In this document: one piece after another, positions 1 through 64,000 of the stretch
Position numbering within the stretch: position 1 is the stretch's first letter
How the letters are laid out: every line of letters starts with the position of its first letter
Assembly: GCA_963771885.1 (NCBI GenBank)
Contig: CAVYVF010000023.1
Coordinates: 64,001-128,000, forward strand
Length of the DNA stretch: 64,000 bases
Reading direction: 5' to 3'
DNA from: Candidatus Bathyarchaeota archaeon
GTDB lineage: Archaea; Thermoproteota; Bathyarchaeia; TCS64
The notes under the pieces: model-generated
The model's input: only the letters and a program-made list of their open reading frames with translations
Database searches by the model: none
Told to the model about the DNA's origin: nothing
Made by a program: the position numbers and the translations under genes

Positions 1-1
1 G

Positions 2-58
2 CGCCACCAGTACGACACCTTCGCTATCATTACATTCGAGAAGCAGATCAAGAAGTAA
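2..58 (+). CDS. 3' end of a gene entering the window, probably another MBL-fold hydrolase paralog
   Basis: Reads RHQYDTFAIITFEKQIKK*, resembling the C-termini of the MBL paralogs at 1968 (RKYDFGRFSIV) and 2913 (RRYDYARFALIV). Confidence 0.4.
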   Translation, partial: RHQYDTFAIITFEKQIKK

Positions 59-289
59 GGCAGTCGCGAGCGCACGGTTTTATTGTAGTTGCCTTCACAG
101 ACATCCAGGTAAAAAGCCCGTTGAGATTATCCGACTCCTTCATGGAGATTCTCGCCACGTTTAGCCCCGTCTTCATCTCGGATACCAGATCAGCGATCCC
201 AACCGTCTTTCCCTTCATCGCGCCGCTTGCGTCCTCGCTCGTACCGTTTGCCGAAGCCAGCCCTTTGCCGAGACTGACCTCCGGTATCG

Positions 290-695
290 CGCGTTTATTC
301 GACAAGTTTGGTAACACTGAGAAAGAGATCGCGACTATTTCCGTCAAGAGTCGGGCATACATCGCTAACAGGCTAAGGCTGCTCCACATGGACTACAACC
401 AAGCCCAAAGTGTTTTGGCCAAAACACAACCCCCCCTCGGGCAGCCCTAAAGATCCAGACCACACCAATCACCGAAAAATACCGACTAGCAGACCTCATG
501 ATAAACTGGAACCTCAGCTTCGAGGAACTGAGATCCGCCACCCAAACAATACGCGCCAACGGGGATACCATCCGGTTCAACCGAAGCGTCCCCGTCAAAG
601 GCCTCATCACCGATCCAAGGTACCAAGACGCGGATGCGTCCCACCCCGAGAAATACCCGGCGAGAGGCGTGCAACTGTACCCCATATCCGTTTAG
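290..695 (+). pseudogene. ParB/Spo0J-like remnant (HTH and C-terminal half)
   Basis: FGNTEKEIATISVKSRAYIANRLRLL matches the ParB HTH pattern (TQEEIA..VGKSRSYIAN.LRLL). After a frameshift near 445 it continues LKIQ...YRLADLMINWNLSFEELR. No N-terminal ParB domain is visible. Confidence 0.55.
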
Positions 696-1494
696 GTGGA
701 TGGCGTCGTCCGCTGGGGAGACTTGATGGTGGTGGCGGCTCGAAGCCGGGGAGTGGATACGCTTGATGTTGAGATCGTTGTGAGCTCCTCAGAGGAAGGG
801 AGGGGAGTGCCCGCTGCTGGTAGTTGAGCCCCTCGCCGCCGTGGGCGACGTTGAAGCCGCGGAGCTGCCCTCTACGGGCGAACCTCCTCATGCTTGATAA
901 TGACGCGTGCTCGGATTCCCCGGTAACGTGCACTTGGTTAATTTGCCGGGGTGAATCCTCGGAGGGTTATGCTTCCGCGAAGCGGCGCCTTAGTATCTCC
1001 CTCCTCAATTTGGTTGGAGGCGTTTTATGTAAAACGTTGACGGCTTTTACGGCGCCTCGATGCTTGGCTGGTGCCCGGCTCCTATCGGCTCGTGGGGCTG
1101 GCTCTTTGTGGCTTGGTGGTTGGCTGTGTTGTGTGTCGGCGGTAGAGGTGGCTTTAGCTGCTGGTGTGTTCGGGGGCTGCGGCGGCTGGTGTGGCTTCAG
1201 CTGGGTAGACAGGGGCTGTGTTGGCTCTTAAGCGGTTGTTTTGGATGCGGCTTTTCTTCGTGGTTGGTGTGGTGGCTTCGCGGCTGCGTGCTTGGTTAGT
1301 TTGTTGTAGTGTCCTCTATGGGAGGCTTTGTAGATGGGAAGAAAATGTGTAACTAATTCTGCTAACCTAAGCCGCGGCGTGCTGCCGTGTGCCGCAGCGT
1401 GCCGCTGCAGCCATTCAGCCGAACGAGCCGAGGAGTTGAGGTATCTGCCTTGCATCTATACCCCCTTCAGTGACTGGTGGATGAAAACTGATTT

Positions 1495-1860
1495 GTTCCG
1501 CAGCAAGCGGTGTGAACCCGGTAGCCGAGGATGAAGCTCTTCTTCCACGCCCCACCCTCGCATCCGGGTCGCTTCTCCCCGTCCGGTTATCCATGGCCCT
1601 GAAGTGGGTGAAGAGCCCGTGGCTCGGCGTCTGTCTTTGGAAGCCGCACGCTGTGGCGTTCTTATGGTCGTCCTCGAGTGAGTGCGAGTCTTCGGTCGCT
1701 GGGGATTCGGAGGAGGTGTTTTGTATGCTGGGTTTTGAGTATAGCTAGGGGGTTGAGTGGGGTTCTTCCTAGGCTGTCGGTGTGGTATTGTGTCGCCAGG
1801 TCAGTTTTGATCTGGTCTAGGTTGAGTGAGTTAAGTACGTGCTTAACATTCAGCCCGTAC
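1495..1860 (-). mobile_element. Degraded DDE transposase pseudogene (IS5/IS1182-like)
   Basis: Across two frameshifts the minus strand reads GRTPLNPLAILK..KHLLRIPSDRRLA / LEDD..ATACGF..TPSHGLFTHFR / SDPDARVG..SFILGYRVHTAC. It is internally deleted and 3'-truncated; no convincing terminal inverted repeats. Confidence 0.7.
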
Positions 1861-1967
1861 TCAATGGGTGGGTGTGGATCTATTTATTCTAAACAGCCAA
1901 GCGCGCTAATTTTAAACACAGTCGGTCTACTCGATGAACCTAAAAGCCCGACGGATTTCCTTAACCC

Positions 1968-2870
1968 ATGTCGTCACCCCCGGAGGACCGGAGCGTCCTA
2001 GTCGCTGACAAGTGGTGGAGCAAGCTCCCCCGCCCAGCCTACAAGAACCTGAAGCGTATTCCCGTAACGAGTGAGTGGTTCGAGGTCTACCTCGTCGGCA
2101 AAGACACGTATGTGATCTATGAGCCAGGGCAGTATGAGGAGGCGATTAGCACACTCGTCATCGGCGGCGCCAGAGCTGCCCTCATAGACACCGGTTGTGG
2201 CATAGGCAACATCACAAAGGTTATCGACGAAATAACGGACCTCCCCGTCTTCGTTGTCAACACACACGCCCACAACGACCACATCGCCGACAACCACAGA
2301 TTCAAGGAGATATGGATGCTCGATCACCCCTGGAGTGTCGAGGCACAGAAGGGACTGCCGAACAGCGAGATGGCGCACCTAGTCGCCAAGGGGATGGTAT
2401 GGAAGCCCCTCCCAAAGGGCTTCGACCCAAAGAGGTACATCGTACCTCCCTTCAAGGTAGCGCACTTCTTCAAGGATGGCGAGGAGATCGACCTCGGAGG
2501 CAGGATGCTAGAGGTTATACATACACCCGGGCATACACCCGACTCGTGCTGTATCCTCGACCGTGACCACCGCTTCCTCTTCACCGGCGACATGTTCTAC
2601 ACTGGCGGCATCTACACCTACCTCAACGGCGGGGACATACCTACATTCATCAAAAGCTACGCGAAGATGCTCACGTTTTACGATGATTTTGACCACCTTA
2701 TGCCGAGCCATAACGAGCCATACGTCGAGAAGGAACTTCTCAAGCAGGTTTTGAAGGCGGTTGAGGATGTGGCAGCGGGGAAGGGAAAGTACGTAGAGGG
2801 GAAGGACTTGGGCATCCCCATCAGGAAGTATGACTTCGGCCGCTTCAGCATAGTCTCCCGCGCCCCCTAG
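1968..2870 (+). CDS. MBL-fold metallo-hydrolase
   Basis: THAHNDH, HTPGHT, FTGD and PSH metal-binding motifs. Confidence 0.9.
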   Translation: MSSPPEDRSVLVADKWWSKLPRPAYKNLKRIPVTSEWFEVYLVGKDTYVIYEPGQYEEAISTLVIGGARAALIDTGCGIGNITKVIDEITDLPVFVVNTHAHNDHIADNHRFKEIWMLDHPWSVEAQKGLPNSEMAHLVAKGMVWKPLPKGFDPKRYIVPPFKVAHFFKDGEEIDLGGRMLEVIHTPGHTPDSCCILDRDHRFLFTGDMFYTGGIYTYLNGGDIPTFIKSYAKMLTFYDDFDHLMPSHNEPYVEKELLKQVLKAVEDVAAGKGKYVEGKDLGIPIRKYDFGRFSIVSRAP

Positions 2871-2912
2871 AGCCCGATAGGGTAATATTCGCGTCGCGCC
2901 TCGTATCGCGCT

Positions 2913-3821
2913 ATGGCATACTCGAACAAGACGGACCCCGGGCTCATCGTTCCGAAGAAGTGGTACGAGTCCCTCCCACGCAAGAGCTGGAGCAGATTCG
3001 ACAAGGTCGAGACCAGCCAGCCCTGGTTCAGCGTCTACGAGACCACCCCTGACACCTACGCCCTCTACGAGGACGGTCAGTTCGAGGAGGTGATCAGCTA
3101 CCTTGTCATCGGCGAGGACACCGCCGCCCTAATCGACACAGGCAACGGTATCGGCGACATAAAGGCACTTTGCGAGGAGCTCACCGACCTGCCAATGATG
3201 GTCGTCAACACCCACGCCCACCTCGACCACACCGGCGGCAACTCGGCTTTCGAGGAAATAGCCCTCTTCGACCACCCCTGGTCTAGGGAGAGGACGAAGG
3301 GCAGGCCAAAGGAGGGCATAGACGTCGGCAACTATGTAAGTGGCGAAATGGTATGGAAGCCGCTCCCTCGCGACGTGGACCCGAAGACGTGGCACACCGA
3401 CCCCTTCACCGTCACGCGGTGGATGAAGGAGGGTGACGAGATAGACCTCGGTGGCAAGAAGCTGGAGGTCATACACACCCCCGGGCACACGCCCGACAGC
3501 GTCTGCCTACTCGAGCGCAACGAGCGCCTCCTCTTCACCGGCGACATCTTCTACCCCGCCCCCATCTACATCTACTCTCCCGACTCCGATATTGACGAGT
3601 TCATCAGCAGCTTCCGTAAAATGGTCAGGGCTGACTACGATTACGCGATGCCCGCACACAACGAGGCGATGGTCGAGAAGAAGGTCGTCGAGGACGTGCT
3701 CAACGCCATCGAGGCGATAAAGGCAGGGAAGGCCGGCACGTTCAAGCCCGGAGTAGCCAACGGAATCAAGGTCCGCCGCTACGACTACGCCCGATTCGCA
3801 CTTATCGTCCGCGACGAGTAG
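2913..3821 (+). CDS. MBL-fold metallo-hydrolase, tandem paralog of 1968..2870
   Basis: THAHLDH, HTPGHTPDS, FTGD and PAH motifs; colinear similarity with the upstream gene. Confidence 0.9.
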   Translation: MAYSNKTDPGLIVPKKWYESLPRKSWSRFDKVETSQPWFSVYETTPDTYALYEDGQFEEVISYLVIGEDTAALIDTGNGIGDIKALCEELTDLPMMVVNTHAHLDHTGGNSAFEEIALFDHPWSRERTKGRPKEGIDVGNYVSGEMVWKPLPRDVDPKTWHTDPFTVTRWMKEGDEIDLGGKKLEVIHTPGHTPDSVCLLERNERLLFTGDIFYPAPIYIYSPDSDIDEFISSFRKMVRADYDYAMPAHNEAMVEKKVVEDVLNAIEAIKAGKAGTFKPGVANGIKVRRYDYARFALIVRDE

Positions 3822-3856
3822 CCCACCTTTTTAAATACAAAAACCCCTCCTCAACC

Positions 3857-4480
3857 GTGGCCGAAACGCGGATACACGTCGTCGAGCACCGCCTGGCGGG
3901 GCTATTCCCCGTAGTCAACTCATACATAGCCGAAGGGCAGGACCTCATGCTCATAGACACGGGGCTCAACAACGGCTCCGCCAATACAATCACCAAGAAG
4001 CTCGAGTCCCTCGAACACAAGCTCTCCGACGTCGACCTCTGCATAATAACCCATGCCCACAGGGACCACCTCGGCGGCCTCAAGACACTCAAGGGGAGGC
4101 TTCCACCCCTCCTCGTCGCAGCTCACGACTCCGAGGCTGACGAGGTCGAGAGGGCGACTGGCGTCGAGGTAGACCTCCGCCTCATTGACGGCCAGAACAT
4201 CGGCGGGTTCACGGTAGCCTACCTCCCCGGCCACACTCTCGGCAGCATAGCACTTCTCGGCGCCGGCACGCTCATCGCCGGAGACGCCCTCAACGGCGGT
4301 GGTGCCGAACTAAAGGGGCCGAACCCCATGTTCACGAAGGACAGAGACGCTGCCGCGGCGAGTGTCAGGAGCCTTGCCGACCTCGACTTCGAGAGGGTTC
4401 TAGTCGGCCACGGGTCAGGAGTCGAGAAGGGGGGCAAGGAGGTACTCCTCCGCCTCATCGAGAGCATGGGCGAGCCTTGA
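3857..4480 (+). CDS. MBL-fold metallo-hydrolase (glyoxalase II-like)
   Basis: THAHRDH, PGHT, AGD and VGHG motifs. Confidence 0.88.
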   Translation: MAETRIHVVEHRLAGLFPVVNSYIAEGQDLMLIDTGLNNGSANTITKKLESLEHKLSDVDLCIITHAHRDHLGGLKTLKGRLPPLLVAAHDSEADEVERATGVEVDLRLIDGQNIGGFTVAYLPGHTLGSIALLGAGTLIAGDALNGGGAELKGPNPMFTKDRDAAAASVRSLADLDFERVLVGHGSGVEKGGKEVLLRLIESMGEP

Positions 4481-4526
4481 CGGCCCAGATACGTTGAAAT
4501 GGGCGGCGATTCGGCTCCTATACGGT

Positions 4527-5690
4527 ATGTCCCAGTCTAGGAGCCGTCTGCTGAACTTTCTGATGGTCTTCCAGATGACTGGCTCCTTCAAGATGGGCAT
4601 TGTCGCACCCATCCTCGCCCTTCTCATCAGGCGGCAGGGAGTTTCCATCGTCGATATAGGCGTCCTCGGCGTCGCGGGGATGCTGGGGTGGCTCATCTTC
4701 GAGCCGCTCAGCGGCGCCATCGCGGACAGGGTGAACAGGCGGCTCATGATCGCATTCGCCTCGGTCTCCACCGCCGCCATATACGTCCTCTACCCCCTCG
4801 CGACCGAGTTCATCCACTTCCTCGTCCTCGCATTCGCTATGAGCAGCCTCTCCTCCGCCTCCAGCGTCCCGACCCGGGCGCTCCTCACTGACCTCATACC
4901 CGCCTCTGGCCGGGGCCATACCTACGGCAGATACATGATGATGGTGAGCGGAAGCTCGGTAATAGCACCCTTCCTCGGTGGCTACTTCTCTGAGACGCTC
5001 GGCTACGCCTTCCCATTCTACACCGCCGCCGGAGTCGGCGTGATAGGCCTCGCCGCAATCGTACTCATGGGGCCACTACCCCAGACCGAGAAACGGGAGC
5101 AGATTAAAATGAAGATATCTGACGTCCTGAGTAACGATCTAGTCAACCTCTACGTCGTCCGAGGGCTATACTTCTTCACGTTCCCGTTCAGGAGCGGCTT
5201 CCTCCCCATACTGCTGAACGAGAGCGCCCTACACGCCTCGGAGACCGAGATCGGCACATACATGACACTCGTGAGCCTGATGGCCGCAACCTCGCAGGCG
5301 TTCCTCGGCGATTTCATCGACCGTGTCGGAGGCAGGAGGATAATAGTTGGGACGATCAGCCTGCTCGCAGTCACATATCTGGGATTGCTAGCAGTTACTT
5401 GGGTACCGATTCTCTTCATCATAGGCGCCGTTCAGGGCGTGCTGCAGGCGGGTGCCGACACGAGCATGATGATCCACCTGATGAGCCTCCCTAACAAGGG
5501 GAAAAGCGGCTTGGTGATGGGCCTCTTCGCCGAGTCGGAGAACATCGGCGGCATCATCGCCAACCCTGCTTTAGGCTACACGTATACCGTCTTCGGCCCC
5601 CTTTCATCGCTGGTCCTGATCTCAGGCATCCTAATAGTGACCGCCGGCTTTTCAGCCGTCAGATTGAAGCCGAAGCCAACAGAATCATAA
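4527..5690 (+). CDS. MFS transporter
   Basis: About 12 hydrophobic segments; motif A in both halves (GAIADRVNRR, GDFIDRVGGRR); ATG at 4527 preferred as start. Confidence 0.9.
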   Translation: MSQSRSRLLNFLMVFQMTGSFKMGIVAPILALLIRRQGVSIVDIGVLGVAGMLGWLIFEPLSGAIADRVNRRLMIAFASVSTAAIYVLYPLATEFIHFLVLAFAMSSLSSASSVPTRALLTDLIPASGRGHTYGRYMMMVSGSSVIAPFLGGYFSETLGYAFPFYTAAGVGVIGLAAIVLMGPLPQTEKREQIKMKISDVLSNDLVNLYVVRGLYFFTFPFRSGFLPILLNESALHASETEIGTYMTLVSLMAATSQAFLGDFIDRVGGRRIIVGTISLLAVTYLGLLAVTWVPILFIIGAVQGVLQAGADTSMMIHLMSLPNKGKSGLVMGLFAESENIGGIIANPALGYTYTVFGPLSSLVLISGILIVTAGFSAVRLKPKPTES

Positions 5691-5715
5691 ACACCAGGGG
5701 GCTCCACTACGATCA

Positions 5716-6648
5716 ATGTTGAAGCAGGTTATCGAGACAATGGAGCTGCTCGACTCCGCGAAGGTGTCAGGGAAGGACGTAGCAGCACTCCTCAAGGCAA
5801 GGGGGCTCGAAGACGTCACAGTGAAGACCCTGCGGGGTGAGAAGGGGAAGACCGACTTCGTCAGAGCGAAGATACCCGGCACGAGGGGAAAGACAGCCAA
5901 GGGAGACGCCCCGACGCTCGGTGTCCTCGGCCGCCTCGGAGGGGTCGGAGCCCGCCCGGAGATGATCGGGCTCGTCTCCGACGCCGACGGCGCCATCACG
6001 GCGGTCGCAACAGCTCTAAAGCTCGCCGACATGAAGGCAAATGGGGATCCGCTCCCCGGCGACGTGGTCATCGGGACACACATCTGTCCTGACTCGCCTA
6101 CGATACCCCACAAACCCGTGCCCTTCATGGGTTCCCCCGTCGCATTCGCCGACATTGCCGGGCAGGAGGTTACCTTCGACATGGACGCGATCCTTAGCGT
6201 CGACACGACCAAGGGCAATAGGATAGCCAAGTGGAGAGGCTTCGCCATAACCCCAACCGCAAAGCAGGGCTGGCTACTCAAGGTCAGCGACGACCTACTC
6301 ACAATTATGGAGATAGTCACCGGCAGGATAGCAAGGGTCTGCCCACTATCCACCCAAGATATAACCCCTTACGGCAACGGCATCGACCACATTAACAGCA
6401 TAATGCAGCCCTGCACCGTCACCGATAAGCCAGTCGTCGGTATCGCAATCACAACCGAATCCGTCGTCCCCGGTTGCGCCACGGGTGCCAGCCACCCAGA
6501 GGATATTGAGGAGGCGACGCGGTTCTGCGTCGAGGTCGCTAAGGCGTATGGAAAAGGGCTCTGCAGCTTCTACAATGAGGACGAATGGCGAATAATAGAA
6601 AGGAAATACGGCCCACTCAAGCTCCTGCAGACACCCGGGAAAAGTTAA
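5716..6648 (+). CDS. DUF1177 family protein
   Basis: Characteristic GRLGGVGARP, VSDADGA, SVDTTKGNR, YGNGIDHINSIMQP and GCATGASH segments. Confidence 0.8.
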   Translation: MLKQVIETMELLDSAKVSGKDVAALLKARGLEDVTVKTLRGEKGKTDFVRAKIPGTRGKTAKGDAPTLGVLGRLGGVGARPEMIGLVSDADGAITAVATALKLADMKANGDPLPGDVVIGTHICPDSPTIPHKPVPFMGSPVAFADIAGQEVTFDMDAILSVDTTKGNRIAKWRGFAITPTAKQGWLLKVSDDLLTIMEIVTGRIARVCPLSTQDITPYGNGIDHINSIMQPCTVTDKPVVGIAITTESVVPGCATGASHPEDIEEATRFCVEVAKAYGKGLCSFYNEDEWRIIERKYGPLKLLQTPGKS

Positions 6649-6697
6649 AATTAGCGCATTTTATAAAACCCGATTCCCTTCAGAGCACCCGAGCAAG

Positions 6698-7162
6698 ATG
6701 TTATTCAAGAAGATACTCGTGGCATTCGACGGGTCCGAGCCGTCGAAGCGAGCTATAGATTACGCCGCTGACATGGCACACTCATGCAAGGGCAGCCTTG
6801 TGATACTCACCGTTGTCCCCAAGGTAACCATACCGATATTCCCCGACGAGGGCTTCGGCACGGTCCCAGTCACCACATCACCCGACTGGGCCGAGTACCA
6901 GGAGAAGATGAACGAGACATACAGGAAGAGCCAGGACGACGCCGTCAAGGACCTCAAGGAGCACTACCCCAAGCTTTCCGTCGAGGCCCTCCTCCTCGAG
7001 GGGCGCCCCAGTGCCACGATCGTAGAGCAGGCTGAGAAGAATCAGACCGACCTCATAGTGATCGGTAGCAGAGGCCTCGGAGGCATCAGTGGCTGGATAC
7101 TCGGCTCTACAAGCAGGCGCGTCGTAGAGTCCTGTACGAAGCCTGTACTCGTCATAAAGTAG
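6698..7162 (+). CDS. Universal stress protein (UspA family)
   Basis: KKILVAFDGS...DLIVIGSRGLG...LGSTS..V...PVLVIK. Confidence 0.93.
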   Translation: MLFKKILVAFDGSEPSKRAIDYAADMAHSCKGSLVILTVVPKVTIPIFPDEGFGTVPVTTSPDWAEYQEKMNETYRKSQDDAVKDLKEHYPKLSVEALLLEGRPSATIVEQAEKNQTDLIVIGSRGLGGISGWILGSTSRRVVESCTKPVLVIK

Positions 7163-7381
7163 CAGAGGCGAGTCCGAGCCCACCCTGGACTATTTCTCGT
7201 CGCGAACGCACACATTTTTTTTAACAAGTTAAAGTATTTTTAAGATAACAATAATTTTTCAATTTTTTTCAAGGCAAATAAGGAAATTTACCACGTAATG
7301 ATATCGATAGAGGAGAAGGGGTTGGTATGTTCCTTAAGTAACCCTTTTCCTCATGGCACGCGATCAGATAACAGACCAGCT

Positions 7382-8272
7382 TTGGAGGTCGAGGAGCAGT
7401 ACATCGAGGCCGGGAAGATCGCTGCCAAGGTCCGTGAGCAGATACGCGGTGAGGTCAAACCAGGCGTGAAGGCCATTGACATCTGTGAACGCGTCGAGTC
7501 ACTGACTAGACAGCTTGGCGGCCAGCCAGCGTTCCCATGCAACGTCGACATCAATCAGGTCGCAGCTCACTACGCTTCGCCGGTCGGCGACCAGACCATA
7601 ATCCAGCAGGGCCAGGTCGTCAAAGTCGACATAGGGACGCACATTGATGGCTATATAGCCGACACGGCGGTAACTATCTGCCTCGACCCCGCTTTGACGC
7701 AGATGGTCAAAGCCGCTGAGGAGGCGCTCGCCGTCGCAATATCCGTTGTGAAGGCGGGCGTCAGGGCATCTGACGTCGGCGCCACAATCGAGCACACGAT
7801 AAAGAACCGCGGCTTCAAACCCATCAGGAACCTCACCGGCCACAAGCTCAGCCGATATATAGTACATGCGGGACGCAGCATCCCTAACGTTGCCGGCTAC
7901 GAGCTCCACAGGCTCGAGGAGGGCGAGGTTTACGCCATCGAGCCCTTCAGCGTCCTCAACAACGCCGTCGGCGAGGTTCGCGACGGGCCGCCTAGCCACA
8001 TATACCGCTTCGAGAAGAAGCGAAACCTTGAGGGGGTGACCAAGCAGATGCTCGCATTTATTCAGCAGGAGTATAGGACTCTGCCTTTCTGCAGCCGCTG
8101 GATTATGAAGAGGTTCCCGGGCCCCGAGGGACAGAAAGCCTTCAGCGACCTCCTTGCAAGCCGATGTATAATGGGCTACCCGCAGTTACTGGAAAAATCG
8201 GGTGGCCCCGTCGCACAGGCGGAGCACACAGTCGTCGTTCAGAAGGATGGCTGCCTAGTCACAACCCGCTGA
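7382..8272 (+). CDS. map: Type II methionine aminopeptidase
   Basis: AFPCN..AAHY, KVDIGTHIDGYIADTA, NLTGH, AIEPF and AQAEHT motifs; TTG at 7382 preferred as start. Confidence 0.93.
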   Translation: MEVEEQYIEAGKIAAKVREQIRGEVKPGVKAIDICERVESLTRQLGGQPAFPCNVDINQVAAHYASPVGDQTIIQQGQVVKVDIGTHIDGYIADTAVTICLDPALTQMVKAAEEALAVAISVVKAGVRASDVGATIEHTIKNRGFKPIRNLTGHKLSRYIVHAGRSIPNVAGYELHRLEEGEVYAIEPFSVLNNAVGEVRDGPPSHIYRFEKKRNLEGVTKQMLAFIQQEYRTLPFCSRWIMKRFPGPEGQKAFSDLLASRCIMGYPQLLEKSGGPVAQAEHTVVVQKDGCLVTTR

Positions 8273-8714
8273 GATCGTCCTTCTTCTTATCCTTCTCGTC
8301 TTCCTTCTTCCTTGCTATCTTCGTCACCATCATCATACCGTCGCAGCGCGTGCATGGCTCGTCGTCCTTGAAGACGAAGTCGCCACGCTTGAAGTCGCGG
8401 ACGCGCTTCTGCTGGCACTTGGGACACTCGAGGGTCGTGTAGACCTCAACCTTCTTTATCTCAAGTGGTTCATGCTTCGCCTCCCCGACCGGGGCTTTGC
8501 CCCTGAAGAGGAGGTAGCCTATCGCTGCGAACCCGGCGGCGCCTAGGAAGAGGAATATGAGGGCGATGTCGGGATTGTCCCCGTAGTTGATGAAGCCCAT
8601 GTAAAGGCTGAGCAGGCTAAGGAAGCCGACTATAAGTATGGCGGCGTATGCGACCCAGCTGGCGGTCATGCCCGCTGCTGGTGCTGTGCTGCTGCCCTGA
8701 TCTCCCGCCATCAT
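8259..8714 (-). CDS. Membrane protein with two TM helices and a C-terminal Zn-ribbon
   Basis: Two hydrophobic helices, then CPKC...CTRC; start overlaps the DUF1512 stop codon. Confidence 0.7.
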   Translation of the reverse strand: MMAGDQGSSTAPAAGMTASWVAYAAILIVGFLSLLSLYMGFINYGDNPDIALIFLFLGAAGFAAIGYLLFRGKAPVGEAKHEPLEIKKVEVYTTLECPKCQQKRVRDFKRGDFVFKDDEPCTRCDGMMMVTKIARKKEDEKDKKKDDLSGL

Positions 8715-9832
8715 TGACCAACTCCTATGGTGTTGCCGATCCCGGCAACCACGACCACGTCTCCTGGCTCCGTGTAGTCCATGATTATGCGCTTGACCGA
8801 CTCTATAGCCTTGTCCGTGGCGTCGAAGAGCGGCTCAACTAGTGGGGCGACGACGTGCTCCATTCCCTGCTTTATTGCGATGGCGTGCATGGGTATCTTG
8901 TACTTCACGGCGACCTCCTCCATCCTGAACTTCTCCTTACCCGTGCCTCCGATGGCAGCGCCTATGCCCTCGCTAACCTGGCCTACGGGCTCGCCCTCGA
9001 GTTTGCCCGCGGCGTCGACAGTGATGATTATTTTTACCTTCCCCTTGCGGGCCTTGAGGATGTTTATCAGACCCTCGTCTGGGTTGCCGACGCTTCCGCC
9101 GGGTCCTTTTGCCTTGAAGACAACGAGCGTCCTTCCCTCGTAGGGCACCTCCGCCGCCACTATCTCCTCGGCGATGTCTGTCTGCGGGTAGCCGTGCATC
9201 ATCTTGGCGGCGACTATCGGGCCGACGCCGTCGCCTATGGGCATGCCCTCCTGGAACGCCTGTATGCCCGAGGCGTATGCCTCGACCATCTGGACGAGCT
9301 GGGGTAGGATCATGTGGACTTGCATTATGACGTAGATGTTCATCGTCTTCTTGCCGAGGATGTAGAAGTGGCGGATCACCTTGTAGTAGAGGTTGAGCGC
9401 TTGGCTTACCTCGACGAGGTTCTCGAGGTTGTTCCTCTCGACGGGCGTCGCGTTGGGGGCGAGTGCCTTGACCTCAGCCTCATATATGCGCTTGTTTACC
9501 TTGAGGAAGTGGTCCAGCTTGTCAACAATGCCTCCCGGGTCCATGTTCTCTAGGCCGATGCTGAAGAAGTCGATGAAGCGGTCGACACGTGGGGAAATAT
9601 CCCCCGTGGGTTTACCGATCTCTGTGATCGTCTTTATTGTCTGATTACGCGCCTCATCCTTGACGTGTTTAACCTTCCTCAGAGTCACCTCGATCTGCCT
9701 GAGCATCTGGAGCGTCTGGATCTTCTGTGCGTAGAATAGGTAGACAATGAACGCTAAGCTGTATAACATCTGAAGTATGACGTTCAGGTCCGTCTCCTGT
9801 GCTGCCAAGACCTGGGTTAGAAGCAATAACAT
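8711..9832 (-). CDS. DUF1512 family membrane protein
   Basis: N-terminal TM segment; PIGDGVGP, KAKGPG, VDAAGKLEGE, GIGAAIGG and GIGNTIGVGQ motifs. Confidence 0.85.
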   Translation of the reverse strand: MLLLLTQVLAAQETDLNVILQMLYSLAFIVYLFYAQKIQTLQMLRQIEVTLRKVKHVKDEARNQTIKTITEIGKPTGDISPRVDRFIDFFSIGLENMDPGGIVDKLDHFLKVNKRIYEAEVKALAPNATPVERNNLENLVEVSQALNLYYKVIRHFYILGKKTMNIYVIMQVHMILPQLVQMVEAYASGIQAFQEGMPIGDGVGPIVAAKMMHGYPQTDIAEEIVAAEVPYEGRTLVVFKAKGPGGSVGNPDEGLINILKARKGKVKIIITVDAAGKLEGEPVGQVSEGIGAAIGGTGKEKFRMEEVAVKYKIPMHAIAIKQGMEHVVAPLVEPLFDATDKAIESVKRIIMDYTEPGDVVVVAGIGNTIGVGQ

Positions 9833-9982
9833 GCGGATCAGTGCTGTTGAAGACTAGCATAAGGTTATAAACCTTAGTCTAAGTCCCCAAGCACTAAAAA
9901 AGGGGGCTTTTCGATTCGTCAACGAATAGGGAGCAATCCTGCAAAAGTCTTTTAGGTTCCTCGTCACGGAAGCCTTGAAGAG

Positions 9983-12784
9983 ATGTTCAGCTACGCGTCG
10001 AAGAGGATAATCCGGGGGAGGGGCCTCTCCCTTGCTCTTTTCCTGAGCGTGGTGCTCGCCGCCACCCTCTTCTCCGGCATCCTCCAGGGGGCTGACGCAG
10101 TCGGTGGCTCCGCGCTCGACAACATGCTGGGTAAGTCGGATTGGGACGTCATCGACACAAACATCTACAACAAGAACACGACGGAGACACACATCTACGA
10201 CATCGACGACTTCTTCCTGAGCCTCGACGGCGTAGAGTCCGTCGACCACTTCATCAGACAGGGCATCGAGCTGAACTCGACGAAGATAAATGGGACAGTG
10301 CCCGTCACGATTATAGCCCTTCCCTCAAATGGTGAGCTGTCCGCAGGCATTACGGCGCCTAGCGGCCTAGAGGACGGTAAGCTCTACATCGACGTGGGCT
10401 CCGTCAACGCGACGCGCTTCACAGCGGGGGAGACTGTCGACCTCGGATTGCTCACCTACAGGCCCCTAAGTGGATCCGCTGACTTCAGGAGACTCTACTT
10501 CCCCATCGAGGTTGGCGAACCCGTCAGCATAGACGACCAGACTTGGTCGATATTCCTTTCAAACGACGACGGTGTCACGTATTATAACAGGTGGATGAGT
10601 GTCACGCTCGGCGGTTACGACACGTTCGGCGGCAGACCGCAGTACAACATCGTCGTCGTCACCGAGAACACCTACCGTGAGATACTTGACAGCATCTACG
10701 CGGTCAGGAGGGCGCCAACGATCATTCATAGTGTCGCCACAATTCGCTACGACCGCCCCGCCCTCCTCACTCAGTGGGATATAACGGGTTCGCAAACGAG
10801 GGTCAGGAACCTCAACGAGCAGGTCAACGGCATGGGCGGGGTCTACGACTACATCCCCGTAAACTACCTCGACCTCGCTCTGAGCCAGATCGGGTCAACG
10901 GCCTCCGAAACTAAGCTGAACACGATAGTCGTCACGATCCCAGTCTTCTTCACCGCCTGGTACCTCGGCATGACCGTGTCCGACGTCGCCCTCAGCCTCA
11001 GGCGCAAGGAGATTGGGCTCCTTCTCACACGTGGGATGAGCCACCGCCAAGTATTCGCCTCGCTGCTGACAGAGGCAGCGCTGAGCGGTGTGGTCGCGGG
11101 CATCCTAGGCGTCGCGCTTGGCGCAGTTATAATGCCTCTCGTCGTGAGTCGCGCGGGCTTCGACACACTCTTCAGGTTCGTCTCGCCCGTCACGCTGGCC
11201 GCGACCCTCGGGTTTAGCTTCGCCATCTCCGCTCTGGCCGCCATAAGCCCAGTGAGGAAGGCGACGAGTATGGAGATCGTGGAGGCTCTCCGCGAATACA
11301 GGGAGGAGGAGGAGAGCCTCGGCCACTGGGCCGTGCCGCTCATTGCCCTCATCCTCGGCCTCTACAAGCTCGCCATGCTCATCCTCAACGTCGACATAAC
11401 CACATTCAACCCCACGTCGGGGGACTTTATCAGCTTCCTCGCCTACTCAGTTTGGTACGGGATGGATTCCATCCTCGGCTACATCTGGACGATACTCCTC
11501 TTCTGGGGATTCACCAAGCTCTTCCTAATGTACGCCCCCCAGTTCCAGGGCGTGCTCAGCGGCGTTGCCGCGGGCATAACCGGCGAAGCGGCGAGGTTCA
11601 CGAGTATAAGCAGCAGGAGGAGCCTCAAGCGTGCTGGCTCCTACACTTTCATGTGCGCCCTGGTGATAAGTTACAGCTTCGTAGTATTTGGGAACGTGGC
11701 GATCACAAACGACTTCACGACTAGATACATAGGGGCGCAGCAGGGCGCGGACGTCGTGATACTCGCCTTCGGCGCAGACGGCGTAAACGAGATGGCGGAC
11801 AAGGTGCGCGCCATGCCGGGCGTCCAAACCGCCGCAGTCGAGATAGCCTTCGAGGCGGAGACGAGCGCCGGAACCATACAAGCAAGGGCCATAGAGGAGA
11901 GGTGGTGGAACGTCACTGCCTACACCGAAGATTTGTTCCTCGACCCGGCCTCATATGCGACCTTCGCCGCTGAGGATAACGTCTTCAGGAGCCAGCTCGG
12001 CATCCTGCAGGGGGCGAACGCCCTGCTCGATAGAGGCGCTGCCGACTTCTTCGGAATCCGCGACGACGGCACAGGCTTCCTCAACCTCGACGTCCAGAGG
12101 AGGGTCTACTCACTGAAGATTGTGGGGCTCTTCGGCAGGGACCTCGGCACCAACTGGGTCCCCCAGAACCCGATGGTCTATGTCCCAATGAACTTCACTT
12201 ACAACTGGGACCCCTCCTGGATAAGCGGGGCCCGGATACTCGTCAAGCTCGCCCCCGGCGCGGACACCGAGGCGCTGAAGACGCAGGTTGAGGCTCTCGG
12301 TATGAACATACAGAGAATAGATGTCACATCGGAGGTCGTCGCCCGGGCGCAGTCGTCCCCGCTCCTCGGGGGCTCGCAGCAGGTCAACCAGCTCGGCGTC
12401 ATATTCGCCGCCGCCGTCGCTTCCATCGGTATGGGACTAATAGTGTACACCCTGCTCAAGAGCAGGTCGACGGAGCTCAACCTCATGTCGATAAAGGGCT
12501 ACAGCGCTCGCCAGCTCGCCGTGAGTCTGGCCATAGAGAATATTGGGCTGGCAACCCTCGCAACGCTCCTAGGCGTCGGCAGCGGCATAATCAACCTAAT
12601 GGGTCAGGTCCAGCTATTCAACAAGTACATAATATCCTACACGGCGTGGAGGGTCATATTCCCGGTGACGGCCCAACTGCAGCTGATCCTCCTCTACGCG
12701 ATAATCGTCGCGGCGACACTCCTACCGATTGTGATGGTCGTCCGCAGGATAACGGAGAAACCGAACATCAAGGGTGAGGCGTGA
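9983..12784 (+). CDS. FtsX/MacB-like ABC transporter permease (duplicated architecture)
   Basis: Two large extracytoplasmic domains; RRKEIGLLLTRG and RSTELNLMSIKG FtsX-type motifs. Confidence 0.85.
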   Translation: MFSYASKRIIRGRGLSLALFLSVVLAATLFSGILQGADAVGGSALDNMLGKSDWDVIDTNIYNKNTTETHIYDIDDFFLSLDGVESVDHFIRQGIELNSTKINGTVPVTIIALPSNGELSAGITAPSGLEDGKLYIDVGSVNATRFTAGETVDLGLLTYRPLSGSADFRRLYFPIEVGEPVSIDDQTWSIFLSNDDGVTYYNRWMSVTLGGYDTFGGRPQYNIVVVTENTYREILDSIYAVRRAPTIIHSVATIRYDRPALLTQWDITGSQTRVRNLNEQVNGMGGVYDYIPVNYLDLALSQIGSTASETKLNTIVVTIPVFFTAWYLGMTVSDVALSLRRKEIGLLLTRGMSHRQVFASLLTEAALSGVVAGILGVALGAVIMPLVVSRAGFDTLFRFVSPVTLAATLGFSFAISALAAISPVRKATSMEIVEALREYREEEESLGHWAVPLIALILGLYKLAMLILNVDITTFNPTSGDFISFLAYSVWYGMDSILGYIWTILLFWGFTKLFLMYAPQFQGVLSGVAAGITGEAARFTSISSRRSLKRAGSYTFMCALVISYSFVVFGNVAITNDFTTRYIGAQQGADVVILAFGADGVNEMADKVRAMPGVQTAAVEIAFEAETSAGTIQARAIEERWWNVTAYTEDLFLDPASYATFAAEDNVFRSQLGILQGANALLDRGAADFFGIRDDGTGFLNLDVQRRVYSLKIVGLFGRDLGTNWVPQNPMVYVPMNFTYNWDPSWISGARILVKLAPGADTEALKTQVEALGMNIQRIDVTSEVVARAQSSPLLGGSQQVNQLGVIFAAAVASIGMGLIVYTLLKSRSTELNLMSIKGYSARQLAVSLAIENIGLATLATLLGVGSGIINLMGQVQLFNKYIISYTAWRVIFPVTAQLQLILLYAIIVAATLLPIVMVVRRITEKPNIKGEA

Positions 12785-13680
12785 TGAGCGAAAGGATAGC
12801 AGTCGAAGCGAAGAATTTGATAAGGGTATACAAGACGGGAGACTTGGAGGTACAAGCCCTCAGGGGCCTAAGCGTAACGGTCGGCGTTGGGGAGTTGGTA
12901 GCCCTCATAGGACCATCCGGCTCGGGCAAGAGTACGCTGCTAAACATCATCGGTGGCCTCGACCGCGCCACCGCGGGCTACATCGGTGTAATGGGCAGCG
13001 ACCTCACGCAGCTAAGCGCCTCCCAGCTAGTCGAGTTCAGGAGGAGAACCGTCGGCCACGTCTTCCAGAACATGAACCTAATTCCCACCCTCACGGCGGC
13101 GGAGAACATCGAGCTCCCCATGGCTGCGCTTGGCATGAAGAAGGACGCGCGCCGTAAGCGCGTCGAGGAGCTCATCGGCGTCGTCGGGCTAAAAGAGCGC
13201 ATGGACCACAAGCCCGGCGAGCTCAGTGGGGGTGAGCAGCAGCGAATAGCGTTAGCTGCTGCACTCGCGAACGACCCGCCACTCGTCCTCGCAGATGAGC
13301 CGACAGGCGAACTCGACACAGAGAACGCCATGATAGTCGTCAACTACCTCGCCAAGGTCAATCGAGAGCTCGGGAAGACCATCATAATGGTCACCCACGA
13401 TCCGCGCGTCGCCCGCTCTGCGAGCCGCCTGCTACGCATACAAGATGGCGTACTCGCAACCGACGAGGCCCCAAGCGAGGAGGCGGCGCCGACCCAGACT
13501 AACTACACGGACATGCTGAAGACGCGCCTCACAAGTATCGACTCACAGCTCGCGGAGCTCGACGCAGAGTTCAGGAGGGGCGTCATCACGAGCGACCAGT
13601 TCGTCGAGAGGCAGACAAGACTCAAGAGGACGAGGGATGTCCTAGGCGAGGAGCTCCACCGCCTCGGCGTCGTCCATTAA
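12781..13680 (+). CDS. ABC ATP-binding protein (LolD/MacB-like) with C-terminal helical extension
   Basis: GPSGSGKST, LSGGEQQR, LADEPTG and VTHD motifs. Confidence 0.93.
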   Translation: MMSERIAVEAKNLIRVYKTGDLEVQALRGLSVTVGVGELVALIGPSGSGKSTLLNIIGGLDRATAGYIGVMGSDLTQLSASQLVEFRRRTVGHVFQNMNLIPTLTAAENIELPMAALGMKKDARRKRVEELIGVVGLKERMDHKPGELSGGEQQRIALAAALANDPPLVLADEPTGELDTENAMIVVNYLAKVNRELGKTIIMVTHDPRVARSASRLLRIQDGVLATDEAPSEEAAPTQTNYTDMLKTRLTSIDSQLAELDAEFRRGVITSDQFVERQTRLKRTRDVLGEELHRLGVVH

Positions 13681-13711
13681 CTTTAATCAATTTTTAATTA
13701 AGAGAAGAGGC

Positions 13712-13834
13712 GGGCCACCAGCTTCCCCGGCTTCGCGTCGCCGAAGACAACACTACCGCCGCGAACGGAGCGTGGTTTAACTTCCGAGTTCGGAATGGGT
13801 TCGGGTGGTTCCCACGCCCTATGGCCGGTAACCC
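13712..13834 (-). rRNA. rrf: 5S rRNA (stand-alone)
   Basis: Minus strand GGGUUACCGGCCAUAG...ACCCGAACCCAUUCCGAACUCGGAAGUUAAAC...GCUGGUGGCCC; paired termini; about 123 nt. Confidence 0.95.
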
Positions 13835-13855
13835 AAACCAATGGCTATGGGTGTC

Positions 13856-13870
13856 AATTTTAAACCTTTT
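13856..13870 (-). promoter_or_regulatory. BRE-TATA promoter of the 5S rRNA gene
   Basis: AAAAGG-TTTAAAA on the minus strand, about 24-30 nt upstream of the 5S 5' end. Confidence 0.7.
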
Positions 13871-13986
13871 GGTGTCCTAAAAAGTAGGTTACGGGGAAAA
13901 TTACGTACGGTAGTCATTGGGAGGTGCTGATACCAAGACATTATACAAATAATGCGAATCGAACAACGGCATGTTCTGGTGGTTAG

Positions 13987-14309
13987 TCAACCATTGCTTA
14001 GTTCGACGTGAAACTCGGCAACCCAGACAACCGCTTCGGGGTCCCATGCGCCAGTGAGAGTTCGCCACTCCTCGATGAAACCTCTGAGGTTCTTGACTCC
14101 CTCTCGGCGAGCGTCCGTCTCGGTCATGTCGCCGAGCCTCTGTTGGTAGAGGCGGTCGACCCTGATCTTCTCTTCAAGTGTTCGAAGAAGCCAGTGCGTA
14201 TGTTGTAGGAACTCCCCTCCTTCACCATGGGTTTCCTCGTTCGCCGGGTCGTCGTCTTTGCCCTGGACAGGATCAGGGGGGTATATTGCTTCATCCAGAG
14301 TAGAGCCAC
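13987..14309 (-). CDS. ASCH (PUA-like) domain protein, one frameshift near 14177
   Basis: ILSRAKTTTRR, then after the shift IRVDRLYQQRLGDMTETDARREG...FIEEW...WDPEAVVWVAEF; split in the ORF track. Confidence 0.75.
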
Positions 14310-14394
14310 GACATGGATTAGGTGTCTCTGCGTTTAGTGATTGTGTGGTTCCCCGCCAGATTTATTAGGTGAAACCCTGTATGCGATTTGCACG

Positions 14395-14527
14395 GGGGTC
14401 GTGGTCTAGACAGGTATGACGTTGGGCTCCAGAAATCCATTAAGGACTTAACTGACCCGTGAGGGGATGACGAGTTTTTGGAGCAGAAACCCAAATGCCG
14501 GGGGTTCAAATCCTCCCGACCCCACCA
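14395..14527 (+). tRNA. trnW: tRNA-Trp(CCA) with 56-nt intron at 37/38 (14433..14488); CCA end encoded
   Basis: Acceptor stem GGGGTCG/CGACCCC-A-CCA, anticodon stem TTGGG/CCCAA, anticodon CCA at 14429-14431, T-loop GTTCAAATC, TTTATTA box at 14361. Confidence 0.92.
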
Positions 14528-14539
14528 TTGCTAATTACG

Positions 14540-15013
14540 TTACTTGCCTTTGGGGAGGCGGTCCGCCACTAGGTTTAGCTGTATACCATGTTCTAGCCAT
14601 GCCTTTGCCCCAGCAAGGCACCAAGTGAAGCCCCCGGTTGAGCCAAGGGCTGAGTTCATGATTGTGTCGCCGTCGCCGTGGAAACCACTCTCAGTGACGT
14701 CGACGAACGTAGCCTCCTTACCATACGGGGTGAACTTCCACTCCACCTTAGTGGGGTCGCCATAGCTTTGCCACTCTATGAGTATACTCTTATTCTCCTC
14801 AATCTCCTTGACGACTACCTCGGCGGAGACGTTGTACATCTCCCACGCCCACGTGACCTTCTGGCCCTCAGTTAGTTTGCCGCTGCCCTTGGTGAACCAG
14901 AACTTCGTCGTGACCTCGGGGTCGATGAAGGCGTTGAAGACTTCGGTGATTGGTCGGCGTATGAGCATCGCCGTGTTAGCGACAGGCTCCATTGTTAGCT
15001 GGAGCGTTTTCAT
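14540..15013 (-). CDS. SRPBCC/AHSA1-like protein
   Basis: IRRPITEVFNAFIDPEVTTKFWF...STGGFT.CLAGAKAWLEHG. Confidence 0.85.
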   Translation of the reverse strand: MKTLQLTMEPVANTAMLIRRPITEVFNAFIDPEVTTKFWFTKGSGKLTEGQKVTWAWEMYNVSAEVVVKEIEENKSILIEWQSYGDPTKVEWKFTPYGKEATFVDVTESGFHGDGDTIMNSALGSTGGFTWCLAGAKAWLEHGIQLNLVADRLPKGK

Positions 15014-15111
15014 AAGTTAATTTCGGTCGATGAAATATAATAACTTCGTCAATGCTTGCGAGTTTTCCACGTGTTCTCCTGAACCCGTTGCATTTGGTAA
15101 AAGCTCGTGAC

Positions 15112-15921
15112 CTAGCGAATCCGGGAGAGTATCTCTTCCCTCTCGAACATGCCGAGCCCGATCCTGAGAATTATCAGATCAATTATCACGAAGATAAAGA
15201 ATAGTATGATTATGACCTCGGGGACAAGGAGTAGTACTCCGAGCGCCTGACCCACAACCAGCCCCATTATCGGGACGATGATGAGGACGCTGAGCTGCTG
15301 TGCCTCCCTGAAGCCCTTGACGCGTGCCGATACGATGACGGTCACTGCTATGCCCGCCATGGCCACGGCCGGGGCGAGTAGGAAGATTGAGAGCATCCAA
15401 TTGATGTTCGGAAGCACGAAGCGGTTGAATAGAGGGAATCCGAGGAAGTCGACGATCGCTGTGTAGGCGGCAAATGAGGCGAATGTCACGAACATGGAGG
15501 GGACGAAGGCGACGAGCATCTTTCCCACCATCAGCTCCGCATCGGTGAGCGGAGTGGCGAGGAGCCCCTCGATGGTCTTCCTCTCCTTCTCCCCCGCGAA
15601 GCTGTCGCTGGCGATCACGCTGGACGCCATCGCGGGTATGAGGAGGAAGAACGGCATGAAGACGAATGTCAGCATGAGGTAGGCGATAGTTTGGTTTGCG
15701 TTGAAGCCCGCGATCTCAGCGCGTACCACCTCAGGGAGTATGCCGAGCAGCCCCCCAAGGTCACCGGCGTCCGATGAGGACTCTGGTATGAGGAGTATAA
15801 TAGACGGTAGTAGTATGCAGAATATCATCGGTACAAGTAGAATGGGGAAAAGGATCTGCCAGTTGCGCCTCACCTCGAGCCAATCCTTCCTGAAGACCAG
15901 TAGAACCTTGTCGAATCTCAT
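15112..15921 (-). CDS. ABC-2 type permease
   Basis: SFAGEKERKTIEGLLATPL motif; six TM segments. Confidence 0.9.
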   Translation of the reverse strand: MRFDKVLLVFRKDWLEVRRNWQILFPILLVPMIFCILLPSIILLIPESSSDAGDLGGLLGILPEVVRAEIAGFNANQTIAYLMLTFVFMPFFLLIPAMASSVIASDSFAGEKERKTIEGLLATPLTDAELMVGKMLVAFVPSMFVTFASFAAYTAIVDFLGFPLFNRFVLPNINWMLSIFLLAPAVAMAGIAVTVIVSARVKGFREAQQLSVLIIVPIMGLVVGQALGVLLLVPEVIIILFFIFVIIDLIILRIGLGMFEREEILSRIR

Positions 15922-16859
15922 GCTTGTTCCTCCTTTGTGAGTTCGAGGTACGTGTCCTCAAGGGTAGGGCGCATGATATTGACGGACTTCACTCGTGCAC
16001 CTGCTTTGACGAGACTCGACACTATATCGGGTGTTCCAGCTTCAGGGTCGTCGAGGTCAAATAGGAGGATATCTACACCACTCATGGAGACGTTTTTCAC
16101 TCCTTCCAGTTTAGAGGCCTTTTTTAGAAGGACATCGTCCGCATGCTCTACCGTCACCTCGAGGGCTGGCGCGCCGTGCATCTTCCTGCGCAGGTCCTCG
16201 ACGCTCCCCGTCGCGAGTGGCGCGCCCTTCCTGATTATCATGACGCGGCTGCAGAGTCTCTCCGCCTCCTCAAGGTTGTGTGTGCAGAGAACGATTGTGC
16301 GCTTCTCGTGGCGGCTCATGTCCCACATGAGGTCACGTATATCCTTGGCTGTCTTTGGATCGAGCCCTGAAGAAGGCTCGTCGAGGAAGAGGACGCCGGG
16401 GTTGTGGACGACCGCTTTGGCTATTGCTAGCTTTTGTCTCATACCCTTCGACCATGTCCCCACCTTGTCGCCCCTGCGGTCCCAGAGGTCGAAGAACTCG
16501 AGAAGCTCACGTAGCCTCGCGTCCCTCTCGGTCCTGTCGGTGAGCCCGTATGCCTCGGCGAAGAACTCCATGTTTTCAAGCGCCGAGAGTCGGTCGTAGA
16601 TGCCTGGGTTCTCTGTGAGGACGCCGACTGCCTCCCTAACCTTGAGGGGCTCACTCACTATGTCGAAGCCTGCGACCTTCGCTGAGCCGGCGCTGGGGGC
16701 GATGAGGCAGGAGAGGAGCCGGACGGTGGTGGTCTTTCCTGAGCCGTTTGGGCCGAGGAGCCCGAATATCTCACCGGCATCTGCCTTGAAGCTGATCCCG
16801 TCGACGGCAGTCAGGGGGCCGAAGCGCTTGATGAGCCCCGTCGCCTCTATGCCCGACAT
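15918..16859 (-). CDS. ABC-2 type ATP-binding protein
   Basis: GPNGSGKTT, SKGMRQK, FLDEPSSGLD and C-terminal PTLED. Confidence 0.93.
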   Translation of the reverse strand: MSGIEATGLIKRFGPLTAVDGISFKADAGEIFGLLGPNGSGKTTTVRLLSCLIAPSAGSAKVAGFDIVSEPLKVREAVGVLTENPGIYDRLSALENMEFFAEAYGLTDRTERDARLRELLEFFDLWDRRGDKVGTWSKGMRQKLAIAKAVVHNPGVLFLDEPSSGLDPKTAKDIRDLMWDMSRHEKRTIVLCTHNLEEAERLCSRVMIIRKGAPLATGSVEDLRRKMHGAPALEVTVEHADDVLLKKASKLEGVKNVSMSGVDILLFDLDDPEAGTPDIVSSLVKAGARVKSVNIMRPTLEDTYLELTKEEQA

Positions 16860-16936
16860 ATTGTTCAGCTAGTAGGCGTCTGGCCGGATTTAGGGAGTTC
16901 GATGTGGCTCTAGGGTGAGCGTAAGGGATGGAAACT

Positions 16937-17302
16937 TCACTTCTTCAGGGTTATCGTGTACCTTGCGCTGAGTGGCTTTAAGGCATCGTCCACTTTTCTT
17001 ATCGTCTCATTGATGTATTCTCTCGTTGGCTCGACCATCCATAGGAAGACGAAGTCGTGTCCCTCCAGCTCCTCGGCGGGGGCGAGGATGTGTCCGCAGC
17101 GCTCGTAGTCGATATTACCACGTCCCTTGAAGTAGTTGTAGACCCAGTCGACGGCGCGTGTGTAGGGGTCGGAGTGTAGGAGGAGGGGGTTCATGAGGCA
17201 GATGTGAGGGCTCTCAACAGCTATTTTCTCAAGTGCCTCGATGGATTCGAGGTAGGGTGGCGCGTAGATTCTGATCAATGCCTTCATAATTGACTCTATC
17301 AC
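16937..17302 (-). CDS. Hypothetical protein
   Basis: Fills the gap with host-like codon usage; TATA-like TTATAG upstream; no recognised motif. Confidence 0.6.
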   Translation of the reverse strand: MIESIMKALIRIYAPPYLESIEALEKIAVESPHICLMNPLLLHSDPYTRAVDWVYNYFKGRGNIDYERCGHILAPAEELEGHDFVFLWMVEPTREYINETIRKVDDALKPLSARYTITLKK

Positions 17303-17338
17303 TCGTTTGGAAGAGTGGGCTATAATCCTTGACTAGGT

Positions 17339-18376
17339 CTACTTGGATATCTTCTCGAGGAAGGCCTTGACGAGTAGTATGGTGTTCTCTATGTCCTCGG
17401 TTGAGGTTATCGCGGCGGGACCGTGTATGTACCTGCAGGGAACAGCTATGGTGCCGCTGGGGACGCCACCCTTGGTCAGGTGGATGCTCCCCGCGTCGGT
17501 GCCGCCGCTAGGTATCTTCTTGAACTGGTAGGGGATCTTCCCCGCCTCGGCGGCGTCCACGATGGTCTTGAGGACCTTGGGGTGGACGATGACGCTGGAG
17601 TCGGCTATCGTGACGACGGGGCCCTTCTTGAGGGAGGCGGGTATCATGTGTGGCGCCATACCCGGCATGTCTACGGCGAATGTGCCCTCGAGGGCGAGGC
17701 CATAGTCGGGGTCCACCTGGTACGCGGCGGTCTTGGAGCCGCGGAGCCCGACCTCCTCCTGCACGGTGCCGACGGCGACGACATTGAGTTGGGAGCCCTT
17801 GAGCCACTTGAAGACCTCCGCTAGGACATAGCAGCCGGCGCGGTCGTCGAGCGCCTTTCCCCGGATGTAGCCCTCTCCGAGGTCGATGAACTCGACGTCG
17901 AAGACGCCGGTCATACCGACGTAGGCTCCCCGTTTCTCCGCCTCCTCTCGCGTACAGGTGCCTATGTCGACGAACAGGTCGTCGAGGACGACGGGCTTCT
18001 TCCTCTCCTCCTCGCTCATGATGTGGGGCGGCTTCGTGCCGACGACGCCCTTGAGGTCGGCTTTCTTGCCCCGGAATACTAGCCTCTGCCCGGGGAGTAG
18101 GTTAGGGACGACGCCCCATGAGTGGAGGCGGAGGTATCCCTGATCCTCTATGTGGCGGACGAGGAAGCCGACCTCGTCCATGTGGGCCGCGAGCATGATG
18201 AGTGGTTTCCCCTCCTTACACCTGTGGGTGAAGAGGATGTTGCCCAGCTTGTCGATCTGGGTCTCATCCGCGTAGCCCTCAAGCTCCGCCTTGAGTATCT
18301 CCCTCACCTCGTCCTCCGAGCCTGGAGGACCGTAGGCGTTCGACAGTCTCTCAAGAAGCGCCGTGTCCATACGCAT
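17339..18376 (-). CDS. M42 family aminopeptidase (TET-like)
   Basis: AAHMDEVG, KALDDRAG, QEEVGLRG, GGTDAG and RYIH motifs. Confidence 0.93.
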   Translation of the reverse strand: MRMDTALLERLSNAYGPPGSEDEVREILKAELEGYADETQIDKLGNILFTHRCKEGKPLIMLAAHMDEVGFLVRHIEDQGYLRLHSWGVVPNLLPGQRLVFRGKKADLKGVVGTKPPHIMSEEERKKPVVLDDLFVDIGTCTREEAEKRGAYVGMTGVFDVEFIDLGEGYIRGKALDDRAGCYVLAEVFKWLKGSQLNVVAVGTVQEEVGLRGSKTAAYQVDPDYGLALEGTFAVDMPGMAPHMIPASLKKGPVVTIADSSVIVHPKVLKTIVDAAEAGKIPYQFKKIPSGGTDAGSIHLTKGGVPSGTIAVPCRYIHGPAAITSTEDIENTILLVKAFLEKISK

Positions 18377-18481
18377 CGATTCCGATGACGCTGATGGGTG
18401 ATATAATACTTGAGAAAACCCGGCTAGAGCCTGGAATATTCTCTGGACGGCCTCGACGCTGCACGCGCTCAACAAGAGGGG

Positions 18482-18667
18482 TTAAAGCCCGTCACCCACG
18501 AGTTGTCGACAAGCATCTCCGCGCTCTTCACCGCAGGCGACGTAACAGATAGGAAGGAGCAGACCGCAATCGCAGTCGGGTAAGGCGCCTAAGCAACCCT
18601 AGCTGCTTATGAGTATCTCTACTTGAAGGGGCTAACAAAGAAGCTGACGCGCGAAATCTGGCAGTAG
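18482..18667 (+). pseudogene. trxB: Thioredoxin reductase C-terminal remnant
   Basis: STSISALFTAGDVTDRKEQTAIAVG*GA*ATLAAYEYL, versus the TrxB pattern TS.PGVFAAGDV....QIA.AVGEGA.AA..AY.YL; two in-frame TAA. Confidence 0.7.
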
Positions 18668-18669
18668 GG

Positions 18670-19317
18670 CTAGACTTCGTACTTCGTCGGGTCGGGTATC
18701 CCCGCCTCTGCGAATGCCCTCTTCCTGTTGTTGCAGGACTCGCACTCTCCACAATGGGTAGGCCCCTGAAGGTAGCAGGACCACGTCTTCTCAAGAGGGA
18801 CTCCGAGTCTCACAGCTTCCCGGAGGACTCCGGATTTACGTAAATGGCTGAGGGGGGAAGTTATCGTGATGTCATTCGCTGTGCCGAGGCGCGCAGCCTT
18901 CTCGAACGCCTCGTAGAACTCTCTTCGGCAATCAGGGTAGAACTCCTCGTCCCCCGCATGGGCACCATATATGACGAGGTCGGCACCGATCCCGTCGGCG
19001 AACGCGACAGCTACGGATAGGAAAATTCCATTGCGGAAGGGCACGATGATCGGGTCGGTGAACGTGCCCGTGACCTCCATCTCCGCATCGACAAGACTCG
19101 TGACACCTTCATAGATGCCACTCAAGTTCCTGAGGTCGATGATCTTGTGGGGTATCTTCAGTATCCTAGTGATCTCGGTAGCATGCTCTATCTCGACCTG
19201 CGCCTTCTGGCTGTAGTTGAACGTGAGGGCGTGGACCTCGTAGTTCTTCTCCCTCGCCCAGTAGGCGGCGGTTACTGAGTCTGGTCCCCCGCTGAGTATG
19301 ATGACACATTTCCTCAT
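18670..19317 (-). CDS. queC: 7-cyano-7-deazaguanine (preQ0) synthase
   Basis: SGGPDS, VPFRNGIF, YPDCR and TWSCY...HCGECESC..R motifs. Confidence 0.95.
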   Translation of the reverse strand: MRKCVIILSGGPDSVTAAYWAREKNYEVHALTFNYSQKAQVEIEHATEITRILKIPHKIIDLRNLSGIYEGVTSLVDAEMEVTGTFTDPIIVPFRNGIFLSVAVAFADGIGADLVIYGAHAGDEEFYPDCRREFYEAFEKAARLGTANDITITSPLSHLRKSGVLREAVRLGVPLEKTWSCYLQGPTHCGECESCNNRKRAFAEAGIPDPTKYEV

Positions 19318-19319
19318 TT

Positions 19320-19787
19320 CTACCACTTCATCCTCCGCTCAAGCACCGTAAATATTCCCGCTCCCAGGACGTTGATTATGAGCTCGCTTGCCAGTAACCC
19401 AGGAAGAGTCAACCCGACAGGTAGACTGAACAGCTGCAACAGCATCCACGAAACGCATACCGGGATGATGATGGCAATGATCAGCCCGCAGGTCCAGTAG
19501 CTTCCCCCGAAGCGCTTCGCTACCTCGTAGCCGATGAGCCCCGCGGCGAGGCTCGCAACAGGCATGAAGAGGAGCTCGTAGATACCCGCGAAGGGGCTCA
19601 TGAGGTTACCAACGACGACGCCGATGGCGTAGCCTACTGCTAGCACCCTCATCCGGGCTATCCCGGGCCTGACGACGCCGGCGAGCCTGAACTGAAGTAC
19701 ACCGAAGCTTATCGGCGAGAAGACGATGACGAGCGACGCGTAGAGCGCCGCATAAACAGCTACTAGGGATAGTTCTCTCGTGTTCAA
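19320..19787 (-). CDS. queT: QueT family (queuosine precursor) transporter
   Basis: MNTREL..AVYAALY...PISFGVLQFRL...GVVVGNLMSP; TTG start at 19787 with GGAGG 10 nt upstream; directly precedes queC. Confidence 0.85.
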   Translation of the reverse strand: MNTRELSLVAVYAALYASLVIVFSPISFGVLQFRLAGVVRPGIARMRVLAVGYAIGVVVGNLMSPFAGIYELLFMPVASLAAGLIGYEVAKRFGGSYWTCGLIIAIIIPVCVSWMLLQLFSLPVGLTLPGLLASELIINVLGAGIFTVLERRMKW

Positions 19788-19857
19788 CGCTTTTTTGCCT
19801 CCCTCCACCGGGATTTCTAAGGCGGAGTCGGGTGGGAGGCCCCACTCACCCGCCGAC
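19788..19857 (-). promoter_or_regulatory. Structured 5' leader of queT-queC, candidate preQ-class riboswitch (pseudoknot)
   Basis: Helices CGGGUG/CACCCG, GCCUCC/GGAGGC (covering the SD) and CUCCGCC/GGUGGAG; AAAGG-TTATAT promoter at 19889-19879. Confidence 0.6.
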
Positions 19858-19972
19858 AGGAGCCAACATGCACCTGAGATATAACCTTTCCCAGAGGAGG
19901 CACCCAAAGCCCGAATGGGACAGTATTTAACTCACCCGATGTTAGAGAAGGGAGAAAGTATCGGGATCCGCC

Positions 19973-21094
19973 ATGAAGTTCAGCAAGCTCGCCATCAGTA
20001 AGGAGCTTAAGAAGGGGCTCAAGGAGATCGGCTTTGACGACATGTTCCCCATACAGGAGAAGGCGATCCCGCCCATGCTCGAGGGAAAAGATGTAATAGG
20101 TCAAGCGAAGACGGGCACCGGCAAGACCGCCGCCTTCGGCGTCCCCATGATACAACTCCTCGAACCCGAGAAGCATCTCGTCCAAGGACTCGTTCTCGCT
20201 CCCACCCGTGAACTTGCGCAGCAGATAACCGAGGACATAAACGACTTCGCCAAGTATACGCAGGTCCGCGCTACAGCTGTCTACGGCGGAGTCTCAATCG
20301 ACAAGCAGTTTATTGAGCTCAAGAGGGGTCCCGCCATCGTCGTCGGCACCCCGGGGAGGATCATCGACCACCTCAACCGCGGCACCCTCAGCCTCCACAA
20401 CATCAAGATGCTCGTACTCGACGAGGCAGACAACATGCTCGACATGGGCTTCGTCGAAGACATCGAGTACATCCTCAAACGCACACCGAAAACCAAGCAG
20501 GTAAGCCTCTGGAGCGCCACAATCGACGACCGCACCATGAACATAAGCAGCCGATACATGCACGACGCTGAATTCGTCAACGTAAGCCGCGACGAGATAG
20601 GCGTCTCCAACATCAAGCAGCACTACATACTCTGCAACGAGCATGAGAAGGAGGAGACTCTTAAGCGCATCATCGACTTCTACAAGATTGAACGCTGCAT
20701 CATCTTCTGTAGGATGAAGATAGGCGTCGACGATTTATACGCTATGCTTAGTAGATCCGGATACAGCGCCGAGGCGATACACGGTAACTTCACCCAGGCG
20801 CGGCGCCAGCAGGTGCTCGACGGCTTCAAGCAGGGGAAGTTCAGTATAATGATAGCCACCGAGCTCGCGGCGAGGGGACTCGACATCGAGGACGTGCCGT
20901 GGATAATCAACTACGACATCCCGATGGATCCGAATATGTACTTCCACCGCGTAGGCAGGACGGCGCGCGCCGGGAAAGCGGGGAACGCGATAACGCTCGT
21001 CACGCCCGAGGAGGAGATCGAGCTTGAGAGGATCAAAGCGATGACCAAGATCCCCATATACAAGCTGACGCTGCCCCCCAGTTTCCTCTTCTAA
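19973..21094 (+). CDS. DEAD-box RNA helicase
   Basis: Q motif, AKTGTGKT, PTRELA, TPGR, DEAD, SAT, ARGLD and HRVGRTAR motifs. Confidence 0.96.
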   Translation: MKFSKLAISKELKKGLKEIGFDDMFPIQEKAIPPMLEGKDVIGQAKTGTGKTAAFGVPMIQLLEPEKHLVQGLVLAPTRELAQQITEDINDFAKYTQVRATAVYGGVSIDKQFIELKRGPAIVVGTPGRIIDHLNRGTLSLHNIKMLVLDEADNMLDMGFVEDIEYILKRTPKTKQVSLWSATIDDRTMNISSRYMHDAEFVNVSRDEIGVSNIKQHYILCNEHEKEETLKRIIDFYKIERCIIFCRMKIGVDDLYAMLSRSGYSAEAIHGNFTQARRQQVLDGFKQGKFSIMIATELAARGLDIEDVPWIINYDIPMDPNMYFHRVGRTARAGKAGNAITLVTPEEEIELERIKAMTKIPIYKLTLPPSFLF

Positions 21095-21131
21095 ATCTGT
21101 CCTATTTCTCGTGGAACTTTGTTATCTTGTA

Positions 21132-21255
21132 CTAGATCATTAGGTCGTCGATGCCGAGCATCAACTGGCGACGTCGGTAGCATATGCACCACTGCCTTCT
21201 TCACCTTAAGCACATTCAGGCAGACGCCATCCGGGCATTCACGCAAGCCGACTGC
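21132..21255 (-). pseudogene. Thermosome/chaperonin C-terminal remnant
   Basis: Across frameshifts reads LNVLKVKKAVV / YATDVAS / LMLGIDDLMI*, versus the group II chaperonin tail EPLKVK.QAI.SATEVA.MILRIDD.I. Confidence 0.5.
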
Positions 21256-21286
21256 CCTGAGATCGGGGTGGAAAAAGACCCTTTTC

Positions 21287-22123
21287 CTAGATTGGGACGA
21301 GTCCGAAAAGGTTGAAGCTGAAGACGATGTTCCCGACGATTAGGGCTAGGAACGCGTATGTCGCTAAGTTCTGGAGCAACTTACCAAAGGGCGAGTGTTC
21401 GGTGATCGCCCTCCACATCTGCCCACCGTCCAACGGCCCTATGGGCAGCATGTTCATGATGGCGAGGTTGATAGAGACGAAGTAGAGCCAGCTAAAAAAG
21501 ATCCCCAGGGTGTCGGGCATGACACCATCGAATACGATCATGATTGGGATGACGGCGAGGCCCGTGATCAGGTTGACTATGCTGCCTGAGGCGAATATTC
21601 TCATCCTCGTGAGAAGGCTCGCCTTGTTCATCTCCTCCTCCTCGGGCTCGACGGCTGCGCCGAAGGTTATCACGGCAACCATGAGTGCCGCCGACTTGAC
21701 TCTGACACCCTCGATCATACACTGGATACCGTGGCTAAGCTCGTGTACCAGTATAGCGAAGCCCGCCGCAAGGAAGAACCAAGGGAGGCTCGACATGCCG
21801 ATGGTGACGCCTGGTATCAATGGCTGGACGGGTGTCGCCGTGTCGGGGCTGAAGAAGAACTTTAGGAGGTTGTTGAGAAGGAGCCATGAGGCGAACGTCG
21901 CCTGCCCTATTGCTCCGACGATTCCTACGTTGCCGAGGACCCTCCACATCTTTGGGTGCCAAGCCGCGAGGCGGGCAATGAAGCCGTTGAGCCTCGTCGA
22001 TTTGTAGAGGGCGTATAAGGGGCTCACCTCGAGGTCGTCGCGCTGTATCTTGAAGATCTTGATGGCAGCGTAGAAGGTGAACCAGACGCCGACGATTATG
22101 GCGAGTGTGGTAAGCGAGTCCAT
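21287..22123 (-). CDS. Site-2 protease (M50)
   Basis: HELSH and NMLPIGPLDGG motifs; multiple TM segments. Confidence 0.92.
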   Translation of the reverse strand: MDSLTTLAIIVGVWFTFYAAIKIFKIQRDDLEVSPLYALYKSTRLNGFIARLAAWHPKMWRVLGNVGIVGAIGQATFASWLLLNNLLKFFFSPDTATPVQPLIPGVTIGMSSLPWFFLAAGFAILVHELSHGIQCMIEGVRVKSAALMVAVITFGAAVEPEEEEMNKASLLTRMRIFASGSIVNLITGLAVIPIMIVFDGVMPDTLGIFFSWLYFVSINLAIMNMLPIGPLDGGQMWRAITEHSPFGKLLQNLATYAFLALIVGNIVFSFNLFGLVPI

Positions 22124-22193
22124 GCTTGTCCTCTTTTTCACGTGGATGCTGCAGATATAAGGAGACCGCTGCTTATAGGTTGGTAGATCGGCG

Positions 22194-22874
22194 GTGTCTG
22201 AGCGGGTCGAGGTAGTCTACGACGAGGCTCATTGGGTGCGCCTGCACTCTCTGCGTGGCGAGGCGTCGATTCTCATGCGACCGCTCGCATCTGTCCACAT
22301 TGAATGCATCGCTTACGGTAGCCTCGCGCGGGGCGACGTGAAGTCGACGAGCGACGTCGACATATTCATACCGAGTCCCCCCGCCCCGGAGCTGGTAGAG
22401 GTGGCGCTCGAGAGAGAAGGAATATGCGCCTCTGAGAGGGTGATCGTTCAGGCTACCCCAGGATACGCGGCGAAGGGCTACATCTATACGGGGGAGAAGA
22501 GGGGCTACAGTTTTCCGCTTGTCCAACTGCTTCCGTCGGAGCGCGACTTCTACGGCTTCGCCGGGTCGGTCACAGTCCAACAGCTCGACGCCGGCGTTCG
22601 CGTGCCCGGAGTGGATAAGAGACTGATGCTCATCGAGCCGACCTCTCGGGGGCACGTCGAGTCACAGGTGGCGGGGATAGAAGGGGAGGTAGCGCGTCTG
22701 CTTGGCGTGGACACACGGATAGTCGCTGAAAGGGTTAGGACCCTTGAGCGCCGCCGCTTGGTCGGGCGCACCGGCGTCTACCTGAAGCACACGCTGGAGC
22801 CCGATGAGGGATTCGGCGAGGCGCTCCATAGGCTAAGCCTTAGGAGGCCCGCCGTGAGAAAACGGCTGGGGTAA
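22194..22874 (+). CDS. Archaeal Pol-beta-superfamily nucleotidyltransferase (COG2413-like)
   Basis: YGSLARGDVKSTSDVDI, IVQATP, RVPGVDKRL and GRTGVY motifs. Confidence 0.85.
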   Translation: MSERVEVVYDEAHWVRLHSLRGEASILMRPLASVHIECIAYGSLARGDVKSTSDVDIFIPSPPAPELVEVALEREGICASERVIVQATPGYAAKGYIYTGEKRGYSFPLVQLLPSERDFYGFAGSVTVQQLDAGVRVPGVDKRLMLIEPTSRGHVESQVAGIEGEVARLLGVDTRIVAERVRTLERRRLVGRTGVYLKHTLEPDEGFGEALHRLSLRRPAVRKRLG

Positions 22875-22881
22875 AAAAAAC

Positions 22882-24198
22882 TTAGGATAGGTCCTTGAAG
22901 GCCTTGATCTCCATCCCCTGCGGGATGCGTATGCCCTCGGCGACCCTGTCGCCGACGACCACCTTGACGCCCTTTGACGCTGCTGCGTCGATGAGGCGCC
23001 CCGTCACGATCCCGTCGAATACGACCGCCTTGACGTTCTCGGCGGCTTTGAGCTTCTCGACGAGCTCGGCGACAGGGAACCGCGGCGACTCTGCGTCGTC
23101 GGTTCCTATGAGGGTCGCTTCGAGTGTGCCCCTGAAGCCCTCAACGAGGCCCGCGTATTGCTTCGCAAGGCTGGGTGGGGGCGGGGGTGCTGCGACCTCG
23201 GGTGGTCTCTGACGCTGCGGGCGCGGTCCCCTCCGCGGGGGTGGTCCGCGCTCCATACGCTCTGGTGCACGCTCGGGAATACGTTCGGGTACACGCTCTG
23301 GCACACGTTCGGGCACCGCCTCGGGCTGGCGCTCCTCGACCTCGGGCTGCGCCTCGACCCCGCTCTGGAGTGCTGCCCAGGCCTCCTCGAAGGTGACCTT
23401 GGCTTCCAACGCTGCCTTTATTTGGTATGGGTCGAGCTCCTCAACCTCAGAGCCTCTGGGGGCACGTGCAACGTACCTAGGTCTTGCGACCTGCGCGAGC
23501 TCCCTGAGTATGAGGTCGCCTCCGCGGTCACCGTCGAGGAAGGCTGTGATCTCCTTCTTCCTGGCGAGCTCGCGGATTGTCTTGGGTACCTTTGCACCCT
23601 CGACGGCGATGGATCCACTGATTCCCGCCCTAAGGAGGTTGATGACATCTGCCCTGCCCTCGACGAGGATTATGTCGTTGCGGGTGCTGATGTCGGGTGT
23701 GGCGGTGAGTCTCTCGCGCCCGTAGTGTACAGGCTCGATCTTCTTACTCTCCAGCCCAACCTGCTCAAGCATGACCTCGATGTCGTGGTGCTCCTTGACG
23801 TGCCAGTCGCGCATGAGCTCCTTAGCGCGCTCCTGTATGCGCTTGAGCTTGTCTGCGCGCATGTCCTTGATCGCCTCGACGGCGATCTTGGACTCACACG
23901 GGCCGACCCTGTCGACGGTCTCCATAGCCGCCGCGATTATGGCGGTCTCAGGCCTGTCTAGGCTAGAAGGTACCACGAGTGTGCCTGTGGTCTTGTCGTT
24001 CGCGGACTTGAGGTCGATGTCGATTCTGCCGATCTTGCCTGTGCGCTGTAGCTCGCGTAGCTCAAAGTCCTTGGGGAAGAGCCCCTCGGTCTGGCCGAAG
24101 ATCGCCCCGATCACGTCGTGACGCTCGACGACTCCCTCGATTATGAAGCGTGCATGTATCGTATACTTGACGCCTGTGTAGCTGTCCTTATCTCCCAT
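22882..24198 (-). CDS. dnaG: Archaeal DnaG (bacterial-type primase homolog, exosome-associated)
   Basis: GVVERHDVIGAIFGQTEGL, TOPRIM IILVEGRADV and FLDGDRGG, C-terminal FDGIVTGRLID. Confidence 0.95.
   Translation of the reverse strand: MGDKDSYTGVKYTIHARFIIEGVVERHDVIGAIFGQTEGLFPKDFELRELQRTGKIGRIDIDLKSANDKTTGTLVVPSSLDRPETAIIAAAMETVDRVGPCESKIAVEAIKDMRADKLKRIQERAKELMRDWHVKEHHDIEVMLEQVGLESKKIEPVHYGRERLTATPDISTRNDIILVEGRADVINLLRAGISGSIAVEGAKVPKTIRELARKKEITAFLDGDRGGDLILRELAQVARPRYVARAPRGSEVEELDPYQIKAALEAKVTFEEAWAALQSGVEAQPEVEERQPEAVPERVPERVPERIPERAPERMERGPPPRRGPRPQRQRPPEVAAPPPPPSLAKQYAGLVEGFRGTLEATLIGTDDAESPRFPVAELVEKLKAAENVKAVVFDGIVTGRLIDAAASKGVKVVVGDRVAEGIRIPQGMEIKAFKDLS
23257..23327 (-). repeat. 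Degenerate 12-bp coding tandem repeat in the dnaG linker
   Basis: Encodes PEAVPERVPERVPERIPERAPER. Confidence 0.8.
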
Positions 24199-24238
24199 TG
24201 CTATATGCAACTCTGTTCGTTGTTGTCCTGATTCACAC

Positions 24239-24398
24239 TAGCCGCGGCGCGGTCCCCTCCTATCTCCCTCTGGGGTTTCGCCCGGGTACTAAAACCCGTC
24301 CTGCTATGCTTCCATCCGGTGACTTGCGGGTACCAAGGGCGCTGTCGCGTCCTTTTCTACCCGCGGTGAGTGGGAATCACGCCTTCTCGGCGCGCTAC
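24239..24398 (-). ncRNA. Putative ~160-nt structured RNA / leader upstream of dnaG
   Basis: Consecutive GC-rich hairpins closed by UAGC/GCUA; AAGG-TTTTTATT promoter at 24427-24416; no credible ORF. Confidence 0.6.
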
Positions 24399-24500
24399 TG
24401 AGTCTTTCACCTAGGAATAAAAACCTTGTCGATCAAGCCTCCAGCCCACCGAACAAGGTTTTAAGAGGGTTTCACGGACCCTTATCTGAGGTACGTCCTC

Positions 24501-25502
24501 ATGGTTAAAGTCGCGATAAATGGATTCGGTAGGACGGGCCGCCTCGCTCTGCGGGCGGCGCTTGAGAGGGGCTCCAAGCTCGAGTTCGTCGCGGTTAATC
24601 GCGGCGACGCGAAGCTCCTGGGGCACCTGCTAAAGTACGACAGTGTTCACGGTAGGGCACCCTTCCCCGTCGAGGTGGAGGGGGACACGATAATTGCCGC
24701 CGGGAAACGCATCAAGGTGCTCAACGAATCGGATGCCGAGAAACTCCCGTGGAGGGACCTCGGGGTTTGGCTCGTCATCGACTCCTCCGATAAGTTCAGA
24801 GACAGGGACGGCGCTGGCAAGCATCTGAAAGCGGGGGCAAGCAAAGTTCTCGTCGGCGCACCGGGGAAGAAGCTTGATGCAACCATCGTCCTCGGTTGCA
24901 ACGATGGCATCTACGAACCGGCGAAGCACCATCTGGTGAGTAACGCGAGCTGCACTACGAACTGCGTAGCTCCAGTAGTCAAGGTGCTCAACGACCGCTT
25001 CGGGCTTGAATCCGCGATGGTCTCGACAATCCACGCCTACACTGGGAGCCAGATGCTCCTAGACAGGGCGGACAAAGACCTGCGCAGGGCACGCGCCGCA
25101 GCGATGAGTATAATCCCCACGACGACGGGGATGACGAGCGCTATAGGCGAAGTGTTACCTGAACTAAAGGGGAAAGTCGACGGGACCGCCTTCCGCGTCC
25201 CGACGCCCGACGTTAGCCTCATCGACGTCTCCGCAGTCCTCAAGGCAAAGCCTAATGCAGATGAGATAAACGCCGCCTTCAAGGAGGCCGCTGCGGGGAA
25301 GATGAAGGGCATACTCGGCTTCGACACGGAGCCCCTCGTCTCAGTCGACTATGTGCACAGCCCCTACAGCGCAGTTGTGGACGGCTCATCGACGGTGAGT
25401 AACGGCACGATGGTCAAGGTCGTGGCGTGGTACGATAACGAGTTCGGGTATAGCTGCAGGACGATTGAGTTGGCCGAGAAGATGGCCAGCTATGCAAAGT
25501 AG
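24501..25502 (+). CDS. gap: Type I (bacterial-type) glyceraldehyde-3-phosphate dehydrogenase
   Basis: VAINGFGRTGR, KYDSVHG, SNASCTTNC, FRVPT and WYDNEFGYS motifs. Confidence 0.95.
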   Translation: MVKVAINGFGRTGRLALRAALERGSKLEFVAVNRGDAKLLGHLLKYDSVHGRAPFPVEVEGDTIIAAGKRIKVLNESDAEKLPWRDLGVWLVIDSSDKFRDRDGAGKHLKAGASKVLVGAPGKKLDATIVLGCNDGIYEPAKHHLVSNASCTTNCVAPVVKVLNDRFGLESAMVSTIHAYTGSQMLLDRADKDLRRARAAAMSIIPTTTGMTSAIGEVLPELKGKVDGTAFRVPTPDVSLIDVSAVLKAKPNADEINAAFKEAAAGKMKGILGFDTEPLVSVDYVHSPYSAVVDGSSTVSNGTMVKVVAWYDNEFGYSCRTIELAEKMASYAK

Positions 25503-25513
25503 AGCCTGTTTTT

Positions 25514-26596
25514 TTACCGGGTAACCCGGAGCTTCTTCATCTTCTCTAGGTTCTCGGGCTTCGTCTCGAAGTACTTGCGGACTGGTTCGAGGAGCTTGAC
25601 CATGGCTTCAGCCGTCGCCGTTTTTAGGTCCATGGGGTGGAGCTTGCCGTCGGCGTACGTTTTGGCTAGCTCTTCGTAGCTCTCGAAGCTGATGTTGCCC
25701 CCGAACTTGGCTGGGCGCTCGACGTCGAGCCTGGCGAGCTGGGGGAAGATGATCATGCGGGCGTGCTCGAGCACTGGGTTGCCCTCAACGACCTTCTGGG
25801 GGCAGAATGCCTCCTTGTACTTGGCTCTGATGTCAGCGGGCTCGTCGTTGACCCAGATGGCCCCCTTGGCGACGCTCTTGCTCATCTTAGTCGAGATGAC
25901 CTTATTGATCTCCTCGTTCTCATCGAAGTTGCCCTGTATTGTGGAGTCCTGGAGGCCGGGGAGGAGTGGGTTGTGTAGGCAGACGGGTGTCTTGAAGCCG
26001 AGCTTCGGCGCGACCTCCCTAGCAAGCATGTGTACCTTTCTCTGATCCATGCCCGAGCAGGCGGCGTCTAGGTCCATCTGGAAGATGTCCGAGGTCTGGA
26101 GTGCGGGGTAGAGTACCCAGCTAGACTCTACGTCCTCGGCGTCGGCGCTGCGCCCCATGATGGGCATCGCCCTTAGCGCTCTCTTCATGGTGGTTGCCTT
26201 CATGACGCGTACGACCTTCTCCCAGTAGTCCTTGTGACTAACAATGTCGCTTGCCCAGAGGTATTGGACCTTCCCCTCGGGGAGGCCGAGGGCGGTGAAG
26301 CAGTCCTTGAAGTACTCGGCACCGGCTCGTATGTTGTCGAGGTCTCCGCCGAGCTTGTTGTTGATCCAACCGTGCCATTCTGCGAGGTAGATTATGAAGT
26401 GGAACCCAGCGTCAGCGTAGTCCTTCATCTTCTTGCCAACGATGAGGCCGGTGCCGGCGTGCATCATGCCGCTGGGCTCGAAGCCGACGTATCCGCGTGG
26501 GTGATCGTTAGTCTCTAGTAGCGTCCTAACCTCGGAGGGGGTGATTATCTCTTGGAGGTCCTGCGTGACTAGTCTGAAGCGGGTCTCGGTGTCCAT
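25514..26596 (-). CDS. tyrS: Tyrosyl-tRNA synthetase (archaeal type)
   Basis: YVGFEPSG.MHAG, YPALQ..D, GMDQRKVH, KMSKS and LHPMDLK motifs. Confidence 0.95.
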   Translation of the reverse strand: MDTETRFRLVTQDLQEIITPSEVRTLLETNDHPRGYVGFEPSGMMHAGTGLIVGKKMKDYADAGFHFIIYLAEWHGWINNKLGGDLDNIRAGAEYFKDCFTALGLPEGKVQYLWASDIVSHKDYWEKVVRVMKATTMKRALRAMPIMGRSADAEDVESSWVLYPALQTSDIFQMDLDAACSGMDQRKVHMLAREVAPKLGFKTPVCLHNPLLPGLQDSTIQGNFDENEEINKVISTKMSKSVAKGAIWVNDEPADIRAKYKEAFCPQKVVEGNPVLEHARMIIFPQLARLDVERPAKFGGNISFESYEELAKTYADGKLHPMDLKTATAEAMVKLLEPVRKYFETKPENLEKMKKLRVTR

Positions 26597-26707
26597 TCTC
26601 CTCGCCTTTGGATTCTTTCAGAGGCTCCGCTATTAAGGTTTGAGGGCGGGTGGGGCTGCCCTCGGTGGTTAACGGTATAAGGGGATAAGCCCCCCATTCT
26701 CTATGAG

Positions 26708-28183
26708 TTGTCCCCTAGGAAGGTTACCGCCGCATCGCTGGCGTTCGCCTCCGCCTCAGCGGCTGCTAAGGCGGTCTCCCGCGGCGACGTGACGTCCCTC
26801 GACCTCACGAGGGCAATCCTTGACCGGGTCGAGGCGTATAACCCCAAGCTACATGCATTCGCCACACTAACCGCCATGGAGGCGATAGCCGCCGCGAGGA
26901 GGGCGGATGAGGAATCGAAGGGGGGTGAAGAACTCGGTCCTCTTCATGGTGTCCCAGTTACGGTGAAGGATTGCTTTGAGATCAAGGGTGTACGCACGAC
27001 GGCGGGTTCCAAGACGCTTGCTAGTCACGTGCCCGCACGCGACTCAGCGCCCGTTGAGCGCCTCAGAGAGGCCGGGGCAATCATCATCGGGCACACGAAC
27101 ACTTCGGAGCTGGCGTTCGACTGGCAGAGCTACAATGATCTCTACGGCACGTCGAATAATCCTTGGAATCTCGGGCTCACTCCCGGGGGGTCCACGGGGG
27201 GTGGGGCGGCGGCGCTCGTTGCGGGTTTGAGCTTCCTCGAGGTCGGGAGCGACGTTGGCGGTTCCATACGCGTTCCCTCACACTTCTGCGGTCTCTACGG
27301 GCATAAGCCAAGCCTAGGCACTGTCTCAGCGCGGGGCCACATCCCGCCTATACCCGGTGTACCCGTGGGGGAACCCAACTTCAGCGTCGCTGGCCCCATG
27401 GCGAGGAGCGCCGACGACATAATGCTCGCAATGAAGATACTCGGCGGGCCTGACGGCGAGGAGGTAAAAGCATACACATGGGAGATGCCGGAGCCGAGGA
27501 AGAAGAAGCTCGATTACTACAGTATCGGCTACGTCATCGATGACCCGGCGTGCCGCGTCACCTCCGAGATCAGGGCGCTGCTGGAGAAGATGGTAGAGAC
27601 TCTCAAGAAAGCGGGAGTTGAGATCGCTGAGGGATGGCCAAAGGGAATCGATCCGAGGAGGCTCTTCGATGACTACAGGTACATTCGCTTTGCTTCGTCG
27701 GCGGCCTCACGTAGCGTGGCTCAGATATTCGATCTGCTCAAGGCAGAGAAGGTGAACGACGGCTCCGACGAGTACGCGGCGGCGCACGCCTACGCCTCCT
27801 CGGTCAAGGATTTCGAGGATGCCCTCTGGCGGAGGGAGCTGGCAAGGGAGGCGTGGCGCGACTACTTCGGTGCCTTCGATGCCTTTCTCATTCCACCCGC
27901 CTTCGTCCCGGCGTTCCCTCACGACCATAGGATGCCCCTGAAGGCTAGAGTGCTAAGCACACCCGAGGGGCTGAGAAGATACAATGAGCTGCGCTTCTGG
28001 ATCAGCTTTGCAACCCTCTGCGGGCTCCCTGCGACCGTCGCCCCCGTCGGCTTGACGGCGGGCGGTCTCCCTGTCGGCGTACAGGTCGTCGGTCCCTACC
28101 TTGAGGATGCCACTACAATCGACCTAGCCGGGTGTATCGGCGCACAGATGGGCGGCTTCAGGGCTCCGCCGGGCTATCAGTAG
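26708..28183 (+). CDS. Amidase signature family enzyme
   Basis: GPLHGVPVTVKD, GGSTGG and GSDVGGSIRVP motifs. Confidence 0.93.
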   Translation: MSPRKVTAASLAFASASAAAKAVSRGDVTSLDLTRAILDRVEAYNPKLHAFATLTAMEAIAAARRADEESKGGEELGPLHGVPVTVKDCFEIKGVRTTAGSKTLASHVPARDSAPVERLREAGAIIIGHTNTSELAFDWQSYNDLYGTSNNPWNLGLTPGGSTGGGAAALVAGLSFLEVGSDVGGSIRVPSHFCGLYGHKPSLGTVSARGHIPPIPGVPVGEPNFSVAGPMARSADDIMLAMKILGGPDGEEVKAYTWEMPEPRKKKLDYYSIGYVIDDPACRVTSEIRALLEKMVETLKKAGVEIAEGWPKGIDPRRLFDDYRYIRFASSAASRSVAQIFDLLKAEKVNDGSDEYAAAHAYASSVKDFEDALWRRELAREAWRDYFGAFDAFLIPPAFVPAFPHDHRMPLKARVLSTPEGLRRYNELRFWISFATLCGLPATVAPVGLTAGGLPVGVQVVGPYLEDATTIDLAGCIGAQMGGFRAPPGYQ

Positions 28184-28557
28184 ACGAGGGCAGCTCATTA
28201 TTGTTTACTGCGGGAAAAGTGATGGTGGGCGGGGCGTCCCTGTGCCTCGCGACAAACACACAGCATCACGGTTTGGAGCCAACGCTCTACTCAGCTGAGC
28301 TCTCTCAAATCGCGAGGAGTCCGACGCCCTTGCCCTGCCCGCCTGTTCCATGACTGGGTAACCCCGTCCTCACAGGTGATCCTCCGCGGAGTCCGTCTGC
28401 ATGGCGCGTCGTCTTGGCGGGCGTAGACTACTCTGTTTCGGGGCTTATATCCTAAGCGGAGCGTGCGCGGCGTGATTGTCCTGGTGTGGCTCATCAACGC
28501 AGTGAGGACGGCGCCCGAGTATGTAAAGAGGCTCGAGGGAAGGCTCGTCGTGACCCA

Positions 28558-30507
28558 CTAGAGGTACTTCTTCATCCACCTGACGAGGTGGCGGAGCCTC
28601 TCCTCCCTGTGCTTGGGCTTGCCGCTACGGCTAAGCTCGTGGTTCTCCCCGGGAAAGCGTATGAACTCCGTTTCAACTCCCCTGAGCTTTAAGGCGGTGA
28701 ACCACTGCTCCCCCTGCTCGATGGGGCAACGTAGGTCCTCCTCGCTGTGGACGATGAGGGTCGGCGTCTTTACGCGATCGACGTAGTATAAGGGACTGCG
28801 TCTCATCTGCTCCAGAGTGTCCCCGCCCCAGTAGGTCTTGCCGCCGCTGATACTCTCCGGCTGCATGTAACCTATGTCGGATGTGCCGAACTTACTGACC
28901 CAGTTGCAGATACTGCGGAATGTGACCGCCGCCTTGAAGCGGGTGGTCTGTGTTATCATCCAATTCGTCATATAGCCACCGTAACTGCCGCCACAGACGC
29001 CAAGGTGCCCCGGGTCGATCCATGGGAACCTCTTCAACGCCTCATCAAGGCACGCATTGAGGTCCTCGTAGTCTCCCACACCGTAGCTACGCATGACGCC
29101 CTGCGTGAAGCACTCCTCGTACCCCGCGCTGCCCCGGGGGTTCGTGTAGACGACGGCGATCCCCTCACCGGTGAGTACCTGGAACTCGTGGAAGACACCG
29201 TCGCCGAAGAGGGCGCGAGGCCCACCGTGTATCTCGAGGATAGCGGGGCACCTCTCCCCCTCCCTCAAGGAGGGCGGCTTGATGACCCACGCCTCGACGT
29301 CCCTGCCCATGCTGCTCGTGAAGCTGAACCTGATCGGCTCGGCCATCTGGAGCTTCTTGAGGAGGTCGTCGTTGAAGTGGGTCAGGCGGCGGTCGCCCTT
29401 CACGTCCCTGACGTAGAGCTCGTTGGGGTGCGTAGCATCCATCGCCACGTAGGCGAAGGTGTCACCCATGAGGCTGAACCCGTCGACGCTGGGCTTCCCG
29501 ATCAAGACCTCCGTCGTACCGTCGGTTAGGCGTGTCCTGTAGAGGCTGCTCTTCGGCGTGTTGGAGGTGTAGAAGTAGATGCTTTCACCGTCTGGGCTCC
29601 AGACCGGCGCGGTGTCGGGTGAGGCGACACGCAGGTCGCTACCGACGCCGTAGCCGAGGCTTCTGTCGAAGGATGGGTCGGCCCTCCTCGGTGTGCCTCC
29701 TCCGGAGGGCATAACCCAGAGGCTCTCATCGACTGCGAGCTCCTCGGGCTTGTCGTTGCCGATGAAGGCGATCCTACCGCTGTCGGGGGAGTAGGAGATG
29801 CAGGCAATTGAGAAGTGGCTATCCGTGAGTTTCCGAGGTTCGCCGCCGGATGATGGGATGGTGTAGATGTCGGTGACCTCGCTCGTATCGGCGTCGGGCG
29901 CCATGTTTGTGACGAAGGCGACCGTCTTACCGTCGGGGCTCCACGCGGCGGCACCCACATCGTACTCGCCCTTTGTGAGCTGCTTCGGAGTCGCCCTAGG
30001 CTTCACGACGAAGAGGTGGTTACGCCTCCCCTCGAACGTGCCCTGTCCGTTGAGCTTGTACCTAATCCGCTTGATGTATTTGACATCGGTCTCTGGCTTC
30101 TTCTCCATCCAGACCTTGGAGGCGAAGAGTATGTGTTTGGAGTCTGGTGCCCAGGAAGGCGCGGCTACGCCGAGCTCGGTGTCGGCTACGAGCCTCGCCT
30201 CACCCCCCTCCACGTCGATAGCGTAGAGCTGAGTCTTCCTCCCCGGCTGCCTACCGTTGGAGAGGAATAGGAGCCTCCGCCCGTCGGGGGACCAGCGGGG
30301 ATACGTGTCGCTGCCTTCACCGTAGGTAAACTGAGCGTGCTTCCCCGTCGCCGCATCGGCGAGCCAGATGTGGCGGTCGTAGCCGTCCTTCTCGATGTTC
30401 ACATCGGAGAGCACGAAAGCGACCCTCTTACCGTCTGGGGATAGTTGGGGATCGGAGACGAACCTGAACCTACGGAGGTCCTCTATGACAACAGGGCGCG
30501 CCTGCAT
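28558..30507 (-). CDS. S9 family acylaminoacyl/prolyl oligopeptidase
   Basis: Beta-propeller WSPDG repeats, IHGGP, GGSYGG nucleophile, DLRCP and ENH motifs. Confidence 0.95.
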   Translation of the reverse strand: MQARPVVIEDLRRFRFVSDPQLSPDGKRVAFVLSDVNIEKDGYDRHIWLADAATGKHAQFTYGEGSDTYPRWSPDGRRLLFLSNGRQPGRKTQLYAIDVEGGEARLVADTELGVAAPSWAPDSKHILFASKVWMEKKPETDVKYIKRIRYKLNGQGTFEGRRNHLFVVKPRATPKQLTKGEYDVGAAAWSPDGKTVAFVTNMAPDADTSEVTDIYTIPSSGGEPRKLTDSHFSIACISYSPDSGRIAFIGNDKPEELAVDESLWVMPSGGGTPRRADPSFDRSLGYGVGSDLRVASPDTAPVWSPDGESIYFYTSNTPKSSLYRTRLTDGTTEVLIGKPSVDGFSLMGDTFAYVAMDATHPNELYVRDVKGDRRLTHFNDDLLKKLQMAEPIRFSFTSSMGRDVEAWVIKPPSLREGERCPAILEIHGGPRALFGDGVFHEFQVLTGEGIAVVYTNPRGSAGYEECFTQGVMRSYGVGDYEDLNACLDEALKRFPWIDPGHLGVCGGSYGGYMTNWMITQTTRFKAAVTFRSICNWVSKFGTSDIGYMQPESISGGKTYWGGDTLEQMRRSPLYYVDRVKTPTLIVHSEEDLRCPIEQGEQWFTALKLRGVETEFIRFPGENHELSRSGKPKHREERLRHLVRWMKKYL

Positions 30508-30660
30508 CGCGTATCTTTCTGGATCAACGCTACGACGCTTAACACTTTTCGGGTCGAGACACGTTCTTCGAATGGGTTAAAACGAATTTTTCCCCAATTA
30601 GCCTTATAATTTAGGGGCTCTAATGGATGGTTTTTAATAGGGTAACGGGGTTTTCAAACC

Positions 30661-33193
30661 ATGTCCAACAATATCCCCTCCCCGGAGGCATTTTTCGGCC
30701 ATAAAATGGGCGAGGACCGGAAGTTAGAACGCTGGGACCGCGTTGTCGAGTACTTCAATGAGTTGGCGAAGTTGCCATGCGTCAAGGTAACAGAGCTTGG
30801 TAAGTCGACGGAGGGCAACCCTCTCCTTCTCGCCGTTATCACGGCACCCGAGAACATGAAGAGACTCGACAGGATCAAGGAGATGAGCCAGAGGATCGCT
30901 CATCCGAGAGGGGCGACCCAGAAGGAGATCGAGGGCATCATCGCCGAGGGTAAGGCGGTCGTATCGATGACGATGAGCATACACGCCACAGAGGTCGGCG
31001 GCACCCAGATGAGCCCCGAACTCGTCTACGAGATCGCGACAAAGCCCGAGTACGAGGAGATCAGGAGGAACGTCGTCCTCCTGCTCTTCCCCTGCTTCAA
31101 TCCAGACGGCCAGATAATGGTAACGGACTGGTACAACAAGTACCTCGGCACAGAGTACGAGGGCACGAGCCCGCCGTGGCTCTACCACAAGTACACGGGT
31201 CATGACAACAACCGTGACGCAATCAATCTCAGCATGGTTGAGAGCCAGATGGTAGCTCGCGTGATGTACTGGTGAGTGGTTCCCCCAAGCATACATCGAC
31301 TACCACCACATGGGCAGCTACGGTGCCCGCTTCTACGTGCCCCCCTTCAGCAACCCAGTCGACGACCAGGTCGACCCCCTCATCTGGACGGAACAGGAGC
31401 TCTACGGCGGCCTCATGCACGTGATGCTCGAAGCCGCAGGGAAGACGGGCGTCGAGTCCGCTGCTACCTACCCTGGGGAGTTTATGCCCACGTTCAACTA
31501 CGTGCCATGCTGGCACAACATCTGCGGGATGCTCACCGAGTCGGCGAGCGCCGGCATCGCCACCCCGATCTGGATCCACTATCACCAGCTGAAGCCCAGC
31601 AGCAGGGGGCGACCCGAGTACAGGACGCAGATGGGCTTCCCCCACCCTTGGCCCGGGGGCTGGTGGAGACTCCGCGACGTCGTTGAACAGCAGAAGATAA
31701 GCGCCATTGCTACCCTCACGGTTGCGGCAAGCTTCAGGGAGACGCTCCTCAGGAACATGTACCTCAAGGCAACCCGCTCGATTGAGAGAGGCGAGAGGGA
31801 GGCGCCATTCGCCTTCGTCGTCAAGCCGGAGCAGCACGACGAGCTTACCGCCTACAAGCTCCTCAAGACGCTGATGGACATGGGTGTCGAGGTGCAGAGG
31901 AGCCAGCGCGAGTTCACAGCTGATGGGGTCACCTACCCTCGTGGCACACACGTCGTCTTCTCTTCCCAGCCTTGCAGGCCATACATCGTCTCGCTCCTCA
32001 AGAGGACCTTCTACCACGTCGGGCCGTGGAGCAAGAAGCCCGACGGCACACCTGTAACGCCATACGACCTCGCCACCTACACAATACCCGAGTTCATGGG
32101 AGTTAGGCTCCAGGAGGTCGAGAAGCCCTTCGAAGGCGCATTCGAGGCAGTACCTAGTCTCAGGTTCCCACGCGGCGACGTCGTGGCGACCGCCCCGAAT
32201 GGGTGGCTCCTCGACACCGCGGTCAACGACGGTTACGCCGCCGTGAACAGGCTCCTGAAGAGGGGCGTCGAGGTCAGGCGGCTGACCGAGCCCGTCACCG
32301 TCGGTGGCAAGAAGTACCCCGCGGGCTCTTGGCACGTAGTCGGCGCAGACGCGAAAAATGAATTGGAGAAACTATCACGGCTATTCCACCTCGTCTTCGA
32401 CGCGGCCCCCGGAGGCACCATAAATGAGAGGCCGACGAGGCAACTCAAGATAGGCATCTACCAGCGCTACTACGGCGGGAACACCGACGAGGGGTGGACC
32501 CGGTGGCTTCTCGAGCAGTACAGGTTCCCTTTCAAGACCATATTCGACAAGGACGTAAAGAGGGGCAAACTCGCTGACAAGTACGATGTTCTCATCTTCC
32601 CCGCGGACGCTAAGGCGATGATCACAGGCGAGGGCATCGACGAGTACTATGAGAAGAGGTGGCAGGGCATAATGACGGCGCCGAAGCATCCGCCAGAGTA
32701 CCGGAGCGGCATAGGCAAGGAGGGCGTCGGGAAGCTCAGGGAGTTCGCCGAGGCCGGCGGCACCGTTCTATGCTTAGGGGAGTCAAGCGACTTCGCCATA
32801 GAGGAGCTAAAGGTCCCTGTCAAGAACGTCCTAGCAGACGTCAAGCCGACTGAGTTCATATGCCCCGGCTCTACGCTTCGTGTAAACGTCGACGTCTCGA
32901 ATTCGCTGGCCTGGGGTGTGCAGGAGGACCTGCTCATCATCTTCCGTAGCCACGGCGCCTTCGAGGTGAGGCCAGGCATCCACAACGACGAATGCGGCGT
33001 CGTCCTCACCTACCCCGACAGCCGGATCATGGAGAGCGGCTGGCTCCAAGGGGAGGAGAGGCTAGCGCGCAAGGCAGCGATGGTCGAGGCAAAAGTTGGC
33101 AAGGGGCGCGTAATTCTCTACGGCTTCGCCCCCCAGTACCGGGCCCAGAGCGACGCGGCGTTCAAGCTGTTTTTCAACGCCCTCGTCGGCTAG
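30661..33193 (+). CDS. M14 zinc carboxypeptidase with C-terminal GATase-like domain; frameshift near 31273
   Basis: HATE, NPDG and DNNRD in the first ORF; removing one T (TGG-T-GAG) joins it to WFPQAYIDYHHMG and the 627-aa ORF. Confidence 0.85.
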
Positions 33194-33297
33194 CTCCTAT
33201 ATACCATCCCTACATTTTCTCCAATCATCATTACAGAACCTTACATCGAAGACGTTTTATACACAAACCCGCTCTGCTTCAAGGATAAGTGGTGGAT

Positions 33298-34470
33298 ATG
33301 GACGTTAACAAATTCGCGAAGAAGGAGCTGCTAGGCAATGGCAGCTGGTTCCTCGACACGTGTGAACGTGGCCCCGGACCCCAAGCTCATCAACCTAGGC
33401 GCTGGTGACCCCGACTTCAACCAGCCCAACATCATCAACAAGGCCGTATACCAGGCCATGAAGGAGGGTCACACCCACTACGAGTTCACGGGCGTACCCG
33501 AGTTCAAGAGCGCCATAGCCAAATACTACGGCAAGTACGGTGTGAAGATCGACCCTAACACCCAACTCTGCATCGAGAGTCTGGTGGCAGTCAGGCGATC
33601 TTCCGCGCCTTCGGAGCCATCCTCAACCCAGGCGACGAGATCATACTCCTCGACCCCGCCTACCAGGGCTACTTCGCCCCCGTCTCCTACTACGGCGCGA
33701 AGATGGTCCGCGCACCCATGAAGAAGGACAAGAAGGGTCTCTGGAGGCCGGACGTCAACGCCATCGCCAAGGTGTGTACGCCTAGGACGAAGGCGGTCAT
33801 GATCTGCAGCCCAGACAACCCCACCGGCGCGGTCTACACTGAGAAGGAGCTCAAGGCGCTCGCCGATGTCTGCGTCGAGAAGGACATCCTCTGTATCAGC
33901 GACGAGATCTACACCGAGTTCATCTGGGGCAGGAAGCCCTTCATCCCGACGATGAAGATCAAGGGCATGGAGGACAGGACCCTCGCCCTCATGAGCTTCA
34001 GCAAGACCTTCGCGTGGACAGGCTGCCGCGCAGGTTACATCATCTCCAGCCCCGAGCTCATGAAGCTCGTGCAGGCGGTCCCGATCGGTATCATCGGTAT
34101 GCCGGTGCCCTTCCAGTACGCGGGCGCAGTCGCCCTCGAGAAGGGATGGGGCTTCGTCAAGAAGATGCGGAAGGAGTACAAGAAGAGGATCGACTTCAGC
34201 GTCAAGAGGCTGAACGAGATCAAGGGTATCAACTGCCCCAAGCCCGAGGGCGCCTTCTACCTCTTCCCAGACATCAGCGCGGTCGGCATGCCCAGCGCCA
34301 AGTTCGCCCAGGAGCTCCTCCTGCAGGAGAAGGTCCGCGGCGCACCAGGCACAGGCTATGGCCAGGCAGCAGAGGGCCACATCAGGTTCGCCCTCGTCGC
34401 CGACATGGAGCACCTCGAAGACGCCTGGAACAGGGTCGAGCGCTTCGTCAAGAAGAACGGGAAGAAGTAA
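33298..34470 (+). CDS. Class I/II PLP aminotransferase; frameshifts near 33333 and 33580
   Basis: INLGAGDPDF, SPDNPTG, SDEIY, SFSKTFAWTGCRAG and GAFYLF motifs spread over three frames. Confidence 0.85.
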
Positions 34471-34512
34471 ACTTCCCGCCCCATATTTATTATTCTAACA
34501 GAATATCAGGGG

Positions 34513-35961
34513 CTAGTCTTTGCCTCTGTTTTTCTCGGCGTACTGCTCTGCCATATCCAGCGGCGGCTGGATCTCGTCAGGGATAGGTGAGACGTATTTC
34601 CTCCCGGCGAGGCGCTTGGCGTGCTCCTCCTTCGCCTTCTTCACCAGCCCGGGCTTTGTGAGAAAGTCGAGGACGGTGCCGGCTGTTACCTTGCTGCTGA
34701 AGATGAGGCTCTTGTGGCCGAGGCCCATGGCTCCGCATGCGACCCACTGCCAGCTGTGAGCGGGGCTGCCTAGGGGGTATGTAGAGGTGTTGTACTCGAC
34801 AGCGGGGACGATCCAGCTGACATCGCCTACGTCCGTTGAGCCGGCGCTGCAGTAATCCTCGCCGTAGGGGTCGAGGACGTCGTCCGCCATGTCCATGTCG
34901 GCGTAGCGCTCCCACGTGGGCACCTTCTGCCTCTTCATGTCGTCGATCTTGACTTGCCTGTCGAGGCCTGCGTTGATCTTCTTGGCGTAGGCAAGCTCCT
35001 CTTTCGTGTATTTGGGGGCACCGATCTCCTTCATGTTGCCCACAATGACCTCTGCTATCGCCCTGTTTGGGATGAGGTTGTAAAGACCCATTATGAACTC
35101 GACCTTGAGCGTCGTCTCCGTCATCAGCGCGGCGCCTTCGGCGATCTTGATTATCCTCTTGTAGATGCCATCCAGCTGGTCGCGTTGCGGGGCGCGTATG
35201 TAGTACCAGCTGCGTGCGTAGTCGGGGACGACATTCGGTTGTCCACCACCCACCTCGATGACGTAGTGGAACCTTGCCTCCTGGATGACGTGCTCGCGAA
35301 GGTAGTTGACACCGACGTTCATGAGCTCGATCGCGTCTAAGGCGCTCCTGCCCTGCTCTGGGCTGCCAGCGGCGTGGCTCGTCTTACCGTAATAGTGGAA
35401 CTTGACGCCGTTGACGGCGGTGCTGCTGCCTACCGTCGCGGAGTTTATCGAGTCGGGGTGGTGACTGATTATAGCGTCGACTCCGTCGAAGAGGCCGGCA
35501 CGGACCATGTAGACCTTGCCGACGAAGTTCTCCTCGGCGGGGGTCCCGAAGAACTTGACTGTGCCCTTGATGCCCTTCTTCTCCATCTCGTAGCGTGCGG
35601 CGATTGCGCCGGCGACGCCGCTTGTGCCGTGTATGTGGTGGCCGCAGCCGTGTCCTGGCGCGCCTTCCTTCAGCGGAGTCTTTACAGGCTCAATCTTGTT
35701 GCTGATGCCTGGGAGGGCGTCGAACTCACCCATGATGCCTATGACTGGCTTGCCACTCCCCCACGTCGCGATGAAGGCGGTGGGCATACCCGCGACGCCC
35801 GCCTCCACCTTGAATCCGTGCTTCTTCAACTCATCCTGGAGTAGCTTCGAGCTCTTCGTCTCAGTTAGACCCAGCTCGGCGTAGCCCCAGATTGTGTCAG
35901 CGACCTCTATGATCCTCTTCTGGTTCTGGTCGATCCAGCCCCAGGCAGTCTCCTTGGCCAT
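34513..35961 (-). CDS. M20 amidohydrolase, AbgB-like (paralog 1)
   Basis: GEFDALPG, GHGCGH, PAEE, GRSALDA, GSTDVGDVSW and HSWQ motifs. Confidence 0.92.
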   Translation of the reverse strand: MAKETAWGWIDQNQKRIIEVADTIWGYAELGLTETKSSKLLQDELKKHGFKVEAGVAGMPTAFIATWGSGKPVIGIMGEFDALPGISNKIEPVKTPLKEGAPGHGCGHHIHGTSGVAGAIAARYEMEKKGIKGTVKFFGTPAEENFVGKVYMVRAGLFDGVDAIISHHPDSINSATVGSSTAVNGVKFHYYGKTSHAAGSPEQGRSALDAIELMNVGVNYLREHVIQEARFHYVIEVGGGQPNVVPDYARSWYYIRAPQRDQLDGIYKRIIKIAEGAALMTETTLKVEFIMGLYNLIPNRAIAEVIVGNMKEIGAPKYTKEELAYAKKINAGLDRQVKIDDMKRQKVPTWERYADMDMADDVLDPYGEDYCSAGSTDVGDVSWIVPAVEYNTSTYPLGSPAHSWQWVACGAMGLGHKSLIFSSKVTAGTVLDFLTKPGLVKKAKEEHAKRLAGRKYVSPIPDEIQPPLDMAEQYAEKNRGKD

Positions 35962-36002
35962 GGGTGAAGAAAGGGTAGCTTGGCGTGTATAAGCTCAGCT
36001 AG

Positions 36003-37202
36003 TCAGCGGAGTGCCCTCTTGTGCTTGTCCACGATTCTCTTCAGCTCGTTGTAGTCGGCCTTTAGGAAGTCGTCCTGGTCGAGGCCCGCGAGGTCAGGCG
36101 GCACCGCCACCTTCTTCTGTGCCTCCCTGAGCATCACCCTGAGCCTAGCAGCGTCGTGGAGGACGCGTCTGCGTTCCACGTTCGCCGGCGGGTCCTGGAC
36201 GAGTTCGCTGATCAGGTGGGCCTCCCACCGGGTCCCGAGGGGCTTCACATATGAGATATCCTTCCCTATGCCACCGAAGCCGGGGTCATGTGGCTCGACC
36301 TGGTACCAGTAAGCCGTGCTCGAGTAGTCCTCCTGCAGCATGTTGCTGCTGCCGTGCTCAATGGTGACCTTGATCTCCTTCTCGAAGGGCACTGGGTCAG
36401 GGAGGTGGAGTCGGTAGGCGGTGAATCGGCACTGTAGGAGGTCCTGGTAGCTCAGACCGTGGTAAGGCGCGGAGAAGGGGCCGTTGATCCAGTACCAGCC
36501 TCCCTGGAAGTAGTCTTCCGTCCCCGTCCCCTTGATGCTCGCCTCCTTCTCTCCGTCGACCCAGATTACCTCGTCCCCCTCGAGGAAGAGCCTGCTGCCC
36601 TTGTCGTATGACTGCATGTTCATGGCGACGCCGCAGTAGTGGCCCGCTCCCTTCGCCTCGAGGATAGTGTAGTTCTTGTCGATGGTCGTTGGGTTCTCGC
36701 GCCTCCATTTGGCGTGGAACCGAGGCGTCTCGGGGCCGTGGTCTACGTCGCTGTACTCTATGTTGAAGTAGAGGTCGCTGATCGGGGTGTCGCCGATATT
36801 CTCCGCCTCGAAGACAGCTCCCTTGCTGAAGGGCATGGGCCAGTAGTTCCAGAAGCCGCCGCTCGTGACGCCCTGTATCGCGGAGATGTGCTGTATGTGT
36901 TCGGCGAACCCCATGCCGAAGAAGTCACCGAAGGGGGCCTCGACGCTCGGGTTCTCCTCACCGTCCCAGTAGAAGCGGAGAATCAGGTTGCGGTACGCGT
37001 CCGGGTCGTCGCTCAGTATCGTGAACCACATCCTCTGGACGCATCCTGGCCCCGCTATCTTGCCCATCCTGACGCCCTCGTGTGGCGCCGCCTTCAGGTA
37101 GTCGAGGTTGCCGCCCCCCGGGTCGTTGCTGGATAACTGCTTTAGCTTCCATTTCTTACGACGGGGGAGATCCATGAAAAGACGCGTCAAGTCGTGTGAC
37201 AT
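36003..37202 (-). CDS. DUF2961 / GH172-like protein
   Basis: YWDGEENPSVEAPFGDFFG, WPMPF, EGDE..WVDGE, GTGTEDYF and IEHG motifs. Confidence 0.85.
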   Translation of the reverse strand: MSHDLTRLFMDLPRRKKWKLKQLSSNDPGGGNLDYLKAAPHEGVRMGKIAGPGCVQRMWFTILSDDPDAYRNLILRFYWDGEENPSVEAPFGDFFGMGFAEHIQHISAIQGVTSGGFWNYWPMPFSKGAVFEAENIGDTPISDLYFNIEYSDVDHGPETPRFHAKWRRENPTTIDKNYTILEAKGAGHYCGVAMNMQSYDKGSRLFLEGDEVIWVDGEKEASIKGTGTEDYFQGGWYWINGPFSAPYHGLSYQDLLQCRFTAYRLHLPDPVPFEKEIKVTIEHGSSNMLQEDYSSTAYWYQVEPHDPGFGGIGKDISYVKPLGTRWEAHLISELVQDPPANVERRRVLHDAARLRVMLREAQKKVAVPPDLAGLDQDDFLKADYNELKRIVDKHKRALR

Positions 37203-37260
37203 GCTGAAGGAAGCCCTCGGTGGGGATTTATCGTTTTATAGAATGAGGAGTCGAGTGTTT

Positions 37261-38082
37261 TCAGAGGTATGTCTCCGGTTCCTTTCTCTCAAGGAAAGTG
37301 TCGTGAAGCCACCTTGCCTCCCTGGAGAAGAAGGGGTGAATCATCAGCCTCGCGCCCGTTGGACAACACTTGATGCAAGCGTAGCACCTCATGCAGGCTT
37401 GCTTGTTTGTTTCAACGGCGGTTCCGATTGTTATGGCTTCGTTTGGGCAGACCTCGAAGCACTTGCCGCACTTTGTGCATAGTTCATCCTTGGTTATTGG
37501 GGCAGCTGGCTCAGTGCCTGGTTTGGGCGCGCGTGATTTCCGGAACTCGTCCCTATATGGTCGGACACCTGGAACAGTGACAGGCGTAACATCGTCTATG
37601 CTCTTAGATGTTAGCAACTTATCCCTTATTTGAGTGCCGAATTCGCGGGCCTTCCTTAGATCGGAGACATCGGGACGTCCTGCGGCTATTGGTATCTCGG
37701 GTGTGCTGAAGGAGTGCTGGGCGACAAAGGCGGCGCCGGCGATTGGTTTGAATCCAAGCTCTGAGGCGAGGTCGGTCAGCTCGATGAGGGAGTCCTCGTA
37801 TGCCCTGTTGCCGTAGACGACGAGCATGACCGCGGGGGTATTATGCGCCTTGAATCTGCGCAGTCTCGTGAGCGCCTCTACGGGTATGCGCCCGGCGTAG
37901 ACGGGGGAGCCGATAATGGCTAGATCCCTGCCGAACTCCTCGAATTCTCTTGTCTTCGCCTTGGGGCGCGTCAGATCCATGTGCTCTACTGGTACCTCGA
38001 CCCCTTTTGCGATCTCCTCCATGATCCTCCTCGTCGAATCGGTTGGCGAGAAGAAGACGAGCTTAACCCGGTTAATCCTCAT
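37261..38082 (-). CDS. Flavodoxin-fold plus 2x[4Fe-4S] protein (EFR1-like)
   Basis: FSPTDST, VVYGNRAYED, CTKCGKCFEVCP and CMRCYACIKCCP motifs. Confidence 0.88.
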   Translation of the reverse strand: MRINRVKLVFFSPTDSTRRIMEEIAKGVEVPVEHMDLTRPKAKTREFEEFGRDLAIIGSPVYAGRIPVEALTRLRRFKAHNTPAVMLVVYGNRAYEDSLIELTDLASELGFKPIAGAAFVAQHSFSTPEIPIAAGRPDVSDLRKAREFGTQIRDKLLTSKSIDDVTPVTVPGVRPYRDEFRKSRAPKPGTEPAAPITKDELCTKCGKCFEVCPNEAITIGTAVETNKQACMRCYACIKCCPTGARLMIHPFFSREARWLHDTFLERKEPETYL

Positions 38083-38097
38083 TTCAGGTACCTCATG

Positions 38098-39057
38098 CTA
38101 GTTGAATGCGCTGACGACTGACAGAGTCTCCCCCTTCTGGACAGAGTAGAAGCATCGAGTCATGGCGACGATGCCGGCCTCGGGTGCTCTCGCGACCTGA
38201 ACGATATCGCCGAAGACGTCGGTCACCCTCCCTAGCTCGGCTCCCTTCTTTACCTCGGCGTCCAACTCGACCGAGGGGTGCCACGCCCCGCTCTGTGTCG
38301 CGAGTATCTTGAGTCGCTTCCTGCTCACCCTTGGTGTGTGCCGCTTGGGCTCGCCGCCGAGGATACGCATATGGCGGAGCACGTTCATCACCCCCTCGTA
38401 GTGGAAGCGGACCGCGTCTTCCCTGACCGGGAATGGGGTGCCCGCCTCGGGCATGATGCAGGGTACCCCGTAGATGCTCTGCGCGCTCAGGCTCGCTCCC
38501 CCCGAGGCTGGGAAGATGTGGGTGAGGTCACTTGGGAAGCAGGTAGCGAGTGCGAGTGCCTCCGCGTTGATGGTGGCGACCTTCCCCTCAGCGGCTACGA
38601 CGAAGCCCCTTATGTCCTCGTCGATGTCCCCGCCGTGGCAGTCAACTAACGCGTCACACTTGGAGGCGATGTTCTCGAATGCTGCATGTGCGATTCTCTG
38701 CGTTAGGCTACCCGAAGCATCGCCGGGGAAGACGCCGTTCAGGTTCAGCTTGTCCACTGGGCTCGTGAACTGCGTCCTCTTCTCGAACTGCGCCCTGTTG
38801 AGAACGGGGACGGCGAGGACTGTCCCCCTCATCACCGCTGGGTCGAGTGCACGGACCACACGAGTCACTGCCTCGATGCTCGCGAACTCGGTGCCATGCG
38901 TCCCGCCGAAGAGCCCCAGGGTCTTCCCGGGGAGGGTACCGTTGATGACGGCGACGGGTATACTGTACCTCTCATCCCCAACGTCAATGAACCCTGTCGA
39001 CTTCTCACCGGGCGCCGCCGAGACACCGCCCACGGATACTCGCGCTGCTTGAGCCAT
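38098..39057 (-). CDS. Succinylglutamate desuccinylase/aspartoacylase family
   Basis: HGTE, NLNGVFPG, DCHGG and EAG motifs; C-terminal barrel-sandwich hybrid. Confidence 0.88.
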   Translation of the reverse strand: MAQAARVSVGGVSAAPGEKSTGFIDVGDERYSIPVAVINGTLPGKTLGLFGGTHGTEFASIEAVTRVVRALDPAVMRGTVLAVPVLNRAQFEKRTQFTSPVDKLNLNGVFPGDASGSLTQRIAHAAFENIASKCDALVDCHGGDIDEDIRGFVVAAEGKVATINAEALALATCFPSDLTHIFPASGGASLSAQSIYGVPCIMPEAGTPFPVREDAVRFHYEGVMNVLRHMRILGGEPKRHTPRVSRKRLKILATQSGAWHPSVELDAEVKKGAELGRVTDVFGDIVQVARAPEAGIVAMTRCFYSVQKGETLSVVSAFN

Positions 39058-39150
39058 TGGAGTGAGGAGAGGGCGACGGCTAATAAAACGATGGCATCAT
39101 TGACCCCTAGTTTCAAATACCGAACAGGCGAAGACCAAGCCGTCCGATCC

Positions 39151-40744
39151 ATGTACGATCTCGTAATCAAGAACGGGAGGGTTATCGACGGCACAGGCTC
39201 ACCTTGGTTCAAGGCCGACGTAGGCGTCGAGATGGGCGTCATTGCCGAGGTGGGGAGAGGCCTCAAGGGCCTCGACACCGTCGACGCCTCCGGCCTCGTC
39301 GTCTCACCGGGCTGGATAGACGTCCACATGCATGCCGATCACACCATACTCGGGAACACGCGCCTCGAGAGCTACATCCATCAGGGGATAACCACCGCCA
39401 CTATGGGCAACTGCGGCCTCAGCATGTATCCCCTACACAAGCACAGGGACGAACTCATAGCCTACCTGAAGCCATTCACCTCGGGTCTCCGCCTCGGCTG
39501 GGACTGGGACTCCATGGACGACTTCATCAAACGCGTCGAGGCGATCGGACCCGGCATTAACCTTACACCGTTCATCGGGCACGGCAGCATAAGGATCAAC
39601 GTGATGGGCTTCGACGACAGGGCCCCCACTGATGAGGAACTCGGCGAGATGAAGGGCTTCCTCACGCGAGGCGCTTGAGCAGGGAGCCTATGGGATGTCC
39701 ACGGGGCTCGGCTACCCACCCGGGACATTCACAAAGGAGGACGAACTCGTCGAACTCGGCGCCGTCCTCAACAAGTATGGGGGTCTCTACTCCACGCACA
39801 TGCGCGGCGGCGTCGAGAACCTAGCTGATACAATCAGCCTCGGACACAAGGCTAAGTTTCCCATCCAGATAAGCCACCTAGGCAGCAGCTGCGCCTCGAA
39901 CCCGGAACTCAACAAGCGCCACGGCGAGACGACCCTCAGGGCAATAGACGAGGCACGCGATAAGGGCCTCGACATCACGGCCGACATCTACCCCTACACG
40001 GCGGGTGCGAGCCTGCTCAGCCAGGTCATCCCCGATTGGGCTCACGAGGGGGGCGTCGAGAAGATGCTAAGCAGGATCCGCGACCCTGAGAATCGGGAAA
40101 AGATCAGGGAGGAGTTTAATGGCGCTGCGGGTCGCAAGGGGAGGGACCTGAGCAAGGTCTACGTCACTTACGTCAAGTCTGCGGCGAACAAGCGCTTCGA
40201 GGGAACGAGCGTAGCTGAGATAGCTAAGGCGCGTGGGGCTGGAGGAGTCGATGCCCTCTGCGACCTTCTCATAGAGGAGAACGCCGAGGCTATGAACATC
40301 ACCTTCTGGGGTGAGCAGGAGGACGTCGACACACTCGTTAAACACCCCGCTGTGATGCCCTGCAGCGACGGCTGGGCGCATGCCCCCTACGGCGAACTCG
40401 GGCAGGGAAAGCCGCACCCCCGATGTTACGGCGCCTTCCCGAGGTACCTCCACACATACGTGGTTGAGAAGAAGTTCTTCACGCTGGAGGAGGCGATCAG
40501 GAGGATGACGAGCATGCCCGCGGCTCGACTCGGGCTGCAGGACCGCGGCGTCATCAAGAGGGGGATGGTGGCGGATCTCACCGTCTTCGACCCAGCGACG
40601 GTGAAGGATAAGGGCACGTTCAAAGACCCGCACTGTTACCCTGAGGGGATCCCGTACGTGATAGTGAACGGGCGAGTCGCCATCGAGAAGGGAGAGCACA
40701 CGGGCGTGCTCGCAGGGAAGATTCTCCGGAAAGGGCGACCCTAG
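39151..40744 (+). CDS. N-acyl-D-amino-acid deacylase; frameshift near 39664
   Basis: PGWIDVHMHAD, GNCGLS, STGLGYPPG, HMR, SDG and HPRCYGAFPR motifs. Confidence 0.88.
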
Positions 40745-42180
40745 CCCTGCTTTGCCGCCTGCTCCCGGGCTACGGCGAGTGGTGGGCCGATCTCATCAGG
40801 TATGGCGCACCTGTAGACTCTTCCTTGCATCTTCTTCGCGTGCTCCTCTTTCGCATTCGCAAGCAGCTCCGGCCTGGTGAGCAGGTCGAGAGCCGTTCCT
40901 GCCATCGTCTTCGAAGCGAAAATGAGGCTCTTATGGCCGATGCTCGTGCCGCTGCAGGTGACTGTCTGCCAGCTGTGCCCCGGGGCGCCGAGGACGAAGG
41001 CGGCCGTTCCAAACTCCATGGTCGGCATCTGCCAGCTCACGTCCGAGACGTCGGTTGAGCCTCCGCTGACCTCCCCCTCGTTCCAGGGGTCGAGGATGTC
41101 CGCCACGAGGTCAATATCGAGGTACTTTTCCCAGTTTGGCAACTTCGACTTTCGGAGGTTGTCAACCTTCTGCTCTTTTGGGAAGCTCTTGGCGATCTCG
41201 GCGGCGAAGGCGAGGTCATCCTTTGTGTATGTGGGGGCGCCGATCTCCCTCATGTTGGCGACGACTACGCCGCTGAGAACTTTGCTCGGTAGGTTGTTGT
41301 AGACGCCCGTGAGGAACTCGACCTTTAAGGTGGTCTCTGTCATCAGGGCGGCTCCCTCCGCGATCTTTAAGATACGGGTGTAGATGTGGTCGACCTGGTC
41401 CCTCTCCGGCGCCCGTATGTAGTACCAGCTGCGGGCGTAGTCTGGGACGACGTTAGGCTGCCCGCCCCCCGCCTCGATGATGTAGTGGATGCGCGCCTTG
41501 TCGATGACGTGCTCGCGGAGGAAGTTCACGCCAACGTTCATCAGCTCGACGGCGTCCAGGGCGCTTCTGCCCTGCTCGGGGCTTCCTGCGGCGTGGCTCG
41601 TCTTCCCGTAGTAGTGGAACTTGACCGAGTTGATTGCGGTACTGCTGCCGAGTCCCGCCGTGTTGTAGGAGCTTGGGTGGTGGCTCAGGCACGCGTCGAC
41701 GCCGTTGAAGAGTCCTGCGCGGACCATGAAGACCTTGCCGTCGTAGTTCTCCTCCGCTGGGCATCCGTACATCTTTATGATGCCCTTGATCTTCTTGTCC
41801 TCCATGGCATGCTTGACTGCGATCGCCGCGGAGACTGCGGTGACGCCGTGTATGTTGTGTCCGCAGCCATGCCCGGGAGCACCCTCCCTCAGAGAATCCT
41901 TATGGGGCACCTTCTTGTTGCTGAGGCCGGGCAGGGCATCGTATTCGCCCATGAGACCGATGATTGGCCCCTCTCCGCTGCCCCATGTTGCCACGAAGGC
42001 GGTAGGCATACCTGCGACGCCCCTCTCAACCTTGAAGCCATGACTCTCCAACTCGTCCGCTAACAGCTTGGCAGATTTATCCTCGCATAACCCCAGCTCC
42101 GCGTACTCCCAGACCTTGTCACTGAGGCCTATGATGTGCTCCGTATTCTCATTTATCCAACCCCACGCCTCGCTCTTCAT
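40741..42180 (-). CDS. M20 amidohydrolase, AbgB-like (paralog 2)
   Basis: Same motifs as 34513..35961. Confidence 0.92.
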   Translation of the reverse strand: MKSEAWGWINENTEHIIGLSDKVWEYAELGLCEDKSAKLLADELESHGFKVERGVAGMPTAFVATWGSGEGPIIGLMGEYDALPGLSNKKVPHKDSLREGAPGHGCGHNIHGVTAVSAAIAVKHAMEDKKIKGIIKMYGCPAEENYDGKVFMVRAGLFNGVDACLSHHPSSYNTAGLGSSTAINSVKFHYYGKTSHAAGSPEQGRSALDAVELMNVGVNFLREHVIDKARIHYIIEAGGGQPNVVPDYARSWYYIRAPERDQVDHIYTRILKIAEGAALMTETTLKVEFLTGVYNNLPSKVLSGVVVANMREIGAPTYTKDDLAFAAEIAKSFPKEQKVDNLRKSKLPNWEKYLDIDLVADILDPWNEGEVSGGSTDVSDVSWQMPTMEFGTAAFVLGAPGHSWQTVTCSGTSIGHKSLIFASKTMAGTALDLLTRPELLANAKEEHAKKMQGRVYRCAIPDEIGPPLAVAREQAAKQG

Positions 42181-42275
42181 CAGAAAACACCGCTACCAGA
42201 ACTCGGGTGATAGGCGGTAAAAGATTTGGCACACCAGGTGGGAGAGAAGAGTGAGCGATCAGTTTGCTATCGCGA

Positions 42276-43190
42276 TTATCCTCTAAAGGCTTTCTTCAGC
42301 TCCTCGATATCGATCTTCTTCATCTTGAGGAACGCATTTGTAACGCGCTCCACCTTCGTCTTGTCAGGGTCGAGCAGCATCTCGTCAAGTATCTTAGGCG
42401 CGACCTGCCACGAGACGCCGTACTTGTCCTTGAGCCAGCCACATACACTCTCCTGCCCGCCGTTGGTCGTGAGCTTGCCCCAGTAGTAGTCGATCTCCTT
42501 CTGGTTTTCGCACTCCACCAGGAGTGAGATGGCCTCGTTGAAGCCGAAGAGGTGGGGCTGGGCGCTGTCCATGGCGGCGAACTCCTGCCCCTCGAGGGTG
42601 AAGGAGGCGTGCTGGATCGTGCCCTCCCTGTCGGGCTCCATCCCCTTGCCGTAACGCATGATGTTGCCAACCTTTACGTTTCGGAAGACCTTGGTGTAGA
42701 GGTTGATCGCCTCCTCCGCCTTTCCGCTGACGTCGCCGACGTACATCAGCGTCGGGGTGATCTTCTGCGTTATCTGGCGATCCCCTGCGTACATGATTTG
42801 CCATGAGAGGCCGTACCTGTCCTGCGTCCACCCGTACCTCTCGCTGAAGGGGTATTCGCCGAGCTCCATGAGTGCAGTACCGCCGTCGGAGAGCTTTCCC
42901 CATAGTTTATCGACATCTGGCTTAGTCTTGCAGGCGACTAGGAAGGAGATGGCGGGCGTGAACTTGAACAGCGGACCGCCGTTTATCCCTATATATCTCA
43001 TCCCCTCGATCTCGAACACGACGTTCATGACTGCGCCTTCGGGGATGCCGTGGATCTCGAAACCCGCCTTAGTCGCGCGTGTTACGTTTCCGATCTTCGA
43101 GTCCTTGAAGGTTGAGATGTAGAACCTCACCGCCTCCTCGGCTTGCCGGTCAAACCACAAGCTCGGTATTATCTTCTGTTTGACGTTCAT
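42276..43190 (-). CDS. Tandem PhnB/3-demethylubiquinone-9 methyltransferase-like VOC protein
   Basis: Two repeats with NGGPLFKF, GWTQDRYGLSWQ and CGWLKDKYGVSWQ. Confidence 0.88.
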   Translation of the reverse strand: MNVKQKIIPSLWFDRQAEEAVRFYISTFKDSKIGNVTRATKAGFEIHGIPEGAVMNVVFEIEGMRYIGINGGPLFKFTPAISFLVACKTKPDVDKLWGKLSDGGTALMELGEYPFSERYGWTQDRYGLSWQIMYAGDRQITQKITPTLMYVGDVSGKAEEAINLYTKVFRNVKVGNIMRYGKGMEPDREGTIQHASFTLEGQEFAAMDSAQPHLFGFNEAISLLVECENQKEIDYYWGKLTTNGGQESVCGWLKDKYGVSWQVAPKILDEMLLDPDKTKVERVTNAFLKMKKIDIEELKKAFRG

Positions 43191-43276
43191 AATGCATCTA
43201 GTCGCTGTTTTGGAATCTTCATTATTAAATGTATAAAAGTGTGGATTAGAATCGTAAAATTGCTTAATCAGGAGGA

Positions 43277-44026
43277 CTAGACCAGAGTTTGTACCTCGCC
43301 GACGAGGACATCGCCTTCGCCGTGTACGAGGAGCAATGCCTCTCCCGAGTTGGGAGCCTCGACCACTTTCTCTCCCTGATTATTCCATACTGCGCTTCTA
43401 CCGGCTGTTGGGAAGCCTCCGGATGAGGAGGCGTAATTTGCCATGAGGACGATCATTTGGTGGCTATGGGCGTAGCCGCGTAGCTGGGCGGAGTCGGCTT
43501 CAATGCCCGTGGGGGTGATGAAGACACCAGCAGCGTAGACGGTGGCGCCGGCCCGTGCTGCTGCCTCAGCGTGCTCGGGATGGGTCGTATCGGCGCAGAC
43601 GGCGAATGACACACGCTCGCCGTCGATCCCTATCTGGGGCTCCATCGTCCCCGGCACGAAGCATGTCTCCTCCCCGCTGTGTAGGTGGTGCTTCGTGTAG
43701 ACGCATACCCCCTCGGGCTGGATGACGAGGGCGGCTATGTGCAGTCCCTTCTGGGACCTGTATGGCGCTCCAGCGACTATCGTGATGGCGTGTTTCCGGG
43801 CGATTTTAATGAGAGGCTTGAGGCGTGGATCTTCGGCGGTGAGTGCATGGGTTGCCGCTATGTCGGGTTCGTAGCCGGTGAGCGACAGTTCAGGGAAGAC
43901 TATGAGGCGTGCATCGTGCCTCGCGGCTGCCGTGGCAAAACGTACGTGGATCTCGACGTTGGCCTCGACGTCGCCCCTGACAGATGCAGTCTGGGCTACA
44001 GCTAGAACCGGTGAAAGTTGGGGCAC
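43277..44026 (-). CDS. Carbon-nitrogen hydrolase (nitrilase superfamily)
   Basis: FPELSLTGY, YTKHHL and VCAD (Glu-Lys-Cys triad). Confidence 0.9.
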   Translation of the reverse strand: MPQLSPVLAVAQTASVRGDVEANVEIHVRFATAAARHDARLIVFPELSLTGYEPDIAATHALTAEDPRLKPLIKIARKHAITIVAGAPYRSQKGLHIAALVIQPEGVCVYTKHHLHSGEETCFVPGTMEPQIGIDGERVSFAVCADTTHPEHAEAAARAGATVYAAGVFITPTGIEADSAQLRGYAHSHQMIVLMANYASSSGGFPTAGRSAVWNNQGEKVVEAPNSGEALLLVHGEGDVLVGEVQTLV

Positions 44027-44086
44027 AGTAAGGCAACATATCTACAATGATTTATATGTATCAACATCGGGGTCTCTGTGATCGCA

Positions 44087-44161
44087 ATGTCCTGTAAATG
44101 CGGTTGCGGCTGCGGCGCAGCTAGCAAGAAAAAGGAAGAGAAGAAGCCAAAGAAGGAGTAA
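44087..44161 (+). CDS. 24-aa Cys-rich, Lys-rich micropeptide
   Basis: MSCKCGCGCGAASKKKEEKKPKKE*; TTTATAT box at 44051, GTGAT SD and T-rich terminator after the stop. Confidence 0.6.
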   Translation: MSCKCGCGCGAASKKKEEKKPKKE

Positions 44162-44224
44162 GCCTTCCCTCTCCGTTTGTATTTTCTTTTTTTTCATCAC
44201 CCCAGTGGTAAGATTTAACCCACA

Positions 44225-44827
44225 GTGGGTATGTTCCGTAGGTTCAGTGGTATCCGCTTGGCTGATCTCGACGTGGTCTCTCTCCTACTTCTCGCGGCCG
44301 GGTTGTCGATGGATGTTTTTAGCGTCTCAGCGGCTACGGGCTGCGGGATGGGTAAGATCGCTAGGGGGCAGATGCTCCGCCTCGCGACCGCGTTCGGCGC
44401 CTTCCACGTCTTCATGCCCTTCATTGGCTGGTTCGCTGGTGAGCGCGTCGCCTATCTGATCGAGGGATATGATCACTGGCTCGCCTTCCTCCTCCTCGCC
44501 TTCGTGGGCGGACGGATGCTCCTCGAGGGGATAAGGGGGGACGAGGATGTAGACCCGAGCCGGATCTTGCAGCTTGGGAGCCTCATGGTGTTCAGCCTAG
44601 CTGTGAGTATAGATAGCATCGCCGTGGGGTTGAGCTTCGGGCTTGAAGGCGTGCCGATACTGTTCCCCGCCGTCCTCATCGGGACAACGGCCTTTGTATT
44701 CACATACATTGGCGTCGCTGTGGGATGCAGAACGGGTGAGTGGATTGGAAGGTGGTCGCAGATAGCCGGCGGCCTCGTCCTGCTGATCATCGGGCTGAGG
44801 ATCCTGCTCAGCCACATCTTGGTGTAG
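44225..44827 (+). CDS. mntP: Manganese efflux pump MntP
   Basis: GLSMDVFSVS, FGAFHVFMP, DHW and AVSIDSIAVG motifs; true start may be TTG 44258. Confidence 0.9.
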   Translation: MGMFRRFSGIRLADLDVVSLLLLAAGLSMDVFSVSAATGCGMGKIARGQMLRLATAFGAFHVFMPFIGWFAGERVAYLIEGYDHWLAFLLLAFVGGRMLLEGIRGDEDVDPSRILQLGSLMVFSLAVSIDSIAVGLSFGLEGVPILFPAVLIGTTAFVFTYIGVAVGCRTGEWIGRWSQIAGGLVLLIIGLRILLSHILV

Positions 44828-44829
44828 GG

Positions 44830-46270
44830 CTACTCCTGCGCCTTCATCGCGCCGACCTTTGCGATTTCTAGGGGTGGGACGCAGTCTTCGGGTATGGGGG
44901 TCTTGTATGTTCTACCTTTGAGGCGGTCGGCATGCTCCGTTTTGGCTTTATTGAGTAGCTCGGGCTGGGTTATGAAGTCGAGCGCTGTACCAGCGATGGT
45001 CTTGGCGGCGAATGCGAGGCTCTTGTGGGCGATGGTGGTGGCGCTCATTGTGACGAACTGCCAGCTGTGGCCGGGGGCGCCGAGGACGTTGACTGTTGTG
45101 CCGAATTCGACGGTTGGGCACTTCCAGCTGACGTCCCCTACGTCGCTGCTGCCCGCCATAGTTTCACCGTCTCCGCTGGGGTCGAGGATGTCGGTGGGGA
45201 GGTCGACGTCGACGTACTTCTCCCAGCCGGGTATCTTGGATTTGCGCAGGGCAGTCTACCTTCTGTTCCTTGGGGAAGCTTTTAGCGATCTCGGCGGCGA
45301 AGTCGAGTTCCTTCTTGGTGTAGGTGGGTGCGCCGGCCTCGCGCATGTTCTTGACGACGGCCTCGGCTACTACCCTGTTGGGGATTATATTGTAGAGTCC
45401 GTCGATGAACTCGACCTTGAGGGTTGTCTCGGTCATGAGGGCGGCGCCCTCGGCGATCTTGAGGATGCGGGCGTAGATGGGGTCGAGCTGGTCGCGTTCG
45501 GGTGCCCTGATGTAGTACCAGCTGCGGGCGTAGTCGGGGACAACGTTGGGCTGGCCTCCGCCGGCCTCGATGACGTAGTGGATGCGGGCATCTTGGATGA
45601 CGTGCTCGCGGAGGAAGTTGACGCCTACGTTCATGAGCTCGATGGCGTCGAGGGCACTTCTGCCCTGCTCTGGGTTGCCGGCAGCGTGGCTTGTCTTGCC
45701 GTGGTAGTGGAACTTGACGCCGTTTACGGCCGTGCTGCTGCTGAGGCGGGCGGTATTGAGGCTGCTTGGGTGGTGGCTGAGGCAAACATCTACGTCGTCG
45801 TAGTGGCCCTCTTTTACCATGAAGACCTTGCCGGCGTAGTTCTCCTCGGCGGGTGTGCCAAAGAACTTGACCTTCGCCTTGATCTTCTTCTCCTCGAGGG
45901 CATAGCGGGTGGCGATGGCTCCGGCCATTCCGCTGACGCCGTGTATGTTGTGTCCGCAGCCGTGCCCGGCGTGGCCGGGTTTGAGGGGCTCCTTCTTGGT
46001 TGTCTTCTTCTGGCTTATGCCGGGTAAGGCGTCAAACTCGCCTTGGACGCCGATTGTGGGTTTACCTGTGCCCCAGGTGGCGACGAAGGCGGTGGGCATC
46101 CCGGCGACGCCGCGGGTGACCTTGAAGCCGTGCTTCTCGAGCTCATCGGCGATGAGTTTACTGGATCGGGTCTCCCAGAGGCCTAGCTCGGCGTATTCCC
46201 AGATCTTGTCGCTCATCTCGGCGAGATGCTTGCTATGGTCTTCTATCCACTTGTATGCTATCTGTTTCAT
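44830..46270 (-). CDS. M20 amidohydrolase, AbgB-like (paralog 3); frameshift near 45253
   Basis: Colinear with the other two paralogs once one extra base is removed. Confidence 0.88.
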
Positions 46271-46436
46271 GGAGTAGGGAGGGGGGTTTAAGAGGTTAAG
46301 TTTTGGGTGTATAGAAGGTATTTCTCGACGGATGCTAACGTCATCATCGGGGGGATCGTTATAGGGAGGAGCATGGAGTAATCTCCAATGAGAATATGTA
46401 TGCCTTGAAAAGGTGCACGCCTAATTCGGCATTGAT

Positions 46437-46658
46437 CTAGTAGTTGTGTTTGGTGTATTTCTCGTGGTGTCTGCGGATTATGTCGATGACCTTGTCGTAG
46501 TCTTCCTTTGTGTGTACCTTCTGAAAGGTTATTGTGTGTTCCCAGGCCTTGGTCTTGGGGTCTACCTTGTTTATCCTGAAGTAGGCCTGGATACCGATCT
46601 TTCGTAGCTCTGCTACGACCTCGCTCTCCTGCTGCTTTACCTCGGGGGGTATGGACAA
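46437..46658 (-). CDS. Small hypothetical protein (73 aa)
   Basis: Host-like codon usage; TAAATA box upstream. Confidence 0.6.
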   Translation of the reverse strand: MSIPPEVKQQESEVVAELRKIGIQAYFRINKVDPKTKAWEHTITFQKVHTKEDYDKVIDIIRRHHEKYTKHNY

Positions 46659-46700
46659 AATGGTTCGCCTGTGTGTTGGTGGGCTGTTCGGGTATTTAGG

Positions 46701-46835
46701 TTACTTTTTCTTCTTGTAGCCGGCGGGGAGGGCCACCGCCTTGCGCTCCTTAGTGGCCTGCTTCTTGGCGCGTACCAACTCGTTGTGCTTCTTGACGCCT
46801 TCGATCTTCTCGGTCTTCTTCTTGCTTGTCGGCAT
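46701..46835 (-). CDS. Small, highly basic protein (44 aa)
   Basis: MPTSKKKTEKIEGVKKHNELVRAKKQATKERKAVALPAGYKKKK; AAG-biased Lys codons; TATAAG about 35 nt upstream. Confidence 0.6.
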   Translation of the reverse strand: MPTSKKKTEKIEGVKKHNELVRAKKQATKERKAVALPAGYKKKK

Positions 46836-47338
46836 AAAGTGTCTGGGTAGTGGGCGCGGTTCCCCCGCCTTATAGGTATGCATTATAGTGTGCTACCTAT
46901 CATAACGAGAAAAAGTTCTAGTGTTTATTGGCGAGTTTCTCTTGGACGGCTTTTGTGTATAAGAGTTATAGATTATTATTTCACATTTATATGTAAGTTA
47001 TTAAATTCGTCTTAAGTACTGCTCGTTGAGCTGGGTTCGAATCCGCGCAATAAGCCGCTCCCACCGGCGCGTGCACACCAGGAGTTACAGACCTAAGCCG
47101 GTGGGCTCACGCCTAACAAACCCTCTACAACACACCTTCAAAGATTATCGAAACAAAACCATTGAATAAAATCAATTAGCGAGAGAAAATGAGGAGGAGG
47201 AGTTGAGTTACAGAGGGAGTTTTAAGCCCCAGTTTTTGCAAGAATGTTTCTTTTACGACAGATCGTCACCCGAGATGCGACGAACACTGTCTCCCACGTG
47301 GATGAACGTATAAACTCGAAGCGCAACATTACCCATCT

Positions 47339-48535
47339 GTGAATCAGAAGTTGTACGACTTCGACACAGTCATAGACAGAATGGGAACAAGCTCCAGCAA
47401 GTGGAGCTACGCCAAGAAGATGACGGGCTACGACGACGTCCTCCCCATGTGGGTCGCGGACATGGACTTCGCTTGCGCCCCCGAGATCGTCGCCGCCATA
47501 AAGGAAAGGGCAGCCCACCCAATCTACGGCTACACGAGCCGAACCGACGGCTACTATAACGGCATGATCAATTGGATGGCCAAGCGCAACGGCTGGAAGG
47601 ACGTAAAACGTGACTGGATACTTAGCAGCCCAGGCGTCGTCCCCGGCTTCAACTACAGTATCCAGGCCTACAGTCACCCTGGCGACAAGGTAATCATCCA
47701 GCCCCCAGTCTACTACCCCTTCAGAAACGCCATCTTAAACAACGGCCGCCAGGTCGTCGACAACCCCCTCAAGATAGTAGACGGCTACTATGAGATGGAC
47801 TACGAGGACTTGGAGAAGAAGATCGACGCAAGGACTAAGATGCTCATCTTCTGCAGCCCCCACAACCCAGTCGGCCGCGTCTGGAAGAAGGACGAGCTAA
47901 AACACATGGCCGAGATCTGCGAGAAAAGGAACATAGTCATCGTCAGCGACGAGATACACAGCGACCTCATCCTCGGCAAGATCAAGCATACCTGCACTGC
48001 CACCGTCAGCGCCGATGCCCTCGACCGCACCGTCACACTCACAGCCCCCAACAAGACCTTCAACATCGCCGGACTACAGAACGCCGACGCAATAATCCCA
48101 AACAAGAAGCTTCGCGACGCCTTCTTCACCGTCACCCAAAACAACAGCGTCAGTAACCCCAACATCTTTGGCATGGTAGCCCAGGAAGCCGCGTACGCCA
48201 AGGGCGAGCCCTGGCTCGAGGAGTGCCTCACATACCTCCGAGGCAACCTCAAGTTCTTCGAGGACTACGTTAAGAAGAACATGCCAATGCTCAAGGTATA
48301 CCCACTCGAGGGCACATACCTCGCCTGGGTCGACTGCGGCGCTCTAGGGATGGACGATAAGATACTCCACACATGGATGCTCGAGAAGGCAAAGCTCTGG
48401 CTCGACGACGGCGTCATGTTCGGTGCGGAGGGCAGCCTCTACATGCGCTTCAACATCGCCACCCCACGCAGCATCCTCAAGGAGGGCCTCGACCGTCTCG
48501 CCAAGGCAGTCAAGGCGCTGCCGAAGAAGAAATAA
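47339..48535 (+). CDS. MalY/PatB family PLP-dependent C-S lyase
   Basis: LPMWVADMDF, CSPHNPVGRVW, SDEIHSD, APNKTFNIAG and GTYLAW motifs. Confidence 0.92.
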   Translation: MNQKLYDFDTVIDRMGTSSSKWSYAKKMTGYDDVLPMWVADMDFACAPEIVAAIKERAAHPIYGYTSRTDGYYNGMINWMAKRNGWKDVKRDWILSSPGVVPGFNYSIQAYSHPGDKVIIQPPVYYPFRNAILNNGRQVVDNPLKIVDGYYEMDYEDLEKKIDARTKMLIFCSPHNPVGRVWKKDELKHMAEICEKRNIVIVSDEIHSDLILGKIKHTCTATVSADALDRTVTLTAPNKTFNIAGLQNADAIIPNKKLRDAFFTVTQNNSVSNPNIFGMVAQEAAYAKGEPWLEECLTYLRGNLKFFEDYVKKNMPMLKVYPLEGTYLAWVDCGALGMDDKILHTWMLEKAKLWLDDGVMFGAEGSLYMRFNIATPRSILKEGLDRLAKAVKALPKKK

Positions 48536-48619
48536 AACCTCCTTTTTAACTCCAAACGGGTTTAGACAGGCCTTGGGGATCATTAACCTTTAATCGACAT
48601 AGAATAATGTCAAACCGGC

Positions 48620-49616
48620 ATGAGAAGAGCACTCATCCTAGCCGCCGCCGTTGTGATCATTGCCATCGTCCTGCTCGGACTCTCCGTAAAAACGGCTGAG
48701 CCCCCCGCCACCACGACGACGCCCCCCGAGAGTCAAGAGGGAAAATAAGATTCCTGTTGACGCAGAGAAAGTCACACCCGCTGGCGACTCCCACCCGCCC
48801 ATCCTCCACTCGAGCCTCTACGAGGATCCCATCCCTCTCGGCGCCGGCGTAAACACCGCGGGCGGCGAGGACTCACCCTTCATTACCCCCGACGGCGCCA
48901 CACTCTACTTCTTCTTCACCCCTGACGTCTCAATCCCCGCTGAGCAGCAGCTATTCGACGGCGTCACCGGCATATGGGCATCCACCCGCCGACCCGATGG
49001 CACCTGGGGCGAAGCCGAGAGGATACACCTACAAGACAAGGGTAAGCTCGCTTTAGATGGCGCCGAGTACGTCAGTGGCGACACCATGCTATTCGCCTCT
49101 GCTCGCGAGGGCTACGAGGGCATTGGCTGGTATCAGGCGGACCGTGTCGACGGCATCTGGACCAACTGGAGGAACGTCGACGACCTGCTCAAGACCGAGG
49201 AGTACCAGACCGGCGAGCTACACATCTCCCCCGATGGCTCCACCCTCTACTTCCACTCCACACGCCCCGGCGGAGCTGGGGGACTCGACATCTGGGCATC
49301 CACCCGCGATGGTGACACCTGGGGCGAGCCCGAGACCATCCCCGCCGTCAACACCCCCGGAGACGAGGGCTGGCCCGCCATAAGCCCCACCGGCGACGAA
49401 CTCTGGTTCCTACGAACATACCTGGGCACCCCTGCCATCTATCGATCACTGCTCGTCGACGGTGAATGGGACACCCCAGAGCTCGTAATCTCACAGTTCG
49501 CCGGTGAGCCCAGCGTAGACGAGGCGGGCAACCTCTACTTCGTCCACCACTACTACAGGGACAACACGATGATCGAGGCGGACATATACGTGGCGAGGCC
49601 CAAGACGTCACCCTAA
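48620..49616 (+). CDS. Membrane-anchored/secreted PD40 (TolB-like) beta-propeller protein; frameshift in the C6 run near 48725
   Basis: Signal anchor MRRALILAAAVVIIAIVLLG, then repeats VNTAGGEDSPFITPDG, ISPDGSTLYFHS and VNTPGDEGWPAISP. Confidence 0.75.
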
Positions 49617-50539
49617 GGTGCGCCACTGAAAACGTTGACGCCGCTACGCTGCGCCGCCTCCACGCTGGCCACATCCCAGCTTCCGAATGTCTCCGCTGCG
49701 AGCGCCATGTAACCGATCCTCGACGGGTTCCTCCGCTCCATCGTCGCCACGGTGGCGTCTAGAGTCACGCAGTCCCGGCTACCGAGCAGGATTCCCTTGT
49801 TCTTCGCCGTATGTGGCCTGATCGCCTCCTCTGCCGTCCTACCGATCGAGGCTGTATGCACTCCGTCCACCACTCCGACCACGTCGAAGATGCCCCGGTA
49901 GACCTTGTTCATGTCTACTATCGTCTGCGCGAGGTAGCGGTCCCCCTCACCGTGGTACTTAGCCCTCCCAGGACCCGGAATCATTCCGAACAGGTTCTTC
50001 AGCGACAGGCTGAAGGCGATTGGGTCATGGTTGAGCCTGTACTTGGCGAGGCTCAGGAACGTGCCTCCGCGGAGATCGAGTAGCCTCTGCGGCACCCGCT
50101 CATACATCTCTGGGAATAGTACCGGCGGATACTTCTCCGCGGCACGCTTCACCTCGGAGGCGTCGGCAACCCGCTTTCCCCAGACCTCCTCCGTCACGTT
50201 AAGGAACTCGACCCCATGCTTCTTTAGAACGTCGCCGACTCCGGAGTACTCGAGGAACCACTCATCACTCTTACGCAGGTCGCTCCTCTTGCATGATCCT
50301 ATGCCCTTCCCCTCCAGTGCGTCCCGCGTCCTCGCCCACCCGTAGCTCTCAACAACCAGTTTCTCCCCCGGGATGGCGCCGAGAACACCGTCGAGGACAG
50401 CCGCCTCCGTGAAGTTGTTAATAGTGCCCCAGTTGGGCTTGATAACCACCGGCGACTTCAGCTTAAGCTCCGAAACGACCCTCCCGTAGATGGAAGGATC
50501 CAGCGACTGCTCCAGAACGACCCTACCGAACCTCATCAT
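49613..50539 (-). CDS. DUF362 family protein
   Basis: VVIKPNW, SLSLKNLFGMIP, VVDG and D.V.LDA motifs. Confidence 0.8.
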   Translation of the reverse strand: MMRFGRVVLEQSLDPSIYGRVVSELKLKSPVVIKPNWGTINNFTEAAVLDGVLGAIPGEKLVVESYGWARTRDALEGKGIGSCKRSDLRKSDEWFLEYSGVGDVLKKHGVEFLNVTEEVWGKRVADASEVKRAAEKYPPVLFPEMYERVPQRLLDLRGGTFLSLAKYRLNHDPIAFSLSLKNLFGMIPGPGRAKYHGEGDRYLAQTIVDMNKVYRGIFDVVGVVDGVHTASIGRTAEEAIRPHTAKNKGILLGSRDCVTLDATVATMERRNPSRIGYMALAAETFGSWDVASVEAAQRSGVNVFSGAP

Positions 50540-50710
50540 CTATCCCCGAAAACAGTGATACAAAGGCGCCCCAGCCGATTTTAGACTATCGGACACCAGA
50601 GACATATGCGATCACCCCGCCTCCAAGCCCGCGCCGAATAAAACTTGCAGCGAACGAGGAAAAGAATTAAAAACACCCACACATGGGGAAATTTGGCGGC
50701 ACACAATCGA

Positions 50711-52294
50711 ATGAAGGCAGTTCTCTGTGGATGCCTCGTAGACGGCACAGGTAGGCCCGCCCTCGATGACGCGACCATACTCATCGAAGGCAACAAAATA
50801 ACCGCCGTGGGGGACAGGAAAAATATCAAGATCCCCGACGGCGCGGAGATCATCGACGCGACCGGGAAGACGGTCCTCCCGGGTCTCATAGACTCACACA
50901 CCCACTTCCTCGGCATGGGGTATGCCTTGACACACCTTCAACTCATCGACGCCAAGTCGATTGGCGAGATAACTGAGGGGCTCAGACTCTACATCAAATC
51001 AAGACGCATCGCGAAGGATAAATGGGTCCAGGGACGCCAGTGGGATGACCAGAACCTAAAGGAGAGAAGATACCCAACCAAGCACGACCTCGACGAAGTC
51101 TCCCCTGACAACCCCGTCGCGCTCACCCGCATCTGCGCCCACATGATAACCCTGAACACACGCGCACTCAACGCCTGCGGGATAACACGGGACACACCCA
51201 ATCCCCCAGGCGGCGTCATAGACAAGGACGAGCACGGCGAACCCACAGGTGTACTCAGGGACGCGAGAGGCCTGGTCACACCCCACATACCCCCTCCCAC
51301 ACACGAGGAGCTACGGCAGGGAATCAGGGACGCCGTAGCCCTGGCGCACAGTCTCGGCTGCACCGGTATCACGGACTGCAGCCGACCCGACGAATCCGCC
51401 CCACACCTATCCACCAAACCCTACATCGACGCACACAGGGAGAACGACCTACACCTACGCTGCCACGTGATGACCTGGTACCCCCGCGAATGGTCGGGCG
51501 ACCAGTGGCTCACCCTCGGAACCCTCAAGATAGGCATCGACGGCTCCGCCGGCGCCCAGACCGCCCTAATGTTCGAGCCATACTCCAACAACCCCGCGAC
51601 GCGCGGCGTCTATGTTGGCGACCAGGACAGAAACAAGAAGGTCGTCGCGGACCAGCACGCTAAGATGGGCCAGGTGGCCATACACGCGATCGGCGACCGC
51701 GCCTGCTCCGAGGCACTCGACAGGATAGAGGAGGCACTAAAGACCAAGCCACGCCCGGACCACAGGTACAGGATCGAGCACTTCGAGTACCCCATCGACG
51801 CCGACATCGAGAGGGCGAGGAGACTGGGGGTAGTCGCCTCTATGCAGCCCAACTTCGTCGGCGAGTGGGGTTGGCCAGGCGGTATGTACGACAGCAGGGT
51901 CGGTCTCGAGAGGCTGGGAAGGGGTAATCCCTATAGGCGCCTCCTCGACCTCGGCTTCCACATGCCCTTCGGCTCAGACGGCATGCCCTTCCACCCACTT
52001 TACGGCATATGGTCCGCGGTCAACCACCCCCAGCCCAAGAGCAGGATAACCCTGGAGGAGGCTGTCCGAGGCTTCACCCTCGAGGGCGCCTACGCGACTC
52101 GGGAGGAGACCACAAAGGGCTCGATCGAGCGGGGGAAGCTGGCTGACATTGCTATCTTCGACGGTGACCTCAGGGAAGACTGGTTCAAACTAAAGAACAT
52201 GGACCCCAAGACCGTTGAGCGGAACAAGACCGACATCAAGCGGAAGCGCGCCTGGATGACGATACTCGACGGCGAGGTCGTCTACAACGCGTAA
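50711..52294 (+). CDS. Amidohydrolase 3 family (YtcJ-like)
   Basis: PGLIDSHTH, KIGIDGSAG, HAIGDRA, RIEH and FGSDG motifs. Confidence 0.9.
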   Translation: MKAVLCGCLVDGTGRPALDDATILIEGNKITAVGDRKNIKIPDGAEIIDATGKTVLPGLIDSHTHFLGMGYALTHLQLIDAKSIGEITEGLRLYIKSRRIAKDKWVQGRQWDDQNLKERRYPTKHDLDEVSPDNPVALTRICAHMITLNTRALNACGITRDTPNPPGGVIDKDEHGEPTGVLRDARGLVTPHIPPPTHEELRQGIRDAVALAHSLGCTGITDCSRPDESAPHLSTKPYIDAHRENDLHLRCHVMTWYPREWSGDQWLTLGTLKIGIDGSAGAQTALMFEPYSNNPATRGVYVGDQDRNKKVVADQHAKMGQVAIHAIGDRACSEALDRIEEALKTKPRPDHRYRIEHFEYPIDADIERARRLGVVASMQPNFVGEWGWPGGMYDSRVGLERLGRGNPYRRLLDLGFHMPFGSDGMPFHPLYGIWSAVNHPQPKSRITLEEAVRGFTLEGAYATREETTKGSIERGKLADIAIFDGDLREDWFKLKNMDPKTVERNKTDIKRKRAWMTILDGEVVYNA

Positions 52295-52327
52295 ACTAAA
52301 GCATATCTCTGCATCCATTTTTCCCGA

Positions 52328-53290
52328 TTAAGGCTTCTTCAAGATGTCGCGCAGCATGTCTGCAGTGAGGTTTCCCCCGCTAAGAACGACGCCCACCTTC
52401 TTGCCCTCGAGATCCCCGTGCATCTTGGTCACCGCCGCGAGGCTAGCCGCCCCCGCCCCCTCGGCAATCGTATGCGCCTTCTCCACGTAGAGCCTTATCG
52501 CCGCCCTCATCTCCTCCTCGGAGACGAGGACGAATCCGTCGAGGTTGCGCCTCATGATCTCCAAAGGTAGCTCGAAGGCGCTACGCGTCGCGAGTCCATC
52601 AGCGAAGGTCTTCGACTTCCCTGTGCTCTCCATCCGCCCACTCCTCCAGCTCTGGTAGACGCTCTGCGCCTCCTCCGCCTGGACACCGATCACCTTCGTT
52701 CCAGGGGACATTGCCTTGTAGACAGTTGATACGCCCGAGGCGCCCGAGCCCCCGCCGATTGGCACAATGACCACGTCGAGGTCCGGCTGATCCTCAACCA
52801 TCTCAAGCCCTATGGTGCCTACGCCGGCGATGAGGTGCGGCTCGTTGCCGCTGTGCACGTACCTCGCCCCCTGCTCCCAGGCGAGCCTCTCCGCGTTGTT
52901 CTTCGCCTCCTCGAAGTCGGCGCCTTCCTCAACGATCTCAGCGCCGTAGCTCCTGATGGCACGCACCTTATCGGGGTTCGGATTCTTGGGGACGCAGACG
53001 GTCGCCTTGACGCCGAACATCCTGCAAGCAAGCGCGATGGACTGTCCGTGATTCCCCGTCGAAGCCGTCACCACGCCCTTCAGCCTCTCGTCGTTGCTGA
53101 GCTGGCTGATGAGGTTGATACCTCCCCTGATCTTGAAGGCACATGTCGGCTGGTGGTTCTCATGCTTCACGTAGACCTCGCAGCCGACCATCTCGGATAA
53201 GGCGCTGTACTCGCGCAGAGGCGTTCTCGCAAGATAGGGCTGTATCCTCTTCTGGGCAGCAATAACATCCAGGAGTGTAGGCGCGTACAT
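52328..53290 (-). CDS. Threonine/serine dehydratase (fold II PLP), without regulatory domain
   Basis: KHEN.QPTCAFKIRG, STGNHG, PIGGGSG and SGGN motifs. Confidence 0.9.
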   Translation of the reverse strand: MYAPTLLDVIAAQKRIQPYLARTPLREYSALSEMVGCEVYVKHENHQPTCAFKIRGGINLISQLSNDERLKGVVTASTGNHGQSIALACRMFGVKATVCVPKNPNPDKVRAIRSYGAEIVEEGADFEEAKNNAERLAWEQGARYVHSGNEPHLIAGVGTIGLEMVEDQPDLDVVIVPIGGGSGASGVSTVYKAMSPGTKVIGVQAEEAQSVYQSWRSGRMESTGKSKTFADGLATRSAFELPLEIMRRNLDGFVLVSEEEMRAAIRLYVEKAHTIAEGAGAASLAAVTKMHGDLEGKKVGVVLSGGNLTADMLRDILKKP

Positions 53291-53379
53291 TGTACTCGCC
53301 CAATTCTTGGACGCCCGGATTAATAACAGGCACTGGCTCGATGCACGTCTAGATGACAGGCGGGGATGAGCTCGGGTGG

Positions 53380-54173
53380 CTAAATGTACAGGTCTCTCTT
53401 GGCGTACGTCAGATATGCGCCCGCCATGCTAACCAAAACGATCACAAGCGACAGACCCACGAAAGCCAGATCGATCCTCGACTCGTGAAGCATCGCGACC
53501 GCATCGAAGTACTTGAAGGGGGAGAAGTATTTGAGAAAGTCGAGGTTGCCGTCCAAGGTAGAGACGATGGAGATGAAGTAGGTTCCCAGCAGCACTGACA
53601 CTGCCAGAGAGCTGGCCTGTTTGTACCGTTTCATGGCGCAACCCAGGAAAATGCCGATGGAGAGAAACGTCAACTGCATGATGAACAGCGCCAACATGCA
53701 CAGGCTCAGAAAGCTGTAGAAACTGGCGTCGGGATGATAGCGCTGCACACTTGCTAGGGATATTCCCCAGGTGATGAGCAGCAGACAGATGCAGTTGACA
53801 AGCGCCGCAAGGGTCTTGGCGGTAACAAGGCGGCTGCGGGTCACTGGCAAGGTCAGAGAGAACTCGACGGTTTTGTCGCGTTCCTCCTTCGAGATGATGT
53901 CGCTGCCCCACATCGTCGCCGCGATGGACAGGAGGAGCGCGTAGTAAGTGAACATGACCCCAAAGAAGCCGCTGACGTGGTCAGGTTAAACGCGAGGAGA
54001 TTGAACGCCGCCAGCAGAGCCGGGGGCATGGCGTCCAGTATCGCCAACATCTCCGGGTTCTCGTAGTAGGCTGAAAACTTGGACATGCCTATCGAGACGA
54101 ACAGGACCACAATGACTCCCCAGATGAGCAGCGATCTCAGGTTCGCCTTCAGTTCCCTCATGAAGATGTTCAT
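53380..54173 (-). CDS. ABC-2 permease; frameshift near 53976
   Basis: MNIFMRELK...; ISKEERDKTVEFSLTLPVTR; SPFKYF. Confidence 0.85.
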
Positions 54174-54185
54174 GTGTTGATCTCC

Positions 54186-54996
54186 TCACACCACCGCGGG
54201 GATATCCCGCCTGCTATAGAGCACGTAGCTGCCAACCAGAGAAGATACAATCACCGAGACACTGAGCAGCACCAGAGGCAGATCATAGGACCCCTGCTGG
54301 ATGATGTAGTTGGGGTCGAAGTGCTTGAAGGGAGTCATCTTCTCCAGAATGTTCTCGCCAAGCATGTCGCCGAAGATGCTAAGCACATACATCCCGAACC
54401 CAAGCGCCATCGAGTAGGGCGTCACGCTCCTGATCCTCTTCACCAACAGCGAAATCACCAGGCCGACGCTCAGGAAGAACAGCTGGAACACGACGATGCT
54501 CAGCAGCAACAGCAGCAGCGTGCCTGTCTCAAAGGTTCTATCCCCCTTGAACAGGTTGAGGGATGCGAAACTGCTGATCCAGACGACGATGTTTGTGATG
54601 GTCAACCCGACGAATGCGGCGAGCAGTTTGCTGGTTAGTATCTGGGTGCGCTCCACGGGCTTGGCCAACAGGAAATCCGCCGTCCACTCTCTCTCCTCGA
54701 CCGAGACCAGCGAAAACCCGTAATTCGCCGCCTGGATCGCCAGGCAGATCTGGACGAAGAGGAAGACAAAGCCGAAGTAGCCGAGGGGTGTTGAGAGGTC
54801 CACGCCGTTCATGCCGAAGGCGATGAGCAGTTCCTTCGGGAAATTGGCCATCATCTCGTTTAGAAGCCCCACCTGCTGCGAGAATGAGGAGAATAATGAA
54901 ACAAAGACAAATATCAGCGCCGCCACTGCCACCGACCAGGTGAACGACTGACCCCAGGTGCATCTTGAACTCATGTCGGAAGATGTTCATGGCCAT
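54186..54996 (-). CDS. ABC-2 permease; frameshift near 54945
   Basis: MNIFRHEFK...; SVEEREWTADFLLAKPVER; TPFKHF. Confidence 0.85.
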
Positions 54997-55007
54997 GAAG
55001 TCATCCC

Positions 55008-55880
55008 CTACTCGTAATAATGCATGAAGATCTCTTCCAGCGTCGGCTCCTCGATCGTCACATCGGAGACCTTCATCCCGCCGATCTTGTGCATGACCGC
55101 GTTGATGTCGCCCTTGTAGAAGAAGCGGACCGCGCCGTTGTGGTGCTCCAGATTGGTCACGCCGGGGATGTCGAAATAAGCAGCGTCGAGACTGTCGGCC
55201 ACCACCCTGAATTTCTTGTAGTTGTTCTGCTGCAGGGTGCGGATATCCGCCATCTCGATGATCTTGCCTTCCTTGATGATGGCCACACGGTTACACATCC
55301 GCTGCACCTCGCCGAGGATGTGCGAGGAGAAGAAGATGGTCACCCCGCGCTGATTCTCTTCCTTGATGAGCTGGAAGAATTTGCGCTGCATGAGCGGGTC
55401 GAGGCCAGCGGTCGGCTCGTCGAGGAGAAGCAGCTTGGGCCGATGCTGGAGACCCTGGACGATGCCTACTTTCTTCCGGTTGCCATAGGAGAGGTCTTCG
55501 ATGCGGCGATCCAGCTCGAGCTCCATCAGCTCAGCCAACTCGTGCATGCGCTTGGTGCTGTCCTGAGGGTAGAAACTGGCCGAGTACTTGAGCAGGTCGA
55601 TGACCTTCATGCGGTCGTAGTAGAAAACCTCGGAGGGCAGGTACCCGATGTCCCGTCTGAGCTCAGGCCCGTACTTGATGCAGTCCTTGCCGAAGATCGT
55701 GGCGCTGCCGCTGGTGGGATGGATCAGTGACAACAGCAACCGGATCGTGGTCGATTTACCCGCCCCATTTGGCCCGATGAAGCCAAAAATCTCCCCCTCA
55801 TCGACTTGAAACGAAATATCATCGATGCCCCGGGCTTTGCCATAGTACTTTGTCAGATGCTGGGCTTCAATAACACTCAT
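55008..55880 (-). CDS. ABC-2 ATP-binding protein
   Basis: GPNGAGKST, LSYGNRKK, LDEPTAGLD and EPTLEEIF motifs. Confidence 0.93.
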   Translation of the reverse strand: MSVIEAQHLTKYYGKARGIDDISFQVDEGEIFGFIGPNGAGKSTTIRLLLSLIHPTSGSATIFGKDCIKYGPELRRDIGYLPSEVFYYDRMKVIDLLKYSASFYPQDSTKRMHELAELMELELDRRIEDLSYGNRKKVGIVQGLQHRPKLLLLDEPTAGLDPLMQRKFFQLIKEENQRGVTIFFSSHILGEVQRMCNRVAIIKEGKIIEMADIRTLQQNNYKKFRVVADSLDAAYFDIPGVTNLEHHNGAVRFFYKGDINAVMHKIGGMKVSDVTIEEPTLEEIFMHYYE

Positions 55881-56094
55881 GGTGACACACTCAGTGATTA
55901 CTTCTCTACCCGGGACGCACAGCGATACGAATACGCACGTCTATAAATGATTCAGTCAGGCAGCCAATATTTAAACCAGTTTTATCCTCATCTCGAAGAA
56001 CACTACCAACCAAATGGAAGAGCGTTCTAGCAGCGGCGACTCAAAATCGTTGAAAAAGACAGTTATTCCACGTTTAAAAGAGCATCTTAGTGGG

Positions 56095-57261
56095 CTAGGC
56101 GAAGACCTTCTCGAACCTCTCCACCAACTCCTTCTCCTGCCCGGGCAGCAGCATCAGGGTGTTGATGATGAAGTTGTTGCTGTCCCCCCAGTACCTGACC
56201 CAGATCTCCGGGTCCCCCTCTTTCAGATCCTTCACGATCTTCGACACCTCCTCGATACTACTGTCGACGAAGTGGATGTTCAGGCCGAGGGTGTTATAGG
56301 CGATCCCCGTCCCGCTCTTTGGTAACCAAGTTATCCTCGCCTCCTTAAGCCCCGGCAGCTTCCTAATCCGCTTCTCGATGTACTGCGCCCTCTTCCAAGC
56401 CGGCGCAATCCTCTCCGCCTCATGGTCAAGCGCCATCCAACGCTTGAACGCAACTATGAGCCCAACGATCTCCTGCCTGTCAAGTTTGTAGCCGCGGCCG
56501 ATTCCTCTCCACTTCCCTGGCGTCTCGTCGGGACCACTCTCAGCCCCGATGAAGCTGTGGAGCATCATCGCCTCGATCAGGTCCTTCTTCCCGATGGCGA
56601 AGCCCGTGCTGTTGGGCCCAAGGACGTACTTGCCACCGAATGCAACGACGTCCGCCCCCATGTCCATGTAGGACTTGAAGTTGCTCGTCGGGTACGTCAT
56701 CCCCGCGGCGTCCACGATGACGGGTATCCCATGGCTGTGAGCCATCTTGAGAAGCTCCTTTAACCCTGGTACACCCCTCTTCGGCCCAGTGGGGAAAGCG
56801 TAGTGGATCGCCGCTGTCTTCTCAGTTATGGCGGCCTCGAACTCTGTCACGCTACAGCCCCAGTTCTCGTCGCCCACCATAACGAAATGCCCACCCGCGA
56901 CCTCCATGGCGCGGTCGTAGACGTAGAGCCTGTTACACCTCTGGATGATGATCTCGTTCTTCATGCCCTCCGTGTTGGGGAGGCGCCGCATCTTCTCAGG
57001 GTCCCTCCCAGCGATGCAGGCGGCCGCCGCGAGGGTGAGCGCGGCGAATCCGCCGCTCGTAATTAGGGCGGCCTCCGCCCCCGTCCCCTTCGCGATTATC
57101 TGGCCCCCCTTCACCATGAGGTCCCACATGTTGCAGTAACCCTCGTTCGCCCTCTCCATCGCCTCCTGAACCTCCTTCGGCACGGTGCTACCGCCGAGGC
57201 GGGTAAGGGCGAAAGCGGCGTTCACGACGCGCTTGACGCCAATCTCAGAATAGACGCTCAT
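56095..57261 (-). CDS. SelA-like / DgaE-like PLP-dependent enzyme
   Basis: VVNAA..LTRLGGS, IVDAAG, FGGKYVLGPNSTG and GIGRGYK motifs. Confidence 0.8.
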   Translation of the reverse strand: MSVYSEIGVKRVVNAAFALTRLGGSTVPKEVQEAMERANEGYCNMWDLMVKGGQIIAKGTGAEAALITSGGFAALTLAAAACIAGRDPEKMRRLPNTEGMKNEIIIQRCNRLYVYDRAMEVAGGHFVMVGDENWGCSVTEFEAAITEKTAAIHYAFPTGPKRGVPGLKELLKMAHSHGIPVIVDAAGMTYPTSNFKSYMDMGADVVAFGGKYVLGPNSTGFAIGKKDLIEAMMLHSFIGAESGPDETPGKWRGIGRGYKLDRQEIVGLIVAFKRWMALDHEAERIAPAWKRAQYIEKRIRKLPGLKEARITWLPKSGTGIAYNTLGLNIHFVDSSIEEVSKIVKDLKEGDPEIWVRYWGDSNNFIINTLMLLPGQEKELVERFEKVFA

Positions 57262-57302
57262 AAATGGGAGAAGAGCCATGAGCCGATAAAACAGTTTGGG
57301 GC

Positions 57303-57770
57303 TCAGCGATCCTCTTCGAGGCCACGTTCGCGGCGGAGGAAGTCGCCCACATCGAAGATGTTCCTCAGGAGGGTCCTCCCCCCCTGCACTTCAACCCGCC
57401 CGTATCCGAGGCAGTCGCCGCCCATCATGACGAGGAAGTAAGCCCCATCAGCTAGCTCCCCCTCCGACTTGGTGACGCTCTCGGCGAAGACGTCCCGCCC
57501 GCAGGCAAAGAGCCACCCAACGCGCTCGTCCACCCACACCTTATGCGACCCCTCCATCCCCCCCAACTCGCGCAGCAGCCCCGCCCCGGGGATGAACTCC
57601 CCCTTCGTCCGCCCTAGCAGCTTACCCGCGTAGATCAACCTCCCTTTGTCGTGGATCCGCGCCGAGACCACAGGGGCAACGACGAAGCGCCTGTTGTTCA
57701 AACTGATTCTCTCCCCCGCCGGCTCGTAAACGACGCCGATTGCCGCGAGGAAATCCTTCAACTCCCTCAC
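57303..57770 (-). CDS. NIP7-like PUA-domain ribosome biogenesis protein
   Basis: AGKLLG, KVWVD..WLFACGRDVF, LGYG and NIFDVGDFLRRE; coupled to the NOP2 homolog. Confidence 0.75.
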   Translation of the reverse strand: MRELKDFLAAIGVVYEPAGERISLNNRRFVVAPVVSARIHDKGRLIYAGKLLGRTKGEFIPGAGLLRELGGMEGSHKVWVDERVGWLFACGRDVFAESVTKSEGELADGAYFLVMMGGDCLGYGRVEVQGGRTLLRNIFDVGDFLRRERGLEEDR

Positions 57771-58690
57771 GACTTCACCACCTTAGCGACGAAGAAGCCC
57801 TGCGTCCCCGTCTCATCGGGCCAGAACCTCCGGCACCTCGCCACCTCTGGGCTCAGAGTCCTCCCCAGCACCTCCGTCAGAGCTGGACTGCCCGGCCCCG
57901 CCACCTCCTCGAGCCTAACAGGATGATTCTCAATGAGCCACTGGGCGTTGAACTCGTCCTCCTCAGGCTCGAGGCTGCATGTGGTGTAGACGAGCGTCCC
58001 ACCAGGCTTCAGCAGGCCCACAGCGGCGCCGAGGAGCCTCCTCTGCTCCAGTGAGTTCTTCTCCACATCCCCGATGTCCCGCTTCCTGAACCACTCACTG
58101 TCAGTGACGTAATTGCCGGAGCAGGGGGCGTCGAGCAGAATCTTGTCGAATAGCTCGCCCCCGTAGTCGAGACTGGTGGCGTCGGCGCAGTAGGCGACGC
58201 AGTTCTCCACGCCTAGGCGCTCGAGTGTGTTCTCCAGAGCGTAGAGGCGATCCCTCTTCACATCAACGGCGACGATTGCTCCAGCGTTACCCATCCATGC
58301 CGCCGCCTGAGCCGTCTTCCCCCCGGGAGCGGCGCACATGTCAAGCACGACCTCACCCCCCGCCGGGGCTAACACCTCGATTGGGAACTGAGCTGCCGCC
58401 TCCTGAATTGCGTAGAGGCCGAGCAGATACTCGAAGCTCGCCCCGACGCTCGACTCACCCCCCTCGACATAGAAGCCATCACGAAGCCAAGGTATCGGCG
58501 TCAGCTTCACACCCCTCGCGGTGAGCTTCTGCCCAAGCTCTTCCCTTCCAGCGAGAAGCGTATTGACCCTGATCGCACGCCGCGTCCTCTCGCCGCCAGT
58601 AAGCTCGTGCCCCATTGCCCTGTAACGGTCGAGGAAGATATCGGCACCCATGAGACGCTTCTCAGCCGGAGGCGATTTAACCGTTCCCAC
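57767..58690 (-). CDS. RsmB/NOL1/NOP2 RNA m5C methyltransferase
   Basis: LDMCAAPGGKT, LLDAPCSG and YTTCSLEPEEDE motifs. Confidence 0.93.
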   Translation of the reverse strand: MGTVKSPPAEKRLMGADIFLDRYRAMGHELTGGERTRRAIRVNTLLAGREELGQKLTARGVKLTPIPWLRDGFYVEGGESSVGASFEYLLGLYAIQEAAAQFPIEVLAPAGGEVVLDMCAAPGGKTAQAAAWMGNAGAIVAVDVKRDRLYALENTLERLGVENCVAYCADATSLDYGGELFDKILLDAPCSGNYVTDSEWFRKRDIGDVEKNSLEQRRLLGAAVGLLKPGGTLVYTTCSLEPEEDEFNAQWLIENHPVRLEEVAGPGSPALTEVLGRTLSPEVARCRRFWPDETGTQGFFVAKVVKS

Positions 58691-58743
58691 ATCAACCCAG
58701 ATTTATAGCCTCGATGCCACCCACACTTCACTGAGGCATCAAT

Positions 58744-59784
58744 TTGAGACCGCAGCTGAGAGAACTCGGCATCGAACTGGGCACGATGAAGACGGGCAGG
58801 TTGAATACTATAACAGATGTCGATGGTGTGGGTGTAGGCCACTCGACTCTCATAGAGGGTGACTCAGTTCGGACAGGGGTCACCGCCATAGTGCCTCACC
58901 AGGACAACCTCATCGAGGATAAGGTCACAGCCGCCGTCGACCTCTTCAACGCCTACGGTAAATCGACAGGGCTGCCACAGATCATCTACGAGGGCACACT
59001 CGAGACACCGATCATGCTAACAGAGACCCTGAACACATGGCGCGTCGCCGACGCCGTCGTCGACTACCACCGCGAGAGGCTCGGCCTCGAGCCACAATCA
59101 CTCAACGTGGTCGTTGGCGAGACGAACGGCGGCTACCTCACCGACAACCTCGGCAGGTACGTCGGGAAGGAGCATGTTTTTGAGGCGCTCGACATCGCCC
59201 GGAGCCCCGCGGGGAGGGGCAAGGTCCCCGAGGGAAACGTCGGCGGTGGGACGCCGATGACGGGTTACGGCTTCAAGGGGGGCATAGGCACCTCTAGCCG
59301 CGTCGGCGACGGCTTCACTGTCGGCGCTCTCGTTCAGCTCAACTGTGGCAACAAGGAGGACCTCACAATCGCAGGTGTCTCCGTCGGCAAGGAGGTTAAA
59401 CTTCCCAAGAAGCCGGAGGCGAGCCCAGGTAACAGCATCATGATGATAATCGCCACCGACATCGCGGTAGAGTCGCGCCAGCTCTGGAAGGTCGCTAAGA
59501 GGGCGACGCTTGGGTTGGCAAGGACGGGCACATACGGCGGCAACGGCAGCGGCGACTTCACCATCGCCTTCACGACCGGGAAGAAGCCACACGAGAAGTG
59601 CGGCGACGAATTCCTCAACCCCATCTACAAAGCGACAGTCGAGACGACCGAGGAGGCTGTCATAAACGCACTCTTCGCCGCCGAGACAATGAAGGGCTAC
59701 CAAGGACACGTCAGACACGCCCTCCCCCTAGACCAGGTGACAGAGATAATCGAAAAAAACCGCCGAATAGCTGGCAAGGGTTAA
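58744..59784 (+). CDS. DmpA-like S58 aminopeptidase/D-esterase
   Basis: NTITDVDGVGVGH, EGNVGGG, FKGGIGTSSR, NSIMMIIATD and GSGDF motifs. Confidence 0.9.
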   Translation: MRPQLRELGIELGTMKTGRLNTITDVDGVGVGHSTLIEGDSVRTGVTAIVPHQDNLIEDKVTAAVDLFNAYGKSTGLPQIIYEGTLETPIMLTETLNTWRVADAVVDYHRERLGLEPQSLNVVVGETNGGYLTDNLGRYVGKEHVFEALDIARSPAGRGKVPEGNVGGGTPMTGYGFKGGIGTSSRVGDGFTVGALVQLNCGNKEDLTIAGVSVGKEVKLPKKPEASPGNSIMMIIATDIAVESRQLWKVAKRATLGLARTGTYGGNGSGDFTIAFTTGKKPHEKCGDEFLNPIYKATVETTEEAVINALFAAETMKGYQGHVRHALPLDQVTEIIEKNRRIAGKG

Positions 59785-59818
59785 ACCTCTTCAAGCGCCA
59801 ATAGGCTCGGTGCAGTTC

Positions 59819-61155
59819 TTGGTAGGACTCAGAGGCCCCCGAATAGTCGCGGGGCCCCCCGGACCGAAGGTCACGAAGATACTCATCGACTCGGGCCTCG
59901 ACCCCGCGTCGTACTACAAGCCCAATCGTCGACGAGGCACGTGGCATCTACATCCGCGACCCGGATGGCAACGTCTTCGCTGACCTCATCTCGGGGCGAT
60001 GCGTCGTCAACACCGGCTACAACCACCCCCGCGTAGTCGAGGCCGTAAAGGCGCAGGCCGACAGGAGCATCCACTGGCAGACGGAGCAGGCTTACACCCT
60101 GATCCGTCGCCTCGAGGAGATGCTCGCCTCGGGGCCGAAGCAGGTCTACTGGGGCCAGTCGGGGAGTCTCTCTAACGACCACGCTATAAAGGCGGTGCGC
60201 CGCGCCACTGGGAAGCCGACGATCCTCAGCTTCACCGGCAGCTATCACGGTAGCACGATGGGAGCGATAAGCCTCAGTGGCTACGACCCCAGTATGAAGA
60301 GGCACTACAGTCCCCTGGTCCCGAACATCGTCCACGTCCCCTACGCGAGCTGCTACAGGTGCCCCCTCGGCCTCGAGCATCCCGGTTGCGCCCTCGCATG
60401 CCTCGCCTACATCGAGGACATCGCCTTCAAGAGCTACATCCCATGCGACGAGGTCGCCGCCGTCTTCGTCGAGCCTGTCCAGGGGGACGCGGGGTGGCAC
60501 ATACCTCCACCGGGATGGCACCAGGGTCTCAAGAGGCTATGCGAGCGCTACGGCATCCTACACGTCGCCGACGAGGTACAGATGGGCTTCGGCAGGACTG
60601 GAACATGGCTGGGGATGGATCACTGGGGGGTGAAGCCGGACGTCGTCATCCTTGGCAAGGCGATGGGCAGCGGCGTTCCCATAAGCGCCTGCGTCCTCGG
60701 CAGGGACCTGCTCGAGTCGACGGACCCCGAGCCCATCCCAATACACGCTCAGAGCTTCAGCGCCACGCCCCTCGGCACCGCCGCTGCCCATGCCACGATG
60801 GATGTGATACGCGACGAGCGCCTCCTCGAGAACTCGGAGCGTATGGGCGTCTACATGAAGAGGAGACTCACTGAGCTGATGGATGTCCACTCGTGCATGG
60901 GAGACGTCCGCGGTATAGGACTCATCATAGGCGTCGAGATAGTGAAGGACAGTGGCGAAGAAGACCCCAGACCCGGCGATGGCGAACGTCATTTGCGCCG
61001 AGGCTTTTAGGCGGGGCGTCTACACCTTAAACATGGGCAGTTACGGCGGCAAGGCCATACGCATCGCGCCGCCCCTCATCGTCACAGAGGAGCAACTCAA
61101 CACCATCGTGGGCGTCCTCGATGAATCCATGAAGACCGCCGAGGCCCGAAGCTAA
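59819..61155 (+). CDS. Class III PLP aminotransferase (GABA-AT/racemase-like); frameshifts near 59921 and 60953
   Basis: PPGPK, DPDGNVFAD, SYHGST, EPVQGDAG, DEVQMGFGRTG, LGKAMG and IRIAPPL motifs. Confidence 0.85.
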
Positions 61156-61184
61156 TAAATTCCGCACACGCCTCCTCAAACATT

Positions 61185-61616
61185 ATGCTCATACCCGACT
61201 CGATCAAGCAAAAGTTGGGCAGGCACACCCACGTCATCTTCGCCACAAACGAGGGGAGCCAACCCCGAATGAGGACGATGACTCTGATCAACGACGAGCA
61301 GGGCCTCTTCTTCGCTACCGACGCGGGCACGGAGAAGATGGCGCAGCTCAAGGCGAACCCCCGCGCCGAGTTCCTCATCCAACTCAAGGAGGGAGAAAAC
61401 AACGGCTACATCCGCTGCGAGTGCCTCGCCGAGGTCGTCGAGAACCGCCGCCTACGCGCCCAGCTCTTTGAGGAGAACGCCTTCATCGGCAAGCTCTGGA
61501 AGGGGCCCGATGACCCGGCGCTCGCCATCGTAAGGCTCAGGTCTAAGGCATTCTACCTGCTCGAGCCAGGGAAGTGGACGGTCGATACAATTATGGTCGA
61601 GTCGGGGACTGAATAG
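61185..61616 (+). CDS. Pyridoxamine 5'-phosphate oxidase-like (split-barrel) protein
   Basis: FAT..GSQPRMRTM, KMAQLKANP and GPDDP motifs. Confidence 0.85.
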   Translation: MLIPDSIKQKLGRHTHVIFATNEGSQPRMRTMTLINDEQGLFFATDAGTEKMAQLKANPRAEFLIQLKEGENNGYIRCECLAEVVENRRLRAQLFEENAFIGKLWKGPDDPALAIVRLRSKAFYLLEPGKWTVDTIMVESGTE

Positions 61617-62912
61617 TCACTTAGTGAACGTTTTCACGAAATCCTCGGTGGCCACTAGGTAAGCGTCTATGTCCTCCTTGGTGTGTGGGCTGCTTATCCA
61701 GCAGTGGCTGACCGTGGGGCTCAGGTAGATGATGCCCCTGTCGAGCATGTGCGCGAAATAAGCCTTCGTCGTCGGTATGTCGTTCCTGGCGCAATCGGCG
61801 GCGCTGCGTGGTATCCTGGGCTGGAAGTGTATGGCGAAGGTGGAGCCGACGCCGGTCACCGTCGCGGGAATCCCGCCGCGCCCAAAGATTTCCTCTAGCC
61901 CCGCCCTCATTCGCTTCCCCAGCCTGTCGATGTCAATGTAGACCTTCCCGTCCTTTAGCTGGTCGAGGGTCGCACAGCCCGCCACCATACTGATTGGGTT
62001 ACCGGTGAAAGTGCCTCCGTGGGCGACACGCTCCTCGGCCTTCGGGTACTTCCTCTGGTCGAGGCGCCCCATGATCTCCTCCGAGGCACAGAAGGCGCCA
62101 ATCGGGAAGCCCCCGCCGACGACCTTGCCGAGGATCGTCATGTCGGGCTTGACGCCGTAGAGCTCCTGTGCACCCCCAGGTGAAAGGCGGAACCCTGTTA
62201 TGACCTCGTCAAAGATGAGTAGCGTCTCCGTTTCGGTGCAGACCTCGCGGAGGCTCTGCAGGTAGCCCGGCTCGGGGGTGAGGAAGCCGGCGGCGCCCAT
62301 GACGGGTTCGAGAATCATACAGGCGTACTCTCTTGTCTTTAGCTTCTTGCGGGCTGCCTCTGAGTCATTGTAAGGGACGGCGTCGGTGTCCTCCGTCGTC
62401 TTGGGGTTGAGGCCCGCCGACTCCGACTTCGTATATGGGTAGCTGACCGCCTTATGCAGGCTGTCGTATCCGCCGTGCCAGCCACCCTCAATCTTGAGCA
62501 TCTTCATCCGCCCCGTGTAACCACGTGCGAGACGCGTGCCGTAGAGGTTCGCCTCCGTGCCGCTGGCGCAATAGCGCACCTGTTCCGCGGAGGGCACATT
62601 CCTTACGATGCGCTCTGCCAGCTCGATCTCCAGTTCGTGGCTGAAACCTAGGTGTGTCCCGAGGGGGAGCTGCTTCTTCACCGCGTCCATGACCCGCTTT
62701 GGGCTGTGGCCGAGGATGAGTGCACCGTGGCCGACCCAGTAGTCGGTGTACTCGTTGCCGTCGACATCTCTGAGCTTGACGCCGTGTGCCTCCTCGACGA
62801 AGAAGGGGTATGGGGGGAGCGCCCTGATACCGTAGCTGACGCCAGCCGGTAGAACTTTGCACGCCCTGTCGTAGAGTTCCTTTGACTTTGGAGTCTTGCC
62901 AGCATACACCAA
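61617..62912 (-). CDS. Glutamate-1-semialdehyde 2,1-aminomutase-like class III aminotransferase
   Basis: DVDGNEYTDY, SGTEA, GGWHG, FDEVITGFR, GKVVGGGFP and GTFTGNP motifs; HemL function not certain. Confidence 0.85.
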   Translation of the reverse strand: MVYAGKTPKSKELYDRACKVLPAGVSYGIRALPPYPFFVEEAHGVKLRDVDGNEYTDYWVGHGALILGHSPKRVMDAVKKQLPLGTHLGFSHELEIELAERIVRNVPSAEQVRYCASGTEANLYGTRLARGYTGRMKMLKIEGGWHGGYDSLHKAVSYPYTKSESAGLNPKTTEDTDAVPYNDSEAARKKLKTREYACMILEPVMGAAGFLTPEPGYLQSLREVCTETETLLIFDEVITGFRLSPGGAQELYGVKPDMTILGKVVGGGFPIGAFCASEEIMGRLDQRKYPKAEERVAHGGTFTGNPISMVAGCATLDQLKDGKVYIDIDRLGKRMRAGLEEIFGRGGIPATVTGVGSTFAIHFQPRIPRSAADCARNDIPTTKAYFAHMLDRGIIYLSPTVSHCWISSPHTKEDIDAYLVATEDFVKTFTK

Positions 62913-62965
62913 CCATGTATCCCCTGTGTTGGATGATGGTGAAGTGTTGGCGGTAAAAAGGTTGA

Positions 62966-64000
62966 CTAGAGGAAGGAGATGGGGGGCAGGGAGTCCTTCC
63001 CCGTCCTCACCTTCAGCTCCTGGAGGTCCCTCTTCTGCTGGTTTAGGACTTCCCAGAAATCCTTTGGCATGTTGGGCTCGTCCCTGTAGAGTTGCTCCAT
63101 GCGCGCCACTTTTTCGAGGTACTTGGTGATGCGTATGCTGAACTGCTGGATGTACTCCGCCTCCGTGTAGTCCTTCTTGAAGACGGTCCTGAATAGCTGC
63201 TTGAGGTCTTTATAGTGTGGTATGTTGCCTATCGGCGTCTTTATGGCGTCGTAGTCTCCCTTGACGCGTCCCTCGGCCCATAGGACCCAGACCTTCTTGT
63301 CGACCTTGGTGTTTGTGTACTTGCCCTCGTGGCGGAGGAAGTAGTTAGTGGCGTAGACGCGGGGCTTGTGCCGGAGTTTCTTGCCGAACTTTATATGGTT
63401 CGTCAGGTAGGTCGCCAGCGGGACGACTATGAAGTCCATATTCGCCATAGGGTCTTGGCGGCGTACACCCGTTTTACCAATAATGGCGGTCGTCGTCTCG
63501 GACTCTAGAGTGGCGCCGAGGTAGACCCCATGCTCCCAGCTCAGCGCCTCGGCTATCGGTACGTTGGTGTCAGAATCTCTCCCACCATAAAAGATACCCT
63601 CAACCACGACGCCGTCCGGGTCATTGTACTTGGGGTCGACGTTCTCAAGCTCGCTTAGTCTCATCGTGTACCGGGCGTTGCCGTGGGCGTAGGGTATCTC
63701 ATTTCCGTCATTGTCCTTTTTACCCTTGAACCACTCCCCCGAGAAGTTCATGCCCTTCTCGGGGATGTCATTCCTACCCATACCGAGCCAGTAAGGCACG
63801 CTATCCGCGATCAGGATGTTGCTGAATATCAGCTCACGGGGAGTCGTGAGGCTCTTGTAGATGAGTGGGTCATCGACAGGGTTGACGTCCTGTATGATAC
63901 CGAAGATACCCTGCTCGATGTTGACGCCGCGGCAGTAGCCTTCCTTGTCCTCTTTCAGATACGCGATGTCGTCGCCGACTATGCTCTGCCCAGGGATCAT
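62966..64000 (-). CDS. pckG: Phosphoenolpyruvate carboxykinase (GTP), 3' part
   Basis: IVGDDIAY, HGNARYT, YGGRDSDT, WEHGV, DPMANMDF and TPIG motifs; runs off the window edge. Confidence 0.93.
   Translation of the reverse strand: MIPGQSIVGDDIAYLKEDKEGYCRGVNIEQGIFGIIQDVNPVDDPLIYKSLTTPRELIFSNILIADSVPYWLGMGRNDIPEKGMNFSGEWFKGKKDNDGNEIPYAHGNARYTMRLSELENVDPKYNDPDGVVVEGIFYGGRDSDTNVPIAEALSWEHGVYLGATLESETTTAIIGKTGVRRQDPMANMDFIVVPLATYLTNHIKFGKKLRHKPRVYATNYFLRHEGKYTNTKVDKKVWVLWAEGRVKGDYDAIKTPIGNIPHYKDLKQLFRTVFKKDYTEAEYIQQFSIRITKYLEKVARMEQLYRDEPNMPKDFWEVLNQQKRDLQELKVRTGKDSLPPISFL

Follow-up and report, generated by a model that had tools for sequence, protein, structure and literature searches.

The described regulatory RNAs closest to the element that we report here are the preQ1 riboswitches. 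PreQ1-I (RF00522, types 1–3) is a small H-type pseudoknot in which an A-rich linker comes after a P1 of 5–6 bp. With about half the size of class II, it carries an AC or UC specificity motif before the 3′ strand of P1, binds both preQ1 and preQ0, and controls synthesis (queCDEF) as well as transport genes (PMC11625349). PreQ1-II (RF01054), the COG4708 or queT motif of Streptococcaceae and Lactococcus, lies in the 5′ UTR of queT, as does the archaeal element. It is an HLout-type pseudoknot whose loop pyrimidines pair with the Shine-Dalgarno (SD) sequence, an idea shared by the archaeal element, and it controls translation only; it is bacterial, limited to Bacillota, and built from four pairing regions, its linker carrying an inserted hairpin (PMC11625349). 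PreQ1-III (RF02680), an HLout pseudoknot also found in queT 5′ UTRs, is about 100 nt long, with five pairing regions and an SD/anti-SD helix far from the pocket (PMC11625349), and occurs in Ruminococcaceae and metagenomes. The word archaea does not occur in this 2024 review of the preQ1 family, and in the literature searched, partly available as excerpts, no riboswitch for queT or preQ0 was described from archaea.

In a Bathyarchaeia genome, the leader of the queT-queC operon is predicted to form a conserved RNA of about 58 nt with a pseudoknot, which can hide the SD. Comparison of homologous leaders makes it a candidate new riboswitch class for a 7-deazaguanine, probably preQ0, that would switch translation off, a reading to which we assign a probability of roughly 0.7. 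The ligand and its binding, the point at which transcription starts and the direction in which the switch acts are inferences. On the minus strand of the window (the whole stretch of 64,000 nucleotides that was analysed), positions 19889–19785 read AAAGG-TTATAT at 19889–19879, then GUCGG CGGGUG AGUGGG GCCUCC CACCCG A CUCCGCC UUAGAAAUCCC, continued on the 3′ side by GGUGGAG GGAGGC AAAAAAGCG UUG, where the TTG at 19787–19785 is the queT start. The letters and coordinates of the preliminary description were exact when the minus strand was read again, and its naming of the downstream genes as queT and queC was borne out by Pfam (PF06177 and PF06508). A divergently transcribed neighbour, a DEAD-box helicase gene, begins at 19973. 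The element spans 19854–19797 on the minus strand and is numbered such that position i equals window coordinate 19855 − i. Its parts and flanking features are listed below, with invariance taken from the alignment A5 described further on.

19879 to 19889, minus strand: putative BRE-TATA (AAAGG TTATAT), read from the letters, with TTATAT at −30 to −25 from P1
19849 to 19854, minus strand: 5′ strand of helix P1, GGCGGG, positions 1–6, pairing with 19826–19821
19846 to 19848, minus strand: junction J1/2, UGA, with U7 invariant and G8 near-invariant, unpaired in all supported models (A5)
19841 to 19845, minus strand: 5′ strand of helix P2, GUGGG, the proposed anti-sequestor, pairing with 19836–19832
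19834 to 19840, minus strand: 5′ strand of the pseudoknot, GCCUCCC, complementary to 19803–19797 and mimicking the 16S anti-SD
19832 to 19836, minus strand: 3′ strand of P2, CCCAC, whose start is the last three letters of the pseudoknot 5′ strand
19827 to 19831, minus strand: junction J2/1, CCGAC, which is CCGU in most relatives, with C24 and G26 invariant (A5)
19821 to 19826, minus strand: 3′ strand of P1, UCCGCC, pairing with the P1 5′ strand at 19854–19849
19808 to 19820, minus strand: linker UUAGAAAUCCCGG, with the near-invariant block AAAYCCCGG at 19816–19808
19797 to 19803, minus strand: 3′ strand of the pseudoknot, GGGAGGC, with the SD GGAGG at 19802–19798, 10 nt before the start codon
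19320 to 19787, minus strand: queT, an ECF S-component of 155 aa with the start TTG at 19787–19785 (PF06177, 58.6 bits, E-value of 1.1 × 10−15, residues 8–150)
18670 to 19326, minus strand: queC, 7-cyano-7-deazaguanine synthase, overlapping the end of queT (PF06508, 208.8 bits, E-value of 8.6 × 10−62)

The position of the element relative to the promoter was examined in homologous leaders. In 141 of the 143 leaders, those for which 60 nt upstream were available, the A+T fraction is highest, at 0.75–0.89, between −35 and −28 from P1 and is about 0.55 elsewhere, and 61 of 86 TATA-like hexamers (T[TA]TA[TA][AT]) begin at −37 to −28. The predicted promoter lies 25–35 nt upstream of P1. Given the TATA position and the usual archaeal spacing between promoter and start, the transcript is predicted to begin near 19857, the position given in the preliminary description, 1–5 nt before P1, and the element would sit at the predicted 5′ end of the mRNA. 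Metatranscriptome contigs from four runs include a 151-nt piece that covers 19670–19815 with one mismatch, and a contig from a relative covers exactly 19796–19854. Across 19855–19910, these four runs gave no cover beyond a trace depth of 0.04 in one run, and no start signal. The contigs show presence in RNA libraries only and say nothing about the transcription start.

The single sequence alone proves nothing, because its folding energy is ordinary (z = 0.06 for the minimum free energy (MFE) of a 96-nt stretch) and an Rfam 15 scan of 19000–20600 with permissive filters (E-value ≤10) found nothing in the leader and four chance-level matches elsewhere. The MFE fold of the 96-nt stretch also pairs letters upstream of the predicted transcription start. 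Searching Rfam with 12 diverse members of the motif at E-value ≤1 gave no matches either, preQ1-I, -II and -III (RF00522, RF01054 and RF02680) included.

Evidence for the element came from its relatives. A search for QueT in 61 related genomes gave a match in 48, of which 13 were clear orthologues with intact 5′ ends. All 13 orthologous leaders share a near-identical block of about 60 nt directly before the start codon, with flanks that could not be aligned. The covariance model R1, built from these 13 leaders (61 positions, 11 nested pairs), had a single match in the source genome of 2.46 Mb (83 bits, E-value of 1.3 × 10−19). In the Bathyarchaeia sample, R1 matched 95 of 151 genomes at E-value ≤0.1, and 73 of the 94 high-quality genomes. 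Twelve of the weakest places were inspected, and five were true divergent copies before QueT while seven were false. Those rejected were weak matches below about 21 bits (L232–L235 and L238–L240) in coding or unrelated regions, and Pfam found no QueT downstream of the three that were tested (L232, L238 and L240). Removing the three genomes with only a false match (G061, G083 and G161) leaves 92 motif carriers among the 151, mostly with one copy per genome.

The motif extends beyond this class. Samples of 151 genomes each gave R1 matches in 27 genomes of the phylum Thermoproteota (E-value ≤0.001), 15 of them outside Bathyarchaeia, and in 10 genomes of the Asgard phylum, several on megabase contigs. 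A pattern scan of one genome per species returned at least 118 stretches, and 76 of the 80 loci listed scored at least 26 bits with R1. Among the matches listed, 53 are labelled Bathyarchaeia or Bathyarchaeota, and other labels include Nitrososphaerales, Nitrososphaeria, Nitrososphaerota, Nitrosopumilales, Thaumarchaeota, Methanomethylicota, Thermoprotei, Promethearchaeota, Promethearchaeati and Hodarchaeota. Carriers include records under the names Candidatus Bathyarchaeum tardum (L111) and Methanomethylicota (L109). Strong copies also stand in two records with bacterial metagenome-assembled-genome labels (L165 and L171), before QueT proteins that are 57–60% identical to Bathyarchaeia QueT; we suspect that these labels reflect mis-binning. 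Three further bacterial places among the matches listed, in records of Faecousia, Bradyrhizobium and Gammaproteobacteria, had no R1 match, and one more scored 15 bits. The element is strand-specific through its G·U pairs. It is real and far above chance. Conservation and covariation in homologous leaders, by which the preliminary description had proposed to judge its claim, were both found across related archaea with R1 and alignment A5.

We determined which helices are supported using A5, a structure-neutral MAFFT alignment of 143 distinct copies. Seven rows were left out of it: one 15-bit match, five weak secondary or reverse-strand matches, and one copy cut by a contig end. Helix P1 (G1–G6 with U29–C34), GGCGGG/UCCGCC, encloses P2 and had been missed in the preliminary description; 99.3% of it is paired in A5. 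All four Watson-Crick pairs occur at its pair 1-34 (GC 103, AU 18, GU 8, UA 5, CG 3, other 6), pair 5-30 is GC in 125 sequences and CG in 18, and the pair G6·U29 is invariant (143/143). Helix P2 (G10–G14 with C19–C23) is 90.1% paired, with exchanges at pairs 11-22 (UA 116, GC 13, CG 3, UG 2) and 10-23 (GC 112, GU 11, UA 2, AU 1). The pseudoknot joins G15–C21 to G52–C58. Taken together, P1, the P2 core and the pseudoknot have 93.2% of cells paired versus 84.8% after shuffling, and 177 double-change cells versus 56.4, a count reached by none of 500 shuffles; as the sequences are related, such shuffle counts are not probabilities. The covariation score of this structure is 0.272, compared with at most 0.076 when partners are slid by 1–3 columns. 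A structure-free mutual-information scan placed pairs from all three helices among its top pairs (5-30 and 1-34 in P1; 18-55, 21-52 and 19-54 in the pseudoknot; 11-22 in P2).

Some of the apparent covariation of the pseudoknot in A5 comes from a single pairing, CCUCC:GGAGG, that is shifted in register, and we therefore extracted the best ungapped duplex from each sequence. This gave 60 distinct duplexes in the 143 sequences, of at least 6 bp in 132 of them. Several are far from the consensus (ACAUCUC:GAGAUGU, CCCUCU:AGAGGG, CACCUCC:GGAGGUG, the UCCUUCC-type:GGAAGGA and the non-SD duplex UCCGAC:GUCGGA); the 60 also include GGUCCUUCCA:UGGAAGGAUC and CCUCGAC:GUUGGGG. To these the variant type adds GCCCUCC:GGAGGGC and GCCCCC:GGGGGC, the latter again far from the consensus. 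Mean duplex scores were 17.6 for native pairs, 16.0 for swapped partners and 13.4 for shuffled tails, and a score of 15 was reached by 92% of native tails versus 29% of shuffled-tail trials. Swapped tails reached the native score in 40% of trials, only a modest difference, because SD and anti-SD are common to all sequences. The loop-to-SD pseudoknot GCCUCC(C)/GGGAGGC proposed in the preliminary description is confirmed by the covariation score and by this diversity of duplexes.

The two nested helices drawn alongside it fared differently. CGGGUG/CACCCG has both-side changes at none of its six pairs and is C·C in 18 sequences, exactly where P1 compensates. The embedded hairpin CUCCGCC/GGUGGAG reaches 70.6% pairing, with 103, 46 and 90 of the 143 sequences failing to form its respective middle pairs. 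Together they reach −20.8 kcal/mol in the RNA of the source genome, yet comparative counts rule them out. From the mutually exclusive fold that had also been suggested, the core GUGGG-GCCU-CCCAC survives as the conserved helix P2, while the GUCGG/CCGAC extension uses letters that are not conserved. Comparative evidence supports the core of the earlier interpretation, in which the queT-queC leader holds an archaeal regulatory RNA, not described before, that pairs its loop with the SD; this RNA is tied to 7-deazaguanine genes and has no Rfam match. The preQ1-II-like topology in which it was drawn is wrong in two of three helices.

Among the unpaired letters, U7, C24, G26, A39–A41, C43–C45 and G46 are invariant in the 143 sequences of A5. 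The mutual-information scan of A5 found no covarying partner for the block AAAYCCCGG. Three pairings of these letters were considered and rejected. A 3-bp helix C24C25G26:C45G46G47 consists of invariant letters without covariation, and its GG is missing in the variant type. A local CCC:GGG hairpin with the SD, present in the MFE fold, cannot form in L147, L098, L100, L133 and L116 and does not covary. Pairing of CCCGG with G12–G14 shows no covariation. An extension of the pseudoknot by C23-G49 is possible (C-G in 95 sequences and U-A in 6, but C-U in 17, and others). The invariant unpaired junction letters (U7, G8, C24, G26 and AAAYCCCGG) likely form a ligand pocket or tertiary contacts.

The arrangement of the helices suggests how a switch might work. 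The pseudoknot draws its 5′ strand from the loop and the 3′ side of P2, and the two helices compete for this C-rich strand. In the best fold of the P1-enclosed region, 130 of 139 sequences (those of the 143 that were parsed by the script) use at least two letters of the pseudoknot strand for pairing, and 93 use at least three. In the RNA of the source genome, predicted energies are −6.8 kcal/mol for the P2 hairpin, −17.9 kcal/mol for P1 with P2, and −15.2 kcal/mol for the pseudoknot duplex. The 16S rRNA of the same genome ends in ..GGAUCACCUCCU, to which GGGAGGC is complementary, so that GCCUCCC is an internal copy of the anti-SD. Without ligand, P2 would keep this copy occupied, the 5′ GUGGG acting as a decoy (anti-sequestor) for the C-rich strand; the SD would be free, and queT and queC would be translated. 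A ligand would stabilise the pseudoknot and hide the SD from the 30S subunit, turning translation off.

Divergent copies limit how general this scheme can be. A minimal Asgard copy (L266), CGCGG-GUGG-CCCAU-CCG-UU-CCGCG ... AAACCCCGG-GUGGGAGG, lacks the P2 hairpin and retains only P1 and a CCCAU:GUGGG pseudoknot, so competition between P2 and the pseudoknot cannot be the whole mechanism. Since in a few members (L098 and L100) the pseudoknot pairs a tail that is not SD-like, hiding of the SD may not be universal. In a variant type found in two Bathyarchaeia families (L227 and L229–L231), the GG after CCCC is missing.

We next looked at the genes downstream of the motif. The first ORF encodes QueT at 71 of 78 loci (70 above the Pfam cut-off, and one truncated ORF below it). 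At the remaining seven, one frame runs on into QueC and three encode a membrane protein of about 230 aa without a family, for which the closest Atlas clusters carry the name ECF transporter S component, with a score of 0.94 that we treat as no more than a lead; automatic frame choice leaves three of the 78 loci outside the assignment. QueT also follows all six divergent or second copies. Among 20 loci outside Bathyarchaeia, QueT comes first in 15 and a QueE-like radical SAM protein in five (L110, L116, L133, L135 and L159). For each of these proteins, QueE models make up all of the five best NCBIfam matches, most of them close to full length, with scores of 71–105 bits that are below the equivalog cut-offs. 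Asgard and other-class loci have QueT in 14 of 14 cases. The gene that comes next, in the 30 loci with 1.5 kb of downstream sequence, is QueC in 12 and DUF998 (PF06197) in nine; in four more, DUF998 follows QueC, once below the Pfam cut-off. In 28 of the 38 class genomes that encode full-length QueC (counted by hand), its gene follows the motif on the same strand at a distance of no more than 1.2 kb; only full-length matches with E-value ≤10−40 were counted because the Pfam cut-off is too lax and picks up PP-loop ATPases. No conserved regulator gene was seen to travel with the element in the downstream loci. The motif is missing before the distant QueT-like genes of family f4, which are preceded by a tRNA gene.

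These genes belong to a pathway in which QueD and then QueE lead to CDG, from which QueC makes preQ0; archaea insert preQ0 into tRNA, where it becomes archaeosine (as outlined in PMC5372724). Neither QueD nor QueF was found in the source genome, which is 92% complete. NCBIfam models for QueE gave only partial radical-SAM matches of at most 35.7 bits there, and because archaeal QueE-like proteins score 71–105 bits, we read QueE as not found. The genome does encode one tRNA-guanine transglycosylase (TGT, 281.9 bits), the archaeal enzyme whose substrate is preQ0, the product of QueC. QueD is present in 13 of 151 class genomes, so that most uncultured Bathyarchaeia appear unable to make the base de novo, and in four of the 92 motif carriers. 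The scarcity of QueD in the class, together with a source genome without QueD or QueF and with only partial QueE matches, suggests that most motif carriers probably depend on 7-deazaguanine salvage. Feedback control of the importer would be sensible in such organisms. The imported base may be CDG where queC accompanies queT, and preQ0 itself where it does not.

The element has a conserved 5′ UTR structure, covarying helices and conserved unpaired junction letters, as riboswitches generally do. It lies, as preQ1 riboswitches do, in the leaders of 7-deazaguanine synthesis and transport genes, and the pseudoknot 3′ strand, as a putative expression platform, holds GGAGG and overlaps the aptamer. 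The same pseudoknot could nonetheless respond to CDG, ADG, preQ1, archaeosine base or guanine, which we consider unlikely. CDG is the substrate of QueC that a cell lacking QueD and QueE would need to import, and the pairing of queT with queC in QueD-less genomes fits import of CDG and its conversion by QueC; preQ1 is the ligand sensed by bacterial queT leaders (PMC11625349), but with QueF not found in the source genome it is not an expected metabolite. Against these other ligands, the motif is present before queT also in genomes without full-length QueC (about 38 of 151 genomes have one, versus 92 of 151 with the motif), and before queE as well. The common denominator is therefore the end product, preQ0. 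A trans-acting macromolecule, such as a regulatory protein, the archaeal TGT (ArcTGT) or unmodified tRNA, might instead drive the SD-hiding pseudoknot, and the data here fit a protein or RNA partner as well as a small ligand. The invariant single-stranded AAAYCCCGG could be its recognition site, and the letters, but only the letters, of the loop AGUGGG are like those of a tRNA D-loop. Such a partner seems quite improbable to us, because no conserved regulator gene accompanies the element and because the sequence is kept across Thermoproteota and Asgard archaea, where co-evolving proteins would be expected to drift; in its size, its pocket-like invariant junction and its tie to transport as well as synthesis genes, the element looks like a typical riboswitch.

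In the RNA of the source genome, the predicted energies favour the pseudoknot over P2, and the minimal form consists of P1 and the pseudoknot only, both of which would suit a constitutive, ligand-free structured 5′ end that fixes translation at a low level, stabilises the mRNA or senses temperature. A mere attenuator could do without some 20 invariant unpaired letters and without being tied exclusively to que genes in three phylum-level groups, and we regard this explanation as very improbable. Hardly credible at all is a divergent preQ1-II member with the topology of the preliminary description. The gene, queT, is the same, and so is the idea of a hairpin loop that pairs with the SD, a part of that drawing which holds; two of its three helices fail the covariation count and Rfam gives no match to the leader or to the 12 diverse members, so that the proposal is refuted as drawn. 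We therefore retain the preQ0-responsive, SD-hiding riboswitch as the preferred reading.

To our knowledge, few riboswitch classes are documented in archaea. If validated, the element would provide a new RNA fold for 7-deazapurine recognition, an instance of SD-sequestering riboswitch control in Thermoproteota and Asgard archaea, and a sequence marker for the salvage of preQ0 or archaeosine precursors in uncultured Bathyarchaeia. It also singles out two membrane-protein families, DUF998 and the ECF S-component-like protein of about 230 aa without a family, as candidates for a place in the pathway.

By analogy, we propose that the archaeal element works like the bacterial preQ1 riboswitches before queT, through a pseudoknot that sequesters the SD. 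By model and structure it does not qualify as a member of the preQ1 family: no covariance model matches and the helices differ. In contrast to preQ1-II, its P1 encloses the hairpin that donates the loop, there is no conserved inserted hairpin, and the conserved letters are different. Bacterial preQ1-I, with a length of about 34 nt, has no internal hairpin and has the AC or UC motif, whereas in the archaeal element a U precedes P1; the linker that follows P1 here, AUAUAAAC, is one that we take to resemble the A-rich tail of class I. The preQ1-III model does not match the archaeal element. We think it fairly probable that the element represents a fourth class of 7-deazaguanine riboswitch, unrelated in structure to the other three and the first archaeal one, selective for preQ0 over preQ1, with a copy of the anti-SD as sequestor and GUGGG as decoy. 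Bathyarchaeia, Nitrososphaeria, Methanomethylicia, Thermoprotei and Asgard archaea would have this class in common, and in mostly QueD-less lineages it would control an economy of salvage, with import of preQ0 where queT stands alone and possibly of CDG where queT is joined by queC.

The genome that carries the queT-queC locus (92% complete) was searched as a whole for genes of the 7-deazaguanine pathway. It encodes TGT, QueC and the importer QueT; neither QueD nor QueF, nor any full-length match to QueE, was found in it. QueD was present in only 13 of the 151 sampled Bathyarchaeia, and the class as a whole looks to depend largely on salvaged 7-deazaguanines.

Membrane-protein genes of two kinds were observed downstream of the leader motif at loci outside the window. 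At 13 of the 30 motif-controlled loci, a DUF998 (PF06197) membrane protein is encoded 3' of QueT (nine loci) or QueC (four loci). In three Bathyarchaeia loci, all from one family, a membrane protein of approximately 230 amino acids takes the place of QueT directly after the motif.

L035-L041, L045, L047, L048, L052-L054: DUF998 gene, downstream of the motif
L051:1563-2258, L060:813-1499, L068:207-917: gene for the ~230-aa membrane protein, directly after the motif

We consider DUF998 a candidate for an unrecognised member of 7-deazaguanine salvage. Searches of Pfam and NCBIfam returned no match for the ~230-aa protein; its closest Atlas clusters carry the name ECF transporter S component (0.94), which serves as a lead only. 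Within the window, the two genes that neighbour queT-queC both look ordinary.

19973-21094, plus strand: DEAD-box helicase, divergent from the queT promoter region
17339-18475, minus strand: M42 aminopeptidase, next after queC

The leader itself also occurs in divergent forms. A variant type precedes QueT in four genomes and scores only 20-27 bits with R1, the covariance model built from 13 orthologous leaders.

L227, L229, L230, L231 (genomes G084, G098, G066 and G102): variant leader, before QueT

These variants have GUGGUUGAC 3' of the enclosing helix P1, and AUGACAUAAACCCC-AAAA-GGGAGG where other leaders have AAAYCCCGG-NNNN. Two further copies (L098:151-215 and L100:991-1054) possess a pseudoknot tail that is not SD-like, GUCGGA or GUCGG, and no SD is evident upstream of the start codon in either. 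The motif is absent before the distant QueT-like genes L251, L253 and L254 (genomes G039, G041 and G042, from one Bathyarchaeia family), which have a tRNA gene immediately 5'.

Strong copies of the motif were also identified on two contigs from MAGs labelled as bacterial, L165 (Methylomirabilota; R1 score of 68.7 bits) and L171 (Acidiferrales; 59.3 bits). These contigs are probably mis-binned archaeal DNA; the QueT proteins encoded after the motif share 57-60% identity with Bathyarchaeia QueT.

Follow-up and report, generated by a model that had tools for sequence, protein, structure and literature searches.

A structured 5' leader of dnaG restricted to one order of Candidatus Bathyarchaeia and its possible role in feedback control

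In a 64,000-nucleotide stretch of a Candidatus Bathyarchaeota genome (the window), a sequence rich in complementary segments lies immediately upstream of a gene for archaeal DnaG. A reading made from the letters alone (the sequence-only reading) proposed an RNA of about 160 nt, acting either as a leader of dnaG or as a discrete non-coding RNA. This raises the question of what the RNA is, where it begins and ends and what it might do for the gene that follows. The complementary segments listed in that reading were all found in the sequence, and its assignment of the downstream gene is confirmed: the dnaG coding sequence (22882-24198, minus strand, 438 aa) matches the archaeal model NF003108 at 443 bits against a cut-off of 300. 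Its ATG at 24198 is the start position of dnaG homologues too. No same-strand gene was found downstream of dnaG, the next long ORF being convergent. On the other side lies the divergent gap gene (24501-25502, plus strand; TIGR01534 above cut-off), considered here as context only, which has its own TATA-like box at 24459-24466 and is kept beside dnaG in 77 of 78 loci. It encodes a type I (bacterial-type) GAPDH; archaeal GAPDH is usually of the type II form.

The leader promoter (24416-24431, minus strand) consists of a TATA box at 24423-24416 preceded by a segment at 24431-24424 that we take to be BRE-like; the promoter string read earlier at 24427-24416 is present as stated. A T-rich box is found at constant spacing upstream of all 72 leaders compared here, and tRNA genes of this genome are preceded by a box of the same type. 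A scan for bacterial promoters and terminators at the locus returned none, as expected for an archaeon. Where tRNA genes have a recognisable TATA box, the gene in most cases begins 32-36 nt downstream of the first T in that box. With a pre-tRNA 5' leader of a few nucleotides allowed for, this spacing places the transcription start near 24393 (+/-2), at the G with which the 5' hairpin P0 begins, and not at 24398 as first proposed; in homologues possessing the hairpin, the same promoter spacing falls on it or a few nucleotides from it. The end of the fold was likewise corrected from 24239 to 24230. The RNA preceding dnaG is predicted to be a 195-nt 5' leader running from about 24393 to the ATG at 24198, a frame that replaces the earlier one of about 160 nt. 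By anchors chosen in this analysis, the 72 leaders are 162-200 nt long. With a start near 24393, the 5' arm of the UAGC/GCUA helix, formerly regarded as terminal, probably lies outside the transcript, and this helix is not conserved, with 51% of cells paired in the genus.

Between fold and start codon lies an unstructured A-rich linker (24216-24229, minus strand; median z +0.4). Its A fraction of 0.48 compares with a genome mean of 0.26, which ranks it in the top 4.5% when 1340 upstream windows, called crudely, are compared, and the family mean is 0.47. The linker is followed by a weak ribosome-binding site (RBS; 24206-24214, minus strand; -2.8 kcal/mol with the 16S 3' end), all nine columns of which are at least 90% conserved in the genus alignment (n = 22).

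By BLAST, the element was detected in 13 of 61 genomes, all of a single genus. A wider collection of homologues was therefore assembled from dnaG upstream regions fetched via the DnaG protein. Family f1 comprises 71 genomes: 64 with a complete leader, one (G080) with a truncated leader and six without the dnaG 5' end. The leader is thus present in 64/64 f1 genomes with a complete dnaG upstream region. The sole genome of the sister family f2 (G037) carries it as well, with the 5' hairpin missing. The working set of 72 sequences consists of 66 from 65 genomes, one of which (G004) is represented twice, and six metagenome loci, leaving out four apparent near-duplicate metagenome loci, G080 and family f4. 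The second copy in G004 (L076, G004:C31:4737-4928) is followed by about 20 codons of dnaG before unrelated sequence begins, possibly a chimeric assembly or a partial duplication.

Comparative folding reveals a common architecture on the dnaG strand, in one copy per genome and directly before dnaG: the 5' hairpin P0 is followed by the long-range helices P1 and P2, which have a CA internal loop between them and enclose variable hairpins. P1 and P2 were recovered unaided by RNAalifold, run on sequence-only alignments of both the genus and the full set. P1 pairs 24378-24369, an anti-Shine-Dalgarno-like strand, with 24239-24230, which is Shine-Dalgarno-like in most genera, and P2 pairs 24366-24361 with 24247-24242 (all minus strand). 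These two helices are 93% paired in the genus and were absent from the helix list of the sequence-only reading, the P1 3' strand lying mostly outside its span. The central C-G, A-U and C-G pairs of P1 each occur in 70/72 leaders; P1 of this genome has one C-U mismatch, at 24373. The unpaired CA at 24367-24368 belongs to a 2x2 internal loop between P1 and P2 and is present in 72/72 leaders, with variable sequence on the side opposite, and may constitute a protein-recognition site.

P0 (24379-24393, minus strand) is the best-preserved of the hairpins proposed earlier, with 94.5% of cells paired in the 22-sequence genus alignment and a segment z below -1.5 in 69/72 leaders. The enclosed elements, all on the minus strand, are less uniform: the variable hairpin P3 (24326-24360) has a median z of -2.0 and falls below -1.5 in 46/72, P4 (24284-24301) does so in 49/72, with inner pairs 88% paired in the genus and a shifted register in this genome, and the weakly supported variable hairpin P5 (24248-24283) is 75% paired in the genus and reaches z < -1.5 in 21/72. 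The junction J3/4 (24302-24325) holds a lineage-specific insertion missing from most other genera. P0, P3 and P4 remain hairpins despite sequence turnover.

Support for the long-range helices comes from pairing, covariation and folding energy. Across the 72 sequences, 92% of P1 and P2 cells are paired, compared with 34-50% in slid controls of the whole tested structure. Independent compensatory events, counted on a dnaG tree that covers 71 sequences of the set, number four in P2, two in P0 and two in P1; P4 and P5 have one tree event each, which is not significant. P1 gives little covariation because its central pairs are sequence-invariant. The P2 pair 24362-24246 is AU in 48 leaders, GC in 18, GU in 6 and unpaired in none of the 72, with three independent compensatory events, a count reached by 0/473 matched column pairs. 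G-U cells outnumber C-A cells 132 to 24, which fixes the strand of the fold. Folding energies agree: the span 24393-24227 has a z of -2.80, with 0/200 shuffles as good, a value reached by 3 of 140 upstream non-coding windows sampled from the 717 of this genome. The span proposed earlier also beats its shuffled controls, modestly so (z -2.11, 8/200 shuffles). Over all leaders, z is below -2 in 71/72 with a median of -3.9 (30 shuffles each), values that are somewhat inflated since leader boundaries were picked on structure. The strongest-folding of the 140 control windows is located at G000:C7:75925-76092 (plus strand) of this genome, with a z of -4.5.

Such a fold could simply be a constitutive stabiliser, the 5' hairpin and the fold guarding dnaG mRNA from 5' decay or setting a translation rate with no ligand involved. 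The position of P0 at the predicted first nucleotide and the wholesale swapping of inner hairpins between genera are what this explanation would lead one to expect, but a CA unpaired in 72/72 leaders and near-invariant P1 pairs exceed the needs of stability alone, and we consider it improbable.

The remaining helices of the sequence-only reading fared unevenly. The GCGGGUA/UACCCGC helix is 81-87% paired, yet it has a single tree event and is broken in several genera. Its 3' strand overlaps the P3 3' end (24330-24326), which is able to compete with P2 for one 5' strand. Measured as the alternative to P2, this helix is 87% paired and its one tree event is matched by 8% of null pairs. This genome favours it at the diagnostic pair (0.81 versus 0.19 for P2), giving a hybrid fold, and both helices exceed a probability of 0.1 in 20/72 leaders, and the two may perhaps interchange. 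In the 22-sequence genus alignment, the GGG/CCC and GGGU/ACCC helices hold in part, with 73% and 67% of cells paired. AAGG/CCUU (59%) and CGC/GCG (41%) are lower, which partly reflects poor alignment of a variable hairpin. Two other proposals are not conserved: the long-range AUUCCC helix, 62% paired on six author-chosen pairs, and the SRP-like AUG/CAU stem within J3/4, 39% paired in the genus.

A search of the 64-kb window against Rfam 15 returned a 5S rRNA and one tRNA only, the leader being without a gathering-threshold match. The 5S rRNA lies at 13713-13832 (minus strand). The Rfam tRNA match at 14395-14524 (plus strand) is an intron-containing tRNA with an insert of about 60 nt, assigned to Trp by ARAGORN with introns allowed. 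A permissive Rfam search of 24100-24600 gave only Vault, at 13 bits and E 8 on the opposite strand, and six homologue loci yielded only an unrelated tRNA. The earlier conclusion that the RNA matches no known family thus holds in the covariance-model search.

A divergent member of a known family, namely an H/ACA or C/D guide, SRP RNA or RNase P RNA, would find some encouragement in the ANA triplets that follow P1 in the A-rich linker, but the absence of an Rfam match and the separate SRP and RNase P genes make this extremely improbable. As the sequence-only reading had stated, the RNA is neither of the latter two, both being encoded elsewhere: a canonical SRP RNA is present at G000:C23:4201-4512, and the only RF00373 (RNase P RNA) match is at G000:C23:455651-455945. 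The echo of SRP helix 8 noted earlier proved not to be meaningful. The strict helix 8 motif occurs in 0/72 leaders, yet is present in the genome's own SRP gene, and the loose echo of archaeal SRP RNA (RF01857) is confined to this genome and two other leaders (3/72). SRP RNA is also about 300 nt long with a conserved helix 8, whereas dnaG leaders measure 162-200 nt and their stem is not conserved.

The likeness to H/ACA RNAs is that the leader also has a long stem followed by ANA triplets; it differs in that a 2x2 internal loop takes the place of the pocket, and neither a conserved K-turn nor an rRNA target was found. A K-turn pattern was found in at most 12/72 leaders at any one column pair in the fold, with any hit in 60 real versus 67 shuffled sequences. 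The best rRNA targets had 12, 7, 13 and 7 pairs in four genomes, none exceeding the range obtained with 20 shuffled rRNAs, the pocket criterion being rRNA complementarity around a U located 14-16 nt from the ACA box. These H/ACA criteria, including pocket and K-turn, follow an excerpt of PMC7991803. Boxes C and D occur together in 0/72 leaders.

The six genomes of family f4 have the same promoter, a shorter leader and, by eye, the same P1/P2 layout; their covariance-model scores of 3.3-10.5 bits are within noise, so the case for homology is made by position, promoter and a motif seen by eye. The f3 genome and loci from other orders showed no such leader by eye. With the covariance model, this genome contains a single copy, 116 class genomes outside the order gave no match above 16.4 bits and 150 genomes of the phylum gave none; the strong matches of the model are its own training sequences and lend no independent support. 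The DnaG protein itself is conserved outside the order, where the leader was not found. A pattern scan of metagenomes returned at least 118 loci, and among the matches listed 10 score with a leader HMM, exactly those preceding dnaG. Neither this genome, nor the class genomes, nor the metagenome matches listed contain a leader copy apart from a dnaG 5' end. Because the dnaG-gap synteny is kept throughout nearly all loci, the link between leader and dnaG represents one inherited arrangement and not a repeated association. The element is a real, previously uncatalogued and order-restricted structured dnaG leader of Ca. Bathyarchaeia.

Whether it functions as part of the dnaG message or as a separate RNA can be addressed through RNA-library contigs. 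In four runs from two studies, contigs extend across the boundary of leader and coding region (24017-24360, 23269-24288, 24170-24301 and 23942-24381); such contigs reveal neither strand nor ends nor level, DNA may be among them, and the runs placed are 4 of 23 listed. Among the runs placed, no RNA contig covers 24382-24494, and other holes exist too. Co-transcription of the leader with dnaG is thus weakly shown. Alternatively, cleavage or termination of the dnaG transcript could release a stable, separate ncRNA of about 165 nt that works in trans together with DnaG or the exosome. A strong conserved promoter of its own and a compact fold, which P1 closes and an unstructured tail follows, speak for such an RNA, but a run of four T after the fold is absent from the linkers of 72/72 leaders, the contigs continue past the leader into dnaG without a reported pile-up of ends (levels not being rankable from contigs), and every copy found adjoins a dnaG 5' end. 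A TATA-like word within the leader occurs in only 4/72. The bridging contigs and the lack of a T-run favour a cis-acting leader, and we regard the discrete RNA as quite unlikely. Of the two options originally offered, a conserved structured RNA co-transcribed with dnaG therefore stands and the discrete form is disfavoured.

We hypothesize that, through this cis-acting structured leader, DnaG or the exosome exerts feedback control on dnaG mRNA, a proposal to which we give about an even chance. A conserved, covarying, sense-strand structure in the 5' UTR, as expected of an autoregulatory leader, was found, and the invariance of the unpaired bases suggests a ligand. Transcription would start at P0, and P1 and P2 would close the fold and display a fixed face consisting of the three near-invariant P1 pairs and the unpaired CA, adjoining the A-rich single strand and the weak RBS. 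DnaG, either free or on the Csl4 exosome, would bind the leader once it exceeds its normal RNA substrates, and bound DnaG would lower ribosome loading and/or pass the mRNA that encodes it to the exosome, similar to the action of RNase E on the rne leader. Rrp41 and Csl4 are both encoded in this genome. Excerpted reports describe an RNA-binding N-terminal domain, poly(A) preference and rRNA binding for Sulfolobus DnaG (PMC4227792) and the docking of DnaG on the exosome through Csl4 (PMC3672285). A KY motif near the DnaG N-terminus, used as reading-frame anchor for the 71 tree sequences, appears to be equivalent to K6/Y7.

Evidence against feedback includes the modest A-richness of the linker (top 4.5%). 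In this genome, blocking P1 leaves RBS access unchanged (0.49 to 0.50), and in the available part of the Sulfolobus exosome iCLIP paper dnaG mRNA or autoregulation has 0 occurrences. Autoregulation by DnaG or the exosome nevertheless seems plausible, and, judged from sequence comparison, the leader probably controls the amount of DnaG, an RNA-degradation protein, through a putative binder.

By analogy, the dnaG leader would work most like the rne leader or an archaeal r-leader, and belongs to neither. The E. coli rne 5' UTR (hp2, hp3) is likewise a structured leader before the gene of an RNA-decay protein, and the pnp leader is a parallel case. Regulation has been shown for the rne leader, whereas the dnaG leader is known from sequence comparison and folding; RNase E cleaves RNA, whereas DnaG is an RNA-binding subunit of the exosome; and homology between the two leaders was undetected (no Rfam match). 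As described in an excerpted report, the rne branched stem-loop binds RNase E through essential internal loops whose sequence is not conserved, in contrast to the invariant CA of the dnaG leader (PMC13692253). Archaeal r-leaders (the eL15, S15 and L4 motifs of Eckert and Weinberg) are, like the dnaG leader, lineage-restricted structured 5' leaders, and the portion of that study available proposes that the RNA-binding protein encoded downstream is their ligand, in some cases through mimicry of rRNA (PMC7247131). The dnaG leader differs in that the gene following it does not encode a ribosomal protein and mimicry is weak.

According to the same portion, few cis-regulatory RNAs are known in archaea, and 'dnaG' and 'Bathyarch' have no occurrences in its main text (PMC7247131). 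In the literature listings searched, no description of this element was found, and neither was a cis-regulatory RNA for an exosome subunit. The natural RNA targets of archaeal DnaG are poorly specified, and a leader with an invariant internal loop offers a defined candidate substrate, making testable how archaea set exosome levels. The alignment and model define a new RNA family in an abundant uncultured lineage.

A more specific form of feedback would have the leader imitate the 16S 3' end, with P2 standing for helix 45 and P1 for the SD/anti-SD duplex, so that DnaG recognises it and represses itself. An excerpted report states that DnaG binds a 16S 3'-end transcript in vitro and enables its tailing (PMC4227792). 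Apart from one mismatch, 16S helix 45 agrees with the P2 consensus, at a chance of 2-29% depending on the distance allowed, and the matched form is present in 17 of 22 16S ends found. Because helix 45 of this genome differs from the matched form and chance accounts for 2-29%, the mimic is weakened. Elsewhere in 16S rRNA, two segments separated by 93 nt, presumably not paired with each other, match both P2 strands exactly. We rate this mimicry as doubtful; if true, it would create a feedback loop linking an archaeal exosome subunit to rRNA turnover. Two loop-proximal helix 45 pairs are flipped in this genome (G000; L108:2965-2999), G006, G008 and G013 relative to the 17 others, and G035 has an intermediate form.

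The Shine-Dalgarno-like character of P1 brings up translational control without DnaG as ligand, in which the two strands of P1 are an anti-SD-like sequence and a decoy SD. Once P1 is opened, whether by the ribosome, by some other protein or by a small molecule, the anti-SD strand would cover the RBS or the 30S subunit would load on the decoy, and P2 and the P3 arm could swap by branch migration. The duplex of the P1 3' strand with the 16S 3' end averages -8.1 kcal/mol by genus against -7.5 for the true RBS, but reaches only -4.5 in this genome, where P1 blocking is without effect. Blocking the P1 3' strand lowers RBS accessibility from 0.74 to 0.44, and blocking the 5' strand gives 0.57. In f4, P1 extends over the SD with an accessibility of 0.15-0.30 in 5/6 leaders folded, yet covariation is lacking among the six close f4 sequences. 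An AUG at -20 is present in 11/18 leaders outside genera g1, g8 and g13 but in 0/22 g1 leaders. P2 and the alternative helix are each above 0.1 probability in the 20/72 leaders noted above, against which stand the single tree event of the alternative helix (8% of null pairs) and its breakage in several genera. Leaders pair with their own RBS no better than with those from other genera (p 0.17 and 0.23). A riboswitch would call for two supported folds that control the RBS together with a metabolite ligand, and here too the observations are the single tree event of the alternative helix and RBS pairing that is not cognate-specific. On balance, we judge translational control without DnaG unlikely, though it is the main rival to feedback.

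Two related candidates were rejected. A J3/4-RBS pseudoknot appears to covary by eye, and its cognate pairs are no better than cross-genus ones (p 0.17); in the genus, pairing reaches 91% and one double change is seen. As for a conserved uORF or leader-peptide attenuator, starts and stops vary across the 72 leaders and the -20 AUG is restricted to some genera.

Several features of the translation start region may be recorded. The f4 leaders (L050, L052-L055 and L074) are about 126-134 nt long, with P1 directly over the dnaG Shine-Dalgarno sequence. The AUG at -20 is out of frame in L033, L038, L039, L042, L043, L046, L048, L078, L079, L090 and L102, representing five genera; it lies 3-7 nt past the SD-like P1 3' strand and opens ORFs of 2 to 68 codons. 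L057 (G037) has an AUG in a comparable position that shares the dnaG reading frame. In genera g8, g10 and g11, dnaG usually starts with GUG or UUG, and such weak starts would fit tight translational control. Three genomes (L035, L036 and L040) have ACG at the homologous dnaG start position, and in L035 an in-frame stop just upstream excludes a nearby GUG start.
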